Of a stretch of DNA of 55,934 nt, positions 1 through 55,934 are shown in pieces (the stretch's first letter is position 1; each line of letters starts with the position of its first letter). The DNA comes from Oscillospiraceae bacterium (lineage in GTDB: Bacteria > Bacillota > Clostridia > Oscillospirales > CAG-272): contig SVUB01000001.1 in NCBI GenBank assembly GCA_015063495.1, forward strand, positions 1-55,934, written 5' to 3'. The notes beneath the pieces are model-generated. The model searched no databases and had not been told where the DNA came from. It was given only the letters and a program-made list of their open reading frames with translations. A program made the position numbers and the translations under genes.

Positions 1-967
1 GGCTGTTTCCAAGGCCTACACCGAAAATTCCTCCCGATGCTATAGCATAAAGGCCCTGTATAGTCTGCCAACCGCTTCCCTGTGGGTTAGACCAGGGGTC
101 GCGCCATACCTCGATTCTTGTGCTCGAGTAGTCGGTAAAGAGTATAAGAGCCGCAATTCCCGCGGCTGCAACAAGTCCTATCGGGATTATGTATTTGAGC
201 TTTGTTCCGCCAAGAACCATTACAGAAAGACCGATACAGCAGATGATTATAAGTCCCGAGAAGTGCTTTTCAAGAACGACAAGTCCGCCGATAAGTCCTA
301 TAAAGAGTGCCGGATAGACCATTCCGTATAGAAAGGATTTTTTGAATCCCGGTGCCTGTACCTCGTCGCCAAACCTCGACATATACATAGCTAACATCAT
401 AACAAGCGCCGTTTTTGCAAGCTCCGAGGGTTGGAATGAGCCAAGTCCCGGAATTTCAAGCCAGCGCTTTGCGCCGCCTCGCTCCGATCCCGCTACAAGA
501 ACGAGAAGAAGCAGGATTATCGCAACACCAAAAACGATATACGTGACTATCTTGTAGGTCTTTAGTGGAAACAGAGTTACCATAAGTATAGCTATAACTC
601 CGAGAACGGTGAAAAGCAACTGCCTTACCACAAAATAATAGCTGTCTCCGTATTTTTTTGCCGCATATGCATAGCTTGCGCTGAAGCTCATTACGATACC
701 AATAGCAAGCAGAAGTGCAAGGATAACGAGAAAGACCATATCCACGTTTCCCGTTTTGTAGGAAGACGGTATCTTAAGGAATTTGAACCTGTCTGTATTG
801 CTTTCGGCTCCCGACGCAACACCCTCCGATTTTTCGGGAAGATTATCTGCCGCCTTTGTTTTTTTGCGATCCGAGGAAATGCGTTCAGTGCCCGTTTTCT
901 CTGTAGTGTCCTTAAACTGAGGGACGGAGCGTTTTACAAAATAATCTTCGTTGTTATGATCGTTCAT
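1..967 (-). CDS. ftsW: SEDS-family peptidoglycan polymerase FtsW/RodA/SpoVE (N-terminal ~322 codons; C-terminus runs off the left edge)
   Basis: Hand translation of the minus strand from ATG at 967 (GGAGGTG just upstream) gives MNDHNNEDYF... It contains RWLEIPGLGSFQPSELAKTALV and NPQGSGWQTIQGLYAIASGGIFGVGLGNS, which are typical SEDS motifs. It lies directly downstream of mraY in the dcw cluster. It is absent from the ORF track because no stop lies in the window. Confidence 0.85.
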   Translation of the reverse strand, partial: MNDHNNEDYFVKRSVPQFKDTTEKTGTERISSDRKKTKAADNLPEKSEGVASGAESNTDRFKFLKIPSSYKTGNVDMVFLVILALLLAIGIVMSFSASYAYAAKKYGDSYYFVVRQLLFTVLGVIAILMVTLFPLKTYKIVTYIVFGVAIILLLLVLVAGSERGGAKRWLEIPGLGSFQPSELAKTALVMMLAMYMSRFGDEVQAPGFKKSFLYGMVYPALFIGLIGGLVVLEKHFSGLIIICCIGLSVMVLGGTKLKYIIPIGLVAAAGIAALILFTDYSSTRIEVWRDPWSNPQGSGWQTIQGLYAIASGGIFGVGLGNS

Positions 968-992
968 TCCGTCACCTCCAAATCATTTTATC

Positions 993-1988
993 TTAGAATC
1001 TCACTCCAAACCAAGCTATAACGCAAAAAATAAGGGTAAACAGTGAGAATACGCATACTATTTTTATCTCGCTCCAGCCGCATTGCTCAAAATGGTGATG
1101 CACAGGTGCCATTTTGAATATTCGCTTATGCGTCAGCTTAAAGTAACCGACCTGAAGCATTACCGAGAAAGTTTCAAGCACGAAGACAAGTCCGAACACG
1201 AGAACGAGGAGAGGATTGTTCATAACGAAAGCAGATCCCACTATCATTCCGCCAAGGAAGAGAGAACCCGTATCTCCCATAAATACACGTGCGGGATAGA
1301 AATTGTAGACCAGAAAACCGAGAGTCGCACCGATAAGGCATGAGGAGATAAGTCCAAGTGACAGATTTTTCGAAACTAACGAAACTGCACAAAGGAAAAG
1401 TCCGACACAGAAGCTGTTAAGACTTGCAAGACCGTCGATACCGTCGGTAAGATTGACGCTATTGACTATACCCGTTATCAGTATGAGTGCGAAAAGGTAA
1501 TAAAGTATGCCCATGTCCCATTCCACACCGAAATAAGGTATGTAGAGAACTGTGCTGAGATATCCCGTCTTATGAAGGACCAGGATATATATAACCGCCG
1601 CCACTACCTGAAAAAGGAATTTCTGATAAGCAAGAAGTCCCTCGTTCTGCTTTTTAACAAGCTTGGTATAATCGTCAATAAAGCCTATCATACCGTTTGC
1701 CGTAGCAAGTCCGAGCGTAAGTGCAAGAGGAATAAGCTCCTTTGCCCTACCCTCTACTCCAAAATATACGAAAATACCCGTCATTACGAGAAGGATCGAG
1801 AGGATAAAGCATATGCCTCCCATCGTGGGGGTGCCCTCTTTTGATTTGTGCCATCTCGGGCCTATATCGAGTATCTTCTGTCCTACCTTATGACTTCGCA
1901 GTATCGGAATTATCTTGCGTGAAAGCAGAACTGTTGCAAGAAATATGAGTGCCGCAGGTAAAATAACGTTTAATATGTCTGTTTTCAT
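993..1988 (-). CDS. mraY: phospho-N-acetylmuramoyl-pentapeptide transferase MraY
   Basis: 331-aa polytopic membrane protein with the motifs KxGTPTMGG, NLTDGIDGLA and FMGDTGSLxLGG and the C-terminal APxHHHFE. Position in the dcw cluster supports the call. Confidence 0.95.
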   Translation of the reverse strand: MKTDILNVILPAALIFLATVLLSRKIIPILRSHKVGQKILDIGPRWHKSKEGTPTMGGICFILSILLVMTGIFVYFGVEGRAKELIPLALTLGLATANGMIGFIDDYTKLVKKQNEGLLAYQKFLFQVVAAVIYILVLHKTGYLSTVLYIPYFGVEWDMGILYYLFALILITGIVNSVNLTDGIDGLASLNSFCVGLFLCAVSLVSKNLSLGLISSCLIGATLGFLVYNFYPARVFMGDTGSLFLGGMIVGSAFVMNNPLLVLVFGLVFVLETFSVMLQVGYFKLTHKRIFKMAPVHHHFEQCGWSEIKIVCVFSLFTLIFCVIAWFGVRF

Positions 1989-2001
1989 CGGGTCAAGCCT
2001 T

Positions 2002-3450
2002 TCACTTTGCTAATTTGTCTATATTTTCTTTTAGATATTCAATGACCTTTTCAGCCGCTACAGAGCGACTTGCTTTTACAAGGAGAACGTCGCCTGCTCT
2101 GAGAGCGTGGAGCATCATTTCTCCCGTTACCTCAGGCGTGCCTGCCCTTGGGTTAACGTATACGTTCTCGGGGCTCATTCCGCCCTTAATAGCCGCAAGT
2201 GCAATATCCTCGGCTCTCTCACCGTAGGTGAAAAGCACCCCGCAGCCGCTACTTGCAAGATAAGAGCCTACGCTGCGATGAAGTGTGGGTGAATTTTCGC
2301 CAAGCTCAAGCATATCTCCGAGCAATGCCACACTTCTTGCTCCGTTTTTCTGTTCTGCGAGAGCACCGAGCAGGTCTATTGCCGCACGCATCGACTCGGG
2401 ACTTGCATTGTAGCAGTCCTCGATAAGGGTTATGCCGCCAAGCTCGTATATATTCTGACGCATTCCAACGCTTTTGTAGTTAAGAAGACCTCTTCTTATC
2501 TCCTCGATATCCATACCGCATCTCTTTCCGACGGAAAAAGCAAAAAGAGCGGCGTAAACGTTGTGTTGTCCCATAACCGAGATCTCGATATCGGTATATA
2601 TTCTTCCACCCATGAGAAGGTCAAAGGTAGTTCCCGTAAGCTCACTTCTGATGTTGAGTGCACGAAGATCAGCGTCTCTGTTTTCGATGCCAACGTAAAG
2701 AACTCTGCGACCGCCCTTATCGGCACTGACAAGCAGAGGCTCGTCACCGTTGAGGATAAGAAGACCGTCCTTATCAAGGCCTTCCGCTATCTCCATTTTT
2801 GCACGGCAGATGTTCTCTCTTGAGCCAAGCTGCTCCATATGAGAGGTGCCAACGGTGGTTATTACCGCAATATCGGGCCTTGTGGCTTTTGTCATTGAGG
2901 ATATCTCGCCAAAACCGCTCATGCCCATCTCAAGCACAGCTGCACCGGTATCGGGCTCTATCTCTATTACCGAGAGAGGCATACCGATAACGCTGTTGTG
3001 ATTTCCCTCGGTCTTAAAGGTCTTAAAGCGCTCGGAAAGAACTGTCGCAATAAATTCCTTCGTCGTGGTCTTTCCAACGCTTCCGGTAACGCCTACTGTG
3101 ACGCACTTATAACGCTTTTTATATTCTCTTGCAATGTCTCCGAGAGCTGCAACAGTATCCTCTACAAGTACGATAGCGTACGAACAACCCTCTATGCCGC
3201 TCATATCGGGCATCACGCTTGCAAGCACAAAGGGACATCCCTTCTTTATCGTACTCACAATATAGTTGTGCCCATCGGTATTTTCACCGACTATGGCGCA
3301 AAAAAGAGTCTCTGCATCCGCTTCTCTTGAGTCGGTACAAATGGATGCCACAGTAGCATCTTCAGCCGTACCAAGGCAGATAAGCCTACCGGAGCACATT
3401 TCGCTTATTTCTTTTATAGTTGGCATTCCGCCGGCAAATCTCGTTTTCAT
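2002..3450 (-). CDS. murF: UDP-N-acetylmuramoyl-tripeptide--D-alanyl-D-alanine ligase MurF
   Basis: Mur ligase P-loop GVTGSVGKTTTKE. 482 aa, located between murE and mraY. Confidence 0.9.
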   Translation of the reverse strand: MKTRFAGGMPTIKEISEMCSGRLICLGTAEDATVASICTDSREADAETLFCAIVGENTDGHNYIVSTIKKGCPFVLASVMPDMSGIEGCSYAIVLVEDTVAALGDIAREYKKRYKCVTVGVTGSVGKTTTKEFIATVLSERFKTFKTEGNHNSVIGMPLSVIEIEPDTGAAVLEMGMSGFGEISSMTKATRPDIAVITTVGTSHMEQLGSRENICRAKMEIAEGLDKDGLLILNGDEPLLVSADKGGRRVLYVGIENRDADLRALNIRSELTGTTFDLLMGGRIYTDIEISVMGQHNVYAALFAFSVGKRCGMDIEEIRRGLLNYKSVGMRQNIYELGGITLIEDCYNASPESMRAAIDLLGALAEQKNGARSVALLGDMLELGENSPTLHRSVGSYLASSGCGVLFTYGERAEDIALAAIKGGMSPENVYVNPRAGTPEVTGEMMLHALRAGDVLLVKASRSVAAEKVIEYLKENIDKLAK

Positions 3451-3473
3451 ACTTAAAATTCCTTTCGAAGCTC

Positions 3474-5027
3474 TCAGCGATAGTAGTAATATTTTTTCGC
3501 CGATTCTTTTGCAATATTCCTCTCGCTGAAGGGATGCTTGCCGCTTCTGTCTATCTCGTATTCCTCGTGTCCCTTGCCTGCCAGAAGTATGATATCTCCC
3601 GTCAGCGCATTCTTAATAACGTAATCAATAGCCTCCGCGCGACTCTCTATCATAACCGCGTGCGCGCGCGTAAAATCAAAACCGACCATGATGTCGGATA
3701 TTATGTCTCGGGGAAGCTCGCTTCGGCTGTTGTCGGACGTGACCACAACGAAGTCGGCAAGCGATGATGCTATCTCGCCCATAACTGCACGCTTGCTTCT
3801 GTCTCTGTCGCCACCGCACCCGAAAAGAAGAACTATTCTCTGCCCGCTCCGTCTGAAATCACGGGCGGTAAGCAGGAGATTTTTAAGTGCGTCAGGGGTG
3901 TGAGCATAGTCTATAAAGACTGCAAAATCTGCTCCTGTACAGAGCTTTACTCTCTCAAACCGACCGTCGATTCCTCCCATATGTCTGAGTGCGTCCTGCA
4001 CAGTTCGGGAATCTATTCCCATTTCAAGTGCACAAGCCGCCGCCTCAAGTGTGTTTATTACGGTGAATCGCCCGGGTATAGGGCTTTTTATTTTGAAGAC
4101 CGAGCACACGGAACTGAGAAGATACTCAATGCCGTCAGCGCCGAGATGCGAAATGCTTGCGGCGGAGTAGTCAGCTCTTCTGCCGTCGTCACGGGTGCAA
4201 AGTCTTATGTTTTTGCATCCGCCTTTTTCCGCGGCATCCGCAATACCGTTTGCATATGCGTCGTCGCCGTTTATAATGGCGATATCGGCCATCTTAAAGA
4301 GCTTTTTCTTTGCCTCAAGGTAATTTTCCATCGTGACGTGAAAATCAAGATGGTCGGGAGTAAGATTGGTAAAGACCGCCGCCGCAAAATGAAGCGGAGC
4401 AAGCTTATCGAGCGCCAGTGCGTGGGAGGTAGCCTCAAGAAGTACAAGCTCAACGCCGTCTGCCTCCATCACCGAGAGGATATGGTAAAGCTCTTTTGGG
4501 TCGGGAGTGGTCATATTGGCGTTTTCGTCCTCGGAGCGGATAGATAGTCTTTTATCCCCCGAGTAGCAGACTACGGTTCCTATAAGTCCCGTTTTTATGA
4601 GCGCCGCACTAAAAATAGCACGGAGCATAAAGGTCACGCTTGTTTTCCCGTTAGTTCCCGTCACAGCGACGAGTTTCATGTTCTTTGACGGATGACCGTA
4701 CCATGCATTCCACACAAAGGAGAGTGCGTGTCGGGTATTATCCGTTAAGAGAAGGACAGGACTGTCTTTGCTCTCAAAGAGAGAGGTATCAATATCTGCC
4801 CCATTCTCGGCAAGTACTGCTACGGCACCGTTTTCCACGGCATCTTTTATAAATTTGTGTCCGTCGACCTTGGTTCCCTTTATGCAAACAAAGAGACTTC
4901 CCTTTTTTACGATTCGGGAATCCGAGGTTATATCGGTTATTTCAAGCTCGTCAAACATGTCGTTGCTTTGGGCATCTACACCGTGTTGTTTGACGGGTAT
5001 ATCTGAAATTAGTTCGATAAGTTTCAA
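3474..5027 (-). CDS. murE: UDP-N-acetylmuramoyl-L-alanyl-D-glutamate--2,6-diaminopimelate ligase MurE
   Basis: Mur ligase P-loop VTGTNGKTS, and a DNSRSE motif at the position of the DNPR DAP-specificity motif. Position in the dcw cluster supports the call. Confidence 0.9.
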   Translation of the reverse strand: MKLIELISDIPVKQHGVDAQSNDMFDELEITDITSDSRIVKKGSLFVCIKGTKVDGHKFIKDAVENGAVAVLAENGADIDTSLFESKDSPVLLLTDNTRHALSFVWNAWYGHPSKNMKLVAVTGTNGKTSVTFMLRAIFSAALIKTGLIGTVVCYSGDKRLSIRSEDENANMTTPDPKELYHILSVMEADGVELVLLEATSHALALDKLAPLHFAAAVFTNLTPDHLDFHVTMENYLEAKKKLFKMADIAIINGDDAYANGIADAAEKGGCKNIRLCTRDDGRRADYSAASISHLGADGIEYLLSSVCSVFKIKSPIPGRFTVINTLEAAACALEMGIDSRTVQDALRHMGGIDGRFERVKLCTGADFAVFIDYAHTPDALKNLLLTARDFRRSGQRIVLLFGCGGDRDRSKRAVMGEIASSLADFVVVTSDNSRSELPRDIISDIMVGFDFTRAHAVMIESRAEAIDYVIKNALTGDIILLAGKGHEEYEIDRSGKHPFSERNIAKESAKKYYYYR

Positions 5028-5136
5028 GTGTTTTCACCTCTAATTTTGATGGTTTTTGAATAACTATTTTCACTTCCATCTAATTTGAGGCTTTTTTGTG
5101 CTGATTTTCGGTAAAATCGGCTGTTTTTACGTTTTA

Positions 5137-7437
5137 TCAGTCGGTTCCGTCAAGATATCTGAACTCAACAGTTACGAGAGTTCCCTTCGGAACGACCTCA
5201 CCTGCGGCAGGTGACTGGGATACTACCACGGCTCCTGCGCCGGTTTCATAGTTTGTAGTTCCTGTAATGTTTATATTGAGCTTACTGTTTATAATCATAT
5301 GGTTTGCGATAGTTGCGGATTTACCCATAACGTCGGGAACTTTTACGTTGTCGCTGTTTTCAAGCTCACCTGCGTAAAGGTATACCTTTCCGTCCTTGCG
5401 GACTCCGCTACCGCCCGTAGGTGCCATTTTTACTATCTTATTTCCCTCTCCGACGACCTCATAGTCGATTCCGAGATAGCCCATACTCTGCTTTGCATCA
5501 GCCACGCTCCAACCAACGTAATTGGGGAGAGTTTTCGTAAGATTTTCGAGCTCTTTTTCAGTATATACCGCTTCTATTCCAAGATAAGGAAGAATAGAAG
5601 ACATAACGTTTGCAACGTAAGGAGCTGCAACGATACTTCCGTATACAGAGCCTTTATTCGGCTCATCGACCATTATAAGGACTGCAACCTGAGGGTCATC
5701 TGCGGGTGCGTATGCCACACACGAGCCAACTCTGAATGGAGTGCTTCCGTCGGGAAGCTTTTTATCCTTTTTCTCGGTCGTACCCGTCTTTGCAGCGATT
5801 CTGTATCCGGCAACATACGCATTTTTTGCACCGCCGTCGCCCGAAACGCCTTCTTCTAGTATCTGAGTGATAGTATCGCACACCTCGGTGCTTACCACTT
5901 GTCTTGTGCTTGAGCTATCGTTATAGGAGAATACTACATTACCTTCGGAATCGGTCATTTCCTTAACAAGATGAGGTGTTACGAGGTATCCTCCGTTCGC
6001 AACGGCAGCTATTGCACGTATCTGCTGAATTGGAGTAACAGTAAAGTTCTGACCAAACGCTGCGGTCGCAAGCTCGACCTGATTAAAATTCTTGACCTCG
6101 TGGAAAATAGAATTTCCTTCACCAGAGAGGTCAATATTTGTTTTTTCCATAAGCCCGAAGGCATTAAAATAATCGTAGAATTTAGCGGAGCCAAGTCTTA
6201 GTGCTATCGTCATAAGAACGGGGTTGCAGGACTGCTGAAGAGCTCTTGCAAAGGTCTCGGAGCCATGTCCCGTTGTCTTATGGCAGTGAATCGGTTTGCT
6301 GTATCCCGGAACGAAATATGCTCCGGTGCAGAAAAAGTTTTCCCCAACGGAGACAACCTTTTCTTCAAGGCACATTGCCGTTGTTATTACCTTAAAGGTA
6401 GAACCCGGCATGTAGGTGCTGGTTATTGCTTTATTTGACCAGGAGGTCTGAAGAAGTTTTACTTTTTCAGCATTGTACTCCTCGCTTCCCTCTTCAAGCT
6501 TCAGAGAGGCAAGCTGTTCAAGGAAGTATTCGTCAAGTGCCCAAGGATCGTTACAGTTGAAATCGGGGATAGTTGACATTCCAAGTATTCCACCGTTTTT
6601 TACATCCATAACTATTCCGCAGACTCTTTCGCTTGCACCGTTATCGGCAAGCGTTGCACGGAGCTGATTTTCAAGCTCGTACTGTATAAACATATCGAGA
6701 GTTGTGGTTATATTGTAGCCATCCTTTGCCTCGATATAGTTTTCATATTCGGTAGGCATTTCATTGCCGTAGGAATCTCTTGCGGTTATGTATATTCCGT
6801 TCGTTCCCGAAAGCTCTTTTTCATAGCTGTATTCAAGACCGTAAAGGCCATTATTTTCCGATCCTGTAAAACCCAGAACACTCGATGCAAGGCTGTCATA
6901 ACAGTAATAGCGCTTCGAGGTAGCCTCAAGGTGTATCTCATTATAAAGGTCGTTTTCTGCAATAAACTGTCTTACAAGCTGTGCCTTATCGTTTTCAACG
7001 TTCTTCGCTATCGTCTCGTCAAGTCTTCCGACCTTTTTGGACTTTTCTATTATAGAATTATAATCTGCATCTAAGATCTCGGAGAGATTATTCGCAATAA
7101 GGACGTCTATTCCGGGTCTGGGCTCCTTTATCACGTCTCCGTCAGAGTCCTTTGAGCCCTTCATGGTATTCTGAATATCCTTAGGAGAAATAAAAACACG
7201 GTATACCGTAACGTCAGTCGCAAGCAGTACACCGTTCGTATCATATATATCGCCTCTGTCGGCGGGTATGACTGATTCGGTGGTCATCTGCGAGATAACT
7301 TCCTTTTGGTATCTCTCGTAGTCCTTTGTCTGGAGAGCGAAAACTCTGAATGTCAGGTATATGAAAGCAAGTACTATGAAGCCAAGGATGAGGTAAGAAC
7401 GCCCGTAAAGATTCGTGCTTACCGACTTCTGCTTCAT
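5137..7437 (-). CDS. class B penicillin-binding protein (FtsI/PBP2B/SpoVD-type transpeptidase) with C-terminal PASTA repeats
   Basis: N-terminal TM anchor, a PBP dimer domain, the STFK active-site motif (PGSTFKV) and KTGT (AAKTGTT), plus two PASTA-like C-terminal repeats. Start taken at ATG 7437 (RBS GAGGGGGAAG). The ORF-track start at 7455 is a TTG. Confidence 0.9.
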   Translation of the reverse strand: MKQKSVSTNLYGRSYLILGFIVLAFIYLTFRVFALQTKDYERYQKEVISQMTTESVIPADRGDIYDTNGVLLATDVTVYRVFISPKDIQNTMKGSKDSDGDVIKEPRPGIDVLIANNLSEILDADYNSIIEKSKKVGRLDETIAKNVENDKAQLVRQFIAENDLYNEIHLEATSKRYYCYDSLASSVLGFTGSENNGLYGLEYSYEKELSGTNGIYITARDSYGNEMPTEYENYIEAKDGYNITTTLDMFIQYELENQLRATLADNGASERVCGIVMDVKNGGILGMSTIPDFNCNDPWALDEYFLEQLASLKLEEGSEEYNAEKVKLLQTSWSNKAITSTYMPGSTFKVITTAMCLEEKVVSVGENFFCTGAYFVPGYSKPIHCHKTTGHGSETFARALQQSCNPVLMTIALRLGSAKFYDYFNAFGLMEKTNIDLSGEGNSIFHEVKNFNQVELATAAFGQNFTVTPIQQIRAIAAVANGGYLVTPHLVKEMTDSEGNVVFSYNDSSSTRQVVSTEVCDTITQILEEGVSGDGGAKNAYVAGYRIAAKTGTTEKKDKKLPDGSTPFRVGSCVAYAPADDPQVAVLIMVDEPNKGSVYGSIVAAPYVANVMSSILPYLGIEAVYTEKELENLTKTLPNYVGWSVADAKQSMGYLGIDYEVVGEGNKIVKMAPTGGSGVRKDGKVYLYAGELENSDNVKVPDVMGKSATIANHMIINSKLNINITGTTNYETGAGAVVVSQSPAAGEVVPKGTLVTVEFRYLDGTD

Positions 7438-7539
7438 ATCACTTCCCCCTCTCAAAGTTTTATTTCAAATCTCTCCCTATATCCTATTGTGCGTCCGCCC
7501 GAAATATGCGAGCGGACGCAGCCTTTAGAATACGTCTAT

Positions 7540-8364
7540 TTATTTTCCACCGCTGATAGCACTGAGAAGAGTGGAAAGACCAACGTTTGTCTTCTCATCT
7601 TCAAAGGTCTCTATCATATCCTCGTCCCCGAGGCTTATGTATTGTCTTGTAACAAGGTCTTTCTTGACCATGCCGAGCTTGTTTACCGCTATGTCCTCTA
7701 TGGTACGAAGGTCGTTCTTCACCTCAAGGGCGATAAGAAGTTCTCTTTCCTCTTTAGCAAGTGTAGATATCTCGTTCTGCATATCCACGTAATCATTTGA
7801 TGCATCACTGAGAAGCACCGAGCTTCCGACGATAAACATAAGAGATACTGCGCATATTACCACGGTAAGCATTGCGCTCACGGGGAGATGACGGAAATTG
7901 CGTGCAAGTGTCGATATTGCCGCAGGCTTCTTTTCTTCATTTTTCTTTACAGCTCTGCGCACAGGAGCTACGAATGAAGCTTCGTTTCTGAGCACGGGAG
8001 TCTTCGCTCTCGTCTGTTCTGCTCTTCTCTGCTGTGTGGCAGTTGCAGAGGGCCTTGGGGGCTGAGACGGCTTTGTAGCAGGTCTTCTGCTCTGCGTCTG
8101 CGGTGTGCTCTGGTTCGCTGCACGCTGTGTGTTTGCTATAACGCCTGCTCCGTAGAAGGAACGGCTTCTGTAATTCTGCTCAAATTCACCAAGTGTGAGA
8201 GGAGCGCTGTTTGATCCTCTCGATGCGTACATGATCTCTGCCCCGTAGCTGTCGGCAGAGGCTCTTGCCTGTCTTGCAAGACCGCGATCGGCAAATTTTC
8301 TGCTAAGATATTCAAAAGCATCATTTTGATTATTATTCTGGTATTGCACGCCGCGGTAATACAT
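7540..8364 (-). CDS. FtsL-like cell-division protein with a long low-complexity N-terminal extension
   Basis: Lies between rsmH and the PBP, the canonical ftsL slot. It has a single TM (VSAMLTVVICAVSLMFIVGSSVLL) followed by a short coiled-coil segment (EISTLAKEERELLIALE). The N-terminal ~170 aa are rich in Q/R/A/P/S. There is no sequence motif that proves the identity. Confidence 0.5.
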   Translation of the reverse strand: MYYRGVQYQNNNQNDAFEYLSRKFADRGLARQARASADSYGAEIMYASRGSNSAPLTLGEFEQNYRSRSFYGAGVIANTQRAANQSTPQTQSRRPATKPSQPPRPSATATQQRRAEQTRAKTPVLRNEASFVAPVRRAVKKNEEKKPAAISTLARNFRHLPVSAMLTVVICAVSLMFIVGSSVLLSDASNDYVDMQNEISTLAKEERELLIALEVKNDLRTIEDIAVNKLGMVKKDLVTRQYISLGDEDMIETFEDEKTNVGLSTLLSAISGGK

Positions 8365-8382
8365 GTTGTTCCTCCGTAAATT

Positions 8383-9342
8383 TTATATTTTTTCAGCCAC
8401 TCGAAGCTTTGCGCTTCTCGACCGTGGGTTTTCGGAAAGCTCTGCTTCACTTGGAAGCACAGGCTTTCTCGTAATTATCTTAACTTTAGCTTTGTTTCCG
8501 CATACACATACGGGAAAGTGCTTTGGACAAGTGCATCCCTCGGCAAGAGATGCAAAGCTCTGCTTCACTATCCTGTCTTCAAGAGAGTGAAAGGTGATTA
8601 TTGCGATTCTTCCGCCGCTTCTGAGCAGCTCTGTGGCACTCTTTATAGCAGGGGTAATAGCATCAAGCTCTCCGTTGACCTCTATCCTTATCGCCTGGAA
8701 GGTTCTTTTTGCGGGATGATGTCCCCCCTGCTTTGCCACCGAAGGCATTGCCCGCTTTATGATGTCAACGAGCTCGCCGGTAGTTTCTATCGGTTTTGCC
8801 GCTCTGGCTTTTACGATCTCTGCGGCTATCCTTCCGCCGAATCGCTCCTCGCCGTAGCCGTATATTATCTCTCTTAGCTTTTCCTCGGAATAGCTGTTGA
8901 CCACAGCGTAGGCATCGAGAGGATTTCTGTCGTCCATTCTCATATCGAGCGGTGCGTCGGCATTATAGGAAAATCCTCTTTCCGGAGTATCGAGCTGATA
9001 AGAGGAAACCCCAAGGTCCATCAGTATTCCGTCTATTTTATCTATCCCAAGCTCGGCACAAACCTCGCTGACCTCGGAAAAATTTCTTCTTACAAGAGTA
9101 ACTCTGTCAGCAAACGGAGCAAGTCTTTTGCCCGCTGCCTCTATTGCCGCCGCATCTCTGTCGATAGCTATGAGCCTTCCGCCCTCACCGAGCGCCGCCG
9201 CTATGTGATAGGAATGTCCTCCTCCGCCTGCAGTGCCGTCAACGTATATTCCGTTGGGCTTTATCGCAAGGCCTTCTATGCATTCGTCAAGAAGCACCGA
9301 GCGGTGATTGAAGACTATGCCGCCCTTCTCCATCTCGCTCAT
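8383..9342 (-). CDS. rsmH: 16S rRNA (cytosine1402-N4)-methyltransferase RsmH (MraW)
   Basis: Motifs HRSVLLDE, YVDGTxGGGGHS, DLGVSSxQLD and HSLEDR. It is the second gene of the dcw cluster. Confidence 0.95.
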   Translation of the reverse strand: MSEMEKGGIVFNHRSVLLDECIEGLAIKPNGIYVDGTAGGGGHSYHIAAALGEGGRLIAIDRDAAAIEAAGKRLAPFADRVTLVRRNFSEVSEVCAELGIDKIDGILMDLGVSSYQLDTPERGFSYNADAPLDMRMDDRNPLDAYAVVNSYSEEKLREIIYGYGEERFGGRIAAEIVKARAAKPIETTGELVDIIKRAMPSVAKQGGHHPAKRTFQAIRIEVNGELDAITPAIKSATELLRSGGRIAIITFHSLEDRIVKQSFASLAEGCTCPKHFPVCVCGNKAKVKIITRKPVLPSEAELSENPRSRSAKLRVAEKI

Positions 9343-9770
9343 GTGTCGTACTGCTTCAGAAGAGCTACTATATCTTCTGCATTCTCTTCGCTTATCTTAG
9401 CCTGATAGTTTTCTTCTGTCCAAATCTCGGAATAATCTCCGCAGCCTACGATAACGGTAGTTCCTCTCTCAAGCTCTGCGTGACGGCAAAGCTCGGGAGT
9501 AAGCAGGACTCTTCCCTGCGAATCGTATCCCGACTCAAGAGAATTGCGGTAAAGGAATCGGTTAACGTCGTGACGTTGTGATGCGGGTATCTTTGAAAGC
9601 ACCGTGGCACGATAATTTTCCCACTCATCCTTTGAATATACAAGGAGACATTTATTTTCGAGGTCGCGGACTATCATTACGCTCTCGCCAAACACTTCTC
9701 TGTGCTTTGCAGGTATAAAAAGTCTGTTTTTCGCATCAAGCGCATGTCTGAATTCACCGCAGAGAGACAT
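9339..9770 (-). CDS. mraZ: transcriptional regulator MraZ
   Basis: MSLCGEFRHALDAKNRLFIPAKHRE is a typical MraZ N-terminus, and the SpoVT/AbrB-like repeat is duplicated. Start taken at ATG 9770 (RBS AAAGGAGGTG). The ORF track extends to 9818. Confidence 0.9.
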   Translation of the reverse strand: MSLCGEFRHALDAKNRLFIPAKHREVFGESVMIVRDLENKCLLVYSKDEWENYRATVLSKIPASQRHDVNRFLYRNSLESGYDSQGRVLLTPELCRHAELERGTTVIVGCGDYSEIWTEENYQAKISEENAEDIVALLKQYDT

Positions 9771-9869
9771 ATCCGCACCTCCTTTTCGTTTTAATGTTTT
9801 TGTTTGTTTTTGGTGCAAAAATCCGACATTTTTGAGAAAAATTCAACATTTTGCACCACTTATGTGTTT

Positions 9870-9898
9870 ATTATAGTACATTCTCATTCAAAATGCAA
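9870..9898 (-). promoter_or_regulatory. sigma-A-type promoter of the mraZ/dcw operon
   Basis: On the minus strand: TTGCAT (9898-9893), a 17-nt spacer, then TATAAT (9875-9870), about 100 nt upstream of the mraZ ATG. Confidence 0.55.
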
Positions 9899-10107
9899 TA
9901 GTTTTGAGCAAATTTGTTTAAAAATTTTTTCAGTTTTTTTCTCAAAATTACCAAAATTTAAGGGGAAAGACTAATTTCCCTCCCCAAACTTTTACTAATT
10001 TTTGCTTCTTTTCCAATATTTTCTATATCTAACAATATCATACATTGTAATAAGCTGTCGAAGATTTCCTGTCATTATCTATCATAATTCTCCCTTTTCC
10101 GACTCTG

Positions 10108-10794
10108 CTATTCCCCAAATGCTGCTCTTAATTTTTCGAGCGCGCTTTTCTCTATCCTGCTCACGTATGAACGGGATATCCCGAGAAGAGCTGCAACCTC
10201 TCTTTGAGTAAGAGGCTCACCTCCCGAAAGACCGAATCGCAAAACAATTATCTTCTTTTCCCTTCCGTGAAGAAGATTTTCCACGTAGCGCAGAGCCTGC
10301 GCAGATCGCAGTTTTCTGTCTACCTCTTCACTTATGCTCTCCTCACTGCTTATAACGTCTATGTAGGTAAGTGGATTTCCCTCTCGGTCAAAATCAATGG
10401 TATCGTTTATTGATACCTCGCCGGCAAGCTTTTTTTGTGAGCGAAAATACATCAGTATCTCATTTTGTATGCACTTTGCGCCGTAGGTTGCGAATCGTGC
10501 TCCGTTTGTCGGGTTAAAGGAATCCACAGCCTTAACAAGACCAATAGTTCCTACCGATACAAGATCCTCACTGCACTTGCTTGAGGCGTAATATTTACGC
10601 ACGATGTGAGCAACGAGACGGAGATTATGGAGTATCAGCTTTTCTCTTGCATTCTCGTCGCCGCAATTTTTCATTTTTCTGAAATAATCCTGCTCTTCAT
10701 CCTCTGAAAGCGGGGGCGGAAAATTCTGCGGAGTTGATATTCCGAGAATCATACACGCCGCCTTAAAGGTTGCAGATAATAAAAAAGTCAGCAA
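10108..10794 (-). CDS. sigK: sporulation sigma factor, pro-sigma-K-like (SigK/SigE family)
   Basis: Sigma-70 regions 2 and 4 are present. HNLRLVAHIVRKY and GISRSYVSRIEK match B. subtilis SigK more closely than SigE. A hydrophobic ~25-aa N-terminal pro-sequence precedes FPPPLSEDEE. TTG start with RBS GAGGTG. The gene is uninterrupted, with no skin-like insert. Confidence 0.65.
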   Translation of the reverse strand: MLTFLLSATFKAACMILGISTPQNFPPPLSEDEEQDYFRKMKNCGDENAREKLILHNLRLVAHIVRKYYASSKCSEDLVSVGTIGLVKAVDSFNPTNGARFATYGAKCIQNEILMYFRSQKKLAGEVSINDTIDFDREGNPLTYIDVISSEESISEEVDRKLRSAQALRYVENLLHGREKKIIVLRFGLSGGEPLTQREVAALLGISRSYVSRIEKSALEKLRAAFGE

Positions 10795-10851
10795 AATATC
10801 ACCTCATTTCAAATAAATCTTATGCAAGCGGATAAAAACTTTGCTTGTACA

Positions 10852-10880
10852 TTGACATTTAACAAAAAAAGTGATATCAT
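10852..10880 (+). promoter_or_regulatory. sigma-A-type promoter of the phosphofructokinase gene
   Basis: TTGACA (10852-10857), 17 nt, TATCAT (10875-10880). Confidence 0.5.
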
Positions 10881-10925
10881 TAATGGTACTTAAAATGCCG
10901 TAATTTTGGCAGAAAGGTAAGAATT

Positions 10926-12164
10926 ATGGAAAAACTTATTGGAAATGCAGTAGTAGGTCAGTCCGGAGGCCCTACAGCCGCTATCAACGCAACACTTTCG
11001 GGTATTATCCGCGGAGCAATGGAGCTTCGAGACAACGGAACGGTAGAAAAGCTCTACGGAATGAAAAACGGCATTGAGGGACTTCTCGGGGAAAATCTTG
11101 TTGACCTTTTTGAAGTATTTGCAAACAAAGAAGACCTCAAAACTCTCGAGCACACACCTGCGGCGGCACTCGGTTCTTGCAGGAAGAAGCTCCCCGCTCC
11201 CACAGCTGATGACGAAACCTTTGCAAAGATAATTGACATATTCAAGAAATATAATATCAGATACTTCTTTTATATCGGCGGTAACGATTCTATGGATACC
11301 GTTGACAAGCTCTCAACATATACCGATCTATGCGGATATGAGATGAGAGTTATAGGCGTTCCAAAGACTATAGACAACGACCTTCCGATAACCGACCACA
11401 CCCCCGGCTTTGGCTCTGCGGCAAAGTATATCGCAACTATGACGCAGGAGATAATCCGTGACTGTGCAGTATACCAAGTGAAAGCCGTTACCATTATTGA
11501 GATAATGGGAAGGGATGCAGGATGGCTTACAGCATCTGCCGCACTCTGCAGAAGAGCAGGCGTTGAGCCTGACCTTATCTATCTGCCCGAAACAGTATTT
11601 AATATGGATAGTTTCCTTAATGACGTCCGTGCGGCTCTTGAAAAACACCCGAACGTGGTAGTTGCCATCTCCGAGGGAATACATTTTGAAAACGGCGATT
11701 ACGTTGGCTCCGCAAATCAGAGCGGTGCTACCGACGTTTTCGGGCACAAATACCTCTCCGGAAGCGGTAAAACTCTTGAGTATGCAGTTAAAGACGCTAT
11801 CGGCTGTAAGGTCCGCTCTATCGAGCTTAACCTCTGCCAGCGCTGTGCTTCTCACCTTGCCTCGGAAACAGACCTTAGCGAGTCTGTACTCGTTGGTAAG
11901 ACCGCTGCTCTTGCAGCCGCAGAGGGAGCGAGCAGAGTTATGATGACTATCGACCGTGTTTCGGACACTCCTTATAAGGTAGAGATCGGCAACGTGAGCG
12001 TAAGCGAGGTCGCAAACAAGGTCAAGCTCGTACCCAGAGAGTTTATAAATGAAAAAGAAAACGGCGTGACCGACGCCTGCGTAGATTATCTGCTTCCCCT
12101 TATCAAAGGTGAACCCGATATCCGCTTCGAGGACGGTCTCCCCGTTCACTTCATTATTAAGTAA
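10926..12164 (+). CDS. pfp: phosphofructokinase, PPi-dependent type (diphosphate--fructose-6-phosphate 1-phosphotransferase)
   Basis: PFK-family motifs GQSGGPTAAINA, GGNDS and PKTIDND. Asp at the E. coli Gly104 position and Lys at the Gly124 position are the known PPi-PFK signature. Confidence 0.8.
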   Translation: MEKLIGNAVVGQSGGPTAAINATLSGIIRGAMELRDNGTVEKLYGMKNGIEGLLGENLVDLFEVFANKEDLKTLEHTPAAALGSCRKKLPAPTADDETFAKIIDIFKKYNIRYFFYIGGNDSMDTVDKLSTYTDLCGYEMRVIGVPKTIDNDLPITDHTPGFGSAAKYIATMTQEIIRDCAVYQVKAVTIIEIMGRDAGWLTASAALCRRAGVEPDLIYLPETVFNMDSFLNDVRAALEKHPNVVVAISEGIHFENGDYVGSANQSGATDVFGHKYLSGSGKTLEYAVKDAIGCKVRSIELNLCQRCASHLASETDLSESVLVGKTAALAAAEGASRVMMTIDRVSDTPYKVEIGNVSVSEVANKVKLVPREFINEKENGVTDACVDYLLPLIKGEPDIRFEDGLPVHFIIK

Positions 12165-12172
12165 ATAAAAAA

Positions 12173-12205
12173 CACCTCACGGAAATTCCGTGAGGTGGCT
12201 CTTTT
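12173..12205. terminator. bidirectional intrinsic terminator between pfp and the convergent small gene
   Basis: CACCTCACGG-aaatt-CCGTGAGGTG, flanked by A-rich sequence upstream and T-rich sequence downstream. Confidence 0.75.
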
Positions 12206-12213
12206 TTATTCAA

Positions 12214-12579
12214 TTATTCTGCTTTTTCGGTATTAAGCATATGGTCAAGCCAATCGGTTTCAGCTTCTACACCGTAATAATCATTCACTGCGTGTTTGAT
12301 CTCATAGGAAAACCTTGTTAGATCAAGACGCCCATAAACAAAGTGTATATTCGGGTCATCTTCTACCTTTTTGATTATTTCCCTTATTTCTTCTCCACCG
12401 TTATCTTCCTCGTATTCCCAAATATTTTCTATCCCTCTCGAACGTATAAATTCAACACACTCCTCGGGACTCATTTGGGATAGAATAGGCTTTTCGGCTT
12501 TATAGAAAATGATGATTACCGCCATTACAAGAACAAGGGCAAGAACAGAACAGCAAACAATTGTAATACTCTTTTTCAT
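12214..12579 (-). CDS. hypothetical small membrane-anchored protein
   Basis: 121-aa ORF with an N-terminal TM/signal anchor (MKKSITIVCCSVLALVLVMAVIIIFY). No family recognised. Confidence 0.45.
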   Translation of the reverse strand: MKKSITIVCCSVLALVLVMAVIIIFYKAEKPILSQMSPEECVEFIRSRGIENIWEYEEDNGGEEIREIIKKVEDDPNIHFVYGRLDLTRFSYEIKHAVNDYYGVEAETDWLDHMLNTEKAE

Positions 12580-12608
12580 AATGAAGCCTCCTATCTAAAA
12601 TTCTATTT

Positions 12609-13466
12609 TTAATGTTTCTTCGCACTTACTTTTGCGGCTGTTAGGGTGTTTTTGAGGAGCATTGTGATGGTCATAGGCCCTACACCGCCGGGAACGGGGG
12701 TTATGTAGGAAGCCTTGGGTTCAACCTCGGCAAAGTTGACGTCACCGACAAGCTTTCCGTCATCACCACGGTTTATTCCAACGTCAATGACGACAGCGCC
12801 TTCCTTCACCATATCTGCGCCAAAGAAATTAGGCTTTCCGATAGCGGCAACGAGAATGTCGGCACGGCGGCAAACGTCCGCAAGATCCTTCGTTCTCGAA
12901 TGACAAATAGTAACCGTTGCGTCAGCGGCAAGCATGAGCATTGCCTGCGGCTTGCCCACGATATTGCTTCTGCCTACGATAACGCACTCCTTGCCTCTTA
13001 TCTCCACACCGCTGCGTCGGATCAGCTCCATAACGCCTGCGGGCGTGCAGGGGGCAAGGTCGTAATTGCCCGTCATTATCTTGCCGACGTTAAACGGGTG
13101 GAATGCGTCAACGTCCTTTGCGGGGTTTATTTTTAACAGCACAGATTCCTCATTTATATGCTTCGGGAGAGGAAGCTGAACGAGTATTCCGTGTATTTTC
13201 TTATCGTTATTGAGGCGATCGATTACGGAAAGAAGCTCCTCCTCACTCGTCTCCTCGGGCATCTCTATGACCTCGGAGTAAAAGCCAACGTCCTCGCAAG
13301 CCTTTTTCTTATTTCTTACGTATACCTTTGATGCAGGGTTTTCGCCAACGATTATAACGGCAAGTCCGGGCAGAAATCCGTTCTCCGCCTCAAAAGACTT
13401 TACTTCCTCGCATATCTCCTTGCGAATCTCTGCGGATATCGCTTTTCCGTCAATTATCTTAGCCAT
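12609..13466 (-). CDS. folD: bifunctional methylenetetrahydrofolate dehydrogenase/methenyl-THF cyclohydrolase FolD
   Basis: MAKIIDGKAISAEIR, PASxVYVRNKKKAC, GILVQLPLP and PVPGGVGPMTI are hallmark FolD motifs. Confidence 0.95.
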   Translation of the reverse strand: MAKIIDGKAISAEIRKEICEEVKSFEAENGFLPGLAVIIVGENPASKVYVRNKKKACEDVGFYSEVIEMPEETSEEELLSVIDRLNNDKKIHGILVQLPLPKHINEESVLLKINPAKDVDAFHPFNVGKIMTGNYDLAPCTPAGVMELIRRSGVEIRGKECVIVGRSNIVGKPQAMLMLAADATVTICHSRTKDLADVCRRADILVAAIGKPNFFGADMVKEGAVVIDVGINRGDDGKLVGDVNFAEVEPKASYITPVPGGVGPMTITMLLKNTLTAAKVSAKKH

Positions 13467-14313
13467 TTTTCGTCTCCTTCTTATTTTTAATAAGCATAAA
13501 TATTATAACAGCACCGCCCACAAGAGCGCAAAGCAGACCTATGAGCTGTGATATCTTTATCGGCCCAACGTAAAGGCTGTCAGAACGAAGTCCCTCTATA
13601 AACATTCTTCCGAGACCGTACCATGCGATATACATAAAGAACACCTGACCGTCGAAGCGCTTCTTTTTATAAAGAAGATTTATTATAATGAATCCTATCA
13701 GATTCCAGAGAGATTCATAAAAGAAGGTAGGGTGCGCAAGCACTGTCTGATAACCGCTTGCATAAGAATTTACCTCCATTATCCACGGCAGATCTGCGGC
13801 ATTCGGAGTAGCAAAGGTCTTGCCGAAGAACTCAAACTGCGTTATATCTCCAAAGGCCTCGCCGTTGCAGAAGTTTCCCCATCTGCCCACTATCTGTCCG
13901 AGCATAACTCCGGGCGCAATCATATCAAAAGCACGCATAAAGTTGTGCTTTTTTATCTTGCACACAATAAATATAGCAAGTGCACCGCCGATTATCGCTC
14001 CGTAGATTCCGATACCGCCGTTCCATATCTGAAGTGCTTCCCAAACGCTGTCAAAGCTATCAAGGCTTGTCAAGACGTAGTAGAGGCGAGCTCCTACGAT
14101 TCCGGATACCACCGTGTAGATAAAGAGGTCAAGGATATCGTCTGTCGTAAATCCCTCTCTTTTTGAGCGGTATAATGTATAAAGGAGTGCAAGGATTATA
14201 CCGGTCACTATTATAAGTCCATACCAGCGCACCTTGAGTCCGAAAAGCTCTACTGCAACCGGATTTATAGCAAACATATCTATCCCAAGCCCGGGAAAAG
14301 CTATTTTCGTCAT
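13459..14313 (-). CDS. lgt: prolipoprotein diacylglyceryl transferase Lgt
   Basis: Polytopic membrane protein with VRWYGLII, GRWGNFxNGEAFG and HPTFxYESLWN motifs. It overlaps the folD start by 8 nt. Confidence 0.9.
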   Translation of the reverse strand: MTKIAFPGLGIDMFAINPVAVELFGLKVRWYGLIIVTGIILALLYTLYRSKREGFTTDDILDLFIYTVVSGIVGARLYYVLTSLDSFDSVWEALQIWNGGIGIYGAIIGGALAIFIVCKIKKHNFMRAFDMIAPGVMLGQIVGRWGNFCNGEAFGDITQFEFFGKTFATPNAADLPWIMEVNSYASGYQTVLAHPTFFYESLWNLIGFIIINLLYKKKRFDGQVFFMYIAWYGLGRMFIEGLRSDSLYVGPIKISQLIGLLCALVGGAVIIFMLIKNKKETKNG

Positions 14314-14327
14314 ATATTACCTCCGTT

Positions 14328-15629
14328 TTATTGTTCATCAAGCGGGAATACCGCCGAAAGAGTAAAGCAATTTTCCGCAAATGAGGAACGGAATATCTCC
14401 ATGACCTCACAAAGTGTTATAGACAGTATCATATCAGCGTATCCGAAGTAATCATAACCGTCAAAAACAAATTCCATAAGGTCGTTTGCAATATCCTCCG
14501 CTGAATCGAGTCCACGCACAAAGGATGAGTAAAACACCTTTCTGCATCTTTCGAATTCTTCCTCGGTAAAGCCCTCTTCCCTCTTTTTGAGGAAATATTC
14601 CTTTATAATAGCGTACACCTTATCGGGATCATCCGATTCTCCCGAAATCTCGCAAAATCCAAACGTTTCGGAAACAGTATAAGCACAGCTGAGCCCCGGG
14701 GAGATAAGTCCCATTTCGTAAAGCTTGCCGTAAAGCTCGCCCGTCTGCGAGAAAAGAAGATCTGTGACGATCGACATTGCAATCTCTCTCTTCATTCGCT
14801 CGTGTGATGATGTCGGAACCTCGGTATCCTTGATCCCTATATCAAATACAGGCTTTGCAAGCTGCATTTTCTGCACGGTTCTTTCCCTTACGGCAAAGGG
14901 TGGCTCAACCACCTTGCCTCTTACTATGCCGAGAGGCTCATTACCTGATAGTGGCCTATCTGCAACCGAGAGCACATCTTCTGCCGTCACGTTTCCGCAA
15001 ACGACAAGTACCATATTGGAAAGATTGTAAAACACCTCATGGCATCTGTAAAGAAGCTCGGGGGTAATCTGCGAAATGCTCTCTACCGTACCGCAGATAT
15101 TCGTTTTTATATCGTGCTTTTCGTAAAGTCCTCGGAGCATACCGTAATAACAGCGTGTAGGCGGTGCATCGTCATACATTCCTATCTCTTCTGCAATTAT
15201 GCCCTGCTCTTTTTTTACCGACTCATCAGTGAAAAAAGGGTGCGTTACAAAATCTATAAGCTCCGAAAGGCACTCTTTGAAATTCGAGGTGCAGCTGAAG
15301 AGAAATACCGTTTTATCATAAGAAGTATAGGCATTGGCATCAGCCCCAAGCTCGGAAAAACGCTCAAAAGCATCGCTTCCGTCCTCACGAGTAAACATTT
15401 TATGCTCAAGAAAATGTGCTATGCCGGAAGGAACGCTCGTAACGGAATTTTCACCTTGGAGCATAAAATCATTATCTATCGACCCGTAATGAGTAGCAAA
15501 AAGTGCATATGATGTAGTAGTGTTTTTTGGAAAAACGTAAATATCAAGACCACTCTTATGGTGTATCAGCTCGTATTTTTCGTGGAGAAGATCGCTCTTT
15601 ATTTCTACGCTGCAATTATTATTCATCAT
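14328..15629 (-). CDS. M16-family zinc peptidase (pitrilysin-like), active subunit
   Basis: The inverted zinc motif HxxEH is present (HFLEHKMF). Start taken at the ATGATG at 15629/15626 with RBS GGAGAGGGGG. This start overlaps the stop of the upstream M16 gene (ATGATGAATAA). Confidence 0.85.
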   Translation of the reverse strand: MMNNNCSVEIKSDLLHEKYELIHHKSGLDIYVFPKNTTTSYALFATHYGSIDNDFMLQGENSVTSVPSGIAHFLEHKMFTREDGSDAFERFSELGADANAYTSYDKTVFLFSCTSNFKECLSELIDFVTHPFFTDESVKKEQGIIAEEIGMYDDAPPTRCYYGMLRGLYEKHDIKTNICGTVESISQITPELLYRCHEVFYNLSNMVLVVCGNVTAEDVLSVADRPLSGNEPLGIVRGKVVEPPFAVRERTVQKMQLAKPVFDIGIKDTEVPTSSHERMKREIAMSIVTDLLFSQTGELYGKLYEMGLISPGLSCAYTVSETFGFCEISGESDDPDKVYAIIKEYFLKKREEGFTEEEFERCRKVFYSSFVRGLDSAEDIANDLMEFVFDGYDYFGYADMILSITLCEVMEIFRSSFAENCFTLSAVFPLDEQ

Positions 15630-16929
15630 AGTCCGCCCCCTCTCCATCATCCTCGCCCGAAAGAGTTCCTCTGACAAAAGCGCAGGTATCGATACCGAAT
15701 CGGTTTGCCACACGCACGACGTCTTCTCTTGTCACCTCTCGAAGCTTTTCTATAGCTTCGTCAACCGAAACGTCTATACCCGCAAGCTGTCTCGTTCTGT
15801 AAAAGCTTTCAAGTCCGTATGCGGAGTCGCTCACCTGCCTGTAATAATTCTCAATAGACTTTTTAGAACATTCAAGCTCGTAGTCAGAAACGTTCCCTTT
15901 CTTTATCTCCTCGAATTGAGAAAGGACCTCTCCGATAACCTTATCCTTATTTTCATTACTGATTCCCGAACGCACAAAAAGTGCACCCTTAACAAAATTC
16001 AGGCTTGATGAGCAGGAATAACAAAGGCTCATCTTCTCTCTCACGTTACGAAACAGCTTTGATGAGGGAGAACCGCCGAAAATGTCGTTGAAAACAATAG
16101 ATGCGTAAACATCGTCATCGGTAGTACCTATGTCCGATCGGAATCCTATGGTCAGTTTACCCTGAAGCACTCGCATATCCTCTTCTATGCTCCTCATAGT
16201 CGGAGATGCACTCTTAACTATTGTATCATTCAGCCTTGTAAGAGAACCTCCAAAACTCGAAAAATGCCTTGAAATGAGCTTGCCTACATTTTCTGCATCT
16301 CTTCTTCCGACGTAAATATATACGGGCAATGAGGAATAAAGATACTCGCTGTGAAAATCGGTAAGCTCTCTTGCACTAACAGCCATAACGTCCTCTACCG
16401 TTCCCGAAGAACGAAGGCCGTAAGGCTCCCCCTTAAACATCATTCCCCTGCAAAGCTGAAATGAATGTATCCGTGGATCGTTATCAGAAGCTCTTATGCT
16501 ATCGCAAAGATTGCGTTTTTCACGCTCAACCGTATTCTCAAAAAAGATTCCTTCAGCAGTAAAAAGGGGAGAAAAAAGCATCTCACTCAAAGTTTCAAGC
16601 GTTCCATCAAGAAGGTCCTCACCGCTTTTTACATATGCAGAATCGAGACACTCACAAACGAAGCCTGCGGAGATATTTTCACCCGTCGGCGTCACCATAG
16701 TGGCAATATTCGCATCGTAAAGGTCGTCAAGATGACGGCTGAGTGACGCTATATCGGGATATTTTCTGCATCCACGCTTAAGCGTGCTGAAAAGGAGATT
16801 GCAAAGTCTCGATGTTCTCTGCTCAAGTGGCAAAGGCATCGTTACGGTCAGCATCTCCGTCTTAAATTTATCCGTCTCTATTGCGATAAGCATAGATCCG
16901 CCGTCAAGCACTATCTTCCTTGGCTTCAT
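15619..16929 (-). CDS. M16-family peptidase-like protein, non-catalytic partner (no HxxEH)
   Basis: Length and architecture match the M16 family and it pairs with the downstream active subunit. No HxxEH motif was seen. Start taken at ATG 16929 (RBS GAGGA). The track start at 16947 is a TTG. Confidence 0.75.
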   Translation of the reverse strand: MKPRKIVLDGGSMLIAIETDKFKTEMLTVTMPLPLEQRTSRLCNLLFSTLKRGCRKYPDIASLSRHLDDLYDANIATMVTPTGENISAGFVCECLDSAYVKSGEDLLDGTLETLSEMLFSPLFTAEGIFFENTVEREKRNLCDSIRASDNDPRIHSFQLCRGMMFKGEPYGLRSSGTVEDVMAVSARELTDFHSEYLYSSLPVYIYVGRRDAENVGKLISRHFSSFGGSLTRLNDTIVKSASPTMRSIEEDMRVLQGKLTIGFRSDIGTTDDDVYASIVFNDIFGGSPSSKLFRNVREKMSLCYSCSSSLNFVKGALFVRSGISNENKDKVIGEVLSQFEEIKKGNVSDYELECSKKSIENYYRQVSDSAYGLESFYRTRQLAGIDVSVDEAIEKLREVTREDVVRVANRFGIDTCAFVRGTLSGEDDGEGADYDE

Positions 16930-16930
16930 T

Positions 16931-17431
16931 TTAGTCCTCGGTATCAAAAATAATCTTTACTGCATCTGTATGAAGAAGCTTCGCAGCTCCATCTCTGTCC
17001 CCTGCCTCGATAAGCTCACGCACTCGGGTGGAGCTGACGTCAGCCAGCCTTTTGTCACACGGCAAAAGGAGTGTTTCAATATCAGGAGCAAGCTCCCTGT
17101 TACAGAGTGCCATTTTCATCTCATACTTAAAATCATTCTCGTCTCTAACGCCCTTTATTATAGCCTCACAGCCGAGCCTTTTCGCAAGGTCAACAAGAAG
17201 CCCGCTATCCGAAACGACGCTCACGTTAGGAATATCCGCACAGCTCATCTCTGCCATTCTCACCCTTGTATCAAGGTCAAAAAAATAGCTTTTTTCGGGA
17301 TTTATGAGCAGAGCAAGATAAACTCTATCGTAAAGTATCGCCGCACGACGCACAACGTCAAGGTGTCCGAGTGTTATTGGGTCAAAGCTACCCGGAACTA
17401 TCGCCGAGCGCAGTTTTTTCTCACTCGTCAT
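16931..17431 (-). CDS. coaD: phosphopantetheine adenylyltransferase CoaD
   Basis: The motif PGSFDPITLGHLDVV (the T/HxGH nucleotidyltransferase motif) and ISSTRVRE. Start at ATG 17431 (RBS GAGGAG). Confidence 0.95.
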   Translation of the reverse strand: MTSEKKLRSAIVPGSFDPITLGHLDVVRRAAILYDRVYLALLINPEKSYFFDLDTRVRMAEMSCADIPNVSVVSDSGLLVDLAKRLGCEAIIKGVRDENDFKYEMKMALCNRELAPDIETLLLPCDKRLADVSSTRVRELIEAGDRDGAAKLLHTDAVKIIFDTED

Positions 17432-18020
17432 TGCTTTGCTCCTCATTCTTTTTTGGAGTTATTATATTTATATAAGCTATGCCGTGTTTTACGCTTCGCA
17501 TTACCTCAAAACGAGCCTCAAGCTCGCTGTTACCACCAAAAACGTCATCATTTGATGCGCTCTCGCAAACAATAATAGATGTGCGCTTTATAAGTCTGCC
17601 AGAGAGAAGAAGCTCAAGAGCTTTAGGGATAAGCTTTTCTGAATAAGGCGGGTCAAGAAAGACTATATCGAACTTTGCCGATTCGTTTCTCTTTCTTCCC
17701 TCTCCGCGAAGGAACTCAAGAGAATCCGCACAGATAGCACTCGCTCCCTCAAGCTTTGTTTTTATTATATTCTGCTTTATCACGGACACCGCCGCCTTTG
17801 CGTGGTCTACCATAACGGCACTTTCCGCTCCTCTTGAGAGAGCTTCAAGCCCCATCTGACCCGAGCCTGCAAAAAGATCAAGCACCCTACGCCCCTCAAG
17901 CTCAAACTGTATCATCGAAAATATTGCCTCTTTGGCTCTCTCAGAGGTCGGACGGGTATTCTCCCCCTCAAGCGTAGTGAGCTTTATACCCTTCGCCTTT
18001 CCCGTTATAATTCTCATCAT
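17421..18020 (-). CDS. rsmD: 16S rRNA (guanine966-N2)-methyltransferase RsmD
   Basis: MRIITGKAKG, PTSERAKEAIF, DLFAGSGxxGLEALSRGA and DPPY motifs. Confidence 0.9.
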   Translation of the reverse strand: MMRIITGKAKGIKLTTLEGENTRPTSERAKEAIFSMIQFELEGRRVLDLFAGSGQMGLEALSRGAESAVMVDHAKAAVSVIKQNIIKTKLEGASAICADSLEFLRGEGRKRNESAKFDIVFLDPPYSEKLIPKALELLLSGRLIKRTSIIVCESASNDDVFGGNSELEARFEVMRSVKHGIAYINIITPKKNEEQSNDE

Positions 18021-18038
18021 TATAGTACTCCTCCGGTG

Positions 18039-19874
18039 TTATTTTTCGTCACCGTGAAAATATTTGTAAATGTTATCTGCATCCCGTGCACTTATGCCTG
18101 ATACGGAAGCGAGCTCGTCCCTTGAAGCCGTTCTAACTCTCGAAAGGCCTCCAAAATAGGTAAGAAGCGCCTTTGCCTTGGCCTTGCCTATACCGTTTAT
18201 CTTTTCAAGAGAGGAGGTCGTCAAAGTCTTTCTCTTAGCCGTATCCATTCTTGATACGCTATACCTGTGAACCTCTTCCTGTATCTTATAAACAAGAGAA
18301 AAAACGGACTGTTCCCTCGCTATGCTTATCTCCCTCTCGTCATCGCAAAGTGCACGTGTCTTGTGAAAATCGTCCTTTACCATACCGAAAACGGGAATAT
18401 CTATCCCCATCTCACGCATAAGCGCTCTCACGGTCGAGACGTGGCCCTTGCCGCCGTCAAGAAGTATAAGGTCGGGAGCCTCGGAAAAGGACCCGCTCTC
18501 ATCTGCGAGGTGAGACAGTCTGCGGCTGAGCGCTTCTCTCATGCTTGCATAGTCGTCAACGCCATCAACAGTCTTGATTGTAAAGCTTCGGTAATCAGAA
18601 CGACGGAATTTACCATCCTTGCAAACGACCATTCCGCAGGTCTTATTCTCACTTCCTATATTCGATATGTCGTAAGCCTCTATGCGTTCGGGAAGCACCT
18701 CGAGTCGGAGCATAGAAGCGAGAAGAACAAGCACACCTTCGTCCTTTTCCGCATTCAGCCTATAAAGCTTTGCCTTGTCTCTTGCGTTAGCGTATACCAT
18801 GCGGCAAAGCGTTCTCATATCTCCCTTTTCAGGGGTGCGTATTATAGCTTTTCTGCCCGCCATATCAGAAAGATACTCCGTGAGCATCTCCGAGTCCTCG
18901 TCCTCTATTTCAAAATCGAGAAGGATCTCATGCGGAACATACTCTCTTTTAAGATAGTAGTCACCGATAAATGAAGGCATCGTGGTTGCGTCTGCTATCT
19001 GATCCGCACCGAAATAAAACTCCTCTTTATCCGTAACTGCTCCCTCTCTGATATTGAAAACAGATACGCATGAACAGGTATCATCGGTGTAAAGTGCAAA
19101 AACGTCCTTATCGGCGTCAGGCGCCGCCACGACCTTCTGCTTTTCACTGAGACTGCGAAGTGCTGCGAGTGCATCTCTGCATCTTGCCGCCACCTCGTAT
19201 TTTTCTTCCTCTGCATATCGCATCATCTGCTCCTCAAGCTCACGCCTTGCCGCAGACGTATTGCCTCGGAGTATATTAAGAGCGCATTTTATCGTCTCGC
19301 CATATTCCTCGGGAGATACCTTACCCGTGCAAACGCCAAGGCACTGCCCCATCTGGTAATAAAGGCAAGGACGCTCCTTTCCGATATCTCTCGGGAAAAC
19401 TCTTTTACAGGACGGGATCCCAAGTGTTTTTTGGAGCAGGTTTATAACAGAAAAAACGGTTCCCGTTCCCGAATAGGGTCCAAAATACCTTGCACCCTTA
19501 TCTGCGGTTCGCTTTCTTGTGTAAACTATCTGCGGATACTCACCTGCCGTCACCTTGATATAGGGATAGCTCTTTGAGTCCTTCAGTCTGATGTTATACT
19601 TGGGACTATACTGCTTTATCATACGGTTTTCGAGTGTAAGCGCCTCGATCTCCGTATCACAAAGAAAATAATCGAAATCATGAACGAGCGACACCATCTT
19701 CATAGTTTTAAGATTCTTTTCACTATTCTGAAAATATTGAGCCACTCTGTTTTTAAGCTTTCGGGATTTGCCAACGTAAATGACCTTGCCCGCCTTGTCC
19801 TTCATTATATAAACTCCGGGAGAAAGCGGAAGCGTATTTGCTTTACCTAAAAGTCTTTGCATGCGTGTTTCCAT
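18039..19874 (-). CDS. uvrC: excinuclease ABC subunit C UvrC
   Basis: GIY-YIG N-terminus (GVYIMKDKAGKVIYVGKS...LKNRV), a UvrBC domain and a C-terminal HhH (INGIGKAKAKALL). 611 aa. Confidence 0.95.
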   Translation of the reverse strand: METRMQRLLGKANTLPLSPGVYIMKDKAGKVIYVGKSRKLKNRVAQYFQNSEKNLKTMKMVSLVHDFDYFLCDTEIEALTLENRMIKQYSPKYNIRLKDSKSYPYIKVTAGEYPQIVYTRKRTADKGARYFGPYSGTGTVFSVINLLQKTLGIPSCKRVFPRDIGKERPCLYYQMGQCLGVCTGKVSPEEYGETIKCALNILRGNTSAARRELEEQMMRYAEEEKYEVAARCRDALAALRSLSEKQKVVAAPDADKDVFALYTDDTCSCVSVFNIREGAVTDKEEFYFGADQIADATTMPSFIGDYYLKREYVPHEILLDFEIEDEDSEMLTEYLSDMAGRKAIIRTPEKGDMRTLCRMVYANARDKAKLYRLNAEKDEGVLVLLASMLRLEVLPERIEAYDISNIGSENKTCGMVVCKDGKFRRSDYRSFTIKTVDGVDDYASMREALSRRLSHLADESGSFSEAPDLILLDGGKGHVSTVRALMREMGIDIPVFGMVKDDFHKTRALCDDEREISIAREQSVFSLVYKIQEEVHRYSVSRMDTAKRKTLTTSSLEKINGIGKAKAKALLTYFGGLSRVRTASRDELASVSGISARDADNIYKYFHGDEK

Positions 19875-19901
19875 ATTTTCCTCCCTCTGATATAATTAAA
19901 G

Positions 19902-19932
19902 AAAAAGGTGGTCATGCAGAAGCATCACCACC
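19902..19932 (-). terminator. intrinsic terminator of ptsH
   Basis: Minus strand: GGTGGTGATGC-uucu-GCATGACCACC followed by TTTTTCTTT, located between the ptsH stop and the uvrC RBS. Confidence 0.7.
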
Positions 19933-19945
19933 ACTTGTCTTAGGA

Positions 19946-20209
19946 TCATTCGGCAAAGCCGGTATTGATAAGCTCGGCAAGTCCGTCAAGAGCCTCTGCT
20001 TCATCCTGACCGTCGGCTATCAGATTTATCGACATTCCATTGGATATACCAAGTGAAAGTACGCCGAGAAGGCTCTTCGCATTGACTCTGCGCTCATTCT
20101 TCTCTACCCAGATAGAAGACTTATAGCTGTTTGCCTTCTGAATAAAAAAGGTTGCAGGTCTTGCATGAAGGCCGATACTGTTTGTAATTTTCACTTCACG
20201 AGATATCAT
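19946..20209 (-). CDS. ptsH: phosphocarrier protein HPr
   Basis: MISREVKITNSIGLHARPA contains the His15 site, and NAKSLLGVLSLG contains the Ser46 site. Start taken at ATG 20209. No ptsI gene is adjacent. Confidence 0.9.
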   Translation of the reverse strand: MISREVKITNSIGLHARPATFFIQKANSYKSSIWVEKNERRVNAKSLLGVLSLGISNGMSINLIADGQDEAEALDGLAELINTGFAE

Positions 20210-20376
20210 AAAATTTATTCTCCAAATCAAATTGTGTTTTCGTATAGTTATCTAATAATAGTATATCAAATTTTCTCCATAAAATCAACACAAATTTTCG
20301 GGCATTTTCGATAAATATTTTTAGAAAATTCATCACTTTATCATACATAAGTGACATTTTAGGGCATTTTTTAGCC

Positions 20377-20877
20377 TTATTCCGTATATTCCGTTATATC
20401 TGTAAGGACTGCTTCAACGTAAACGTGGCCCGTGTACATCGTCAGCTTCTTGCCGGGCGCCAGATAATAGCTGCCACCAACAAAATATCCGTCATCGTTC
20501 ATAACGCCCTCTGAAATTATCGTTCCGGTGAGGTCAACTCTCGTTCCCTCGGGATAATACACCTTTACTGTTCCCGAATCGGGATCCTCAGCATAGTACG
20601 CTGCGGGATTGTTTGAATCCAGTCGGTCAAATACGCCTATACAGGTGTCATCCGTCGCGACGTATACCCTATCCCCTTTAACAAAGGCATCTGCCGTTGT
20701 ATGACGAACGTCGGTAACAAGAAAAGAAACCTCATACCTGCCCGAGACAGATTCACCCGTTATGTCTGCTCTTTGGTAATATCTCATACCGAGGCTTATA
20801 ACGCTTACGGCAATGATAACGAGTATCACTATATCAAGGACGTTGATCTTCTTCGTCTTCATATTATTATCCATCAT
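20377..20877 (-). CDS. membrane-anchored protein, DUF4330-like (paralog 2)
   Basis: N-terminal KKINVLDIVILVIIAVSVISLG anchor followed by a ~130-aa beta-rich domain. It is paralogous to the upstream ORF in length, anchor and a shared Y(Y/F)V(N/G)G motif. The family assignment is from memory, not a search. Confidence 0.5.
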   Translation of the reverse strand: MMDNNMKTKKINVLDIVILVIIAVSVISLGMRYYQRADITGESVSGRYEVSFLVTDVRHTTADAFVKGDRVYVATDDTCIGVFDRLDSNNPAAYYAEDPDSGTVKVYYPEGTRVDLTGTIISEGVMNDDGYFVGGSYYLAPGKKLTMYTGHVYVEAVLTDITEYTE

Positions 20878-20886
20878 CCGCCCTCC

Positions 20887-21384
20887 TTAATCCATCTCTC
20901 TGATGTTTATGCAGTATCCGTTGCCCGCAAATCCGCGTGACCAGACGTTGCACGCTCTGCCGACAAGGAATCTCGCACCGTTTACGTAATATCCTGCGTC
21001 CGAGTGAACAGCCTCGGCACGCACGGTTATAAGCAGATTGGAAATATCGGGGTTTTCCGCCATATAAACGCTTCCGTCGTTGTCATTATATACAAGCTCG
21101 GAATAGGGCACGCTCTGTACCGCTACCACGGTTCCGATATTCTGCTTGTTATCGGGATCTGTCACACTATCGCCTTCCTTAAGGGCGCCAATGACGCTGT
21201 TATTTACCTTTGCAAACTCGACTGTGTATTCTATGGTGACGCCACTGCTTGATGCGCCTGCGGCACCATTCCCCATTCCTCTCACGATAAACACCGCCGC
21301 AGCAATAACGACAGCTATCACGATGAGAATGAAAAGGTCCATACCGTTAAAGCCTTTTTTTGTTCTCTTAAAATTTATCGCCAT
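20887..21384 (-). CDS. membrane-anchored protein, DUF4330-like (paralog 1)
   Basis: N-terminal GFNGMDLFILIVIAVVIAAAVFIV anchor. Same architecture as 20377-20877. Confidence 0.5.
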   Translation of the reverse strand: MAINFKRTKKGFNGMDLFILIVIAVVIAAAVFIVRGMGNGAAGASSSGVTIEYTVEFAKVNNSVIGALKEGDSVTDPDNKQNIGTVVAVQSVPYSELVYNDNDGSVYMAENPDISNLLITVRAEAVHSDAGYYVNGARFLVGRACNVWSRGFAGNGYCINIREMD

Positions 21385-21396
21385 AATGATACCCCC

Positions 21397-23325
21397 TTAA
21401 TACTCGCTTTTTACGTATATTCTTTTTCTTGCTATTCTCGAGGATGCGGAGATCACAGCCACGACCACCCAGAAAAAGAAGAATATGCGGTAATTGAACC
21501 ATATAAAATCGGTCATTCCCTGAAGAAGCGCCGCCATGAGTGCACTTATACCTGCAACGGATATCACCTTTTCAAATCCCGTATCACGGTTGCCACGTCG
21601 GATCACCTCAAGACCGCTCTTTATGCAAAGCACAAGAGAGGCAAGGAATATCATAAGTCCTACTACGCCCGTCTCTATCATCATCTGGAGAAACAGGTTG
21701 TGACTATGAACCGCCGTCTCGATTCCCGATTCCGCAAATCGGATATATACCGCCCTGAACGCTTCAGCGCCGACTCCTATTCCTGTAAACCAATTCTCAA
21801 GCGCTACCTTCATAGAACCTCGCCAAATTCCCAGTCTGTAAACAGATGAGGAATCCGACATCATAAGGATACTTGAGAACCTCTTAATGAGATTGTCGAA
21901 AAGTCCTCCGCCAAGCTTGTCCGCAAAGAGCGTAAGTCCGAGCGCTCCGAGCGGAACTGCGACGGGAATTATATAGTGGTCGTAAAGAAGCATAAATACG
22001 AGAACTGCCAACACAAGTCCAAGCCAAGCTCCGCGTGACCAGGTGTATATGAGACATACTCCCATTATAGCACAGGATGCAAGTGACAAAAGCTTTACAA
22101 GCACATTACCCGAGCGCAAAGCAAGTGAAAGTGCAAAAGGAATGACTATTATAAGAAATACGCCGAGCATATTGGAATTTTCAAAGGTAGAGGTTATTCT
22201 GCCCGATATTCCCTCGAACATATCCTTATCCATAGTTCCGACCTCGAGATTTCCGCTTATTTTCTGATAAAGTCCGTAAAGAGCGGTAAGAGTACCCGAT
22301 GCCACAAGTGATGCCACAAGTCTGCCAAGCCATTCGGTAGAGGTAATAAGTGAAACCGTCATAAAATAAATAAACATAAAGCAGACGTATATTGACGCCT
22401 CTTTAAGGGAAGCTACACCTCCAACCGACACTGCGCCGCCCATAAGCATTACGAACATAAATAATGCAACGAACATATCGGATATCTCAAAGTGAGGTCT
22501 GAGCTTGCCGAGAAAGACCTTTATACATACGCAGATAGCGGTATAAATTATAAATAACGCAAGGAGAAGCGACGGTGACCCTATAAAGGTAAGGAACGGC
22601 GCTATGAAAACAGAGACTATTATGCCGATCTCGGGGCTTTTGTATATCATTCCCGCTCCAATAAAAAACACTATTCCGAGAATGATATAAACGGGAGACA
22701 CAAAATACGAGGTGCATCCGAGAAGCGCACCGACAAGTGTCGCCCAGAAATATCTTTTTGAGCCGTGCTCGGTGCCCGAATACTTCTTAAGGCTTGCACG
22801 TGGAAATCCGAGCACGTCAAATATCAAAGTTGAGAAAACAAAGCTCTCAACCACCGCAAAAGCGAGCGTTTTGGACGAAACAAGCATGGGAAATGCCGCA
22901 GCGATGAGCAATGCACCCACAAACCAGGCAATTCCGCTTGATATATCCACCGAGAATGAAAAGCGCTTTATCAGATTCATCAGAAGCACGGATATTCCGA
23001 AATACATAAAGAAGAACCCGTAAAACTTCATCTGACATCCGAGCAGCCAGCTTCTCGCATCTCCCGCCAGACGAACAGTCTTGCTATTCTCGTAGCTTAC
23101 TATAGCACGGCGACGAAGTCTTGAGATACGACTGTCTCTCCAGCTTCCGACATTCTCGCTGTCTCCGCCCCATACACCCTCCTCAAACCTTCTTTGATGA
23201 GAAGAGTAATTTGTAAGCATTGATCCGAAGAACCCCGAAAGCATTGCATCATAGCATTTCTTTGAAAAACGGATTATAGCGCTAGAGAAGAAAAGCTCTT
23301 TTATCTTTTTCGCACTGAAATTCAA
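21397..23325 (-). CDS. polytopic membrane protein with O-antigen ligase/Wzy_C-like domain
   Basis: 642 aa with at least 10 TM segments. IYTWSRGAWLGLVLAVLVF resembles the Wzy_C core. TTG start with RBS AAGGAGGA embedded in the trmD 3' end. The start overlaps the trmD stop (TTGA). Confidence 0.7.
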   Translation of the reverse strand: MNFSAKKIKELFFSSAIIRFSKKCYDAMLSGFFGSMLTNYSSHQRRFEEGVWGGDSENVGSWRDSRISRLRRRAIVSYENSKTVRLAGDARSWLLGCQMKFYGFFFMYFGISVLLMNLIKRFSFSVDISSGIAWFVGALLIAAAFPMLVSSKTLAFAVVESFVFSTLIFDVLGFPRASLKKYSGTEHGSKRYFWATLVGALLGCTSYFVSPVYIILGIVFFIGAGMIYKSPEIGIIVSVFIAPFLTFIGSPSLLLALFIIYTAICVCIKVFLGKLRPHFEISDMFVALFMFVMLMGGAVSVGGVASLKEASIYVCFMFIYFMTVSLITSTEWLGRLVASLVASGTLTALYGLYQKISGNLEVGTMDKDMFEGISGRITSTFENSNMLGVFLIIVIPFALSLALRSGNVLVKLLSLASCAIMGVCLIYTWSRGAWLGLVLAVLVFMLLYDHYIIPVAVPLGALGLTLFADKLGGGLFDNLIKRFSSILMMSDSSSVYRLGIWRGSMKVALENWFTGIGVGAEAFRAVYIRFAESGIETAVHSHNLFLQMMIETGVVGLMIFLASLVLCIKSGLEVIRRGNRDTGFEKVISVAGISALMAALLQGMTDFIWFNYRIFFFFWVVVAVISASSRIARKRIYVKSEY

Positions 23326-24047
23326 TCTTTTTCCTCCTTACAAAGAAGATCGGGACGAAGCTTTTTTGTTAGTGCAACAGCTTGCTCCTCACGCCACTTT
23401 TCAATGTTTGCATGATGTCCTGAGAGGAGCACGTCCGGCACCTTTACACCGTGAAATTCAAGAGGGCGTGTATACTGCGGATATTCGAGCATACCGCAGG
23501 CAATGCTCTCACTCTCATAGCACTCGTCGGCAGAGAGGACACCGGGAACAAGCCTTGAAACAGAGTCAACGAGTATGCAGGCGGGTATCTCACCGCCCGT
23601 GAGCACGTAGTTACCGATAGATATCTCCTCGTCAACAATCTCGTCTATTATTCTCTGGTCAACACCCTCGTAATGACCGCAAAGTATGATCAGATTATCA
23701 TAATGGGAAAGCTCCTCGGCTTTTTTCTGATCGAGTATTTTTCCCTTCGGAGACATAAATATGACGTGGCGATGCACAGATTCCTTTCCTTCTTCCAAAA
23801 AGAACGCATCAGCCTCCTTTGTGACAGCCTCGTAGCAGTTATAAATGGGGGGTGCCGCCATAAGCATTCCCATTCCGCCGCCGTACGGGGTATCATCCAC
23901 CCTTCGGTGCTTGTCCTCGGAATAATCTCTTATATTGTGAGCGCAAACCTTTATAGCAGCGCTTTTTTGAGCTCTTCCTATCACACTCTCCCCAAGAACA
24001 AAGGAAACAAGGTCGGGAAAGAGCGTCATTATATCAAATCTTATCAT
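23322..24047 (-). CDS. trmD: tRNA (guanine37-N1)-methyltransferase TrmD
   Basis: Motifs MIRFDIMTLFPD, RDYSEDKHRRVDDTPYGGGMGM, CGHYEGVDQR and LTGGE. Confidence 0.95.
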   Translation of the reverse strand: MIRFDIMTLFPDLVSFVLGESVIGRAQKSAAIKVCAHNIRDYSEDKHRRVDDTPYGGGMGMLMAAPPIYNCYEAVTKEADAFFLEEGKESVHRHVIFMSPKGKILDQKKAEELSHYDNLIILCGHYEGVDQRIIDEIVDEEISIGNYVLTGGEIPACILVDSVSRLVPGVLSADECYESESIACGMLEYPQYTRPLEFHGVKVPDVLLSGHHANIEKWREEQAVALTKKLRPDLLCKEEKD

Positions 24048-24049
24048 TT

Positions 24050-24565
24050 TCAGTCCTCGTCAAGCATACCGGGAATGGGAGTTACGAATATTCCGCTCTC
24101 GACGTCTACCCTCTTAACAAATTCAGGCACCGCAGGCATCATTCTCTCACCCTCCGGCGTATCTATAACGTATATATCGGATGCGCCTCTGTTTATAACC
24201 TCTCTGAGCTTGCCGTATATTCTGCCGTCCTCGGCATCAATAACGTCAAGGCCCTCAAGGTCGGCAAGAAAATATGCTCCGTTTTTAAGAGGTATATCCT
24301 CTCTATCGGCATATATAAGCGTATTTTTGAGAAGCATTGCCGCATCCATATCAGAAACGCCATCAAGCTCCATTATAACGAACTCCTTGAACACGGACGC
24401 ATTCTTTACCTTTTTCTCGGTATACACGCCCGCACTGTGAAGGAATACTCTTTTAAGTGAAGACAAGACCTTTGGTGTGTCGCAACGGTTCTCTACCTTG
24501 ACTGCGCCCTTTACACCGTGAGTATTTACTATTTTTCCGCATTCAAGATAACGAGCCCCTGCCAT
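24050..24565 (-). CDS. rimM: 16S rRNA processing protein RimM
   Basis: The motif GKIVNTHGVKGAVKV and a PRC-barrel C-terminus. It lies immediately upstream of trmD. Confidence 0.9.
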   Translation of the reverse strand: MAGARYLECGKIVNTHGVKGAVKVENRCDTPKVLSSLKRVFLHSAGVYTEKKVKNASVFKEFVIMELDGVSDMDAAMLLKNTLIYADREDIPLKNGAYFLADLEGLDVIDAEDGRIYGKLREVINRGASDIYVIDTPEGERMMPAVPEFVKRVDVESGIFVTPIPGMLDED

Positions 24566-24660
24566 AACATCTCCTCCAAAAGATTACTTATATATTATTG
24601 TATCACAAAATTTCATCTATTTCAATACTTTTCCGTTTTTAAAATATTTTGCAAAAACTG

Positions 24661-24689
24661 TTGCAAACGTGGCAAAAATATGGTAAAAT
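24661..24689 (+). promoter_or_regulatory. sigma-A-type promoter of yajC
   Basis: TTGCAA (24661-24666), 17 nt, TGgTAAAAT (-10 at 24684-24689). Confidence 0.55.
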
Positions 24690-24718
24690 GATTTCAAATT
24701 GATTTGGAGGTAGAAAAT

Positions 24719-25054
24719 ATGCTCACAAGATTACTCACTGCAGGCGCAGAGGGCGCAGGAAACGGCGGCGGATTTGGCAGTCTTTATTCGATCATAATGA
24801 TCGTTGCTATGCTCGCTATCCTTTATTTCTTTATGATACGCCCCCAGAAAAAGCAGGAAAAAGAGACAAATGCTATGCGTAACGCTCTTCAGGTCGGCGA
24901 TGAGATAACCACAATTGGTGGTATTATCGGCAAGATCGTAAGCATCAAAGAAGAGACGTGCATGATAGAAACAGGCCATGACAGAATGAAGATAAGAATT
25001 CTCAAGAGCGCAGTAAGATGTGTTGACGTAAAGGCAGAAGACGCACAGAAATAA
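24719..25054 (+). CDS. yajC: preprotein translocase subunit YajC
   Basis: Single TM followed by FFMIRPQKKQEKE...LQVGDEITTIGGIIGKIVSI, the canonical YajC signature. ATG at 24719 after GGAGG. Confidence 0.85.
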   Translation: MLTRLLTAGAEGAGNGGGFGSLYSIIMIVAMLAILYFFMIRPQKKQEKETNAMRNALQVGDEITTIGGIIGKIVSIKEETCMIETGHDRMKIRILKSAVRCVDVKAEDAQK

Positions 25055-25121
25055 TCAGTCATAAAAATCACCTCCGAGGATTATAATTATTATGAAATTA
25101 TGATCTTCGGAGGCATTTTTT

Positions 25122-25598
25122 ATGGACATCAAAAAAAAGAGGAATTTACGGCCCCACCAAGTGAAAGCGCAGGGCGAGGACGTTTTTTCCCCAATTGCAC
25201 TCATTCGCTCCTCACTTATCGGACTTGCCGCAGCGGCTCTGACTGCTCTTCTCCTTTTATTTGTGGGGGCATGGGTAGCATACTCTAATAAAGACCCCTC
25301 TGCCCTTACGATGCCCGTATCGCTTGCAGCCCTTTACTTAAGCCTTTTTATCGGCGGTTTCGTTTCTGCAAAAAAATCCGATAAAAATAAGCTTATTTGC
25401 GGAATATTTTTCACAGCTCTCTCTCTTGTGGTGATGTTTCTCCTCAAGCTGATTTTAGCGGGCGGCAGCGGAAACGATATGGAAAATGCGATGGCATATC
25501 TGGTCGGATCTGTAGCATCGGCTATTATGGGCTCTCTCTGCGCCGCTTTTACACACGCCTCTAAAGGCGGAAAAAGAAGAAAGCGTATCAAAAAATAG
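25122..25598 (+). CDS. hypothetical 4-TM membrane protein (possibly TIGR04086/YrzE-like)
   Basis: 158 aa with four hydrophobic segments and a basic C-terminus. The family guess is from memory only. Confidence 0.45.
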   Translation: MDIKKKRNLRPHQVKAQGEDVFSPIALIRSSLIGLAAAALTALLLLFVGAWVAYSNKDPSALTMPVSLAALYLSLFIGGFVSAKKSDKNKLICGIFFTALSLVVMFLLKLILAGGSGNDMENAMAYLVGSVASAIMGSLCAAFTHASKGGKRRKRIKK

Positions 25599-25628
25599 AA
25601 AACGGCTCACTTTCGTGAGCCGTTTTTT
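25598..25628. terminator. bidirectional intrinsic terminator
   Basis: AAAACGGCTCAC-tttc-GTGAGCCGTTTT, between convergent genes. Confidence 0.8.
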
Positions 25629-27138
25629 AATTATTTACGTTCCAGGTTATGATGCTGACCGCATTTGAATAGCGGTATCCCTCACTTGTATACGAAATGC
25701 TCTTTTCGAATTGAACGTGGTCTCCTCTTGCCGCATCGTACGAAGCTGAATCGCAGACCTCAAACTTATAATTGTTCGTATTCTTTTCCTCCGGATTGAG
25801 ACACTTCGTAAAGACTATGTAGTGCGTTCTTCCCCTTGAAGGACGGGAGAAATAAACTACTATTCCCTCGGGATGCTCGTCAAGAGCTTCCTTTATCGCC
25901 TTTTTCGTCACTCCGTAGGTCATCTGTGAAGAAATGCTCTTTCCGTTCACGTTGAAGCGTGCATCTATATTGCTTCTCGACACAAGTATTGGGTTTCCGT
26001 AGATAACACCCTTAGATGTAGTTGCACCGTGATTGCCCGAATTTGCAAGTGCGACAGTATACGGGTCTGCAGGCAGGTTGTCGGTCTGTCCGCTTCTGAA
26101 ATCATACCCCTTTGTGAGCTTAGCGCCCATATTATTGAGTATCATCGCAACAGAAGCAAGATAACAGCCCTCGTCCATCCAGTCGCGGCCTCTGCCGTAC
26201 TTGTCTATCATAAATTTCTTTCTGACACCGCCTGCGGTAAATGATATACCGGAAAGCGCCGTAGCATTCCAGTCGCTGTTGCTTACGCTGTGCTGGCTGT
26301 ACCAGGTAAATGCGGCTTCAGAGGAAACTGTTACCGTGCAGCTTGCACTCTTATCACCCGAACGAGCCGTAACCCTGACCTTGCCCGGTGCGAGAGCACA
26401 GTATGCCCCGCTGTCATCTATCATGAGTATCTTTTCGTCGCTCGACTCCCATTTTACGTTGCGGTCACCGAAATTATAGGGAGTAAGAGTAGCATAAAGC
26501 GCTCCTACCGAGTAAAGCTTGACCGTAGTATTTACAAAAGCAAGTGAGATCCCCGTGACCTCAATGGGCTCGAATATCCACTGCTGAGCGCCCCCACCGG
26601 TGTACTTGGTAAGAGCAAGATAATTGTGCTTATATCTTGACGTCTTTTCGGATATTCCGAGTGTTACCGATTTTGAGCCGGTAGCGGCAGGAGAAACGGT
26701 ATAAGTGCCGTTACCCGATGAATATATGGTGAACTTCTCTGTTTTTTCGATTTCCGTGCGCTTTGTTATAATAGTTCCGTCCTCGCAGCCATCCCTGTAG
26801 CTGAGGACGTACTTCCCTGACTCACTCTGGGGACGAAGCACATAAGTGCCGTCATCAAGTCGCTCAACGTAGATATCCTGAGCCTCTCCGCCGTTCTTTT
26901 CATCAAGATAGGCAGAGCCCTTTGTGTCATAGGCCTTATCGTAAGCGTCAATATAGCGCTCGGTAGACGCATTGCGTATGCGGTAAACACCGCTTCCCAG
27001 AACGTTCACCTGATTTGCAGCTTTTTTCGCATTTACGCCCGCACTTGCGGAAACGGGAAGCGAAGAAAGCAGAAGAGAAAGCATCAGCACAAAGCAGATA
27101 AGTCTGCCACAGCGCATCGGCTTCTTTTCAAATCGCAT
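25627..27138 (-). CDS. secreted multidomain protein: signal peptide, ricin-type beta-trefoil lectin, Big_2 Ig-like domain, C-terminal Cys/His (C39-like?) domain
   Basis: Signal peptide MRFEKKPMRCGRLICFVLMLSLLLSSLPVSASA. Lectin-like repeats end in the QxW motif (GGAQQWIFEP). The Big_2-like segment is GISLAFVNTTVKLYSVG...GKVRVTARSGDKSASCTVTV. The C-terminal ~230 aa contain DEGCYLASVAMILNNMG and a later THYIVF. Start taken at ATG 27138. Confidence 0.65.
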   Translation of the reverse strand: MRFEKKPMRCGRLICFVLMLSLLLSSLPVSASAGVNAKKAANQVNVLGSGVYRIRNASTERYIDAYDKAYDTKGSAYLDEKNGGEAQDIYVERLDDGTYVLRPQSESGKYVLSYRDGCEDGTIITKRTEIEKTEKFTIYSSGNGTYTVSPAATGSKSVTLGISEKTSRYKHNYLALTKYTGGGAQQWIFEPIEVTGISLAFVNTTVKLYSVGALYATLTPYNFGDRNVKWESSDEKILMIDDSGAYCALAPGKVRVTARSGDKSASCTVTVSSEAAFTWYSQHSVSNSDWNATALSGISFTAGGVRKKFMIDKYGRGRDWMDEGCYLASVAMILNNMGAKLTKGYDFRSGQTDNLPADPYTVALANSGNHGATTSKGVIYGNPILVSRSNIDARFNVNGKSISSQMTYGVTKKAIKEALDEHPEGIVVYFSRPSRGRTHYIVFTKCLNPEEKNTNNYKFEVCDSASYDAARGDHVQFEKSISYTSEGYRYSNAVSIITWNVNN

Positions 27139-27288
27139 GTTTTCATTCCTTTCTATGTAAAAAGTAGGTTTCAAAAAGTCCATACATAGTTATTATACAC
27201 TATTATGAGCGGTAATTGCTGAACATATTGTTAATTTTATTCTCATAAGACTAAAATGATCAACTCTGTTAAAATCATGCTCAAATTC

Positions 27289-27317
27289 TTGACTTTTCTT
27301 TTTTGTGCGGATATAAT
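27289..27317 (+). promoter_or_regulatory. sigma-A-type promoter of the ABC exporter gene
   Basis: TTGACT (27289-27294), 17 nt, TATAAT (27312-27317). Confidence 0.55.
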
Positions 27318-27347
27318 ATTTACGTAAGGAAAGAAAAGGAGTCGAAA

Positions 27348-29066
27348 ATGCTCAAAAGATTTATCGCCTATTATAAACCGCACAGAAAAGTATTCATTCT
27401 TGATATGCTGGCGTCTCTTATCGTGGCGCTTATCGGTATTGTCTACCCTATTGTCACACGTGAGATGCTGAACACCCTTATTCCCGAGCGCAAATACCGT
27501 CTTATCGTCTTTGCGGGTCTTGCCCTGCTCGGTCTTTACCTGCTTCGTATGCTTCTCAATTATTTTATTCAGTATTACGGTCACGTAATGGGCGTTCGGA
27601 TGCAGACGCAGATGAGAAGCGATATGTTCGCACATCTTGAAAAGCTACCATACAGCTTCTATGACGACAACGAAACGGGAAAGATAATGTCGAGAATGAC
27701 AAGCGACCTTTTTGAGGTCAGCGAGCTTGCTCATCACGGCCCGGAAAACCTTATAATATCGACCATTTCCATCATAACATCGTTCATTTATCTCATAAAT
27801 ATAAACGTCAAGCTCACGCTTATAATTTTTGCCTGCGTTCCCTTCCTTCTGATCATAGCTCTCGTGCTCCGCAAGAGAATGCGTGAAGCCTTTACAGAAA
27901 GCAGAAAGGCTACGGCAGAAATAAACGCTGCACTCGAGAGCAGCGTATCGGGAATCCGTGTGACAAAGGCTTTTTGTAACGCCCAAAAGGAACAGGAAAA
28001 ATTTGAGGTCGGCAACGAGCTCTATACCTCCTCTCGTAGCCGTGCATATAAGGCAATGGGCCAGTTCCACTCGGGAACGTCATTTATAACCGATATTTTT
28101 AACGTGATAATCCTTATCGCAGGTGGATTTTTCCTTTATAACGACACTATCAACTTTGCAGATTACTCCGCTTTCGTAGTATCCGTAAATCTCTTTATCT
28201 CCCCGGTTATGACTCTAATCAACTTTATGGAGCAGTATCAGAACGGCGTTACAGGCTTTACCCGTTTCCTTGAGATAATGGATGCAGAGCCCGAGCGTGA
28301 CAGCGAGGGTGCTGTGGACGCAGAAAACATTGAAGGCGAGATAGAATTCAAGGACGTAAGCTATGCGTATGACGGTGAAAACGACGTTCTGCGCAGCGTT
28401 GACCTAAAGATAGAAAAAGGCAAAACACTTGCGCTCGTAGGTCCCTCCGGCGGCGGAAAAACCACTATATGCCACCTCATCCCGCACTTCTATGACGTGA
28501 CCACGGGGGAGATACTCATCGACGGAAAAGAGATACATTCGATAACGATGGAGTCCCTGCGCAGAAACATCGGAATAGTTCAGCAGGACATCTATCTTTT
28601 CAATGCAAGCATCAAGGAGAATATCCTTTACGGCAGGCTTGACGCCACCGACGAAGAGGTTATTGAGGCCGCAAAGCGTGCAAACATCCACGATTACGTA
28701 ATGACGCTTGAGCACGGGTACGACACACAGATAGGCGAGCGTGGAGTCCGTCTCTCGGGTGGACAGAAGCAAAGGCTTTCTATCGCACGGGTATTTCTCA
28801 AAAATCCTCCTATTCTTATCCTTGACGAAGCAACGAGTGCACTTGACAACACGACCGAAATACTCATCCAGCAGGCGCTCGATGACCTCTGCCGAGGCAG
28901 AACGACTCTTGTTGTAGCGCATAGACTCTCTACTATCAAAAATGCTGACGAGATAGCGGTAGTAGCAGACGGCAGAATAATAGAAAAAGGAACACACAGT
29001 GAGTTGATAGCAAAGAATGGCACGTATGCCGACCTCTACGCTCTTCAGTTCAGAAATAATCAATAA
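27348..29066 (+). CDS. ABC transporter, fused permease/ATP-binding protein (MsbA/MDR-type exporter)
   Basis: Six-TM domain followed by Walker A GPSGGGKTT, the signature LSGGQKQRLSIAR and Walker B ILILDEATSALD. Start at ATG 27348 (RBS AAAGGAG). Confidence 0.9.
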   Translation: MLKRFIAYYKPHRKVFILDMLASLIVALIGIVYPIVTREMLNTLIPERKYRLIVFAGLALLGLYLLRMLLNYFIQYYGHVMGVRMQTQMRSDMFAHLEKLPYSFYDDNETGKIMSRMTSDLFEVSELAHHGPENLIISTISIITSFIYLININVKLTLIIFACVPFLLIIALVLRKRMREAFTESRKATAEINAALESSVSGIRVTKAFCNAQKEQEKFEVGNELYTSSRSRAYKAMGQFHSGTSFITDIFNVIILIAGGFFLYNDTINFADYSAFVVSVNLFISPVMTLINFMEQYQNGVTGFTRFLEIMDAEPERDSEGAVDAENIEGEIEFKDVSYAYDGENDVLRSVDLKIEKGKTLALVGPSGGGKTTICHLIPHFYDVTTGEILIDGKEIHSITMESLRRNIGIVQQDIYLFNASIKENILYGRLDATDEEVIEAAKRANIHDYVMTLEHGYDTQIGERGVRLSGGQKQRLSIARVFLKNPPILILDEATSALDNTTEILIQQALDDLCRGRTTLVVAHRLSTIKNADEIAVVADGRIIEKGTHSELIAKNGTYADLYALQFRNNQ

Positions 29067-29070
29067 AAAA

Positions 29071-29093
29071 AGCGGGAGCACTTGCTCCCGCTT
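29071..29093. terminator. bidirectional intrinsic terminator
   Basis: AGCGGGAGCA-ctt-GCTCCCGCT, with an A-run upstream and a T-rich tract downstream, between convergent genes. Confidence 0.75.
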
Positions 29094-29099
29094 TCTTTA

Positions 29100-29723
29100 T
29101 CAGCTGTTTTTCATTATTATCTGCTCTGCCATATCGGCAACGTGCTCACACTTGTCACAGCACTTCTCAAGAGTATCGTAAAGTGCTGTCCAGGAAGCGA
29201 TGGCAACCGGGTCCTTCTCCTCGGTATAGAGCTTACGGAGTGCCGCAATGTAAAGACGGTCTCCCTCTTCCTCAAGATGGTTTATCTCAACAATACTTGA
29301 CTTGAGTGTCTCGGACTTCTTAAAATTGGGAAGCTCCTTTGCCATGTTTTCAAGCGCCTTACATCCTCTTTCGATTACCGATGCGAAATCAATAGCATCG
29401 GGGCGAAGCGCGGTGATATTAAACATATACATACGGCGAAGAACGTCCTCAACGCAGTCTGTAACATCGTCAACTGTGTGAGAAAATTCAACGATATCCT
29501 CACGCTCAATAGGGGGAAGAAACTCTTTAACAAGACGAGCCATCATCTCGTGCTTGAGCATGTCTGCATTATGCTCGATCTCGTGCATTTCATCCATCTG
29601 TGCCTCGAGCTTCTCCGCATCGTAATTTTCGAGGCACTGCTTGAGCAGTACTGCAGCATCGCTTGCGAATGAAAGCCCCTTAGTAAAGGTATCAAAATAG
29701 TAGTTATTTTCCTTTTTAGCCAT
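29100..29723 (-). CDS. DUF47/PhoU-like phosphate-transport regulator (Pit accessory protein)
   Basis: All-helical ~207-aa protein (NYYFDTF..., EHxAD-type repeats MHEIEHNADMLKHE and CDKCEHVADMAE) immediately downstream of a PiT transporter. Start at ATG 29723 (RBS AAAGGAGAA). Confidence 0.8.
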   Translation of the reverse strand: MAKKENNYYFDTFTKGLSFASDAAVLLKQCLENYDAEKLEAQMDEMHEIEHNADMLKHEMMARLVKEFLPPIEREDIVEFSHTVDDVTDCVEDVLRRMYMFNITALRPDAIDFASVIERGCKALENMAKELPNFKKSETLKSSIVEINHLEEEGDRLYIAALRKLYTEEKDPVAIASWTALYDTLEKCCDKCEHVADMAEQIIMKNS

Positions 29724-29740
29724 GATATATTCTCCTTTAA

Positions 29741-30793
29741 TTAAAATAGCCACATAAACAGCTTAGCCATAAGAAAACCGATAATTCCGCATCCCGGGAA
29801 GGTAAGCACCCAAGTGAGCACCATTTCCTTTACCACGCCCCAGTTGACGTTTGAGAGTCTGCGAGCAGCACCAACACCCATTATTGCAACGGTCTTTGTG
29901 TGAGTGGTAGAAACGGGGATACCCGTAAGTGAGGAAAGAAGCAGACAGCCTGCTCCCGCAAGGTCTGCGGCAAAGCCCTGGTACTTTTCCATCTTGACCA
30001 TATCCATACCGACCGATTTTATGATTCTGTAACCGCCAATAGAGGTTCCAAGTCCCATAACGGCACTGCAGAGCACCATAAGCCATATCGGAATAGTGAA
30101 ATTACTTACGCCCGACTGACCGTTTGCAAGGAAAATGCCAAGCATGAAAACGCCCATGAATTTCTGTCCGTCCTGAGCACCGTGCATAAACGCCATTGCC
30201 GCACCGCCAAGGATCTGACCGCCCTTAAAGAATCCTGCGGTCCTACGCCTATCTATGCCCTTGAATATCAGCTCGATAGTCTTTACTACTACCCAACCGA
30301 AAGCAAATCCGAGAAGAGTTGAGAGGAACAGACCGTAGATGACCTTTATCCACTCGCTTCCGTTTATACCGTCGAAGCTTCCGTGAAGAGCTATTGCAGC
30401 ACCCGAAAGACCGGCTATGAGTGCGTGGCTCTCACTTGTAGGTATTCCAAACCACCAAGCCGCCGTTGCCCAAAGAACTATCGCAAAAAGTGCTGCGCAG
30501 AGCGCAACGAGCGCCTCTTTGCTGTCTCCGCCGAAGTCTACCATATTGTAAATGGTAGCCGCAACGCTTGAATTGACCATAGTCATCACGAAAACGCCGA
30601 GGAAATTGAAAACCGCCGCCATAAGTATAGCCGCTTTCGGCGACATAGACTTTGTTGAAACGCAGGTTGCTATAGCGTTCGGTGCATCAGTCCATCCGTT
30701 TACAAGCACGACTCCGAGAGTCAGTAGCACCGTTATCGCAAGAACAGGATTTGAGACAAGCTGTGACAGAAAATCAGGTAAATTTATCGTCAT
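29741..30793 (-). CDS. pit: inorganic phosphate transporter, PiT family
   Basis: Polytopic protein with the duplicated PiT signature GWTDAPNAIAT / GAQDGQKFMG ...VSTTHT. Start at ATG 30793 (RBS GGAGGAAA). Confidence 0.9.
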   Translation of the reverse strand: MTINLPDFLSQLVSNPVLAITVLLTLGVVLVNGWTDAPNAIATCVSTKSMSPKAAILMAAVFNFLGVFVMTMVNSSVAATIYNMVDFGGDSKEALVALCAALFAIVLWATAAWWFGIPTSESHALIAGLSGAAIALHGSFDGINGSEWIKVIYGLFLSTLLGFAFGWVVVKTIELIFKGIDRRRTAGFFKGGQILGGAAMAFMHGAQDGQKFMGVFMLGIFLANGQSGVSNFTIPIWLMVLCSAVMGLGTSIGGYRIIKSVGMDMVKMEKYQGFAADLAGAGCLLLSSLTGIPVSTTHTKTVAIMGVGAARRLSNVNWGVVKEMVLTWVLTFPGCGIIGFLMAKLFMWLF

Positions 30794-30851
30794 ATAATTT
30801 CCTCCGAGAAGAATATCCAATTAGTATGTGTAAGCACATCCATTACAAATC

Positions 30852-30880
30852 ATTATACCACTATAAAATATTTTTGTCAA
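30852..30880 (-). promoter_or_regulatory. consensus sigma-A promoter of the pit operon
   Basis: Minus strand: TTGACA (30880-30875), 17 nt, TGgTATAAT (-10 at 30857-30852). Confidence 0.6.
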
Positions 30881-30974
30881 TCGAAAATTTACAACATTTA
30901 TCTCGAATTCTCATTTTTGTCGATATATACAAAAAATGGCTCCGCATGATATGCAGAGCCGTTTTTTTCAATAT

Positions 30975-32120
30975 TTAATTGAGTATATTTGCGCTGTTGA
31001 GAACAAGGGTACTGTAAAGGAACAGTACGTCCGCATTTTCGAAATCAATGCCGTATACGGGAGCCATCATAGAAAGGAGATTGCTCTGTACGTAACGGAT
31101 ATCAAGAAGAGTTACCTTTGAATATCCCTCAAGAAGAAGGGGGGCTATGCTGCTTCCGAATGAATCACGGAAAATGATAAGCTCCTTATCCGTCTCTGCA
31201 TCAGGGTTTTCAATAGTAGCGATCGATATTGCACCCGAGAGGAACATCTCATATGGGTCCTTGCCGTATGCCTTATCCATATTGTAAACGGTAGACTCCA
31301 TAGGCTTTCCTGTAAGAGGATGCGATACTGTCACCTTGCAGTTATTAAGAGCATCACTCGTAAGATACTTTATCGTATCGGGAGCGAGAGGAAGCGCCGC
31401 CTGACCGTAATAAACGCCGTAGAAGGGATTGTCAAGCGTGTTCTCCTTATACTCCGTGCCCGTCTGGGCGCCCATTGAGGCAAGCAGATGAGCAGCAACG
31501 TCCTTTATATTTTCCTGCTTCCAGTGAGTATCTGTCTTGTAGTAATCCTCTATCTCAAGAAGTCCGAAAATGTCGATATATTCGGCAAAATCGGTATCAG
31601 ACTTAAGATCGTTTACAAGCTTATTATAGTCAAGAACGGGATATCCGTTCTCCTCGGCAAGAAAATAGTTCTTATCGGGGATTATCGAAAGATAGACGTT
31701 GTCTGTCTTGCCCTCAAGGTAAGTCTTATAGATATAATTAAATCTGTTGCCTGCGTGAGCTATCATACTGTCCTTTAGAGGATATTCAAGCTTTGAGGCA
31801 TATCCGTCGCTTATATATATATTGTTATTGTCCTTTTGCAGGATAACGTAGTTTGCAAACAGAGCCTTAAGTGTTCTGAATGAGTCTCTGAACGGGAACG
31901 AATCAACTGCATAGTCCTCAAATTTAGACATGAAGCTGTTGCCGTATTCCACACCGTCCTTCATAACGCTCTCAAACGTAAATTCGGGGAAGGCAGCGGG
32001 TTCTCGTCTTTCTGCGTCAAGGAAATCGTCCTTTGGCATAAAGAAACAAAGAGCCGAAAGACCGAAGAGGAGAATTGCCATCGATACGCAAACTACAATA
32101 TTTTTTATTTTTGTATTCAT
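30975..32120 (-). CDS. DHHW-family / AlgJ-AlgX-type SGNH-like O-acyltransferase partner protein
   Basis: N-terminal TM anchor and the YYKTDTHW motif (the DxHW catalytic motif of AlgJ/AlgX/PatB-like proteins). It lies directly downstream of an MBOAT gene. Start taken at ATG 32120 (RBS GGAGGTG). Confidence 0.7.
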   Translation of the reverse strand: MNTKIKNIVVCVSMAILLFGLSALCFFMPKDDFLDAERREPAAFPEFTFESVMKDGVEYGNSFMSKFEDYAVDSFPFRDSFRTLKALFANYVILQKDNNNIYISDGYASKLEYPLKDSMIAHAGNRFNYIYKTYLEGKTDNVYLSIIPDKNYFLAEENGYPVLDYNKLVNDLKSDTDFAEYIDIFGLLEIEDYYKTDTHWKQENIKDVAAHLLASMGAQTGTEYKENTLDNPFYGVYYGQAALPLAPDTIKYLTSDALNNCKVTVSHPLTGKPMESTVYNMDKAYGKDPYEMFLSGAISIATIENPDAETDKELIIFRDSFGSSIAPLLLEGYSKVTLLDIRYVQSNLLSMMAPVYGIDFENADVLFLYSTLVLNSANILN

Positions 32121-32133
32121 TACAGCACCTCCA

Positions 32134-33534
32134 TCAGAATCTGAAATAAAGGAACGGACTGAACGAGCCGTCAACAAGATATGAAACCGCCACAAGGAAT
32201 ACCGAGATTATAAAAATAGGTTCTATTATATTAACTATCTTACCTGTCTTTTCAGAGGTAGAAAGCTTTATCGCAGTACTCTTAACGATAGGTGTTGCAC
32301 CTACTATCGCAATAAGGAAGATAACTGCATAGCTCTGCAGATGGTATAGTATCTCAGTAGTTGCAAGGGGAATATCACCCACACCGAACATTCCTCCGAT
32401 ATAAACGAAGGCTTCCTTCATGTCGGTTGCATTGAATACCACGAAGCTGAGCACTGCCGCAAGCAGCGTGTAAACGTGACAGAGAACCTTGCTCTTCTCA
32501 AGATATTTTAGCGTAAAAAACTTTTCTATGAGAAGGAGTACTCCGAAAAAGAGTCCCCAGATGATAAAATTCCAAGCCGCGCCGTGCCAGAATCCCGTAA
32601 GGAACCAGACGACGAAGATGTTAAAAACGTGGCGAAGCTTTGAAACTCTGTTTCCGCCGAGCGGTATATAAACGTAATCACGGAACCAAGAGCCGAGCGA
32701 CATATGCCAGCGGCGCCAGAACTCTGTCGCACTCTTTGAAATGTAGGGATAATTGAAGTTCTCAAGGAACTTAAAGCCGAACATCTTTCCAAGGCCTATC
32801 GCCATATCACTGTATCCGGAGAAGTCGAAATAGATATAAAGAGCTACCGAGATGCCGTATACCCAATAAAGGAGCACTGACTTCTCATCGGTATTTCTTA
32901 AAATATCGCCAAGCTGGCTGAGCCTGTCCGCAATAAGGATCTTCTTGCCAAAGCCGATGACAAAGCGGCGAATTCCCTCTGCGACCTTATCAATGCTGTG
33001 TGTTCTCTCTTTAAGCTCTGCCGCAACGTCAACGTAACGGACGATAGGGCCTGCTATAAGCTGAGGAAACATGGAAACGTAAGCCGCAAGGTCAATAAGG
33101 TTCTTCTGTGCAGGAACTCCACGGTAAACGTCGATAACGTAGCTTATAGTCTGGAAGGTATAGAAGCTGATACCGACAGGAAGAGTTATCTGAAGAAAAT
33201 CTATGCTGCTTCCCGTTAGTTTATTGAAGTTATCAATAAAGAAGTTGGTATACTTGAAGTAAAGCATAAATGCGAGTATAGAGGTAACGGCAAGCCACAT
33301 AAAAGCAAGGCTTATCCTCTTCTTCTCACGGAATTTTTCAATAAGAAGTCCAAAGGTATATCCTATAAAAATCGCCGCAACCATAAGAAGCGCATACTTT
33401 ACTCCGCCCCAGGCATAGAAAATGAGGCTGAATATAAGAAGAACGGCATTCTTAAGTTTAAAAGGCACCGCAAAGTAAAGGATCATAAATGCGGCAAAGA
33501 AATAAAACAGATAAGTTATACTCGAAAAGAGCAA
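32134..33534 (-). CDS. MBOAT-family membrane-bound O-acyltransferase (AlgI/DltB/PatA-like)
   Basis: 466 aa and polytopic. Motifs ATEFWRRWHMSLGSWFRDYVYIPLGGNR and FLxTGFWHGAAWNF include the conserved MBOAT His. Confidence 0.9.
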   Translation of the reverse strand: MLFSSITYLFYFFAAFMILYFAVPFKLKNAVLLIFSLIFYAWGGVKYALLMVAAIFIGYTFGLLIEKFREKKRISLAFMWLAVTSILAFMLYFKYTNFFIDNFNKLTGSSIDFLQITLPVGISFYTFQTISYVIDVYRGVPAQKNLIDLAAYVSMFPQLIAGPIVRYVDVAAELKERTHSIDKVAEGIRRFVIGFGKKILIADRLSQLGDILRNTDEKSVLLYWVYGISVALYIYFDFSGYSDMAIGLGKMFGFKFLENFNYPYISKSATEFWRRWHMSLGSWFRDYVYIPLGGNRVSKLRHVFNIFVVWFLTGFWHGAAWNFIIWGLFFGVLLLIEKFFTLKYLEKSKVLCHVYTLLAAVLSFVVFNATDMKEAFVYIGGMFGVGDIPLATTEILYHLQSYAVIFLIAIVGATPIVKSTAIKLSTSEKTGKIVNIIEPIFIISVFLVAVSYLVDGSFSPFLYFRF

Positions 33535-33618
33535 GTTTTCACCTCATTTCCGGAATTTCAAAAAAAGCGGCGGACACGGCATTGCCGAGCCCGCCGTAAT
33601 GTGCGAGTCTTATTAAGA

Positions 33619-34305
33619 TCAGCCTTCGATAACCGCCTTGAATGCGTTTACGAATTCATCCTTCTGCTCAGCAGTAAAGCCGCCCATCTCACCGTCAACA
33701 ACAAGCATATTGAAGTATACAACGTTGCCTACGTTCTCGCAAACAACAGTGTTTGCAGATGTGCAGATGTTCCATCTCATATCGCAGTTCTCTGTAAGGA
33801 ATGTCTTGAACGCCTCAACGTCAGCACCCTCTTCGAGAGTGAATATGTAGCCAATGAAAGGTGCGCCCATCATACCGGGATAAAAGGAATATGCCTCGGT
33901 GTAGCCTGTGGGAGCGGTTGTGAAGCCCTGGAGCAACTCTGCACCTGCCTCAACAGGCTCGATCATGATCTGGTAGCTAATGTACTCCTCGTATGTCATC
34001 TCCTCAACGTCGTCCATAGCCATGTACTCGTCGTAGGAAGCACGCATACCTGCGAACTCAGCATACTTTTCCATAACTGCCTTTGCAGCAGCCTCAAGAG
34101 CGGAACCCTCTGTTTCGCCATCAACTGCATCTGTGTCAACTGTAGTATCAACATCGGTGTCTGTAGCTGTGTCCTCGGTTGTGTCAACTGTTGTGTCAAC
34201 AACAGCGTCTGTGTCTGTATCCTTACCGTCAGTATTGGTGTTACCGCAGGATACAACAGCGAATATCATCATCGCTGCAAGAATGAGTGCAAGAATCTTT
34301 TTCAT
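33619..34305 (-). CDS. lipoprotein with Thr/Asp-rich linker, function unknown
   Basis: Lipobox MKKILALILAAMMIFAVVSC|G, followed by ~50 aa of low-complexity D/T/V repeats and then a ~150-aa globular domain. Confidence 0.7.
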   Translation of the reverse strand: MKKILALILAAMMIFAVVSCGNTNTDGKDTDTDAVVDTTVDTTEDTATDTDVDTTVDTDAVDGETEGSALEAAAKAVMEKYAEFAGMRASYDEYMAMDDVEEMTYEEYISYQIMIEPVEAGAELLQGFTTAPTGYTEAYSFYPGMMGAPFIGYIFTLEEGADVEAFKTFLTENCDMRWNICTSANTVVCENVGNVVYFNMLVVDGEMGGFTAEQKDEFVNAFKAVIEG

Positions 34306-34410
34306 AATAAATTCTCCTTTGAATTTTGCTTTTTTTCGGAAGTTTTCTGTCTTCCCCTACCCATAGACGCAGGGAAAAGAAAAATGTTCCCGAAATTTTT
34401 TATTTTTTCA

Positions 34411-34442
34411 CAAAAACAGAAGCCGCCAAATTTTGACGGCTT
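34411..34442 (-). terminator. intrinsic terminator of tRNA-Thr
   Basis: Minus strand: AAGCCGUCAAA-AAGCCGUCAAA/UUUGGCGGCUU hairpin followed by a U-rich tract. A U.G pair forms only on the minus-strand RNA. Confidence 0.6.
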
Positions 34443-34459
34443 ATGTTTATTGCTTACAA

Positions 34460-34535
34460 TGGAGCTACTAATCAGATTCGAACTGATGACCTCGTCATTA
34501 CCAATGACGTGCGCTACCTGCTGCGCCATAGTAGC
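34460..34535 (-). tRNA. tRNA-Thr (anticodon GGU), CCA encoded
   Basis: Hand-folded cloverleaf with a 7-bp acceptor GCTACTA/TAGTAGC, a 4-bp D-stem GCGC/GCGC and a 5-bp anticodon stem CGTCA/TGACG. The anticodon loop is TTGGTAA. The T-arm is ATCAG-TTCGAAT-CTGAT, followed by discriminator T and CCA. Confidence 0.9.
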
Positions 34536-34555
34536 AAAATTGCTCAACGTATGGT

Positions 34556-34584
34556 ATTTTAACACATAACATAACGTTTGTCAA
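34556..34584 (-). promoter_or_regulatory. sigma-A promoter of tRNA-Thr
   Basis: Minus strand: TTGACA (34584-34579), 17 nt, TAAAAT (34561-34556). The tRNA 5' end lies about 14 nt downstream of the expected TSS. Confidence 0.6.
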
Positions 34585-34602
34585 TAGTTTTTCAAAATTT
34601 TA

Positions 34603-34631
34603 TTGACAAAGCAAAAAAAATATGCTATAAT
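34603..34631 (+). promoter_or_regulatory. consensus sigma-A promoter of the valS T-box leader
   Basis: TTGACA (34603-34608), 17 nt, TATAAT (34626-34631). Confidence 0.7.
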
Positions 34632-34637
34632 TCCATC

Positions 34638-34895
34638 GTAAACGCAATGACGGGAAGTAGTAGTCGTAAAATTTTGCATCCAGAGAGTGGGGAACGGTGG
34701 AAGCCCTGCGGCAAAAAGCGATGAAGTAGTCCCCGAGCGGTCTCCGTGAACGGAATTTTCACTTATTAGCGGCGAACGGGTTCTCCCGTTAAAGAGAAGC
34801 TGTATAAAAGTACAGATAAAGAGCGTGCCTCGGCACGAAATCAGGTGGTACCGCGCTTCTGCGTCCTGAAAAAGGATGCGGGGCGTTATTTTTTT
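34638..34895 (+). promoter_or_regulatory. T-box riboswitch leader (tRNA-Val-responsive) with terminator
   Basis: AGAGA box (34682-34686) and a specifier region GAA-GUA-G (GUA at 34727-34729, with GUC adjacent; both are Val codons). The T-box sequence is AAATCAGGTGGTACCGCG (GGTGGTACCGCG at 34844-34855). A terminator hairpin and T-run follow (34852-34895), directly upstream of valS. Confidence 0.9.
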
Positions 34896-34929
34896 ACATT
34901 TTATTATAATAGCAGGAGGCTAAAGCATA

Positions 34930-37575
34930 ATGAACATGACCGAACTCTCAAAGACCTATGCACCAAAAGAATTCGAAGACAGAATTTATAAGGATTGGTG
35001 TGATAAGGGTTATTTTACACCCGACGTGTCGGATAATAAGCCCCCATTCTCGGTGGTAATCCCCCCTCCGAACGTAACGGGTCAGCTTCATATGGGACAT
35101 GCACTTGACGAAACTCTGCAGGACATTCTTGTCCGCTACAAGAGAATGCAAGGCTTCAGCACCCTTTGGGTACCCGGCACCGACCACGCAGGAATTGCAA
35201 CACAGATAAAGGTAGAGGAGCAGCTCAGAGTAAACGAGGGCCTCACCCGCTATGACCTCGGCAGAGAAAAGTTCCTAGAGCGTGTTTGGGCATGGAAGGA
35301 GCAGTATGGCGGACGTATTATCAGCCAGCTCAAAAAGCTCGGTGCATCCTGCGACTGGACAAGAGAACGCTTCACTATGGACGAGGGCTGCTCAAAGGCA
35401 GTGCGTGAGGTTTTTGTTAACCTTTATAATAAGGGACTTATATACAGAGGTAACCGTATAATCAACTGGTGTCCTCACTGCATCACTGCTCTCTCGGACG
35501 CAGAAGTAGAATATTCCGAGCAGAACGGTCACTTCTGGCACCTTAAATACCCGATAAAGGGCGAGGACGGCTACGTTGAGATAGCTACTACCCGTCCCGA
35601 GACGATGTTCGGTGATACCGCCGTTGCAGTAAACCCCGAGGATGAGAATACAAAGCACCTTATCGGAAAGACTCTCATTCTGCCGCTTGTCGGCAGAGAG
35701 CTTCCCGTTATTGCCGACGACTACGTTGAGATAGGCTTCGGTACGGGCTGCGTTAAGATAACTCCCGCTCACGACCCCAACGACTTCCTTGTAGGTCAGA
35801 GACACGGTCTTGAGCAGATAAGAGTTATGAATGACGATGCTACTATGAACTCATATGCAGGCAAGTATGAGGGATTGGACAGATACGAATGCCGCAAGGC
35901 ACTTGTAGCCGACCTTGAAGCAGAGGGATACCTTATAAAGACCGTTCCTCATGCACATAACGTAGGCACCTGCTACCGTTGTCATAACACAGTCGAGCCG
36001 CTCACTTCAAATCAGTGGTTCGTTAAGATGGAGCCTCTCGCAGGACCTGCTCTCGAGGTCGTTTACGACGGCAGAGTAAAATTTGAGCCTGAGCGCTTCA
36101 CAAAGACTTATACCAATTGGATGGAAAACGTACACGATTGGTGCATTTCCCGTCAGCTCTGGTGGGGTCACAGAATCCCTGCCTTCTACTGCGATGCTTG
36201 CGGTGAGATGACGGTATCAAAGGAAGATATCACCGCCTGCCCGAAGTGCGGTGCACCCGTAAGACAGGAAAACGACGTGCTTGACACCTGGTTCTCCTCG
36301 GCACTTTGGCCCTTCTCCACTATGGGATGGCCCGAGCAGACCGCAGAGCTTGCAAAGTATTACCCCACAAGCGTTCTCGTCACCGGATACGATATCATAT
36401 TCTTCTGGGTAGCAAGAATGGTATTCTCGGGTATGGAGCATATGGGCAAGGAGCCCTTCTCTACTGTATTCATTCACGGTCTTGTGCGTGATGCACAGGG
36501 CAGAAAGATGTCAAAGTCTCTTGGCAACGGTATAGATCCGCTTGAGATAATCGACAAATACGGTGCAGATGCTCTCCGCTTTGCACTTGCAACGGGTAAC
36601 TCCCCCGGAAACGATATGCGCTTCTCGGACGAGAAGATAGAAGCGGCAAGGAACTTTGCAAATAAGCTCTGGAATGCCTCCCGCTTCGTCCGTATGAACC
36701 TCACTATCGACAAGGTAGTCCTTCCCGATGAGAAGGATCTCGCTCTTGAGGATAAGTGGATTCTGAAAAAGCTCAACGAGCTTACAGAGACTGCCACAAA
36801 GGCACTCGATTCCTACGAAATAGGCGTTGCCCTCTCGGCCATATACGACTTTATCTGGGACGTTTTCTGCGATTGGTATATTGAAATTTGTAAAATTCGC
36901 CTTTCAGATGAAAAAAATGGGAACAATCTTGTAGCTCAGAACGTCATATCTTATGTACTCACCGTGGCGCTTAAGCTTCTGCATCCCTTTATGCCCTTTA
37001 TCACCGAGGAGATCTATCAGTCGCTTCCTCATGATGATGAGAGCATAATGATCAGTCAGTATCCTGCTCCGAGAAAAGAATTTGACTTTGCCGCAGACGC
37101 AGAGAAGATGGAACGTCTCATCGCCGCTATAAGAGCTATAAGAGCTCGCAGAAACGAGATGAATATCGTTCCCTCGCGTAAAGCAAAGGTCTATATCGCT
37201 ACAAAATACAGTGATTCCTTTAATGAAAACACGTCCGTATTCTTTAACCGTCTTGCATCGGCTTCTGAAGTCGAGATAGCTGAATCATTTGATGCTTCGG
37301 TTATCTCCGCTGACGACGCAGTGCAGATAATTACCGATGCGGCAACTATCTTCCTCCCCCTCTCTGACATTATCGACGTTGAGAAAGAGAAGGAAAAGCT
37401 TTCGGGCGAGCTTAAGAAGACCGAGGGCGAGATAGCAAGACTTGAAGGCAAACTTTCAAATGAAGGCTTTGTCGCAAAGGCTCCTGCGACGGTAGTCGAA
37501 GGCGAAAAGGAAAAGCTGGCTAAGTACAGAGAAAAGCTCGAAGGAATAAAGCAGGCACTCGCAAAGCTGTCGTAA
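34930..37575 (+). CDS. valS: valine--tRNA ligase ValS
   Basis: 881 aa with the class I HIGH motif ([15 protein letters not shown]), KMSKS (RKMSKSLGN) and a C-terminal coiled-coil. Confidence 0.97.
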
Positions 37576-37622
37576 GCATTGAGTTTATGGCCACGGAAAT
37601 TAAAATTTCGGAGGACAAAACT

Positions 37623-38645
37623 ATGAAAAAAGCAAGAAACACTAGGAAAGCTCTATCTCTTTTACTCGTTCTATGCCTTACTCTCGCTGCGCTCGTTTCC
37701 TGCGGTGCTTCGGTTAAGGACTTCAGCGGAAGCGCATCGAACGACGCAGCCTATGAGAAAGAGATAGGATATGCCCCGGGTGCTGACGGATCTGATTTCT
37801 TCTACACCTACGTAGAAAAGGATGAGATGTACGCCCCGACCGAAAACGAATCGGTAACGCTGGATGCGAGCACCGCAACTGCACCCGATCCGCTTGCAGG
37901 ACGCAAGATAATAAAGACAGTGAACGTCGTAGCCGAGACAAAAAGCTTTGACAGCGCTCTCGCTTCTATTGAGTCACAGGTCGATTCTCTTGGCGGTTAC
38001 ATTCAGTCCTCGAACGTTTACGGCAACAGTCTCGAGAACAAGCACTCGGGCTACCGCCGTGCAAGCTATACTCTCCGTATTCCAGCAGAGCATCTTGACT
38101 ACTTTATGAGCACGGTCGGGGATCTGCTGAATATCACAAGCTCAAAGACCGGCGTAAACGATATCACCGACACCTACGTCGATATAGAAGCAAGACTGAC
38201 TGCCCTGAAAACAGAGGAAGCAAGACTTCTTGAGCTTCTTTCACAGGGTAAAAATCTCTCCGATATCATAACAGTCGAGGAGAGACTCTCAAACGTCCGT
38301 TACGAGATAGAGAGCTACACCGCAAGGCTCCGTGGATATGATACACTCGTTGCTTTCTCAACTGTAAACCTTGAGATTTCCGAGGTTATCGATTACACGC
38401 CCGAGCCGATAAAGGACCCCTCTTTCGGTGAGCGTCTTGGAAAGGCTCTCGGCGAAGGCTGGGAGGATTTCACCGACGGCTGGAAGGATTTTACGGTAGG
38501 ACTTGCTTATGCACTTCCCTCTCTTATCCTCTTTGCAGTATTCGTTCTTGCGATAGTTATTGTCATAACCGTGGCAGTTAAGCGTTCAAGAAAGCGCCGT
38601 GTACAGATTCCTACCTCTAAAGAAAACAATGAACAGCCTAAATAA
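37623..38645 (+). CDS. DUF4349-like lipoprotein with coiled-coil and C-terminal TM
   Basis: Lipobox LTLAALVSC|G, a central coiled-coil (IEARLTALKTEEARLLELL) and a C-terminal TM. Start at ATG 37623 (RBS GGAGGA). The family name is from memory. Confidence 0.6.
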   Translation: MKKARNTRKALSLLLVLCLTLAALVSCGASVKDFSGSASNDAAYEKEIGYAPGADGSDFFYTYVEKDEMYAPTENESVTLDASTATAPDPLAGRKIIKTVNVVAETKSFDSALASIESQVDSLGGYIQSSNVYGNSLENKHSGYRRASYTLRIPAEHLDYFMSTVGDLLNITSSKTGVNDITDTYVDIEARLTALKTEEARLLELLSQGKNLSDIITVEERLSNVRYEIESYTARLRGYDTLVAFSTVNLEISEVIDYTPEPIKDPSFGERLGKALGEGWEDFTDGWKDFTVGLAYALPSLILFAVFVLAIVIVITVAVKRSRKRRVQIPTSKENNEQPK

Positions 38646-38652
38646 ATAAAAA

Positions 38653-38690
38653 AGAGCCGCAGGCACATTCGTACCTGCGGCTCTTTTTTG
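38653..38690 (+). terminator. intrinsic terminator after the valS/DUF4349 unit
   Basis: AGAGCCGCAGG-cacattcgta-CCTGCGGCTCT followed by TTTTTT. Confidence 0.8.
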
Positions 38691-38861
38691 CGGTCTTGGT
38701 TACAGAGTGCTAATTTCATGTAAAAGTGATTACGCACAGAATAAAGCTGAAAAAATGTGTAAATGATTATCGGTGAGAGCTAAAAAGCCCCTTATATATA
38801 AGTTAATGATGTGTTTTTGGCGATATTTACAGTTCGTTAATAAAATATCCCATAATTCTTA

Positions 38862-38890
38862 TTGACAAAAAGTGATTTGTGTGGTAAATT
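38862..38890 (+). promoter_or_regulatory. sigma-A promoter of the hrcA-grpE-dnaK-dnaJ operon
   Basis: TTGACA (38862-38867), 17 nt, TGgTAAATT (-10 at 38885-38890), immediately upstream of CIRCE. Confidence 0.7.
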
Positions 38891-38901
38891 TTAAGTGTTG
38901 T

Positions 38902-38928
38902 TTAGCACTCGGTGACATTGAGTGCTAA
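38902..38928 (+). promoter_or_regulatory. CIRCE operator (HrcA binding site)
   Basis: Perfect consensus TTAGCACTC-N9-GAGTGCTAA. Confidence 0.95.
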
Positions 38929-38951
38929 AATATGATCGGGAGGCAAGTAAA

Positions 38952-40049
38952 ATGTGTGCAAGTGAACTAAGCGAACGCAAAAAGCTGATACTCAAAGCAA
39001 TTATTGAAGCACATATCGCCGGTGGTGAGCCGGTCGGCTCAAAGTATCTGACCGAAAATATTGATATTGCCTGCTCGTCAGCAACAATACGAAACGAGAT
39101 GGCAGAGCTTGAAAGTCTCGGCTATCTTGAACAGCCCCACACCTCGTCGGGAAGAATTCCCACCGATAAGGGCTACCGCTTTTACGTTGACTCACTCTCG
39201 GATACTTACGCCACTGCGAACGCAGAGCTTGAGGGAATGACAGAGCTTGCAAAGGTAAAAATGAACGAGATAGATAAAGTTCTCGAATCTGCTTCAAAGC
39301 TCGCTTCGTCTCTTACCAATTACACGGGCATCGCAATAAAGCCCCGTCCGTCCTCGGCATTTATCAGCCGTTTTGAGACGATGTATCTTGATGAGAATAA
39401 TTTTATCATTGTGATGCTCACCTCGATAGGAAACGTAAAATCAAAGAGCATCCGCTCGGATATAGCCCTCACCGCTGAGGATACAGAGCACCTGACCGAC
39501 TGCCTTAACGCTTGCTTTGCAGGTCTTTCGGCAGAAAAAATAACTCTCCCGATAGTTATGAAGCTTGAGGGAATGCTCGGTGAGCTTTCTTCCCTCTCGC
39601 AAACGGTGATAAAGAGCATATATGACGTCATGAGTGAGATAAACGGCGGCTCTCTCCGCTACTCGGGCATCGACCACCTGCTCCAATACCCCGAATACTC
39701 CGACGTTTCACAGTTCAAGGAGCTTCTCGAGGTACTTGAGAGACAGGACGATATCTTAAGCATCGTCTCGGATAACGGAAAAGAGGATATAAAGGTATAT
39801 ATCGGCTCTGAAAGTCCCGTGAAGGTAATGAACAACTCTTCCCTTGTCTTCAAGCCCATAAAAAAGGACGGAAAGACGATAGGAGCTATCGGAGTTATAG
39901 GCCCTACGAGAATGGACTATGCAAAGGTACTCTCGACCATTTCCTCAATAAGCGGAAATATATCAAGCGTGCTTGAGGGGGATACGGCAAAAATAGTGGT
40001 AAACAGCAATAATCTTTTAGGAGAAGGAGACCATAACGGTGGAGAATAA
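38952..40049 (+). CDS. hrcA: heat-inducible transcription repressor HrcA
   Basis: LSERKKLILKAIIEAHIAGGEPVGSKYL and SSATIRNEMAELESLGYLEQPHTSSGRIPTDKGYRFYVD are hallmark HrcA sequences. Start at ATG 38952 (RBS GGGAGG). The track start at 38922 is a GTG inside CIRCE. Confidence 0.95.
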   Translation: MCASELSERKKLILKAIIEAHIAGGEPVGSKYLTENIDIACSSATIRNEMAELESLGYLEQPHTSSGRIPTDKGYRFYVDSLSDTYATANAELEGMTELAKVKMNEIDKVLESASKLASSLTNYTGIAIKPRPSSAFISRFETMYLDENNFIIVMLTSIGNVKSKSIRSDIALTAEDTEHLTDCLNACFAGLSAEKITLPIVMKLEGMLGELSSLSQTVIKSIYDVMSEINGGSLRYSGIDHLLQYPEYSDVSQFKELLEVLERQDDILSIVSDNGKEDIKVYIGSESPVKVMNNSSLVFKPIKKDGKTIGAIGVIGPTRMDYAKVLSTISSISGNISSVLEGDTAKIVVNSNNLLGEGDHNGGE

Positions 40050-40602
40050 AAACATATCGGAAGAAAACGTCTCTGATGTCACAGAGGAGATAAAAACTAC
40101 CGAAAAGGAAAGCAAAAATGATAAAAAGACCGTCAAAAAGCTTGAAGAAGAGCTTGAAGACGTAAAAAAGGAACTTGAAAAGGCAACCGAAGCACTGACA
40201 GATGCAAATAACAAGTATCTTACAATGCTTGCGGAATACGATAACTTCCGCCGCCGCTCGGCAAAGGAAAAGGAAAGCACGTATTCTGATGCTTACGCTG
40301 ACGTTCTCTCAAATATCCTGCCCGTTATCGATAACCTTGAGCGTGCGGCAGCCTATGGAGACGGTGAAAACGTCTCAAAGGGACTTGAGATGACCTTACG
40401 CAGCTTCGCCGAAATTATGGAGAAGATGGGCGTAAAGGAAATAGAATCTCTTGGAAAGACCTTTGACCCGAACGTCCATAATGCGGTAATGCACACGGAG
40501 GACGAAAGCCTCGGTGAGCAGGAGATATCAGAGGTGCTTCAAAAGGGCTATATGCTCGGAGACAAGGTTTTACGCTACGCCATGGTAAAGGTAGCAAATT
40601 AA
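40039..40602 (+). CDS. grpE: nucleotide exchange factor GrpE
   Basis: An acidic N-terminus, a coiled-coil, the YLTMLAEYDNFRRR motif and a C-terminal beta domain. GTG start overlapping the hrcA end. Confidence 0.95.
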   Translation: MENKNISEENVSDVTEEIKTTEKESKNDKKTVKKLEEELEDVKKELEKATEALTDANNKYLTMLAEYDNFRRRSAKEKESTYSDAYADVLSNILPVIDNLERAAAYGDGENVSKGLEMTLRSFAEIMEKMGVKEIESLGKTFDPNVHNAVMHTEDESLGEQEISEVLQKGYMLGDKVLRYAMVKVAN

Positions 40603-40647
40603 AAGGTAATCAATAAAATCTATATAAATTTTTGGAGGAATTTAATC

Positions 40648-42492
40648 ATGGGAAAAATCATCGGTATAGATCTTGGTACAACGAACTCTTGCGTTGCGGT
40701 TTATGAGGGTAGCGAGCCTATCGTAATCCCCAATCCCGAAGGAGCAAGAACCACTCCCTCTATCGTTGCATTCTCAAAGACAGGCGAGAGAATGGTAGGT
40801 CAGGTTGCAAAGCGCCAGGCTATCACAAACCCCGACAGAACAGTCATCAGCGTAAAGCGTGAGATGGGTACGGGCTTTAAGGTAAATATAGACGATAAGA
40901 GCTACACTCCCCAGGAGATCTCCGCAATGATCCTTCAGAAGCTGAAGGCAGATGCAGAGGCATATCTCGGAACAAGTGTAACACAGGCGGTAATCACAGT
41001 TCCCGCTTACTTCTCCGACTCGCAGAGACAGGCAACAAAGGACGCAGGTAAGATAGCAGGACTTGAGGTTCTCCGTATTATCAACGAGCCTACCGCTGCG
41101 GCTCTCGCTTACGGTATGGATAAGGAAAGCGACCAGAGAATCATGGTATTCGACCTTGGCGGCGGTACATTCGACGTTTCTATTCTTGAGATATCCGACG
41201 GAGTATTTGAGGTTCTCGCAACCAACGGTGACACACGACTTGGCGGTGACGACTTCGACCAGAAGATAATCGACTGGATGGCAGACCTCTTCCTTAAGGA
41301 AAACGGTGTTGACCTTCGTAACGACAAGATGGTAATGCAGAGACTTAAGGATGCGGCTGAAAAGGCAAAGATCGAGCTCTCCGGCATGACGAGCACAAAT
41401 ATCAACCTTCCCTTTATCACAGCTACTCAGGCAGGCCCTCTCCACTTTGAGGCTACTCTCACAAGAGCAGAGTTTGACCGCATCACAGCAGACCTTGTTG
41501 AGAGAACGATGGTTCCCACAAAGAAGGCTATGGCTGATGCAGGCATCAGCGCTTCCCAGATAGATAAGGTGCTTCTCGTCGGCGGTTCTACAAGAATCCC
41601 CGCAGTTCAGGAAGCAGTTAAGAAGTTCATCGGCAAGGATCCCTTCAAGGGAATCAACCCCGATGAGTGCGTTGCTGTCGGTGCTGCTATTCAGGCAGGC
41701 GTTCTTGGCGGAGAGGTAAAAGACCTTCTCCTTCTCGACGTAACTCCCCTTTCTCTCGGTATTGAGACTCTCGGCGGTGTATTCAACCGCATTATCGACA
41801 GAAATACAACTATCCCCGTAAAGAAGAGCCAGGTATATTCAACTGCGGCTGACGGTCAGACCTCTGTTGAGATCCACGTTCTTCAGGGTGAGCGTGAAAT
41901 GGCGGCAGGCAACACAACTCTCGGCCGCTTCAACCTTGACGGCATTCCCGCAGCTCCCCGTGGAGTTCCTCAGATCGAGGTAACCTTTGATATCGACGCT
42001 AACGGTATCGTTAACGTAACCGCAAAGGATAAGGGCACAGGCAAGGAGCAGCATATCACTATCACAAGCTCTACAAACATGAGCCAGGAAGATATCGAGA
42101 AGGCTGTTAAGGATGCTGAAAAGTTTGCTGAAGAGGATAAGAAGCAGAAGGAAGCGGTTGACGCAAAGAACCACGCTGAAACGCTTATCTTCCAGAGCGA
42201 GAAGACTCTCGGTGAGCTTGGCGACAAGGTGACAGAGGAAGAAAAGGCTCCTATTAAGGAGGCTATCGAAAAGCTTCGTCAGACAGTTGCAGGCGACAAT
42301 ACCGATGCTATCAAGGCTGACACAGAGGCTCTCGAAAAGGCATTCTACGCTATCTCCGAAAAGCTTTATGCTCAGGCTCAGCAGGCGCAGGGCAGTGCAG
42401 GCTTTGATCCTAATGCCGCAGGCGGTGCACAGGGCGGTGACGGCACGTATTACGATGCCGACTTTGAGGATAAGACAGGCGAGAACAAATAA
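40648..42492 (+). CDS. dnaK: molecular chaperone DnaK (Hsp70)
   Basis: [23 protein letters not shown] and [14 protein letters not shown]. 614 aa. Confidence 0.98.
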
Positions 42493-42573
42493 TTTTAACC
42501 GAATATATGCGGAAAAGGGCAAAAATGCTCTTTTCCGCTTCCCCATTTATGAAAATTTGAGGTTTAGAGACAA

Positions 42574-43707
42574 ATGGCAGATAAACGAGATTATTATGAG
42601 GTGCTGGGGCTTGATAAGAGTGCGGACGAGGCGTCGATTAAAAAAGCCTACCGTTCACTTGCAAAAAAATATCACCCCGACCTTAATCCCGGAGACACGG
42701 TAGCCGAGGAAAAATTCAAGGAAGTAAACGAGGCATATGCCGTTCTCTCAGACGCAGAGCAAAAGGCAAAGTACGACCAGTACGGTCATGCGGCCTTTGA
42801 CCCTGCATCGGGCGGATTTGGCGGAGGATTTGGCGGTTTCGGTGACTTTGGCGATATATCGGATATCTTCAGCTCTATGTTTGGCGGCGGTTTCGGCGGA
42901 TCGTCCCAGAGAAGAAGAAACGGGCCCATCAGAGGCGACGATATCGGCGTTCACATAACCATCTCCTTTGAGGAGGCGGCGTTTGGCACTAAAAAGGACA
43001 TAACGTATAACAGAATTCAGAAATGTCCCGACTGCGAAGGCTCGGGTGCGGCAAAGGGCACAAGCCCCGAAACCTGCCCCAATTGTCACGGCTCGGGTCA
43101 GATGCGTGTTAATCAGCGACTTGGCGGAATGCAGTTCCAGACAACGACGACCTGCTCAAATTGCCGTGGTTCGGGTAAGATAATAAAGAATCCATGCCAG
43201 AACTGTAACAGCAAGGGCTACGTTAAGGTGTCAAAGAAGCTTGAGGTAAACATTCCTGCAGGTATTGACGACGGTGAACGCATAGCTCTGCGTGGTCAGG
43301 GATGCGACGGAAGGAATGGAGGCCCCACCGGTGACCTTATTCTGAACGTAAACGTAAAAAACCACAGCATTTTTGAGCGTGACGGATACGACCTTTACTG
43401 CGAGGTACCGATAACTATTGCAGAAGCAACTCTCGGTGCAGAGATCGACGTTCCCACTCTTGAGGGTAACGTAAAATTCAAAATACCCGATGGAACACAG
43501 CCCGGCACAAGTTTTACACTGCGCCAAAAGGGTATAACGATGATAAATTCATCACGCAAGGGTGACCTTATCTTTAAGGTAAATGTCGAAATACCGAGAA
43601 ATCTAAACGAAAAGCAACGTGAGAATATGCGTGCGTTTGCAGAAAGCTGCGGCGAGAACAATTATTCAAAGCGTGAGAGCTTCTTCAAAAAAATATTCAA
43701 TAAATAA
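42574..43707 (+). CDS. dnaJ: co-chaperone DnaJ
   Basis: J domain (DYYEVLGL...[10 protein letters not shown]), a G/F-rich region and four CxxCxGxG zinc motifs. Confidence 0.97.
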
Positions 43708-43723
43708 CGAAAGGATCTTTGCC

Positions 43724-44647
43724 TTGGAACAGACAAAAGATTGGACACAGCTCCGTGTTACCGTAAAGCTTCCGCTTCTCGATGCGGCAAGTGCTGTAAT
43801 GAGCATGATAGATAACAACCTCATGATAGAGGATTACAGTGACATCGACCTTAAGAGCGTATATGGCGACCTTATCGACGAGAGCTTACTTAACGCAGAC
43901 AAGACGATAGCTTCAATATCGGTATTTATTCCCTGCGAAAAAAGCCCGACAGATGCACTTGCATTTATACGTGAACGCTTTGCGGCAGAGGGGATTGACG
44001 CAAAATTTGAGCTTATCGGTGTAAACGAGGACGACTGGGCAAATGCCTGGAAGGCTTATTACAAGCCTATCCGCATAGGTAAGCATATGGTGATAGTTCC
44101 CGCTTGGGAGCGTTTTGAACCTCTGCCGGATGATATTGTCGTGCGTATGGACCCCGGTATGGCATTTGGTACAGGTACGCACGAGACTACAAGGCTCGTT
44201 ATCGAGCTTCTTGAAAAGTACGTGAAAAAGGGCGACAGAATGCTTGACGTCGGCACGGGAAGCGGAATACTTGCCATCTGCGCCTCAAAGCTCGGCGCTT
44301 CTCACTGTGCAGCATACGACATCGACCCCGTTGCAGTCAGAGTTGCAAGAGACAATATAGCCGAGAGCGGTCAGGATAACATCATCTGCGACGTTTCGGA
44401 CCTCTTAAAGCAGGTATCGCTTGAGGGCGGTCAGTATGATATAGTAACGGCAAATATAGTTGCCGATATCATCATCCGTCTTGCACCCGATATAGGAAAC
44501 TATATGAAGGACGGCGCTACCCTTATTGCATCGGGCATAATCTCCGAGAGAAAAGAGGAAGTGCTTACAGTGCTTCTCGCAAATAACCTTTCACTCGTGG
44601 AAATACTTGAAGATAACGGCTGGTGCGCCATCGTAGTTAAGAAATAA
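43724..44647 (+). CDS. prmA: ribosomal protein L11 methyltransferase PrmA
   Basis: Motifs DPGMAFGTGTHETTRL and DVGTGSGILAI, in the position after dnaJ seen in many Firmicutes. Start proposed at TTG 43724 (RBS AAAGGA 8 nt upstream). The ORF-track start at 43619 overlaps dnaJ. Confidence 0.88.
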   Translation: MEQTKDWTQLRVTVKLPLLDAASAVMSMIDNNLMIEDYSDIDLKSVYGDLIDESLLNADKTIASISVFIPCEKSPTDALAFIRERFAAEGIDAKFELIGVNEDDWANAWKAYYKPIRIGKHMVIVPAWERFEPLPDDIVVRMDPGMAFGTGTHETTRLVIELLEKYVKKGDRMLDVGTGSGILAICASKLGASHCAAYDIDPVAVRVARDNIAESGQDNIICDVSDLLKQVSLEGGQYDIVTANIVADIIIRLAPDIGNYMKDGATLIASGIISERKEEVLTVLLANNLSLVEILEDNGWCAIVVKK

Positions 44648-44650
44648 AAA

Positions 44651-44673
44651 ATAGTGCGGTTTTTCCGCACTAT
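44651..44673. terminator. bidirectional intrinsic terminator
   Basis: ATAGTGCGG-ttttt-CCGCACTAT, flanked by A-run and T-run, between convergent genes. Confidence 0.75.
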
Positions 44674-45446
44674 TTTTTATTGTAATCAAGGAGATACATT
44701 TTCTTAGGCTTTGAATATTCACTTTCCGGAAGGAGACCAGCGATATTTTTTCGGCAGACAAGCAAATAAACTCCGAAAAGCAAAAATGAAAGACTTCCAA
44801 ACACAGTAGCAATAGCAGAAATCACTCTGCCACCGGTAAATAAGAGAGCGAACAGAAATGCGGCAAGCAAAAAAGAGAAAAAGCAAACGTACCCCACCGA
44901 TATTTCTATTGGTCTTTTCTCTGTCACTATTACCTCAAACGTTCTTAATAATTTACCCATCTTTGAGGCAAACTTAAGAAAAAGAACGAAAAGGATGAAT
45001 ATCAGCGGAACAAAGGCATATATTTCAAGCGCCGGAGTAAAGCTACGGGTAAGCGCCAGACTGACAGATGCCGTACCGAACATATACACCGCAAGAGTGG
45101 CGAGCACAAGAGCGCAAAGTGCGGAAAAGACAACACTGCCGATACGCATCATTTTAGCTCCAACTGTGCGGACACGGTAGAGCATAAGCATTCCAACGCC
45201 CATCACAGCAAGAGGTGACATAATTACCGTAACAAATATGCGAAGCGCTGCAAGATAGGAAGCATAGCTCGTCGTTTTACCAAAGTAAATAAGGTAGATA
45301 GCAAGTCTCTCCGGTTTTCCCGAGAATGCCGCAGTGAGCGTCAAAACAATAAATAAAAACAAGCATATAGCAGCAAAAGCAAGCCAAGGGGATGAAATTG
45401 CGCCCCGAAGCGTTGCTTTTCTTTTGTTTTCCGGCATATCCCTCAC
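44670..45446 (-). CDS. hypothetical polytopic membrane protein
   Basis: 258 aa with about 6 hydrophobic segments. It has its own TTGAAA-17-TATAAT promoter in 45447-45526. No family recognised. Confidence 0.5.
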   Translation of the reverse strand: MRDMPENKRKATLRGAISSPWLAFAAICLFLFIVLTLTAAFSGKPERLAIYLIYFGKTTSYASYLAALRIFVTVIMSPLAVMGVGMLMLYRVRTVGAKMMRIGSVVFSALCALVLATLAVYMFGTASVSLALTRSFTPALEIYAFVPLIFILFVLFLKFASKMGKLLRTFEVIVTEKRPIEISVGYVCFFSFLLAAFLFALLFTGGRVISAIATVFGSLSFLLFGVYLLVCRKNIAGLLPESEYSKPKKMYLLDYNKK

Positions 45447-45526
45447 CTCATCCTTAATCGTTACTGAAAGAACACCGTAATTATATCATAAATTATTTGT
45501 ATTTTCAACATAAAGAAATAAAAATA

Positions 45527-45868
45527 TTAAGGGTCGCACCTGCGACACCCTATATATCCTTCATTGACAGCTTCATCTCGTGAACCGAAAAATTCCTTTT
45601 TATTCTCCTCATTCATATCATTGACCGAAGCACAGTCGGGATAATGGAATTTTTTTGACCTGATATTAAGAATGTAAGTAGGTGACTCGCACGGTGACGG
45701 CAGGGCATCGGACGGCTCATCAACTTTCAAGCTTGCAATTTCAGTTTTTGGAGTAACGTAAACATCTTCTAAGTCATTTGTATCAGCAGAAAAGGCCGAT
45801 GACACTGCAAAATAACAAGCAATAATGATTAGGGAATATTTCAGAACAAGAAAAAACGCTTTTTTCAT
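45527..45868 (-). CDS. small secreted protein with C-terminal Ada-type Zn-ribbon-like motif
   Basis: Start at ATG 45868 (RBS GGAGGAAGAA). Signal peptide MKKAFFLVLKYSLIIIACYFAVSSAFSA. The C-terminal KKFHYPDC...FFGSRDEAVNEGYIGCRRCDP follows the FH-x3-C...GY-x-C-x2-C-x-P pattern of the Ada metal-binding fold. The ORF-track extension to 45988 runs through a terminator hairpin and is rejected. Confidence 0.6.
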   Translation of the reverse strand: MKKAFFLVLKYSLIIIACYFAVSSAFSADTNDLEDVYVTPKTEIASLKVDEPSDALPSPCESPTYILNIRSKKFHYPDCASVNDMNEENKKEFFGSRDEAVNEGYIGCRRCDP

Positions 45869-45888
45869 TTCTTCCTCCAAAAATTCAT

Positions 45889-46044
45889 AAAAAAAGTGCG
45901 CCCCATTAAGGGACGCACGAAAAAGTGAATCCCCCATTGTTGCTACACAATCTCTACCTATCTGTGGGTATGAGTAAAAAGGAAACACCTTTTACCAAGG
46001 TTAGTTTCCCACAGATAGAAAATGATTATTTGATTGTGTAGCAG
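45889..46044 (-). promoter_or_regulatory. structured 5' leader with intrinsic terminator (attenuator/riboswitch-like), module A
   Basis: P1 pairs 46043-46032 with 45952-45941 (12 bp). P2 pairs 46018-46008 with 45968-45958 (11 bp). An apical AAAAGG/CCUUUU hairpin follows, then the terminator GUGCGUCCC-UUAAU-GGGGCGCAC plus U7 (45918-45889). There are only 20 nt between the U-run and the ATG at 45868, which is RBS-only spacing. Confidence 0.55.
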
Positions 46045-46048
46045 GTTT

Positions 46049-46077
46049 ATTGTACCATAAACACTGATAAATGTCAA
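46049..46077 (-). promoter_or_regulatory. consensus sigma-A promoter driving leader module A
   Basis: Minus strand: TTGACA (46077-46072), 17 nt, TGgTACAAT (-10 at 46054-46049). Confidence 0.65.
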
Positions 46078-46093
46078 TATTTCTTTATATAAT

Positions 46094-46222
46094 AAAAAAG
46101 TGCGCCCCATTAAGGGACGCACGAAAAAGTGAATCCCCTACATGTTGCTACACAAGCTCTTCCCATTTGTGGTGTGAGTAAAAGGAGAAAACACCTTTTG
46201 CATAGGTATTTTACCACAAAAT
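46094..46222 (-). ncRNA. candidate small RNA / second leader module B (partial duplicate of module A ending in the identical terminator)
   Basis: A 45-nt block identical to module A includes the terminator hairpin (46122-46100) plus U6. Upstream ~85 nt are homologous to module A with retained P2 pairing (46173-46166/46220-46213). A possible promoter TTGACT-17-TGgTAAAAT lies at 46236-46208. Confidence 0.4.
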
Positions 46223-46292
46223 TTATTTTTAGTCAATCTTAAGTTTTTTCTGATATGCAATTTTTATTAAAATGTAAATTTAGCAAAATCTA

Positions 46293-46321
46293 TTGCAATA
46301 ATTGCGAAAATCTGTTATAAT
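46293..46321 (+). promoter_or_regulatory. sigma-A promoter of SRP RNA
   Basis: TTGCAA (46293-46298), 17 nt, TATAAT (46316-46321). Confidence 0.6.
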
Positions 46322-46357
46322 ATTTTAGTATGAGTGCATAGTCACTTGCACAGTCAC

Positions 46358-46655
46358 AAGCTGTGAAATAAGGCCATACTAGCCGGGGATTTAGCGGAGC
46401 CCTGTACCTGAAATCCGCTACAGCAGGGGTGAATCCCTTTTTTGAGGGTCCCGGTGGTGCGATTGCACCGATCTCCTCTGTGTTGAGAAGCGGGTCTTGC
46501 GCGATCGGGAGCTGTGAACCATGTCAGGTGGGGAACCAAGCAGCATTAAGCAGTATCCCCGATGTGCCGCGAGGCAGCCTGCTTTGAGCAGAGGCATCGG
46601 AATGCGCGTATTTCCGAGATTCGATCTTAAGGTGTATGGTCTTATTTTGCAGCTT
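46358..46655 (+). ncRNA. ffs: signal recognition particle RNA, long (Bacillus-type, with Alu domain) form
   Basis: Domain IV core GTCAGGTGGGGAACCAAGCAGC is comparable to GUCAGGUCCGGAAGGAAGCAGC. The Alu-domain-like 5' part is GGGGATTTAGCGGAGCCCTGTACCTGAAATCCGCTACAGCAGGGGTGAATCCC. The termini pair (AAGCTGTGAAATAAGGCCATAC with GTATGGTCTTATTTTGCAGCTT). The position directly upstream of dnaX matches B. subtilis scr. The ends are approximate. Confidence 0.85.
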
Positions 46656-46682
46656 GATTTTTATATATAACGGAGGGAGAAA

Positions 46683-48299
46683 ATGCATCAGGCTTTATAC
46701 AGAAAATGGCGTCCGACTACGTTTGACGATGTTTGCGGTCAGGAGCATATAACTTCGGTGCTCAAATATGAATGTGAAAATAATAAATTCTCCCACGCTT
46801 ATCTTTTCTGCGGGTCAAGAGGTACGGGTAAGACCACCTGTGCAAAAATCCTTGCAAAAGCAGTCAACTGCGAGGCTCCCGTAAACGGCAGCCCCTGCGG
46901 AAAATGCCCATCCTGCCTTGCAATTGATTCGGGCAGTGCTACCGACGTGCTTGAGATGGATGCCGCTTCAAACAACGGTGTCGATAACATCAGAGATATT
47001 CGTGACGAGGTGGTATACACCCCCTCGATGCTTAAATACAGAGTCTATATCGTGGACGAGGTACATATGCTCTCCACAAGTGCGTTCAACGCCCTCTTAA
47101 AGACGCTTGAGGAGCCACCGGCGCACGTCGTTTTCATTCTTGCTACAACAGAGCTTCACAAGCTCCCATCAACGATAATATCACGCTGTCAGCGCTTTGA
47201 TTTCAGACGAATCTCTATCCCCGTTATCACCGAAAGACTGCTTAAAATAGCAGAAAACGAGGATATAAAGATACAAAAAAGTGCCGCACAACTTCTCGCA
47301 AAGCTCGCCATGGGCGGTATGCGAGATGCGGTCAGCCTTCTTGAGCTTTGTGCAGGAACAAGAAAAGAGATAACCGAAGAGCTTGTCGCTGATACCGTCG
47401 GAATAAGCGGTAGAGAAAGCACATCTCGACTCGCACGTGCTATCGCAGAAAAAGATTATGAAACTATCTTTGCTACAATAGCCGAGGTAGTCTCCTCATC
47501 AAAGGACATAGCGGTATTCTGGCAGGATCTTATGTCATTCTACCGTGATATGCTCGTGATAAAAACGGCAAAGGACGCAAGGAAATATCTTGACCTTACC
47601 GAAAGCGAAGCGGAGCAAATAGAGAGCAGTGCAGAATTGTTTAGCAAGGAAACCCTTATCTATCACTGCAGGATACTCGAATCCGTCCACGCAAATATGC
47701 AGAGAACGAACGCAAATGCACGTCTTTCTGCCGAAATGGCGCTGATCCGCATGTGTGATGAGACACTTGACGCTTCAAACGAGGCTCTTGCCGCAAGAAT
47801 AGCAACCCTTGAGGATAAGATAAACAGCGGAAGCTTTAAGATAGAACCCACGCCACAAAATGAAGCACTGAAAGCCGTACAAAAGGAAGAAAAGAGTGAA
47901 GCAAAAGTAGCAAAAACCGCACTTGTAGAACAGAACGTAAAAGTGAATGTTGCTTCAACCGAATCTGCTCCTTCCGGCAAAAAAAGAGCACTTCCCTACT
48001 GGCCGGAGGCCGTAGAGAAGATATGTAAGGGTGACCCCACGATATCAGGGTTCCTTAAAAGCTCGAAAAGTTATAAAAACGGCGACGGAAATATCGTTCT
48101 CAGAGTTGACAGCGATTTCTCGGTCAGCATGATAAAAGCAAGAAAGTCAACACTTGAAACCCTCTCTGCCGTGCTCTCCTCTTATGAGGGAAGGCAGATC
48201 TCGGCAGCGAATATCATTTTCGAGGTCTCGCACGATAACGATATTATAGATATCGGACGTGAGGGAATAGAAGAAATTATAAAGGATAACGACCTTTAA
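46683..48299 (+). CDS. dnaX: DNA polymerase III subunit tau/gamma DnaX
   Basis: ALYRKWRPTTFDDVCGQEH, P-loop GSRGTGKTT, a Zn module CxxCxxC and the DEVHMLS and SRCQRF motifs. Confidence 0.95.
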   Translation: MHQALYRKWRPTTFDDVCGQEHITSVLKYECENNKFSHAYLFCGSRGTGKTTCAKILAKAVNCEAPVNGSPCGKCPSCLAIDSGSATDVLEMDAASNNGVDNIRDIRDEVVYTPSMLKYRVYIVDEVHMLSTSAFNALLKTLEEPPAHVVFILATTELHKLPSTIISRCQRFDFRRISIPVITERLLKIAENEDIKIQKSAAQLLAKLAMGGMRDAVSLLELCAGTRKEITEELVADTVGISGRESTSRLARAIAEKDYETIFATIAEVVSSSKDIAVFWQDLMSFYRDMLVIKTAKDARKYLDLTESEAEQIESSAELFSKETLIYHCRILESVHANMQRTNANARLSAEMALIRMCDETLDASNEALAARIATLEDKINSGSFKIEPTPQNEALKAVQKEEKSEAKVAKTALVEQNVKVNVASTESAPSGKKRALPYWPEAVEKICKGDPTISGFLKSSKSYKNGDGNIVLRVDSDFSVSMIKARKSTLETLSAVLSSYEGRQISAANIIFEVSHDNDIIDIGREGIEEIIKDNDL

Positions 48300-48320
48300 G
48301 AATATACGGAGGAAGTAAAT

Positions 48321-48674
48321 ATGAGAGCTAATATACCAAAGAGTGCAGGCGGACCGCAGAATATGCAGGCAATGCTAAAGCAAGCACAGAAGATGCAGGA
48401 GGATATGGAAGCACTCCAGGCAGATCTTGACGAAAGAGAATACGACATAAGCGCAGGCGGCGGAGTCGTAGGCGTTAAGATAAACGGCAGAAAAGAGATA
48501 CTTTCTATCGATATAAAGCCCGAGATAGTTGACCCTGATGACGTTGAGACACTTTCCGACATTCTCGTTGCCGCAGTAAACGAGGCAATAAAGAGAGTTG
48601 AAGATACAAACAGCTCAGAAATGCAGAAGATAACCGGCAGTCTCGGTATGGGAATGCCGGGCGGTATGTTCTGA
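48321..48674 (+). CDS. ybaB: nucleoid-associated protein YbaB/EbfC
   Basis: 117 aa with [22 protein letters not shown]...[20 protein letters not shown], in the dnaX-ybaB-recR synteny. Confidence 0.93.
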
Positions 48675-49276
48675 TGGCAGATTATATTGAACCTATAAGC
48701 AAGCTCGCAGAGCAGTTTGGCAGACTCGCGGGAATTGGCAGGAAAACAGCACTTAGACTTGCCTTTTCCGTACTTGATATGTCCGAGGAGGAGGCCGAGG
48801 GATTTGCCGAGGCAATAATGGATGCAAAACACAAGATACATCTATGCCCTATTTGCCAAAATCTCACCGACAAGGAGATTTGTGACGTCTGTGCCGACAC
48901 ATCAAGAGACCGTTCGACCATATGCGTTGTTGAAGATGCAAAGGCAGTCCTTGCTCTTGAAAAGGTCAGAGAATTCAGAGGTCTTTATCACGTTCTCGGC
49001 GGCGTTATCTCTCCTATGAACGGAGTCACCCCCGAAAAGCTCAAAATAAAAGAGCTGCTCCTTCGCTGCGAGGACAGCGAGGTGAGCGAGATAATCATCG
49101 CCACCAACCCCACTGTTGAAGGTGAAGCAACAGCAATGTATCTATCAAGGCTCCTGAAGCCTCTTGGCATCGCAGTAACAAGACTTGCCTACGGTGTGCC
49201 TGTCGGCGGCGACCTTGAATATGCAGATGAAGTAACACTTTACCGTGCCATTGAAGGCAGACGGGACGTACAGTAA
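48674..49276 (+). CDS. recR: recombination protein RecR
   Basis: An HhH N-terminus, the C4 zinc finger [16 protein letters not shown] and a Toprim domain ([10 protein letters not shown]...[14 protein letters not shown]). Confidence 0.95.
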
Positions 49277-49283
49277 ATAAAAA

Positions 49284-49306
49284 AGCTGAGGCTTTTTGCC
49301 TCAGCT
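49284..49306. terminator. bidirectional intrinsic terminator
   Basis: AGCTGAGGC-ttttt-GCCTCAGCT, flanked by A-run and T-run, between convergent recR and the HTH-kinase-like gene. Confidence 0.8.
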
Positions 49307-49310
49307 ATTT

Positions 49311-50477
49311 TTATTCGTGATCGGTAAAATCCTTGTAATTTTGCTCAAAGCTCTCAGAGAGCATCCTTGTATCAAACTTGCACATCTGACAGCAAAGCAT
49401 GCATGCACCGTATACCTGGGGTCTCTGTGAGGTAACGACCGTGAGATCGGGGTCAAGCTTTTTCTTAACACACTCAAGAAATGCCTCGTTTTTGTATAGC
49501 GAACCCGCAAGCGCAACTGTCTTATGATGAGGATTGAGCTTATAGGCTCTGTTTATTATATAAGCAAGTCTATCGGTATTTTCCTCTATTATACCTATTG
49601 CAACCGCATCTCCCTTTTCGTAAGCCTCGAAAACGATCGGCGCAAACGATGCGATGTACGAAACGTCGGAGCGGTAGAAGATATCAAGCTTGTTAAATAC
49701 GTTATCGTGTAGTTTGCTTTCAACCATTTTAGTAATAATGCTTTCCTCACCGAGCTTATCGTGCTCCTGAAGTGCCGCATATAGCGCTTCTCTTCCGATA
49801 TCGTATCCACTTCCCGCCTTATCAAAGATAGTTCCCCATCCTGCAAAACGGGTATATTCACCCGCGGTATACGCAACAACAACACTTCCCGTACCCGAAA
49901 TAGCGCATATGCACTTCTGCTCGTCAGTCACACTTGCGATAGCGCTGACTATATCAACAGAGCACTTTATCTTAACGCTGGGGTAAGACTTTTTGAGAAG
50001 TTCTCTTATGCTCGCTGCATTGTTTCCCGTATCAAATCCCGCACAGCCAATGTAAATTCCCTTTATATTCGGCTTTATTGCCATCAGCTTGTCAATTCCC
50101 GCCTTAATGGTGGTATAAGAGTCCTTAAGACCGTAGGTATTGGGATTTGAACCGCCGAGAAGCAAACGGTTGGATATGTGTCCTCTCTCGCCAAAGAGCA
50201 AGAATTCCGTCTTTGAGCTGTCGCCGTGAACACCTATCATAAAGGATTCTCTTTCGGAAGAATAGCCCGTAAGAGCATCAAGAGACACCTCGAATATCTC
50301 TGCTATAAGGCAGAGTTTATCAAGGTCCGGAATAGAAGTCCCTCTCTCCCATTTAGAAACAGACTGCGCACGAACAAAAACCTTTTCGGCAAGCTCACTC
50401 TGTGAGAGTCCCTTTGCAATTCTGTATCTTTTTATGTTACTTGAAAGAATGGAAACGTCAAACGTAAAAATCACCAC
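49311..50477 (-). CDS. XRE-family HTH regulator fused to a BadF/BadG/BcrA/BcrD-type (N-acetylglucosamine-kinase-like) ATPase fold
   Basis: The HTH_3 is IKRYRIAKGLSQSELAEKVFVRAQSVSKWERGTSIPDLDKLCLIAEIFEVSLDALTG. It is followed by ~310 aa with BadF-type features (MIGVHGDSSKTEFLLF, GGSNPN, AGFDTG, ISGTGSV, GWG...DKAGSGYDIG). The start is uncertain. There is no in-frame ATG before the HTH; candidates are GTG 50477/50474 or TTG 50528, and none has a good SD. Confidence 0.65.
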   Translation of the reverse strand: MVIFTFDVSILSSNIKRYRIAKGLSQSELAEKVFVRAQSVSKWERGTSIPDLDKLCLIAEIFEVSLDALTGYSSERESFMIGVHGDSSKTEFLLFGERGHISNRLLLGGSNPNTYGLKDSYTTIKAGIDKLMAIKPNIKGIYIGCAGFDTGNNAASIRELLKKSYPSVKIKCSVDIVSAIASVTDEQKCICAISGTGSVVVAYTAGEYTRFAGWGTIFDKAGSGYDIGREALYAALQEHDKLGEESIITKMVESKLHDNVFNKLDIFYRSDVSYIASFAPIVFEAYEKGDAVAIGIIEENTDRLAYIINRAYKLNPHHKTVALAGSLYKNEAFLECVKKKLDPDLTVVTSQRPQVYGACMLCCQMCKFDTRMLSESFEQNYKDFTDHE

Positions 50478-50653
50478 CCATATGACGCTTATTTTCTCTA
50501 TGATAACACATTTTTCACCTTTAGTCAAGTTTTTTGGGTTGTTTTTTAAAATTATTCAACCGCGGGTTGTAAAAAAGCAAAAGGGTGCGTAACATTTCCA
50601 CGTTTTAAGAAAGTCACGCACCCATAATTATTCGAGCCATTCAATGAATGGCT

Positions 50654-51568
50654 TTACGGAAGAATATTCCCTGCCGCCTTGTATATCTCATACCATTCCT
50701 CACGAGTGATGGATATTTCCGCCGCCTTAAGGCTGTCCGTCAATCTTGTGAGATTAGTCGTGCCCGTGATAGGCTGCATTTTTGCAGGATGGCGAAGTAT
50801 CCACGCTACCGCAATGGTGGTCTTGCTCACCGAATACTTATTACCGATACGCTCAAGAGCGTCATTAAGCTCGGGAAACTTATCATTATCAACGAAGCAC
50901 CCCTCAAAGAAACCGTACTGCATAGGCGACCAGGGCTGAATGGTTATCTCATTCAGGCGGCAATAGTCAAGCACTCCGCCGTCACGGTTTGTAGCAGATT
51001 CGTTATACATGTTGACGTTTATTCCCGACTGCACCATAGAAGAATGCATAATTCCGAACTGAAGCTGATTTGCGCAGATTGGCATATCAAGATACTTTTG
51101 CAAAAGCATCATCTGATAGGGATTCTGATTTGAAACACCGAAATGACGCGCCTTACCCGAGGATTTGAGTTCATCAAAGGCCTTTGCAACCGCTTCGGGC
51201 TCGACAAGTGCATCGGGGCGGTGAAGCAGAAGCACGTCAATGTAGTCCGTACCAAGTCGGCTGAGGCTTCCGTCTACCGATTCAATTATATGCTCATAGG
51301 AAAAATCAAACATTTTTCCGGGTACTATACCGCATTTTGTCTGTATTATGATCTTCTCACGGTCATATCCCGAAATAGCTTTGCCAAATACTGTTTCGCT
51401 CCTTCCTCTGCCGTAAATATCTGCGTGGTCAAAGAAATTTGCACCGTTCCGCAGTGCCGTGTCAACAAAAGCACTTGCTTCCTTTTCGGTCATATCCGAA
51501 ATTCGCATACATCCGACCGCAATTGTAGGAACACTCATTCCGCTTTTTCCAAGTTTTATATTGTACAT
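50654..51568 (-). CDS. aldo/keto reductase
   Basis: MYNIKLGKSGMSVPTIAVGCMR, FFDHADIYG, LLHRPD and HFGVSN are AKR family motifs. Start at ATG 51568 (RBS GAGGAAAA). Confidence 0.9.
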   Translation of the reverse strand: MYNIKLGKSGMSVPTIAVGCMRISDMTEKEASAFVDTALRNGANFFDHADIYGRGRSETVFGKAISGYDREKIIIQTKCGIVPGKMFDFSYEHIIESVDGSLSRLGTDYIDVLLLHRPDALVEPEAVAKAFDELKSSGKARHFGVSNQNPYQMMLLQKYLDMPICANQLQFGIMHSSMVQSGINVNMYNESATNRDGGVLDYCRLNEITIQPWSPMQYGFFEGCFVDNDKFPELNDALERIGNKYSVSKTTIAVAWILRHPAKMQPITGTTNLTRLTDSLKAAEISITREEWYEIYKAAGNILP

Positions 51569-51608
51569 CTGTTTTTTCCTCTTTCCCATCACAAATATCA
51601 CTGATAAT

Positions 51609-51638
51609 ATTATAGCATACAAAGCATATATCATTCAA
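51609..51638 (-). promoter_or_regulatory. sigma-A promoter of the aldo/keto reductase gene
   Basis: Minus strand: TTGAAT (51638-51633), 18 nt, TATAAT (51614-51609). Confidence 0.5.
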
Positions 51639-51672
51639 CCGCTTTTGAAAACTTTTCAACCGATAAAAAGAC

Positions 51673-51701
51673 AAAAAATCCCCTCGGATTTCTCCGAGGG
51701 G
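51673..51701 (-). terminator. intrinsic terminator (variant copy of the ppdK terminator), now terminating the SUKH cassette
   Basis: Minus strand: CCCCTCGGA-gaaa-TCCGAGGGG followed by ATTTTTTG. Confidence 0.75.
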
Positions 51702-51726
51702 ATAATTTTGTTTGTTTTATCAGCAA

Positions 51727-51758
51727 TTACTTGCTCTTGATAGCAGCCTGTGGTGCTG
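51727..51758 (-). pseudogene. orphan duplicate of the last ~10 codons of ppdK (…APQAAIKSK*)
   Basis: The 32-nt segment AATTACTTGCTCTTGATAGCAGCCTGTGGTGCTG differs by 1 nt from ppdK 3' end (52915-52946). No upstream ppdK-like reading frame is present. Confidence 0.7.
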
Positions 51759-51855
51759 TCCGCAAAAGAGGGGAATTAGTCATCTGTTTGATATATTGGA
51801 ATTCGACGGATTAACTATGGCTCCTGATTTTACATATTTTCCACTTATAACAGTG

Positions 51856-52764
51856 TTATACATATTCAGCCGTACACATTTTTTTAAGAAACTCTTTAAA
51901 TGATTTTGCGTATCTAAAAAACTGTTCATTTTCATTTGAAAACCAAATTTCTCCTCTACGAGGTCCATTTAAAATCAAATGATACGAATACGTGCACCCT
52001 GCATCAAGCAACTCTAATGTACCATTATAAAATGGTGTACTTGTATATTCCCCTGCACACGAAAAAACACATTCGTATCTGTGGTCGCAAATATTGCAAA
52101 TATCATCCGCTTCGCTTATGGTATGTTCCAAGCAATCGTTAAATTGTGGATAAGGCAAATCCTTTATGTCAACCGATGTTTTATCCCCAAACATAAATGG
52201 ACGAGAAAGGCGCTTGTTCCGAGATTTTCTTTTCCAGTTTATCCCACGAATTATTCTAAAATGAGTATCACCGTGAAAAACTCCTTCTTCTGGGGTTTTA
52301 TAGTGGATTTTGAGCCCGTTTCCTTCTTTTAAAAGCAATTCACGATACTGTATAGGTAAAGATATATCGTTATTTTGTTCAAAATACGAAATTTGTTCTT
52401 CAGTAAGGGGTGGTTGCACTTCACATATTATTTCATCAAGACAATCAAATAGCCCGTTAGTTTCTAAATCTTCATCTGGATTATTTTCTGTAGAAATATC
52501 AGTATATAAGTTTTGTTCGGTTGATAACAGAGCATTGTGTTTTTTTATTAGTTTTGTTATAGACTTAACTTTTTCAACATCATATGGTACGCTGTTCTTT
52601 GAGAATTTTTCGATTTTTACAACCTTAGCAACGGAAGGGAAATGCATACCTAAAACTTCCACATAATCCCCAACTTCAATGGAATCATCTGTTGTCAAAT
52701 AGTAATACGATTTTCCCTTTTCGCTAAAAACGACACTACAAAAAATATATTCTGTATTGCTCAT
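51856..52764 (-). CDS. SMI1/KNR4 (SUKH-1) family immunity-like protein with an extra N-terminal domain and a Cys-rich insert
   Basis: LTEEQISYFEQNNDISLPIQYRELLLKEGNG and the C-terminal RRGEIWFSNENEQFFRYAKSFKEFLKKM match the SUKH-1 pattern. The N-terminal ~90 aa (YIFCSVVFSEKGKSYYYLTTDDSIEVGDYVEV) form a separate small domain. It has its own promoter and RBS and is very AT-rich. Confidence 0.65.
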   Translation of the reverse strand: MSNTEYIFCSVVFSEKGKSYYYLTTDDSIEVGDYVEVLGMHFPSVAKVVKIEKFSKNSVPYDVEKVKSITKLIKKHNALLSTEQNLYTDISTENNPDEDLETNGLFDCLDEIICEVQPPLTEEQISYFEQNNDISLPIQYRELLLKEGNGLKIHYKTPEEGVFHGDTHFRIIRGINWKRKSRNKRLSRPFMFGDKTSVDIKDLPYPQFNDCLEHTISEADDICNICDHRYECVFSCAGEYTSTPFYNGTLELLDAGCTYSYHLILNGPRRGEIWFSNENEQFFRYAKSFKEFLKKMCTAEYV

Positions 52765-52824
52765 AGCAAATACCTCTTTTAAATTTATATAGAAGCAAGA
52801 TTATCTAATCTCACCTCTTTATTT

Positions 52825-52853
52825 ATTATAACATTTTTCAGTGATATTTACAA
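52825..52853 (-). promoter_or_regulatory. sigma-A promoter of the SUKH cassette
   Basis: Minus strand: TTGTAA (52853-52848), 17 nt, TATAAT (52830-52825). Confidence 0.5.
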
Positions 52854-52861
52854 TAGATATG

Positions 52862-52893
52862 AAAAATCCCTCTGCTGATTTCTCAACAGAGGG
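52862..52893 (-). terminator. intrinsic terminator of ppdK
   Basis: Minus strand: CCCTCTG-ttgagaaatcag-CAGAGGG followed by ATTTTTC. Confidence 0.75.
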
Positions 52894-52916
52894 ATAATTT
52901 TGCTCTATAAACCTAA

Positions 52917-55544
52917 TTACTTGCTCTTGATAGCAGCCTGTGCTGCTGCAAGGCGAGCGATCGGTACTCTGAAGGGAGAGCAGGATACGTAGTCAAGTCC
53001 GATGCTGTGGCAGAACTCAACGGATGTGGGGTCGCCACCGTGCTCACCGCAGATACCTACGTGGAGAGCCTTGTTAACGGGTCTGCCAAGGGTAACTGCC
53101 ATGTTCATGAGCTTACCAACACCGGTTGTGTCGAGCTTTGCGAAAGGATCGTTCTCGAATATCTTTGTATCATAGTAAGCATTGAGGAACTTACCTGCGT
53201 CGTCTCTGGAGAAGCCGTATGTCATCTGAGTAAGGTCGTTTGTACCGAAGCAGAAGAAGTCTGCGTTAGCTGCGATCTCATCAGCTGTGAGACAAGCTCT
53301 GGGTATCTCGATCATAGTACCAACCTCGTACTTAAGGTTAGCGCCTGCAGCTGCGATCTCAGCGTCTGCTGTCTCAACAACTACGCTCTTAACGTACTTA
53401 AGCTCCTTAACGTCACCAACGAGAGGAATCATGATCTCGGGAACCATGTTCCAATCGGGATGATTCTTCTGAACGTTGATAGCTGCACGGATAACAGCCT
53501 TTGTCTGCATCTTTGCAATCTCGGGGTATGTTACTGCGAGACGGCATCCACGGTGACCCATCATGGGGTTGAACTCGTGGAGAGAAGAAATTATAGCCTT
53601 GATAGCTTCAACAGTCTTGCCCTGTGCCTTAGCGAGAGCAGCGATGTCTTCCTCAGTTGTAGGAACGAACTCGTGAAGCGGGGGGTCAAGGAATCTGATA
53701 CAAACGGGGGTGCCCTCAAGAGCCTCATAGAGCTTCTCGAAGTCGCCCTGCTGATAAGGAAGGATCTTATTGAGAGCTACTTCTCTCTCCTCTGCTGTAT
53801 CGGAGCAGATCATCTCTCTGAATGCTGCAATTCTGTCAGCCTCAAAGAACATGTGCTCTGTACGGCAAAGACCGATACCCTCTGCACCAAGCTCACGAGC
53901 CTTCTTTGCGTCTGTGGGTGTATCAGCGTTTGTTCTTACCTTAAGTGTACGGAACTCGTCAGCCCATCCCATGATAGTGCCGAAGTTTCCGGAAATTTCT
54001 GCATCAACGGTAGGAATGATACCGTCGTAGATATTACCTGTAGAACCGTCGATGGAGATGTAATCGCCCTCAACGTATGTCTTGCCAGCGAGAGTGAACT
54101 TCTTGTTTTCCTCATCCATCTGGATCTCACCGCAACCGGATACGCAGCACTTACCCATACCACGAGCAACAACTGCTGCGTGAGATGTCATACCGCCACG
54201 AACTGTCAGGATACCCTGAGCAGCCTTCATACCTGTGATGTCCTCGGGAGATGTCTCAAGACGAACGAGAACTACCTTCTTGCCTGCATTCTTCCAAGCC
54301 TCAGCATCCTCTGCAGAGAATACTACCTGACCGCAAGCCGCACCGGGAGATGCACCAAGTCCCTTACCAACAGGGTTAGCAGCCTTGAGTGCCTTTGCGT
54401 CGAACTGGGGATGGAGAAGTGTGTCAAGGTTTCTGGGATCGATCATGAGAACTGCCTCTTCCTTGGTCTTGTGGCCCTCTTTAACGAGGTCAACAGCGAT
54501 CTGGAGAGCTGCGGGAGCTGTTCTCTTACCGTTTCTTGTCTGGAGCATATAGAGCTTCTCATTCTCAATGGTGAACTCCATATCCTGCATATCGTGATAG
54601 TGGTTCTCGAGGATCTCGCAAACCTGCTTGAACTGCTCAAATGCTGCGGGGAACTTGTTTGCCATCTCAGCGATAGGCATAGGTGTACGAACACCTGCAA
54701 CAACGTCCTCACCCTGTGCGTTTGTAAGGAACTCACCCATGAGCTTCTTCTCACCCGTAGCAGGATCGCGTGTAAATGCAACACCTGTACCGCAGTTGTC
54801 ACCCATGTTACCGAATGCCATTGCCTGTACGTTTACAGCGGTACCCCAAGAATAAGGAATATCGTTGTCACGACGGTATACGTTTGCACGGGGGTTATCC
54901 CAAGAACGGAATACGGCCTTAACTGCACCGATAAGCTGTTCCTTAGGATCTGTGGGGAAGTCCTGACCGATCTTAGCCTTATATTCAGCCTTGAACTGGT
55001 TAGCAAGCTCCTTAAGGTCGTCAGCAGTAAGCTCAACGTCCTGCTTTACGCCCTTTTCTTCCTTCATCTTGTCGATGAGCTCTTCAAAATACTTCTTTCC
55101 GACTTCCATAACGACGTCAGAGTACATCTGGATAAATCTTCTGTAGCAGTCGTAAGCCCAACGGGGATTGCCGGACTTCTTTGCCATAACCTCAACGACC
55201 TCTTCGTTAAGACCGAGGTTAAGGATGGTATCCATCATACCGGGCATGGATGCACGAGCACCGGAACGAACGGAAACGAGAAGAGGATTCTCAAGGTCAC
55301 CGAACTTCTTACCGGTTACGCCTTCCATCTTAACGATGTATTCCATGATCTCTGCCATGATATCATCGTTGATCTGCTTGCCGTCTTCATAATACTTTGT
55401 GCAGGCCTCTGTAGAAATAGTGAAGCCCTGGGGAACAGGAAGACCGATATTGGTCATCTCTGCGAGGTTTGCGCCCTTACCACCAAGGATCTCACGCATA
55501 TTTGCGTTACCCTCGGAGAAGAGATAGCAATACTTGTTTGCCAT
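52917..55544 (-). CDS. ppdK: pyruvate, phosphate dikinase
   Basis: 875 aa. It has an N-terminal ATP-grasp (GGKGANLAEM), the phosphohistidine region GGMTSHAAVVARG and the C-terminal PEP-utilizer motif GLCRTEHMF ... FSFGTNDLTQ. Confidence 0.97.
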   Translation of the reverse strand: MANKYCYLFSEGNANMREILGGKGANLAEMTNIGLPVPQGFTISTEACTKYYEDGKQINDDIMAEIMEYIVKMEGVTGKKFGDLENPLLVSVRSGARASMPGMMDTILNLGLNEEVVEVMAKKSGNPRWAYDCYRRFIQMYSDVVMEVGKKYFEELIDKMKEEKGVKQDVELTADDLKELANQFKAEYKAKIGQDFPTDPKEQLIGAVKAVFRSWDNPRANVYRRDNDIPYSWGTAVNVQAMAFGNMGDNCGTGVAFTRDPATGEKKLMGEFLTNAQGEDVVAGVRTPMPIAEMANKFPAAFEQFKQVCEILENHYHDMQDMEFTIENEKLYMLQTRNGKRTAPAALQIAVDLVKEGHKTKEEAVLMIDPRNLDTLLHPQFDAKALKAANPVGKGLGASPGAACGQVVFSAEDAEAWKNAGKKVVLVRLETSPEDITGMKAAQGILTVRGGMTSHAAVVARGMGKCCVSGCGEIQMDEENKKFTLAGKTYVEGDYISIDGSTGNIYDGIIPTVDAEISGNFGTIMGWADEFRTLKVRTNADTPTDAKKARELGAEGIGLCRTEHMFFEADRIAAFREMICSDTAEEREVALNKILPYQQGDFEKLYEALEGTPVCIRFLDPPLHEFVPTTEEDIAALAKAQGKTVEAIKAIISSLHEFNPMMGHRGCRLAVTYPEIAKMQTKAVIRAAINVQKNHPDWNMVPEIMIPLVGDVKELKYVKSVVVETADAEIAAAGANLKYEVGTMIEIPRACLTADEIAANADFFCFGTNDLTQMTYGFSRDDAGKFLNAYYDTKIFENDPFAKLDTTGVGKLMNMAVTLGRPVNKALHVGICGEHGGDPTSVEFCHSIGLDYVSCSPFRVPIARLAAAQAAIKSK

Positions 55545-55647
55545 TTTAGTAATCCTCCGTTTTTATAATTATAATTTTTTGACTTTGTTTTGACAATGCT
55601 CTAAAAATAAGCACGAAAAAAGGAACTCCCTCAGAGCATTGCATTAC

Positions 55648-55677
55648 ATTATACCACAATATACCTCCAAAAGTCAA
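55648..55677 (-). promoter_or_regulatory. sigma-A promoter of ppdK
   Basis: Minus strand: TTGACT (55677-55672), 18 nt, TGgTATAAT (-10 at 55653-55648). The ~95-nt 5' UTR starts with a 9-bp stem (55641-55633 / 55602-55594). Confidence 0.55.
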
Positions 55678-55738
55678 GAGTTTTGGCGACAAATGGTAAA
55701 CTTTTTATTAACTTCGTGAATATCGGCAAAAAAAGTGT

Positions 55739-55767
55739 TTGACAAGAGAGGTAATAATGTATATAAT
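55739..55767 (+). promoter_or_regulatory. sigma-A promoter of pth
   Basis: TTGACA (55739-55744), 17 nt, TATAAT (55762-55767). Confidence 0.6.
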
Positions 55768-55797
55768 TATTAGGTATTCAGTTTATATGGAGATTAT

Positions 55798-55934
55798 ATG
55801 GCAGATATTTTTGATCTATTCAAGCAGATAGCCGACAAAAGGTCTGTTTCTGCGTCCGAGCCGATATCCTGTATTGTAGTGGGACTCGGAAACCCCGGAG
55901 ATAAATACTTCCACACCCGTCACAATGCGGGTTT
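55798..55934 (+). CDS. pth: peptidyl-tRNA hydrolase (5' fragment, continues beyond right edge)
   Basis: Hand translation gives MADIFDLFKQIADKRSVSASEPISCIVVGLGNPGDKYFHTRHNAGF. GLGNPGxxYxxTRHNxGF is the Pth N-terminal signature. RBS GGAG. Confidence 0.88.
   Translation, partial: MADIFDLFKQIADKRSVSASEPISCIVVGLGNPGDKYFHTRHNAG

Follow-up and report, generated by a model that had tools for sequence, protein, structure and literature searches.

Common to the trp-type, the PyrR-controlled pyr and the T-box leaders are a promoter-proximal position and an intrinsic terminator that directly precedes the ORF under control. In four-segment attenuators, three mutually exclusive helices can form, namely an anti-anti-terminator, an anti-terminator and the terminator itself. 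In riboswitches of the preQ1-II/III, SAM-II/V and ZTP classes, it is a hairpin loop that pairs with a downstream tail involved in the gene-control decision. Phages, too, place a strong promoter and a short terminated RNA directly before genes that depend on read-through, as seen for lambda PR'-tR' (the '6S' transcript) with Q and for HK022 put. Each of these arrangements has a counterpart on the minus strand of the window analysed here, the whole stretch of 55,934 nucleotides from an Oscillospiraceae bacterium (contig SVUB01000001.1), where two RNA modules, A and B, lie upstream of a gene for a 113-aa protein. Module A is probably a cis-acting transcription-attenuation leader and part of a new RNA family common to gut Clostridia and temperate phages.

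Two modules upstream of a small protein gene

All the features described for this locus in a sequence-only reading were recovered on the minus strand at the same positions. An exact 45-nt direct repeat (45890-45934 and 46094-46138) occurs nowhere else in the window, and the sequences flanking it share 77-87% identity at a period of 204-206 nt. The terminator hairpins of the two modules (45918-45896 in A, 46122-46100 in B) are built of 9 pairs each, of which 7 are G-C, and lead into T6-7. Since more than 100 homologues of the module exist elsewhere, the structure of the locus is far beyond chance.

Module A follows promoter A (46049-46077, TTGACA-17-TGgTACAAT, TG present, 11/12 matches), with a predicted transcription start at about 46043-46041. 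The 5' arm of P1 (46032-46043, UGCUACACAAUC), for which covariation and conservation are family-wide, pairs with 45952-45941 in 12/12 positions; the 3' arm and the conserved linker ACAAU together span 45936-45952 (GAUUGUGUAGCA). The core of P2 is formed by 46018-46008 (CUAUCUGUGGG) with 45968-45958 (CCCACAGAUAG). Within the apical loop lies segment 'a', attenuator segment 1 (45976-45993, AAAAGGUGUUUCCUUUUU), with an invariant UGGU just before it. Segment X, attenuator segment 2 (45920-45935, GGGGGAUUCACUUUUU), and terminator A, segments 3 and 4 (45889-45918, GUGCGUCCC-UUAAU-GGGGCGCAC plus U7), complete the module, which folds at -59.9 kcal/mol (z = -8.2), the plus strand folding more weakly. 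A ribosome-binding site, GGAGG (45878-45874), and the 113-aa ORF with its ATG at 45868 (together 45527-45878) come next, and a sequence scan of the 27-nt gap between terminator A and the ATG agreed with the earlier statement that it holds no promoter-like site. By eye, the protein begins with a signal-peptide-like segment and ends in an Ada-like Zn-ribbon, for which the Ada_Zn_binding match is weak (21 bits, cut-off 23). An exact-protein look-up returned none on record, and a homology search yielded one distant relative alone, on a 691-nt contig with unrelated upstream sequence.

Module B, as judged from its alignment with the family, is a window-specific, 5'-truncated duplicate of the leader. 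Its promoter (46208-46236, TTGACT-17-TGgTAAAAT, TG present, 10/12 matches) arose inside the duplicated leader, and in the alignment its -10 falls on L1 and the 5' end of P2 in module A. A remnant of the P2 5' arm (46214-46220, UUUGUGG; pairs with 46166-46172) overlaps the spacer and extended -10 of this promoter. The covariance-model alignment bears out that the 5' arm of P1 is absent, so named in the earlier reading, and the P1 3' arm (46146-46156, CUUGUGUAGCA) is left with its 5' partner missing; the compensatory change reported there also holds, with U:A at 46219/46167 where module A has C:G. Segment 'a' (46180-46199, AAAAGGUGUUUUCUCCUUUU) has its partner in X of the same module (46124-46139, AGGGGAUUCACUUUUU), followed by terminator B (46094-46122, the hairpin and a U-tract). 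The family-invariant UGGU is mutated, and the a:X pairing and the terminator are the sole parts retained. Module B scores 82.6 bits with covariance model R2 and folds at -35.8 kcal/mol (z = -3.95), with a:X (duplex -13.8 kcal/mol) within its minimum-free-energy folds. The idea of a conserved tandem sensor fails, in that two strong copies were found at no other locus. With the sensor's 5' half gone and a promoter of its own, module B is predicted to fold straight into a:X and the terminator, and it is proposed for this reason to give a short terminated RNA and to insulate promoter A.

A probable leader family of gut Clostridia and their phages

On the strength of these sequence comparisons, module A belongs to a previously uncatalogued and widespread RNA family of gut Clostridia, above all their phages, whose members appear as promoter-proximal structured leaders with a built-in terminator switch, mostly before genes for cell-envelope proteins. 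Pattern scans combined with covariance models gathered the copies in IMG/VR gut phage and prophage contigs, where model R1 finds at least 117 loci at 53-114 bits (about 80 distinct sequences), and scores on the opposite strand reach at most 23 bits. Among the matches listed, phage or prophage contigs hold 117 of the 120 copies. A homologue in another Eubacteriales MAG (L011) scores 153 bits with R1 and lies upstream of a different gene. A strain-specific duplication, which had been raised as a possible explanation of the whole locus, is excluded by the more than 100 homologues and holds for module B alone.

Several searches delimit this distribution. Among 80 loci reached via dnaX, those of the closest relatives have neither leader nor gene at the syntenic site upstream of the SRP RNA. 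The first pattern scan of metagenomes gave one chance match inside a coding region, viral scans with the window-exact stretch of the terminator block or with a degenerate form of the terminator stem gave no match, and BLAST of the RNA against GenBank phages and plasmids gave no real match. The earlier failure to place the fold in any known class is matched by a scan of Rfam 15, in which no family covers the region: matches at gathering score within the window are the SRP RNA, a T-box and tRNA only, all outside it, and the best hits of the region itself are terminator-driven, at no more than 22 bits against cut-offs of 41-99. Four RNA-carrying phage loci likewise gave only tRNA against Rfam. 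No description of the RNA was found in the literature. Two catalogues of uncharacterised candidate structured RNAs from IMG/VR and human microbiomes (PMC10690425, PMC8040213) draw on the same data source as used here, IMG/VR gut phages; in the portions of these papers covered, neither the motif nor its switch is described, and a search for the core sequence in 200 of the 408 supplementary files that accompany PMC8040213 gave no match.

The order of elements is the same across the family: an extended -10 promoter, P1 near +1, a covarying P2, the apical segment 'a' (UGGUAAAA...), the P1 3' arm, X and the terminator. The TG-extended -10 is present in every member and ends about 7-9 nt before P1, and a co-oriented ORF starts 5-37 nt past the terminator in typical copies, the gap being about 130 nt in one group (L084). 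In alignments that were fitted to the structures under test, P1, P2 and the terminator have 96.2% of cells paired and 14 pairs with double changes, and they score 0.316 for covariation, where slid controls stay at or below 0.059. Within the family, covariation is seen at each of the 6 pairs modelled for P2. The sequence of P1, by contrast, is conserved and 6/12 of its pairs are invariant, which counts against the leader model; such a P1 is atypical for metabolite riboswitches. Among the unpaired nucleotides, those that are conserved include UGGUAAAA, AUA in J1/2 and the A.CAAU linker. A U.G pair in the terminator had been taken to fix the minus strand as the transcribed one, and 60 of the 62 distinct homologues keep it. 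Two tertiary motifs were considered for this fold. A K-turn at the P1/P2 junction was rejected by eye, there being no GA on the bulged strand, and a U.A-U triple helix of the A-run with two U-runs is unlikely because both U-runs would be antiparallel to the A-run.

The genes that follow are mutually unrelated, fall into at least eight families and mostly encode envelope proteins: PASTA-anchored proteins, DUF4839 lipoproteins, an LRR lipoprotein, an ECF sigma fusion, a secreted nuclease, Ada-Zn proteins and unknowns. The expectation that homologues always precede Ada-Zn-ribbon proteins is thus not upheld; the Ada-Zn domain recurs once, in L091, where 50 aa align at 54% identity. Homologues of DUF4839 that are 53-58% identical have no leader upstream, and the RNA is therefore not tied to that gene family. 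PADLOC found nothing significant among the cargo proteins, and a homology search with the LRR lipoprotein of L011 gave repeat-driven distant matches only. In public assemblies, a single cluster of cargo proteins counts 4,792 sequences. Taken together, the downstream genes do not add up to a pathway or a transport system for any one ligand, their shared theme being the cell envelope only. In phage genomes, the position of the RNA is fixed, after NrdD/NrdG, ThyX and an iteron region and before exonuclease and YonO-like RNA polymerase genes. Iteron-like repeats occur near the RNA in phages, and an integrase lies nearby in some contigs.

A proposed terminator switch and its alternatives

The strongest alternative pairing, overlooked in the sequence-only reading, is that of segment 'a' with X, over 14-18 bp with covariation, which leaves 'a' two options, the local apical hairpin or X. 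The a:X helices and the terminator together have 94.5% of cells paired and a covariation score of 0.265 against at most 0.110 in slid controls, with double changes at 6/10 pairs of helix 1 and 5/5 of helix 2. Wherever a:X is not pseudoknotted, RNAalifold and RNAfold recover it unprompted. When segments were swapped between 13 lineages, cognate a:X duplexes averaged -10.65 kcal/mol and non-cognate ones -7.08, and 0 of 20,000 permutations came as low. X was proposed earlier to compete for the 5' arm of the terminator (t5), and it can indeed pair with that arm in every lineage and changes along with it. Given that the register shifts by 2 nt between super-lineages, a column-wise count of anti-terminator pairs was replaced by per-lineage energies and the swap test; for X:t5 the latter gave means of -8.75 and -6.39 kcal/mol (P = 3e-4), which stands moderately above a composition control with P = 0.006 of its own. 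Across lineages, the energies (kcal/mol) are -12 to -19 for a:X, -12 to -18 for the terminator, -1 to -14 for X:t5 and -1 to -7 for the local apical hairpin, the anti-terminator being weak in some lineages (-1.3 in L213, -3.5 in L091). Of these mutually exclusive covarying helices, a:X is thus strongly supported, while X:t5 varies in strength and has moderate statistical support, and the thermodynamically favoured state is a:X with the terminator. As modelled, a:X is a pseudoknot that needs a sharp bend between P1 and P2, and this counts against the leader model.

How might such a leader work? Host RNA polymerase would start at the extended -10 promoter, and the first ~100 nt would form a long hairpin made of the conserved P1, an asymmetric internal loop, the variable P2 and the apical domain. 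Three pairings would then compete, a:X, X:t5 as the anti-terminator and t5:t3 as the intrinsic terminator. With a:X formed, the terminator would form as well and an RNA of roughly 155 nt would be released; with 'a' withheld, X would pair with t5 and the polymerase would read into the ribosome-binding site and the ORF 5-37 nt on. We infer that a factor acting on P1, P2 and the apical domain sets the choice. In phages, the promoter, leader, variable envelope-protein gene and terminator would make up a self-contained 'moron' cassette. The chromosomal copies without phage context (the window, L011) suggest that the effector is host-encoded or universal. A bolder and decidedly tentative proposal is that of a new orphan riboswitch or riboregulator, by which temperate gut phages tie interchangeable envelope 'moron' genes to a host signal and which bacteria employ in turn for an ECF sigma factor and for secreted proteins of their own; P1 and the apical domain would sense an effector derived from the host, be it a small molecule or a conserved factor, that might report on the state of the envelope or of growth, and so decide between the a:X pseudoknot and the anti-terminator.

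The cis-acting role proposed earlier for module A is supported by the recurrence of the order promoter, leader, terminator, ribosome-binding site and ORF in essentially every homologue with enough downstream sequence. A co-oriented ORF lies within 65 nt of the U-tract in 85 of the 87 evaluable copies, with no intervening promoter, as in an attenuator built on an intrinsic terminator. This also weighs against a rather unlikely alternative, a stand-alone small RNA gene whose terminated transcript of roughly 155-180 nt acts in trans or binds a protein, downstream expression being incidental read-through and the a:X pseudoknot merely part of a stable fold (a variant would be a leader that doubles as a small RNA). 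The strength of both promoter and terminator, which make an independent transcription unit by sequence, speaks for such a gene, as do the favoured state of a:X with the terminator and the conservation of the P1 sequence and UGGUAAAA in all lineages. Module B, which keeps promoter, a:X and terminator without any ORF, points the same way, and so does L094, an orphan copy with no ORF after it and a convergent gene at a distance of 26 nt. However, the close ORFs leave no room for a promoter of their own, and the lineage-wise complementarity of X to the terminator 5' arm, with the two changing together, would be needless for a pure small RNA.

An improbable reading is that of a phage timing device on the pattern of lambda PR'-tR' and Q or of HK022 put. 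The polymerase would be rendered terminator-resistant either by an anti-terminator that the phage encodes or by the RNA itself, so that the cargo and downstream genes are on in one infection phase only. The concentration in phage and prophage contigs (117/120 among the matches listed) and the fixed position in the phage genome are as such a device would have them, and the conservation of the P1 sequence fits a recognition site for a protein or the polymerase. Yet chromosomal, non-phage copies exist (the window, L011), and in phages about 440 nt separate the cargo, with its own strong terminator (as seen for the cargo gene of L101), from the next gene, so that a processive mechanism would serve a single gene. 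Moreover, the lineage-specific X:t5 complementarity indicates local attenuation and not processive anti-termination.

Very improbable is ribosome-mediated attenuation, by which an SD-like GGAG/GAGG with AUG, GUG or UUG in X would start a leader peptide, translation across t5 would block the terminator and a:X would mask the ribosome-binding site. Many X segments do carry GGAG-like purines, a start-like triplet and then UUU UUC or UUU UCG, but the spacing between the SD-like element and the triplet is just 0-2 nt, several main-family variants lack a start triplet there (e.g. GAGGGUAGCAC, GAGAGCGGCAC), the first base of the triplet varies in step with the base it pairs with in 'a', and any peptide conservation is inseparable from the constraints of RNA pairing. 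A DNA-level element (an operator pair, attachment site or origin hairpin) or a functionless strain-specific duplication is scarcely credible, for although the window copy has perfect 12-bp and 11-bp inverted repeats, with iteron-like repeats nearby in phages and an integrase near some copies, the pairs covary in a strand-specific way, with G.U pairs among them (the U.G of the terminator in 60/62), the reverse-strand model stays at or below 23 bits, P2 and a:X differ in sequence by lineage with pairing kept, and more than 100 homologues exclude an accident of one strain.

If the attenuation-leader reading is true, the family, with at least 117 copies, would be an uncharacterised regulatory RNA that is common in the gut viromes of humans and animals, and would reveal prophage control of envelope genes of the lysogenic-conversion or superinfection type. 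It could serve as a portable promoter-switch cassette for Clostridia. The clean four-segment switch would be open to mutational testing, and its sensor could be used to find the ligand or protein. The sharing of the leader between phages and host chromosomes would also present a case of regulatory-module exchange.

Relation to known regulatory RNAs

Set against the known classes, the RNA differs from the trp-type leaders in that no leader peptide is evident, and from the T-box leaders in having no T-box or specifier sequence; the T-box model (RF00230) finds nothing in 45700-46400 even at E <= 10, yet does pick up a true T-box at 34638-34871. ANTAR-type anti-termination uses two tandem hairpins with AxxGxx hexaloops, and the RAT is an element of roughly 29 nt of the LicT/SacY type that overlaps the terminator. 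An anti-terminator of either kind was rejected, as the X:t5 hairpin is single, with a U-rich loop of 5-12 nt (UUUUUC...) and no A1/G4 pattern by comparison with described consensus.

By their general description, the preQ1-II/III, SAM-II/V and ZTP riboswitches resemble this RNA in their loop-to-3'-tail pseudoknot and in helices of A-runs with U-runs. However, the Rfam models for these classes give no match, the RNA described here far exceeds them in size and has a sequence-conserved P1, and the genes downstream are envelope and 'moron' genes, not those of a metabolic pathway. In comparison with lambda PR'-tR' and HK022 put, this RNA has an alternative pairing that is local and differs by lineage, just one cargo gene follows, closed by its own terminator, and copies occur in chromosomes too. 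In design the RNA resembles the four-segment attenuators, with a:X as the anti-anti-terminator, X:t5 as the anti-terminator and t5:t3 as the terminator; unlike in the classical cases, segment 1 here sits in the apical loop of a hairpin of roughly 25 bp, and the predicted anti-anti-terminator is therefore a pseudoknot.

The leader RNA at its locus

The window is an entire contig (55,934 bp) from an Oscillospiraceae/Ruminococcaceae MAG. The region 45889-46236 separates two divergent genes, that of the 113-aa protein, on the minus strand 3' of module A (45889-46044), and that of the SRP RNA (46374-46639, plus strand), which is followed by dnaX. The sequence-only reading had described module A and module B (46094 to about 46222) as tandem structured RNAs, and all of this anatomy holds: the 45-nt repeat block is exact, with flanks 77-87% identical and a period of 204-206 nt, and the minus strand carries the two promoter-like sites with a TG-extended -10, both intrinsic terminators and the helices P1 (12/12 pairs) and P2. 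Module A folds at -59.9 kcal/mol (z = -8.2) and the plus strand folds worse. The 27-nt gap between terminator A and the ATG holds an RBS as its sole content, and no promoter. The large SRP RNA gene has a promoter-like site of its own (TTGCAA-17-TATAAT with TG, 46293-46321, plus strand), ~50 nt 5' of the Rfam match and divergent from module B; the duplicated unit reaches into this promoter region with its decayed 5' end.

The leader RNA is outside every Rfam family. The earlier reader could match the fold to no riboswitch or leader class; no Rfam 15 family matched the region at its gathering score, and at E <= 10 only terminator-driven noise (<=22 bits) appeared. No Rfam family covers the viral copies described below, on a scan of four phage loci that gave only a tRNA. 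The leader lacks what defines a T-box or an ANTAR/RAT element, and also the coherent regulon of a riboswitch; leader-peptide attenuation is unlikely. Elsewhere in the window, a T-box leader (34638-34871, plus strand, 118 bits) adjoins a divergent tRNA gene (34463-34535, minus strand) and is unrelated to the leader RNA. Automated large-scale catalogues of structured-RNA candidates have been drawn from IMG/VR (PMC10690425, PMC8040213); the motif was not found in the searchable text of either paper, which does not describe the leader RNA, and an unnamed catalogue entry may cover it.

A family carried mainly by phages

Synteny was followed in 80 dnaX loci fetched from GTDB genomes. The SRP RNA gene lies beside dnaX in all 12 loci checked for this adjacency, and in the closest relatives (65-76% dnaX identity) both the small gene and the leader are missing 5' of it. 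A permissive BLAST search found a homologue in a non-syntenic place in L011, a Eubacteriales MAG (53% dnaX identity), just past the terminator that ends an addA-like gene and immediately 5' of a gene for a 492-aa leucine-rich-repeat lipoprotein. Compared with the window, its P1 is retained through compensatory changes, its P2 is wholly different in sequence and still complementary, and its terminator stem covaries with the U.G pair retained.

A covariance model from three sequences (R1), together with a pattern made of blocks conserved between the window and L011 species, gave seven copies among the viral contigs of IMG/VR. A second pattern, TGGTAAAA...TTGTGTNGCANCA, had at least 120 matches, and among those listed R1 confirmed 87 and a further 23 loci at 53-114 bits; the other 13 newly fetched loci had no R1 match, and those among them that came from the second pattern are consistent with chance pattern matches. 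The family comprises at least 117 viral-contig copies (~80 distinct sequences) in two super-lineages and at least 13 sub-lineages, and these leader sequences are absent from GenBank phages and plasmids. Several loci also carry weak R1 matches of 15-23 bits ~0.2-1 kb 5' of the true leader (L084 8171-8328, L091 1419-1571, L088 9767-9914, L085 1519-1667, L092 10263-10411), which may be chance or a degenerate second copy; in the L084 group, whose cargo is an ECF-sigma fusion, they extend over the beginning of a HAD-hydrolase gene.

The order of parts is identical in every family member among the matches listed. A TGnTAnnnT extended -10 ends ~7-9 nt 5' of P1 (consensus GC.ACA.AA in its 5' arm and UUGUGU.GC in its 3' arm), and an A/U-rich asymmetric internal loop, P2, an apical domain with an invariant UGGUAAAA, the 3' arms of P2 and P1, a linker A.CAAU, the purine-rich segment X ending in a U-run, and the intrinsic terminator (t5, loop, t3, U-tract) follow, with the RBS and start codon next. 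Among the matches listed, 85 of the 87 copies with enough downstream sequence have a co-oriented ORF starting within 65 nt, usually after 5-37 nt. This does not hold for the L084 group, where the gap is ~115-130 nt, or for L094, whose leader points at a convergent gene. In L085, of the L084 group, the ~130-nt gap before the sigma gene consists of A/T-rich direct repeats resembling GAAAAAAT (2690-2790). The L091 copy may have two terminators in series, since its leader terminator is separated from the nuclease gene by another G+C-rich hairpin that has a U-run (GCCCGGCUUCGAUAAGUCGGGC, ~1820-1860).

The idea that homologues always precede Ada-Zn-ribbon proteins fails, as the cargo belongs to at least eight unrelated families: membrane-anchored PASTA-domain proteins of ~190 aa (44 copies), DUF4839 lipoproteins (phrog_29396; 27 copies), and functionally unassigned proteins of ~355 aa (6 copies) and 172 aa (4 copies), all counted among the matches listed, together with the ECF-sigma fusion of the L084 group and single copies of a membrane protein (L161), the LRR lipoprotein (L011), a secreted non-specific nuclease with a C-terminal Ada-like Zn domain (L091) and the window's 113-aa protein. 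The last is nearly an orphan in homology look-up; its Ada_Zn_binding match scores 21 bits, below the cut-off of 23, and over its last 50 residues it shares 54% identity with the C-terminal domain of the L091 nuclease.

True phages are the main carriers. 5' of the leader they have NrdD/NrdG, a MazG-like gene, ThyX and a region of iteron-like repeats, and 3' of it an exonuclease (phrog_3953) gene that precedes the gene of a 906-918-aa protein. This protein (L101 3124-5844; L099 7034-9790) has a DFDGD motif and scores 1369 bits against phrog_4291, 'RNA-dependent RNA polymerase', and is thus a YonO-like single-subunit RNA polymerase. In L101, ~300-400 nt of non-coding sequence 5' of the leader promoter (~700-1060) repeats AAAAGTGGGC, GCCCACTTTT and AAAGCCCGGTTTTG in both orientations; it resembles an array of iterons or operators, perhaps an origin or partition site. 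A DUF4839 lipoprotein cargo cluster, P0123 (94% identical to L101 1353-2123), counts 4,792 members in public assemblies, which makes this carrier group very common.

The cargo gene carries its own terminator, which makes the unit a self-contained 'moron' cassette, and since DUF4839 homologues elsewhere are without the leader, the RNA travels with the cassette position and not with one gene family. In L085, tRNA-Pro (4965-5041, minus strand) adjoins a tyrosine integrase gene (5315-6361, minus strand), a prophage/host junction that places the leader and sigma gene of this 'viral' contig in the host flank. Because plain chromosomal copies thus occur in the window, L011 and this flank, a host-supplied putative effector is suggested.

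Competing helices and module B

The R1-based alignment, assessed for P1, part of P2 and the terminator, has 96.2% of its cells paired, 14 pairs with changes on both sides and a covariation score of 0.316 against <=0.059 for slid partners; all six modelled P2 pairs covary, and six of the 12 in P1 are invariant. The RNAalifold structure held a surprise, a pairing of the apical strand 'a' with the stretch just 5' of the terminator. In every lineage 'a' is complementary to X and its U-run over 14-18 bp (AAAAAGUGUUUUCUCUC with GAGGGUUGACACUUUUU, AAAAAUGCAGGCUC with GAGCCGUGUUUUU, AAAAAUGUACGUGCUC with GGGGCCGUGCGUUUUU; in the window, AAAAGGUG..UCC with GGGA..CACUUUU). A second model with a:X plus terminator as its structure (R2) gave an alignment with 94.5% of cells paired, double changes in 6/10 pairs of helix 1 and 5/5 of helix 2, and a score of 0.265 against <=0.110 for slid partners.

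A swap test that needs no alignment compared mean duplex energies of cognate and non-cognate strands in 13 lineages with 20,000 permutations. Cognate strands paired better for a:X (-10.65 against -7.08 kcal/mol) and t5:t3 (-15.8 against -10.6), with none of the 20,000 permutations as low in either case, and for X:t5 (-8.75 against -6.39; P = 3e-4). Since the composition control, a:reverse(X), is also weakly significant (-6.2 against -5.0 kcal/mol; P = 0.006), the evidence for X:t5 is moderate, not strong. Within each element t5 resembles 'a' (P = 0.03). Lineage energies range from -12 to -19 kcal/mol for a:X, -12 to -18 for the terminator, -1 to -14 for X:t5 and -1 to -7 for the local apical hairpin. 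Together, these comparisons show three predicted, mutually exclusive helices (a:X, X:t5, t5:t3) kept across lineages.

Module B retains 'a', X and the terminator; its R2 score is 82.6 bits, and its minimum-free-energy fold consists of a:X plus terminator. It lacks the 5' arm of P1, as first described, and has AUGC where the family has an invariant UGGU. In module A the aligned counterpart of its promoter -10, TGGTAAAAT, is GUGGGAAACU, which places the origin of promoter B inside the duplicated leader. A conserved tandem sensor is not borne out: among the matches listed two strong copies occur at no other locus, and the tandem arrangement is, on this comparison, specific to the window's genome. 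Module B would most likely either give a terminated RNA of ~108 nt or merely insulate promoter A; it might also act in trans on leader A. At their 3' ends the modules are identical over 45-57 nt (A 45890-45950, B 46094-46155), against ~75-87% in the rest of the repeat, which could reflect gene conversion or selection on the a:X/terminator platform.

A putative switch

Read-through would be set by a choice between a:X with the terminator, the energetic ground state, and X:t5, with the P1/P2/apical domain as the putative sensor. The a:X helix is a pseudoknot, and as the tail starts only 5-6 nt past the base of the ~25-bp P1-P2 stack, it needs a sharp bend at the asymmetric loop or competes sterically with the closed hairpin. 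Like classical attenuators, the leader RNA would act, in response to a putative effector, as a set of terminator, anti-terminator and anti-anti-terminator; unlike them, its segment 1 sits in the loop of a large hairpin.
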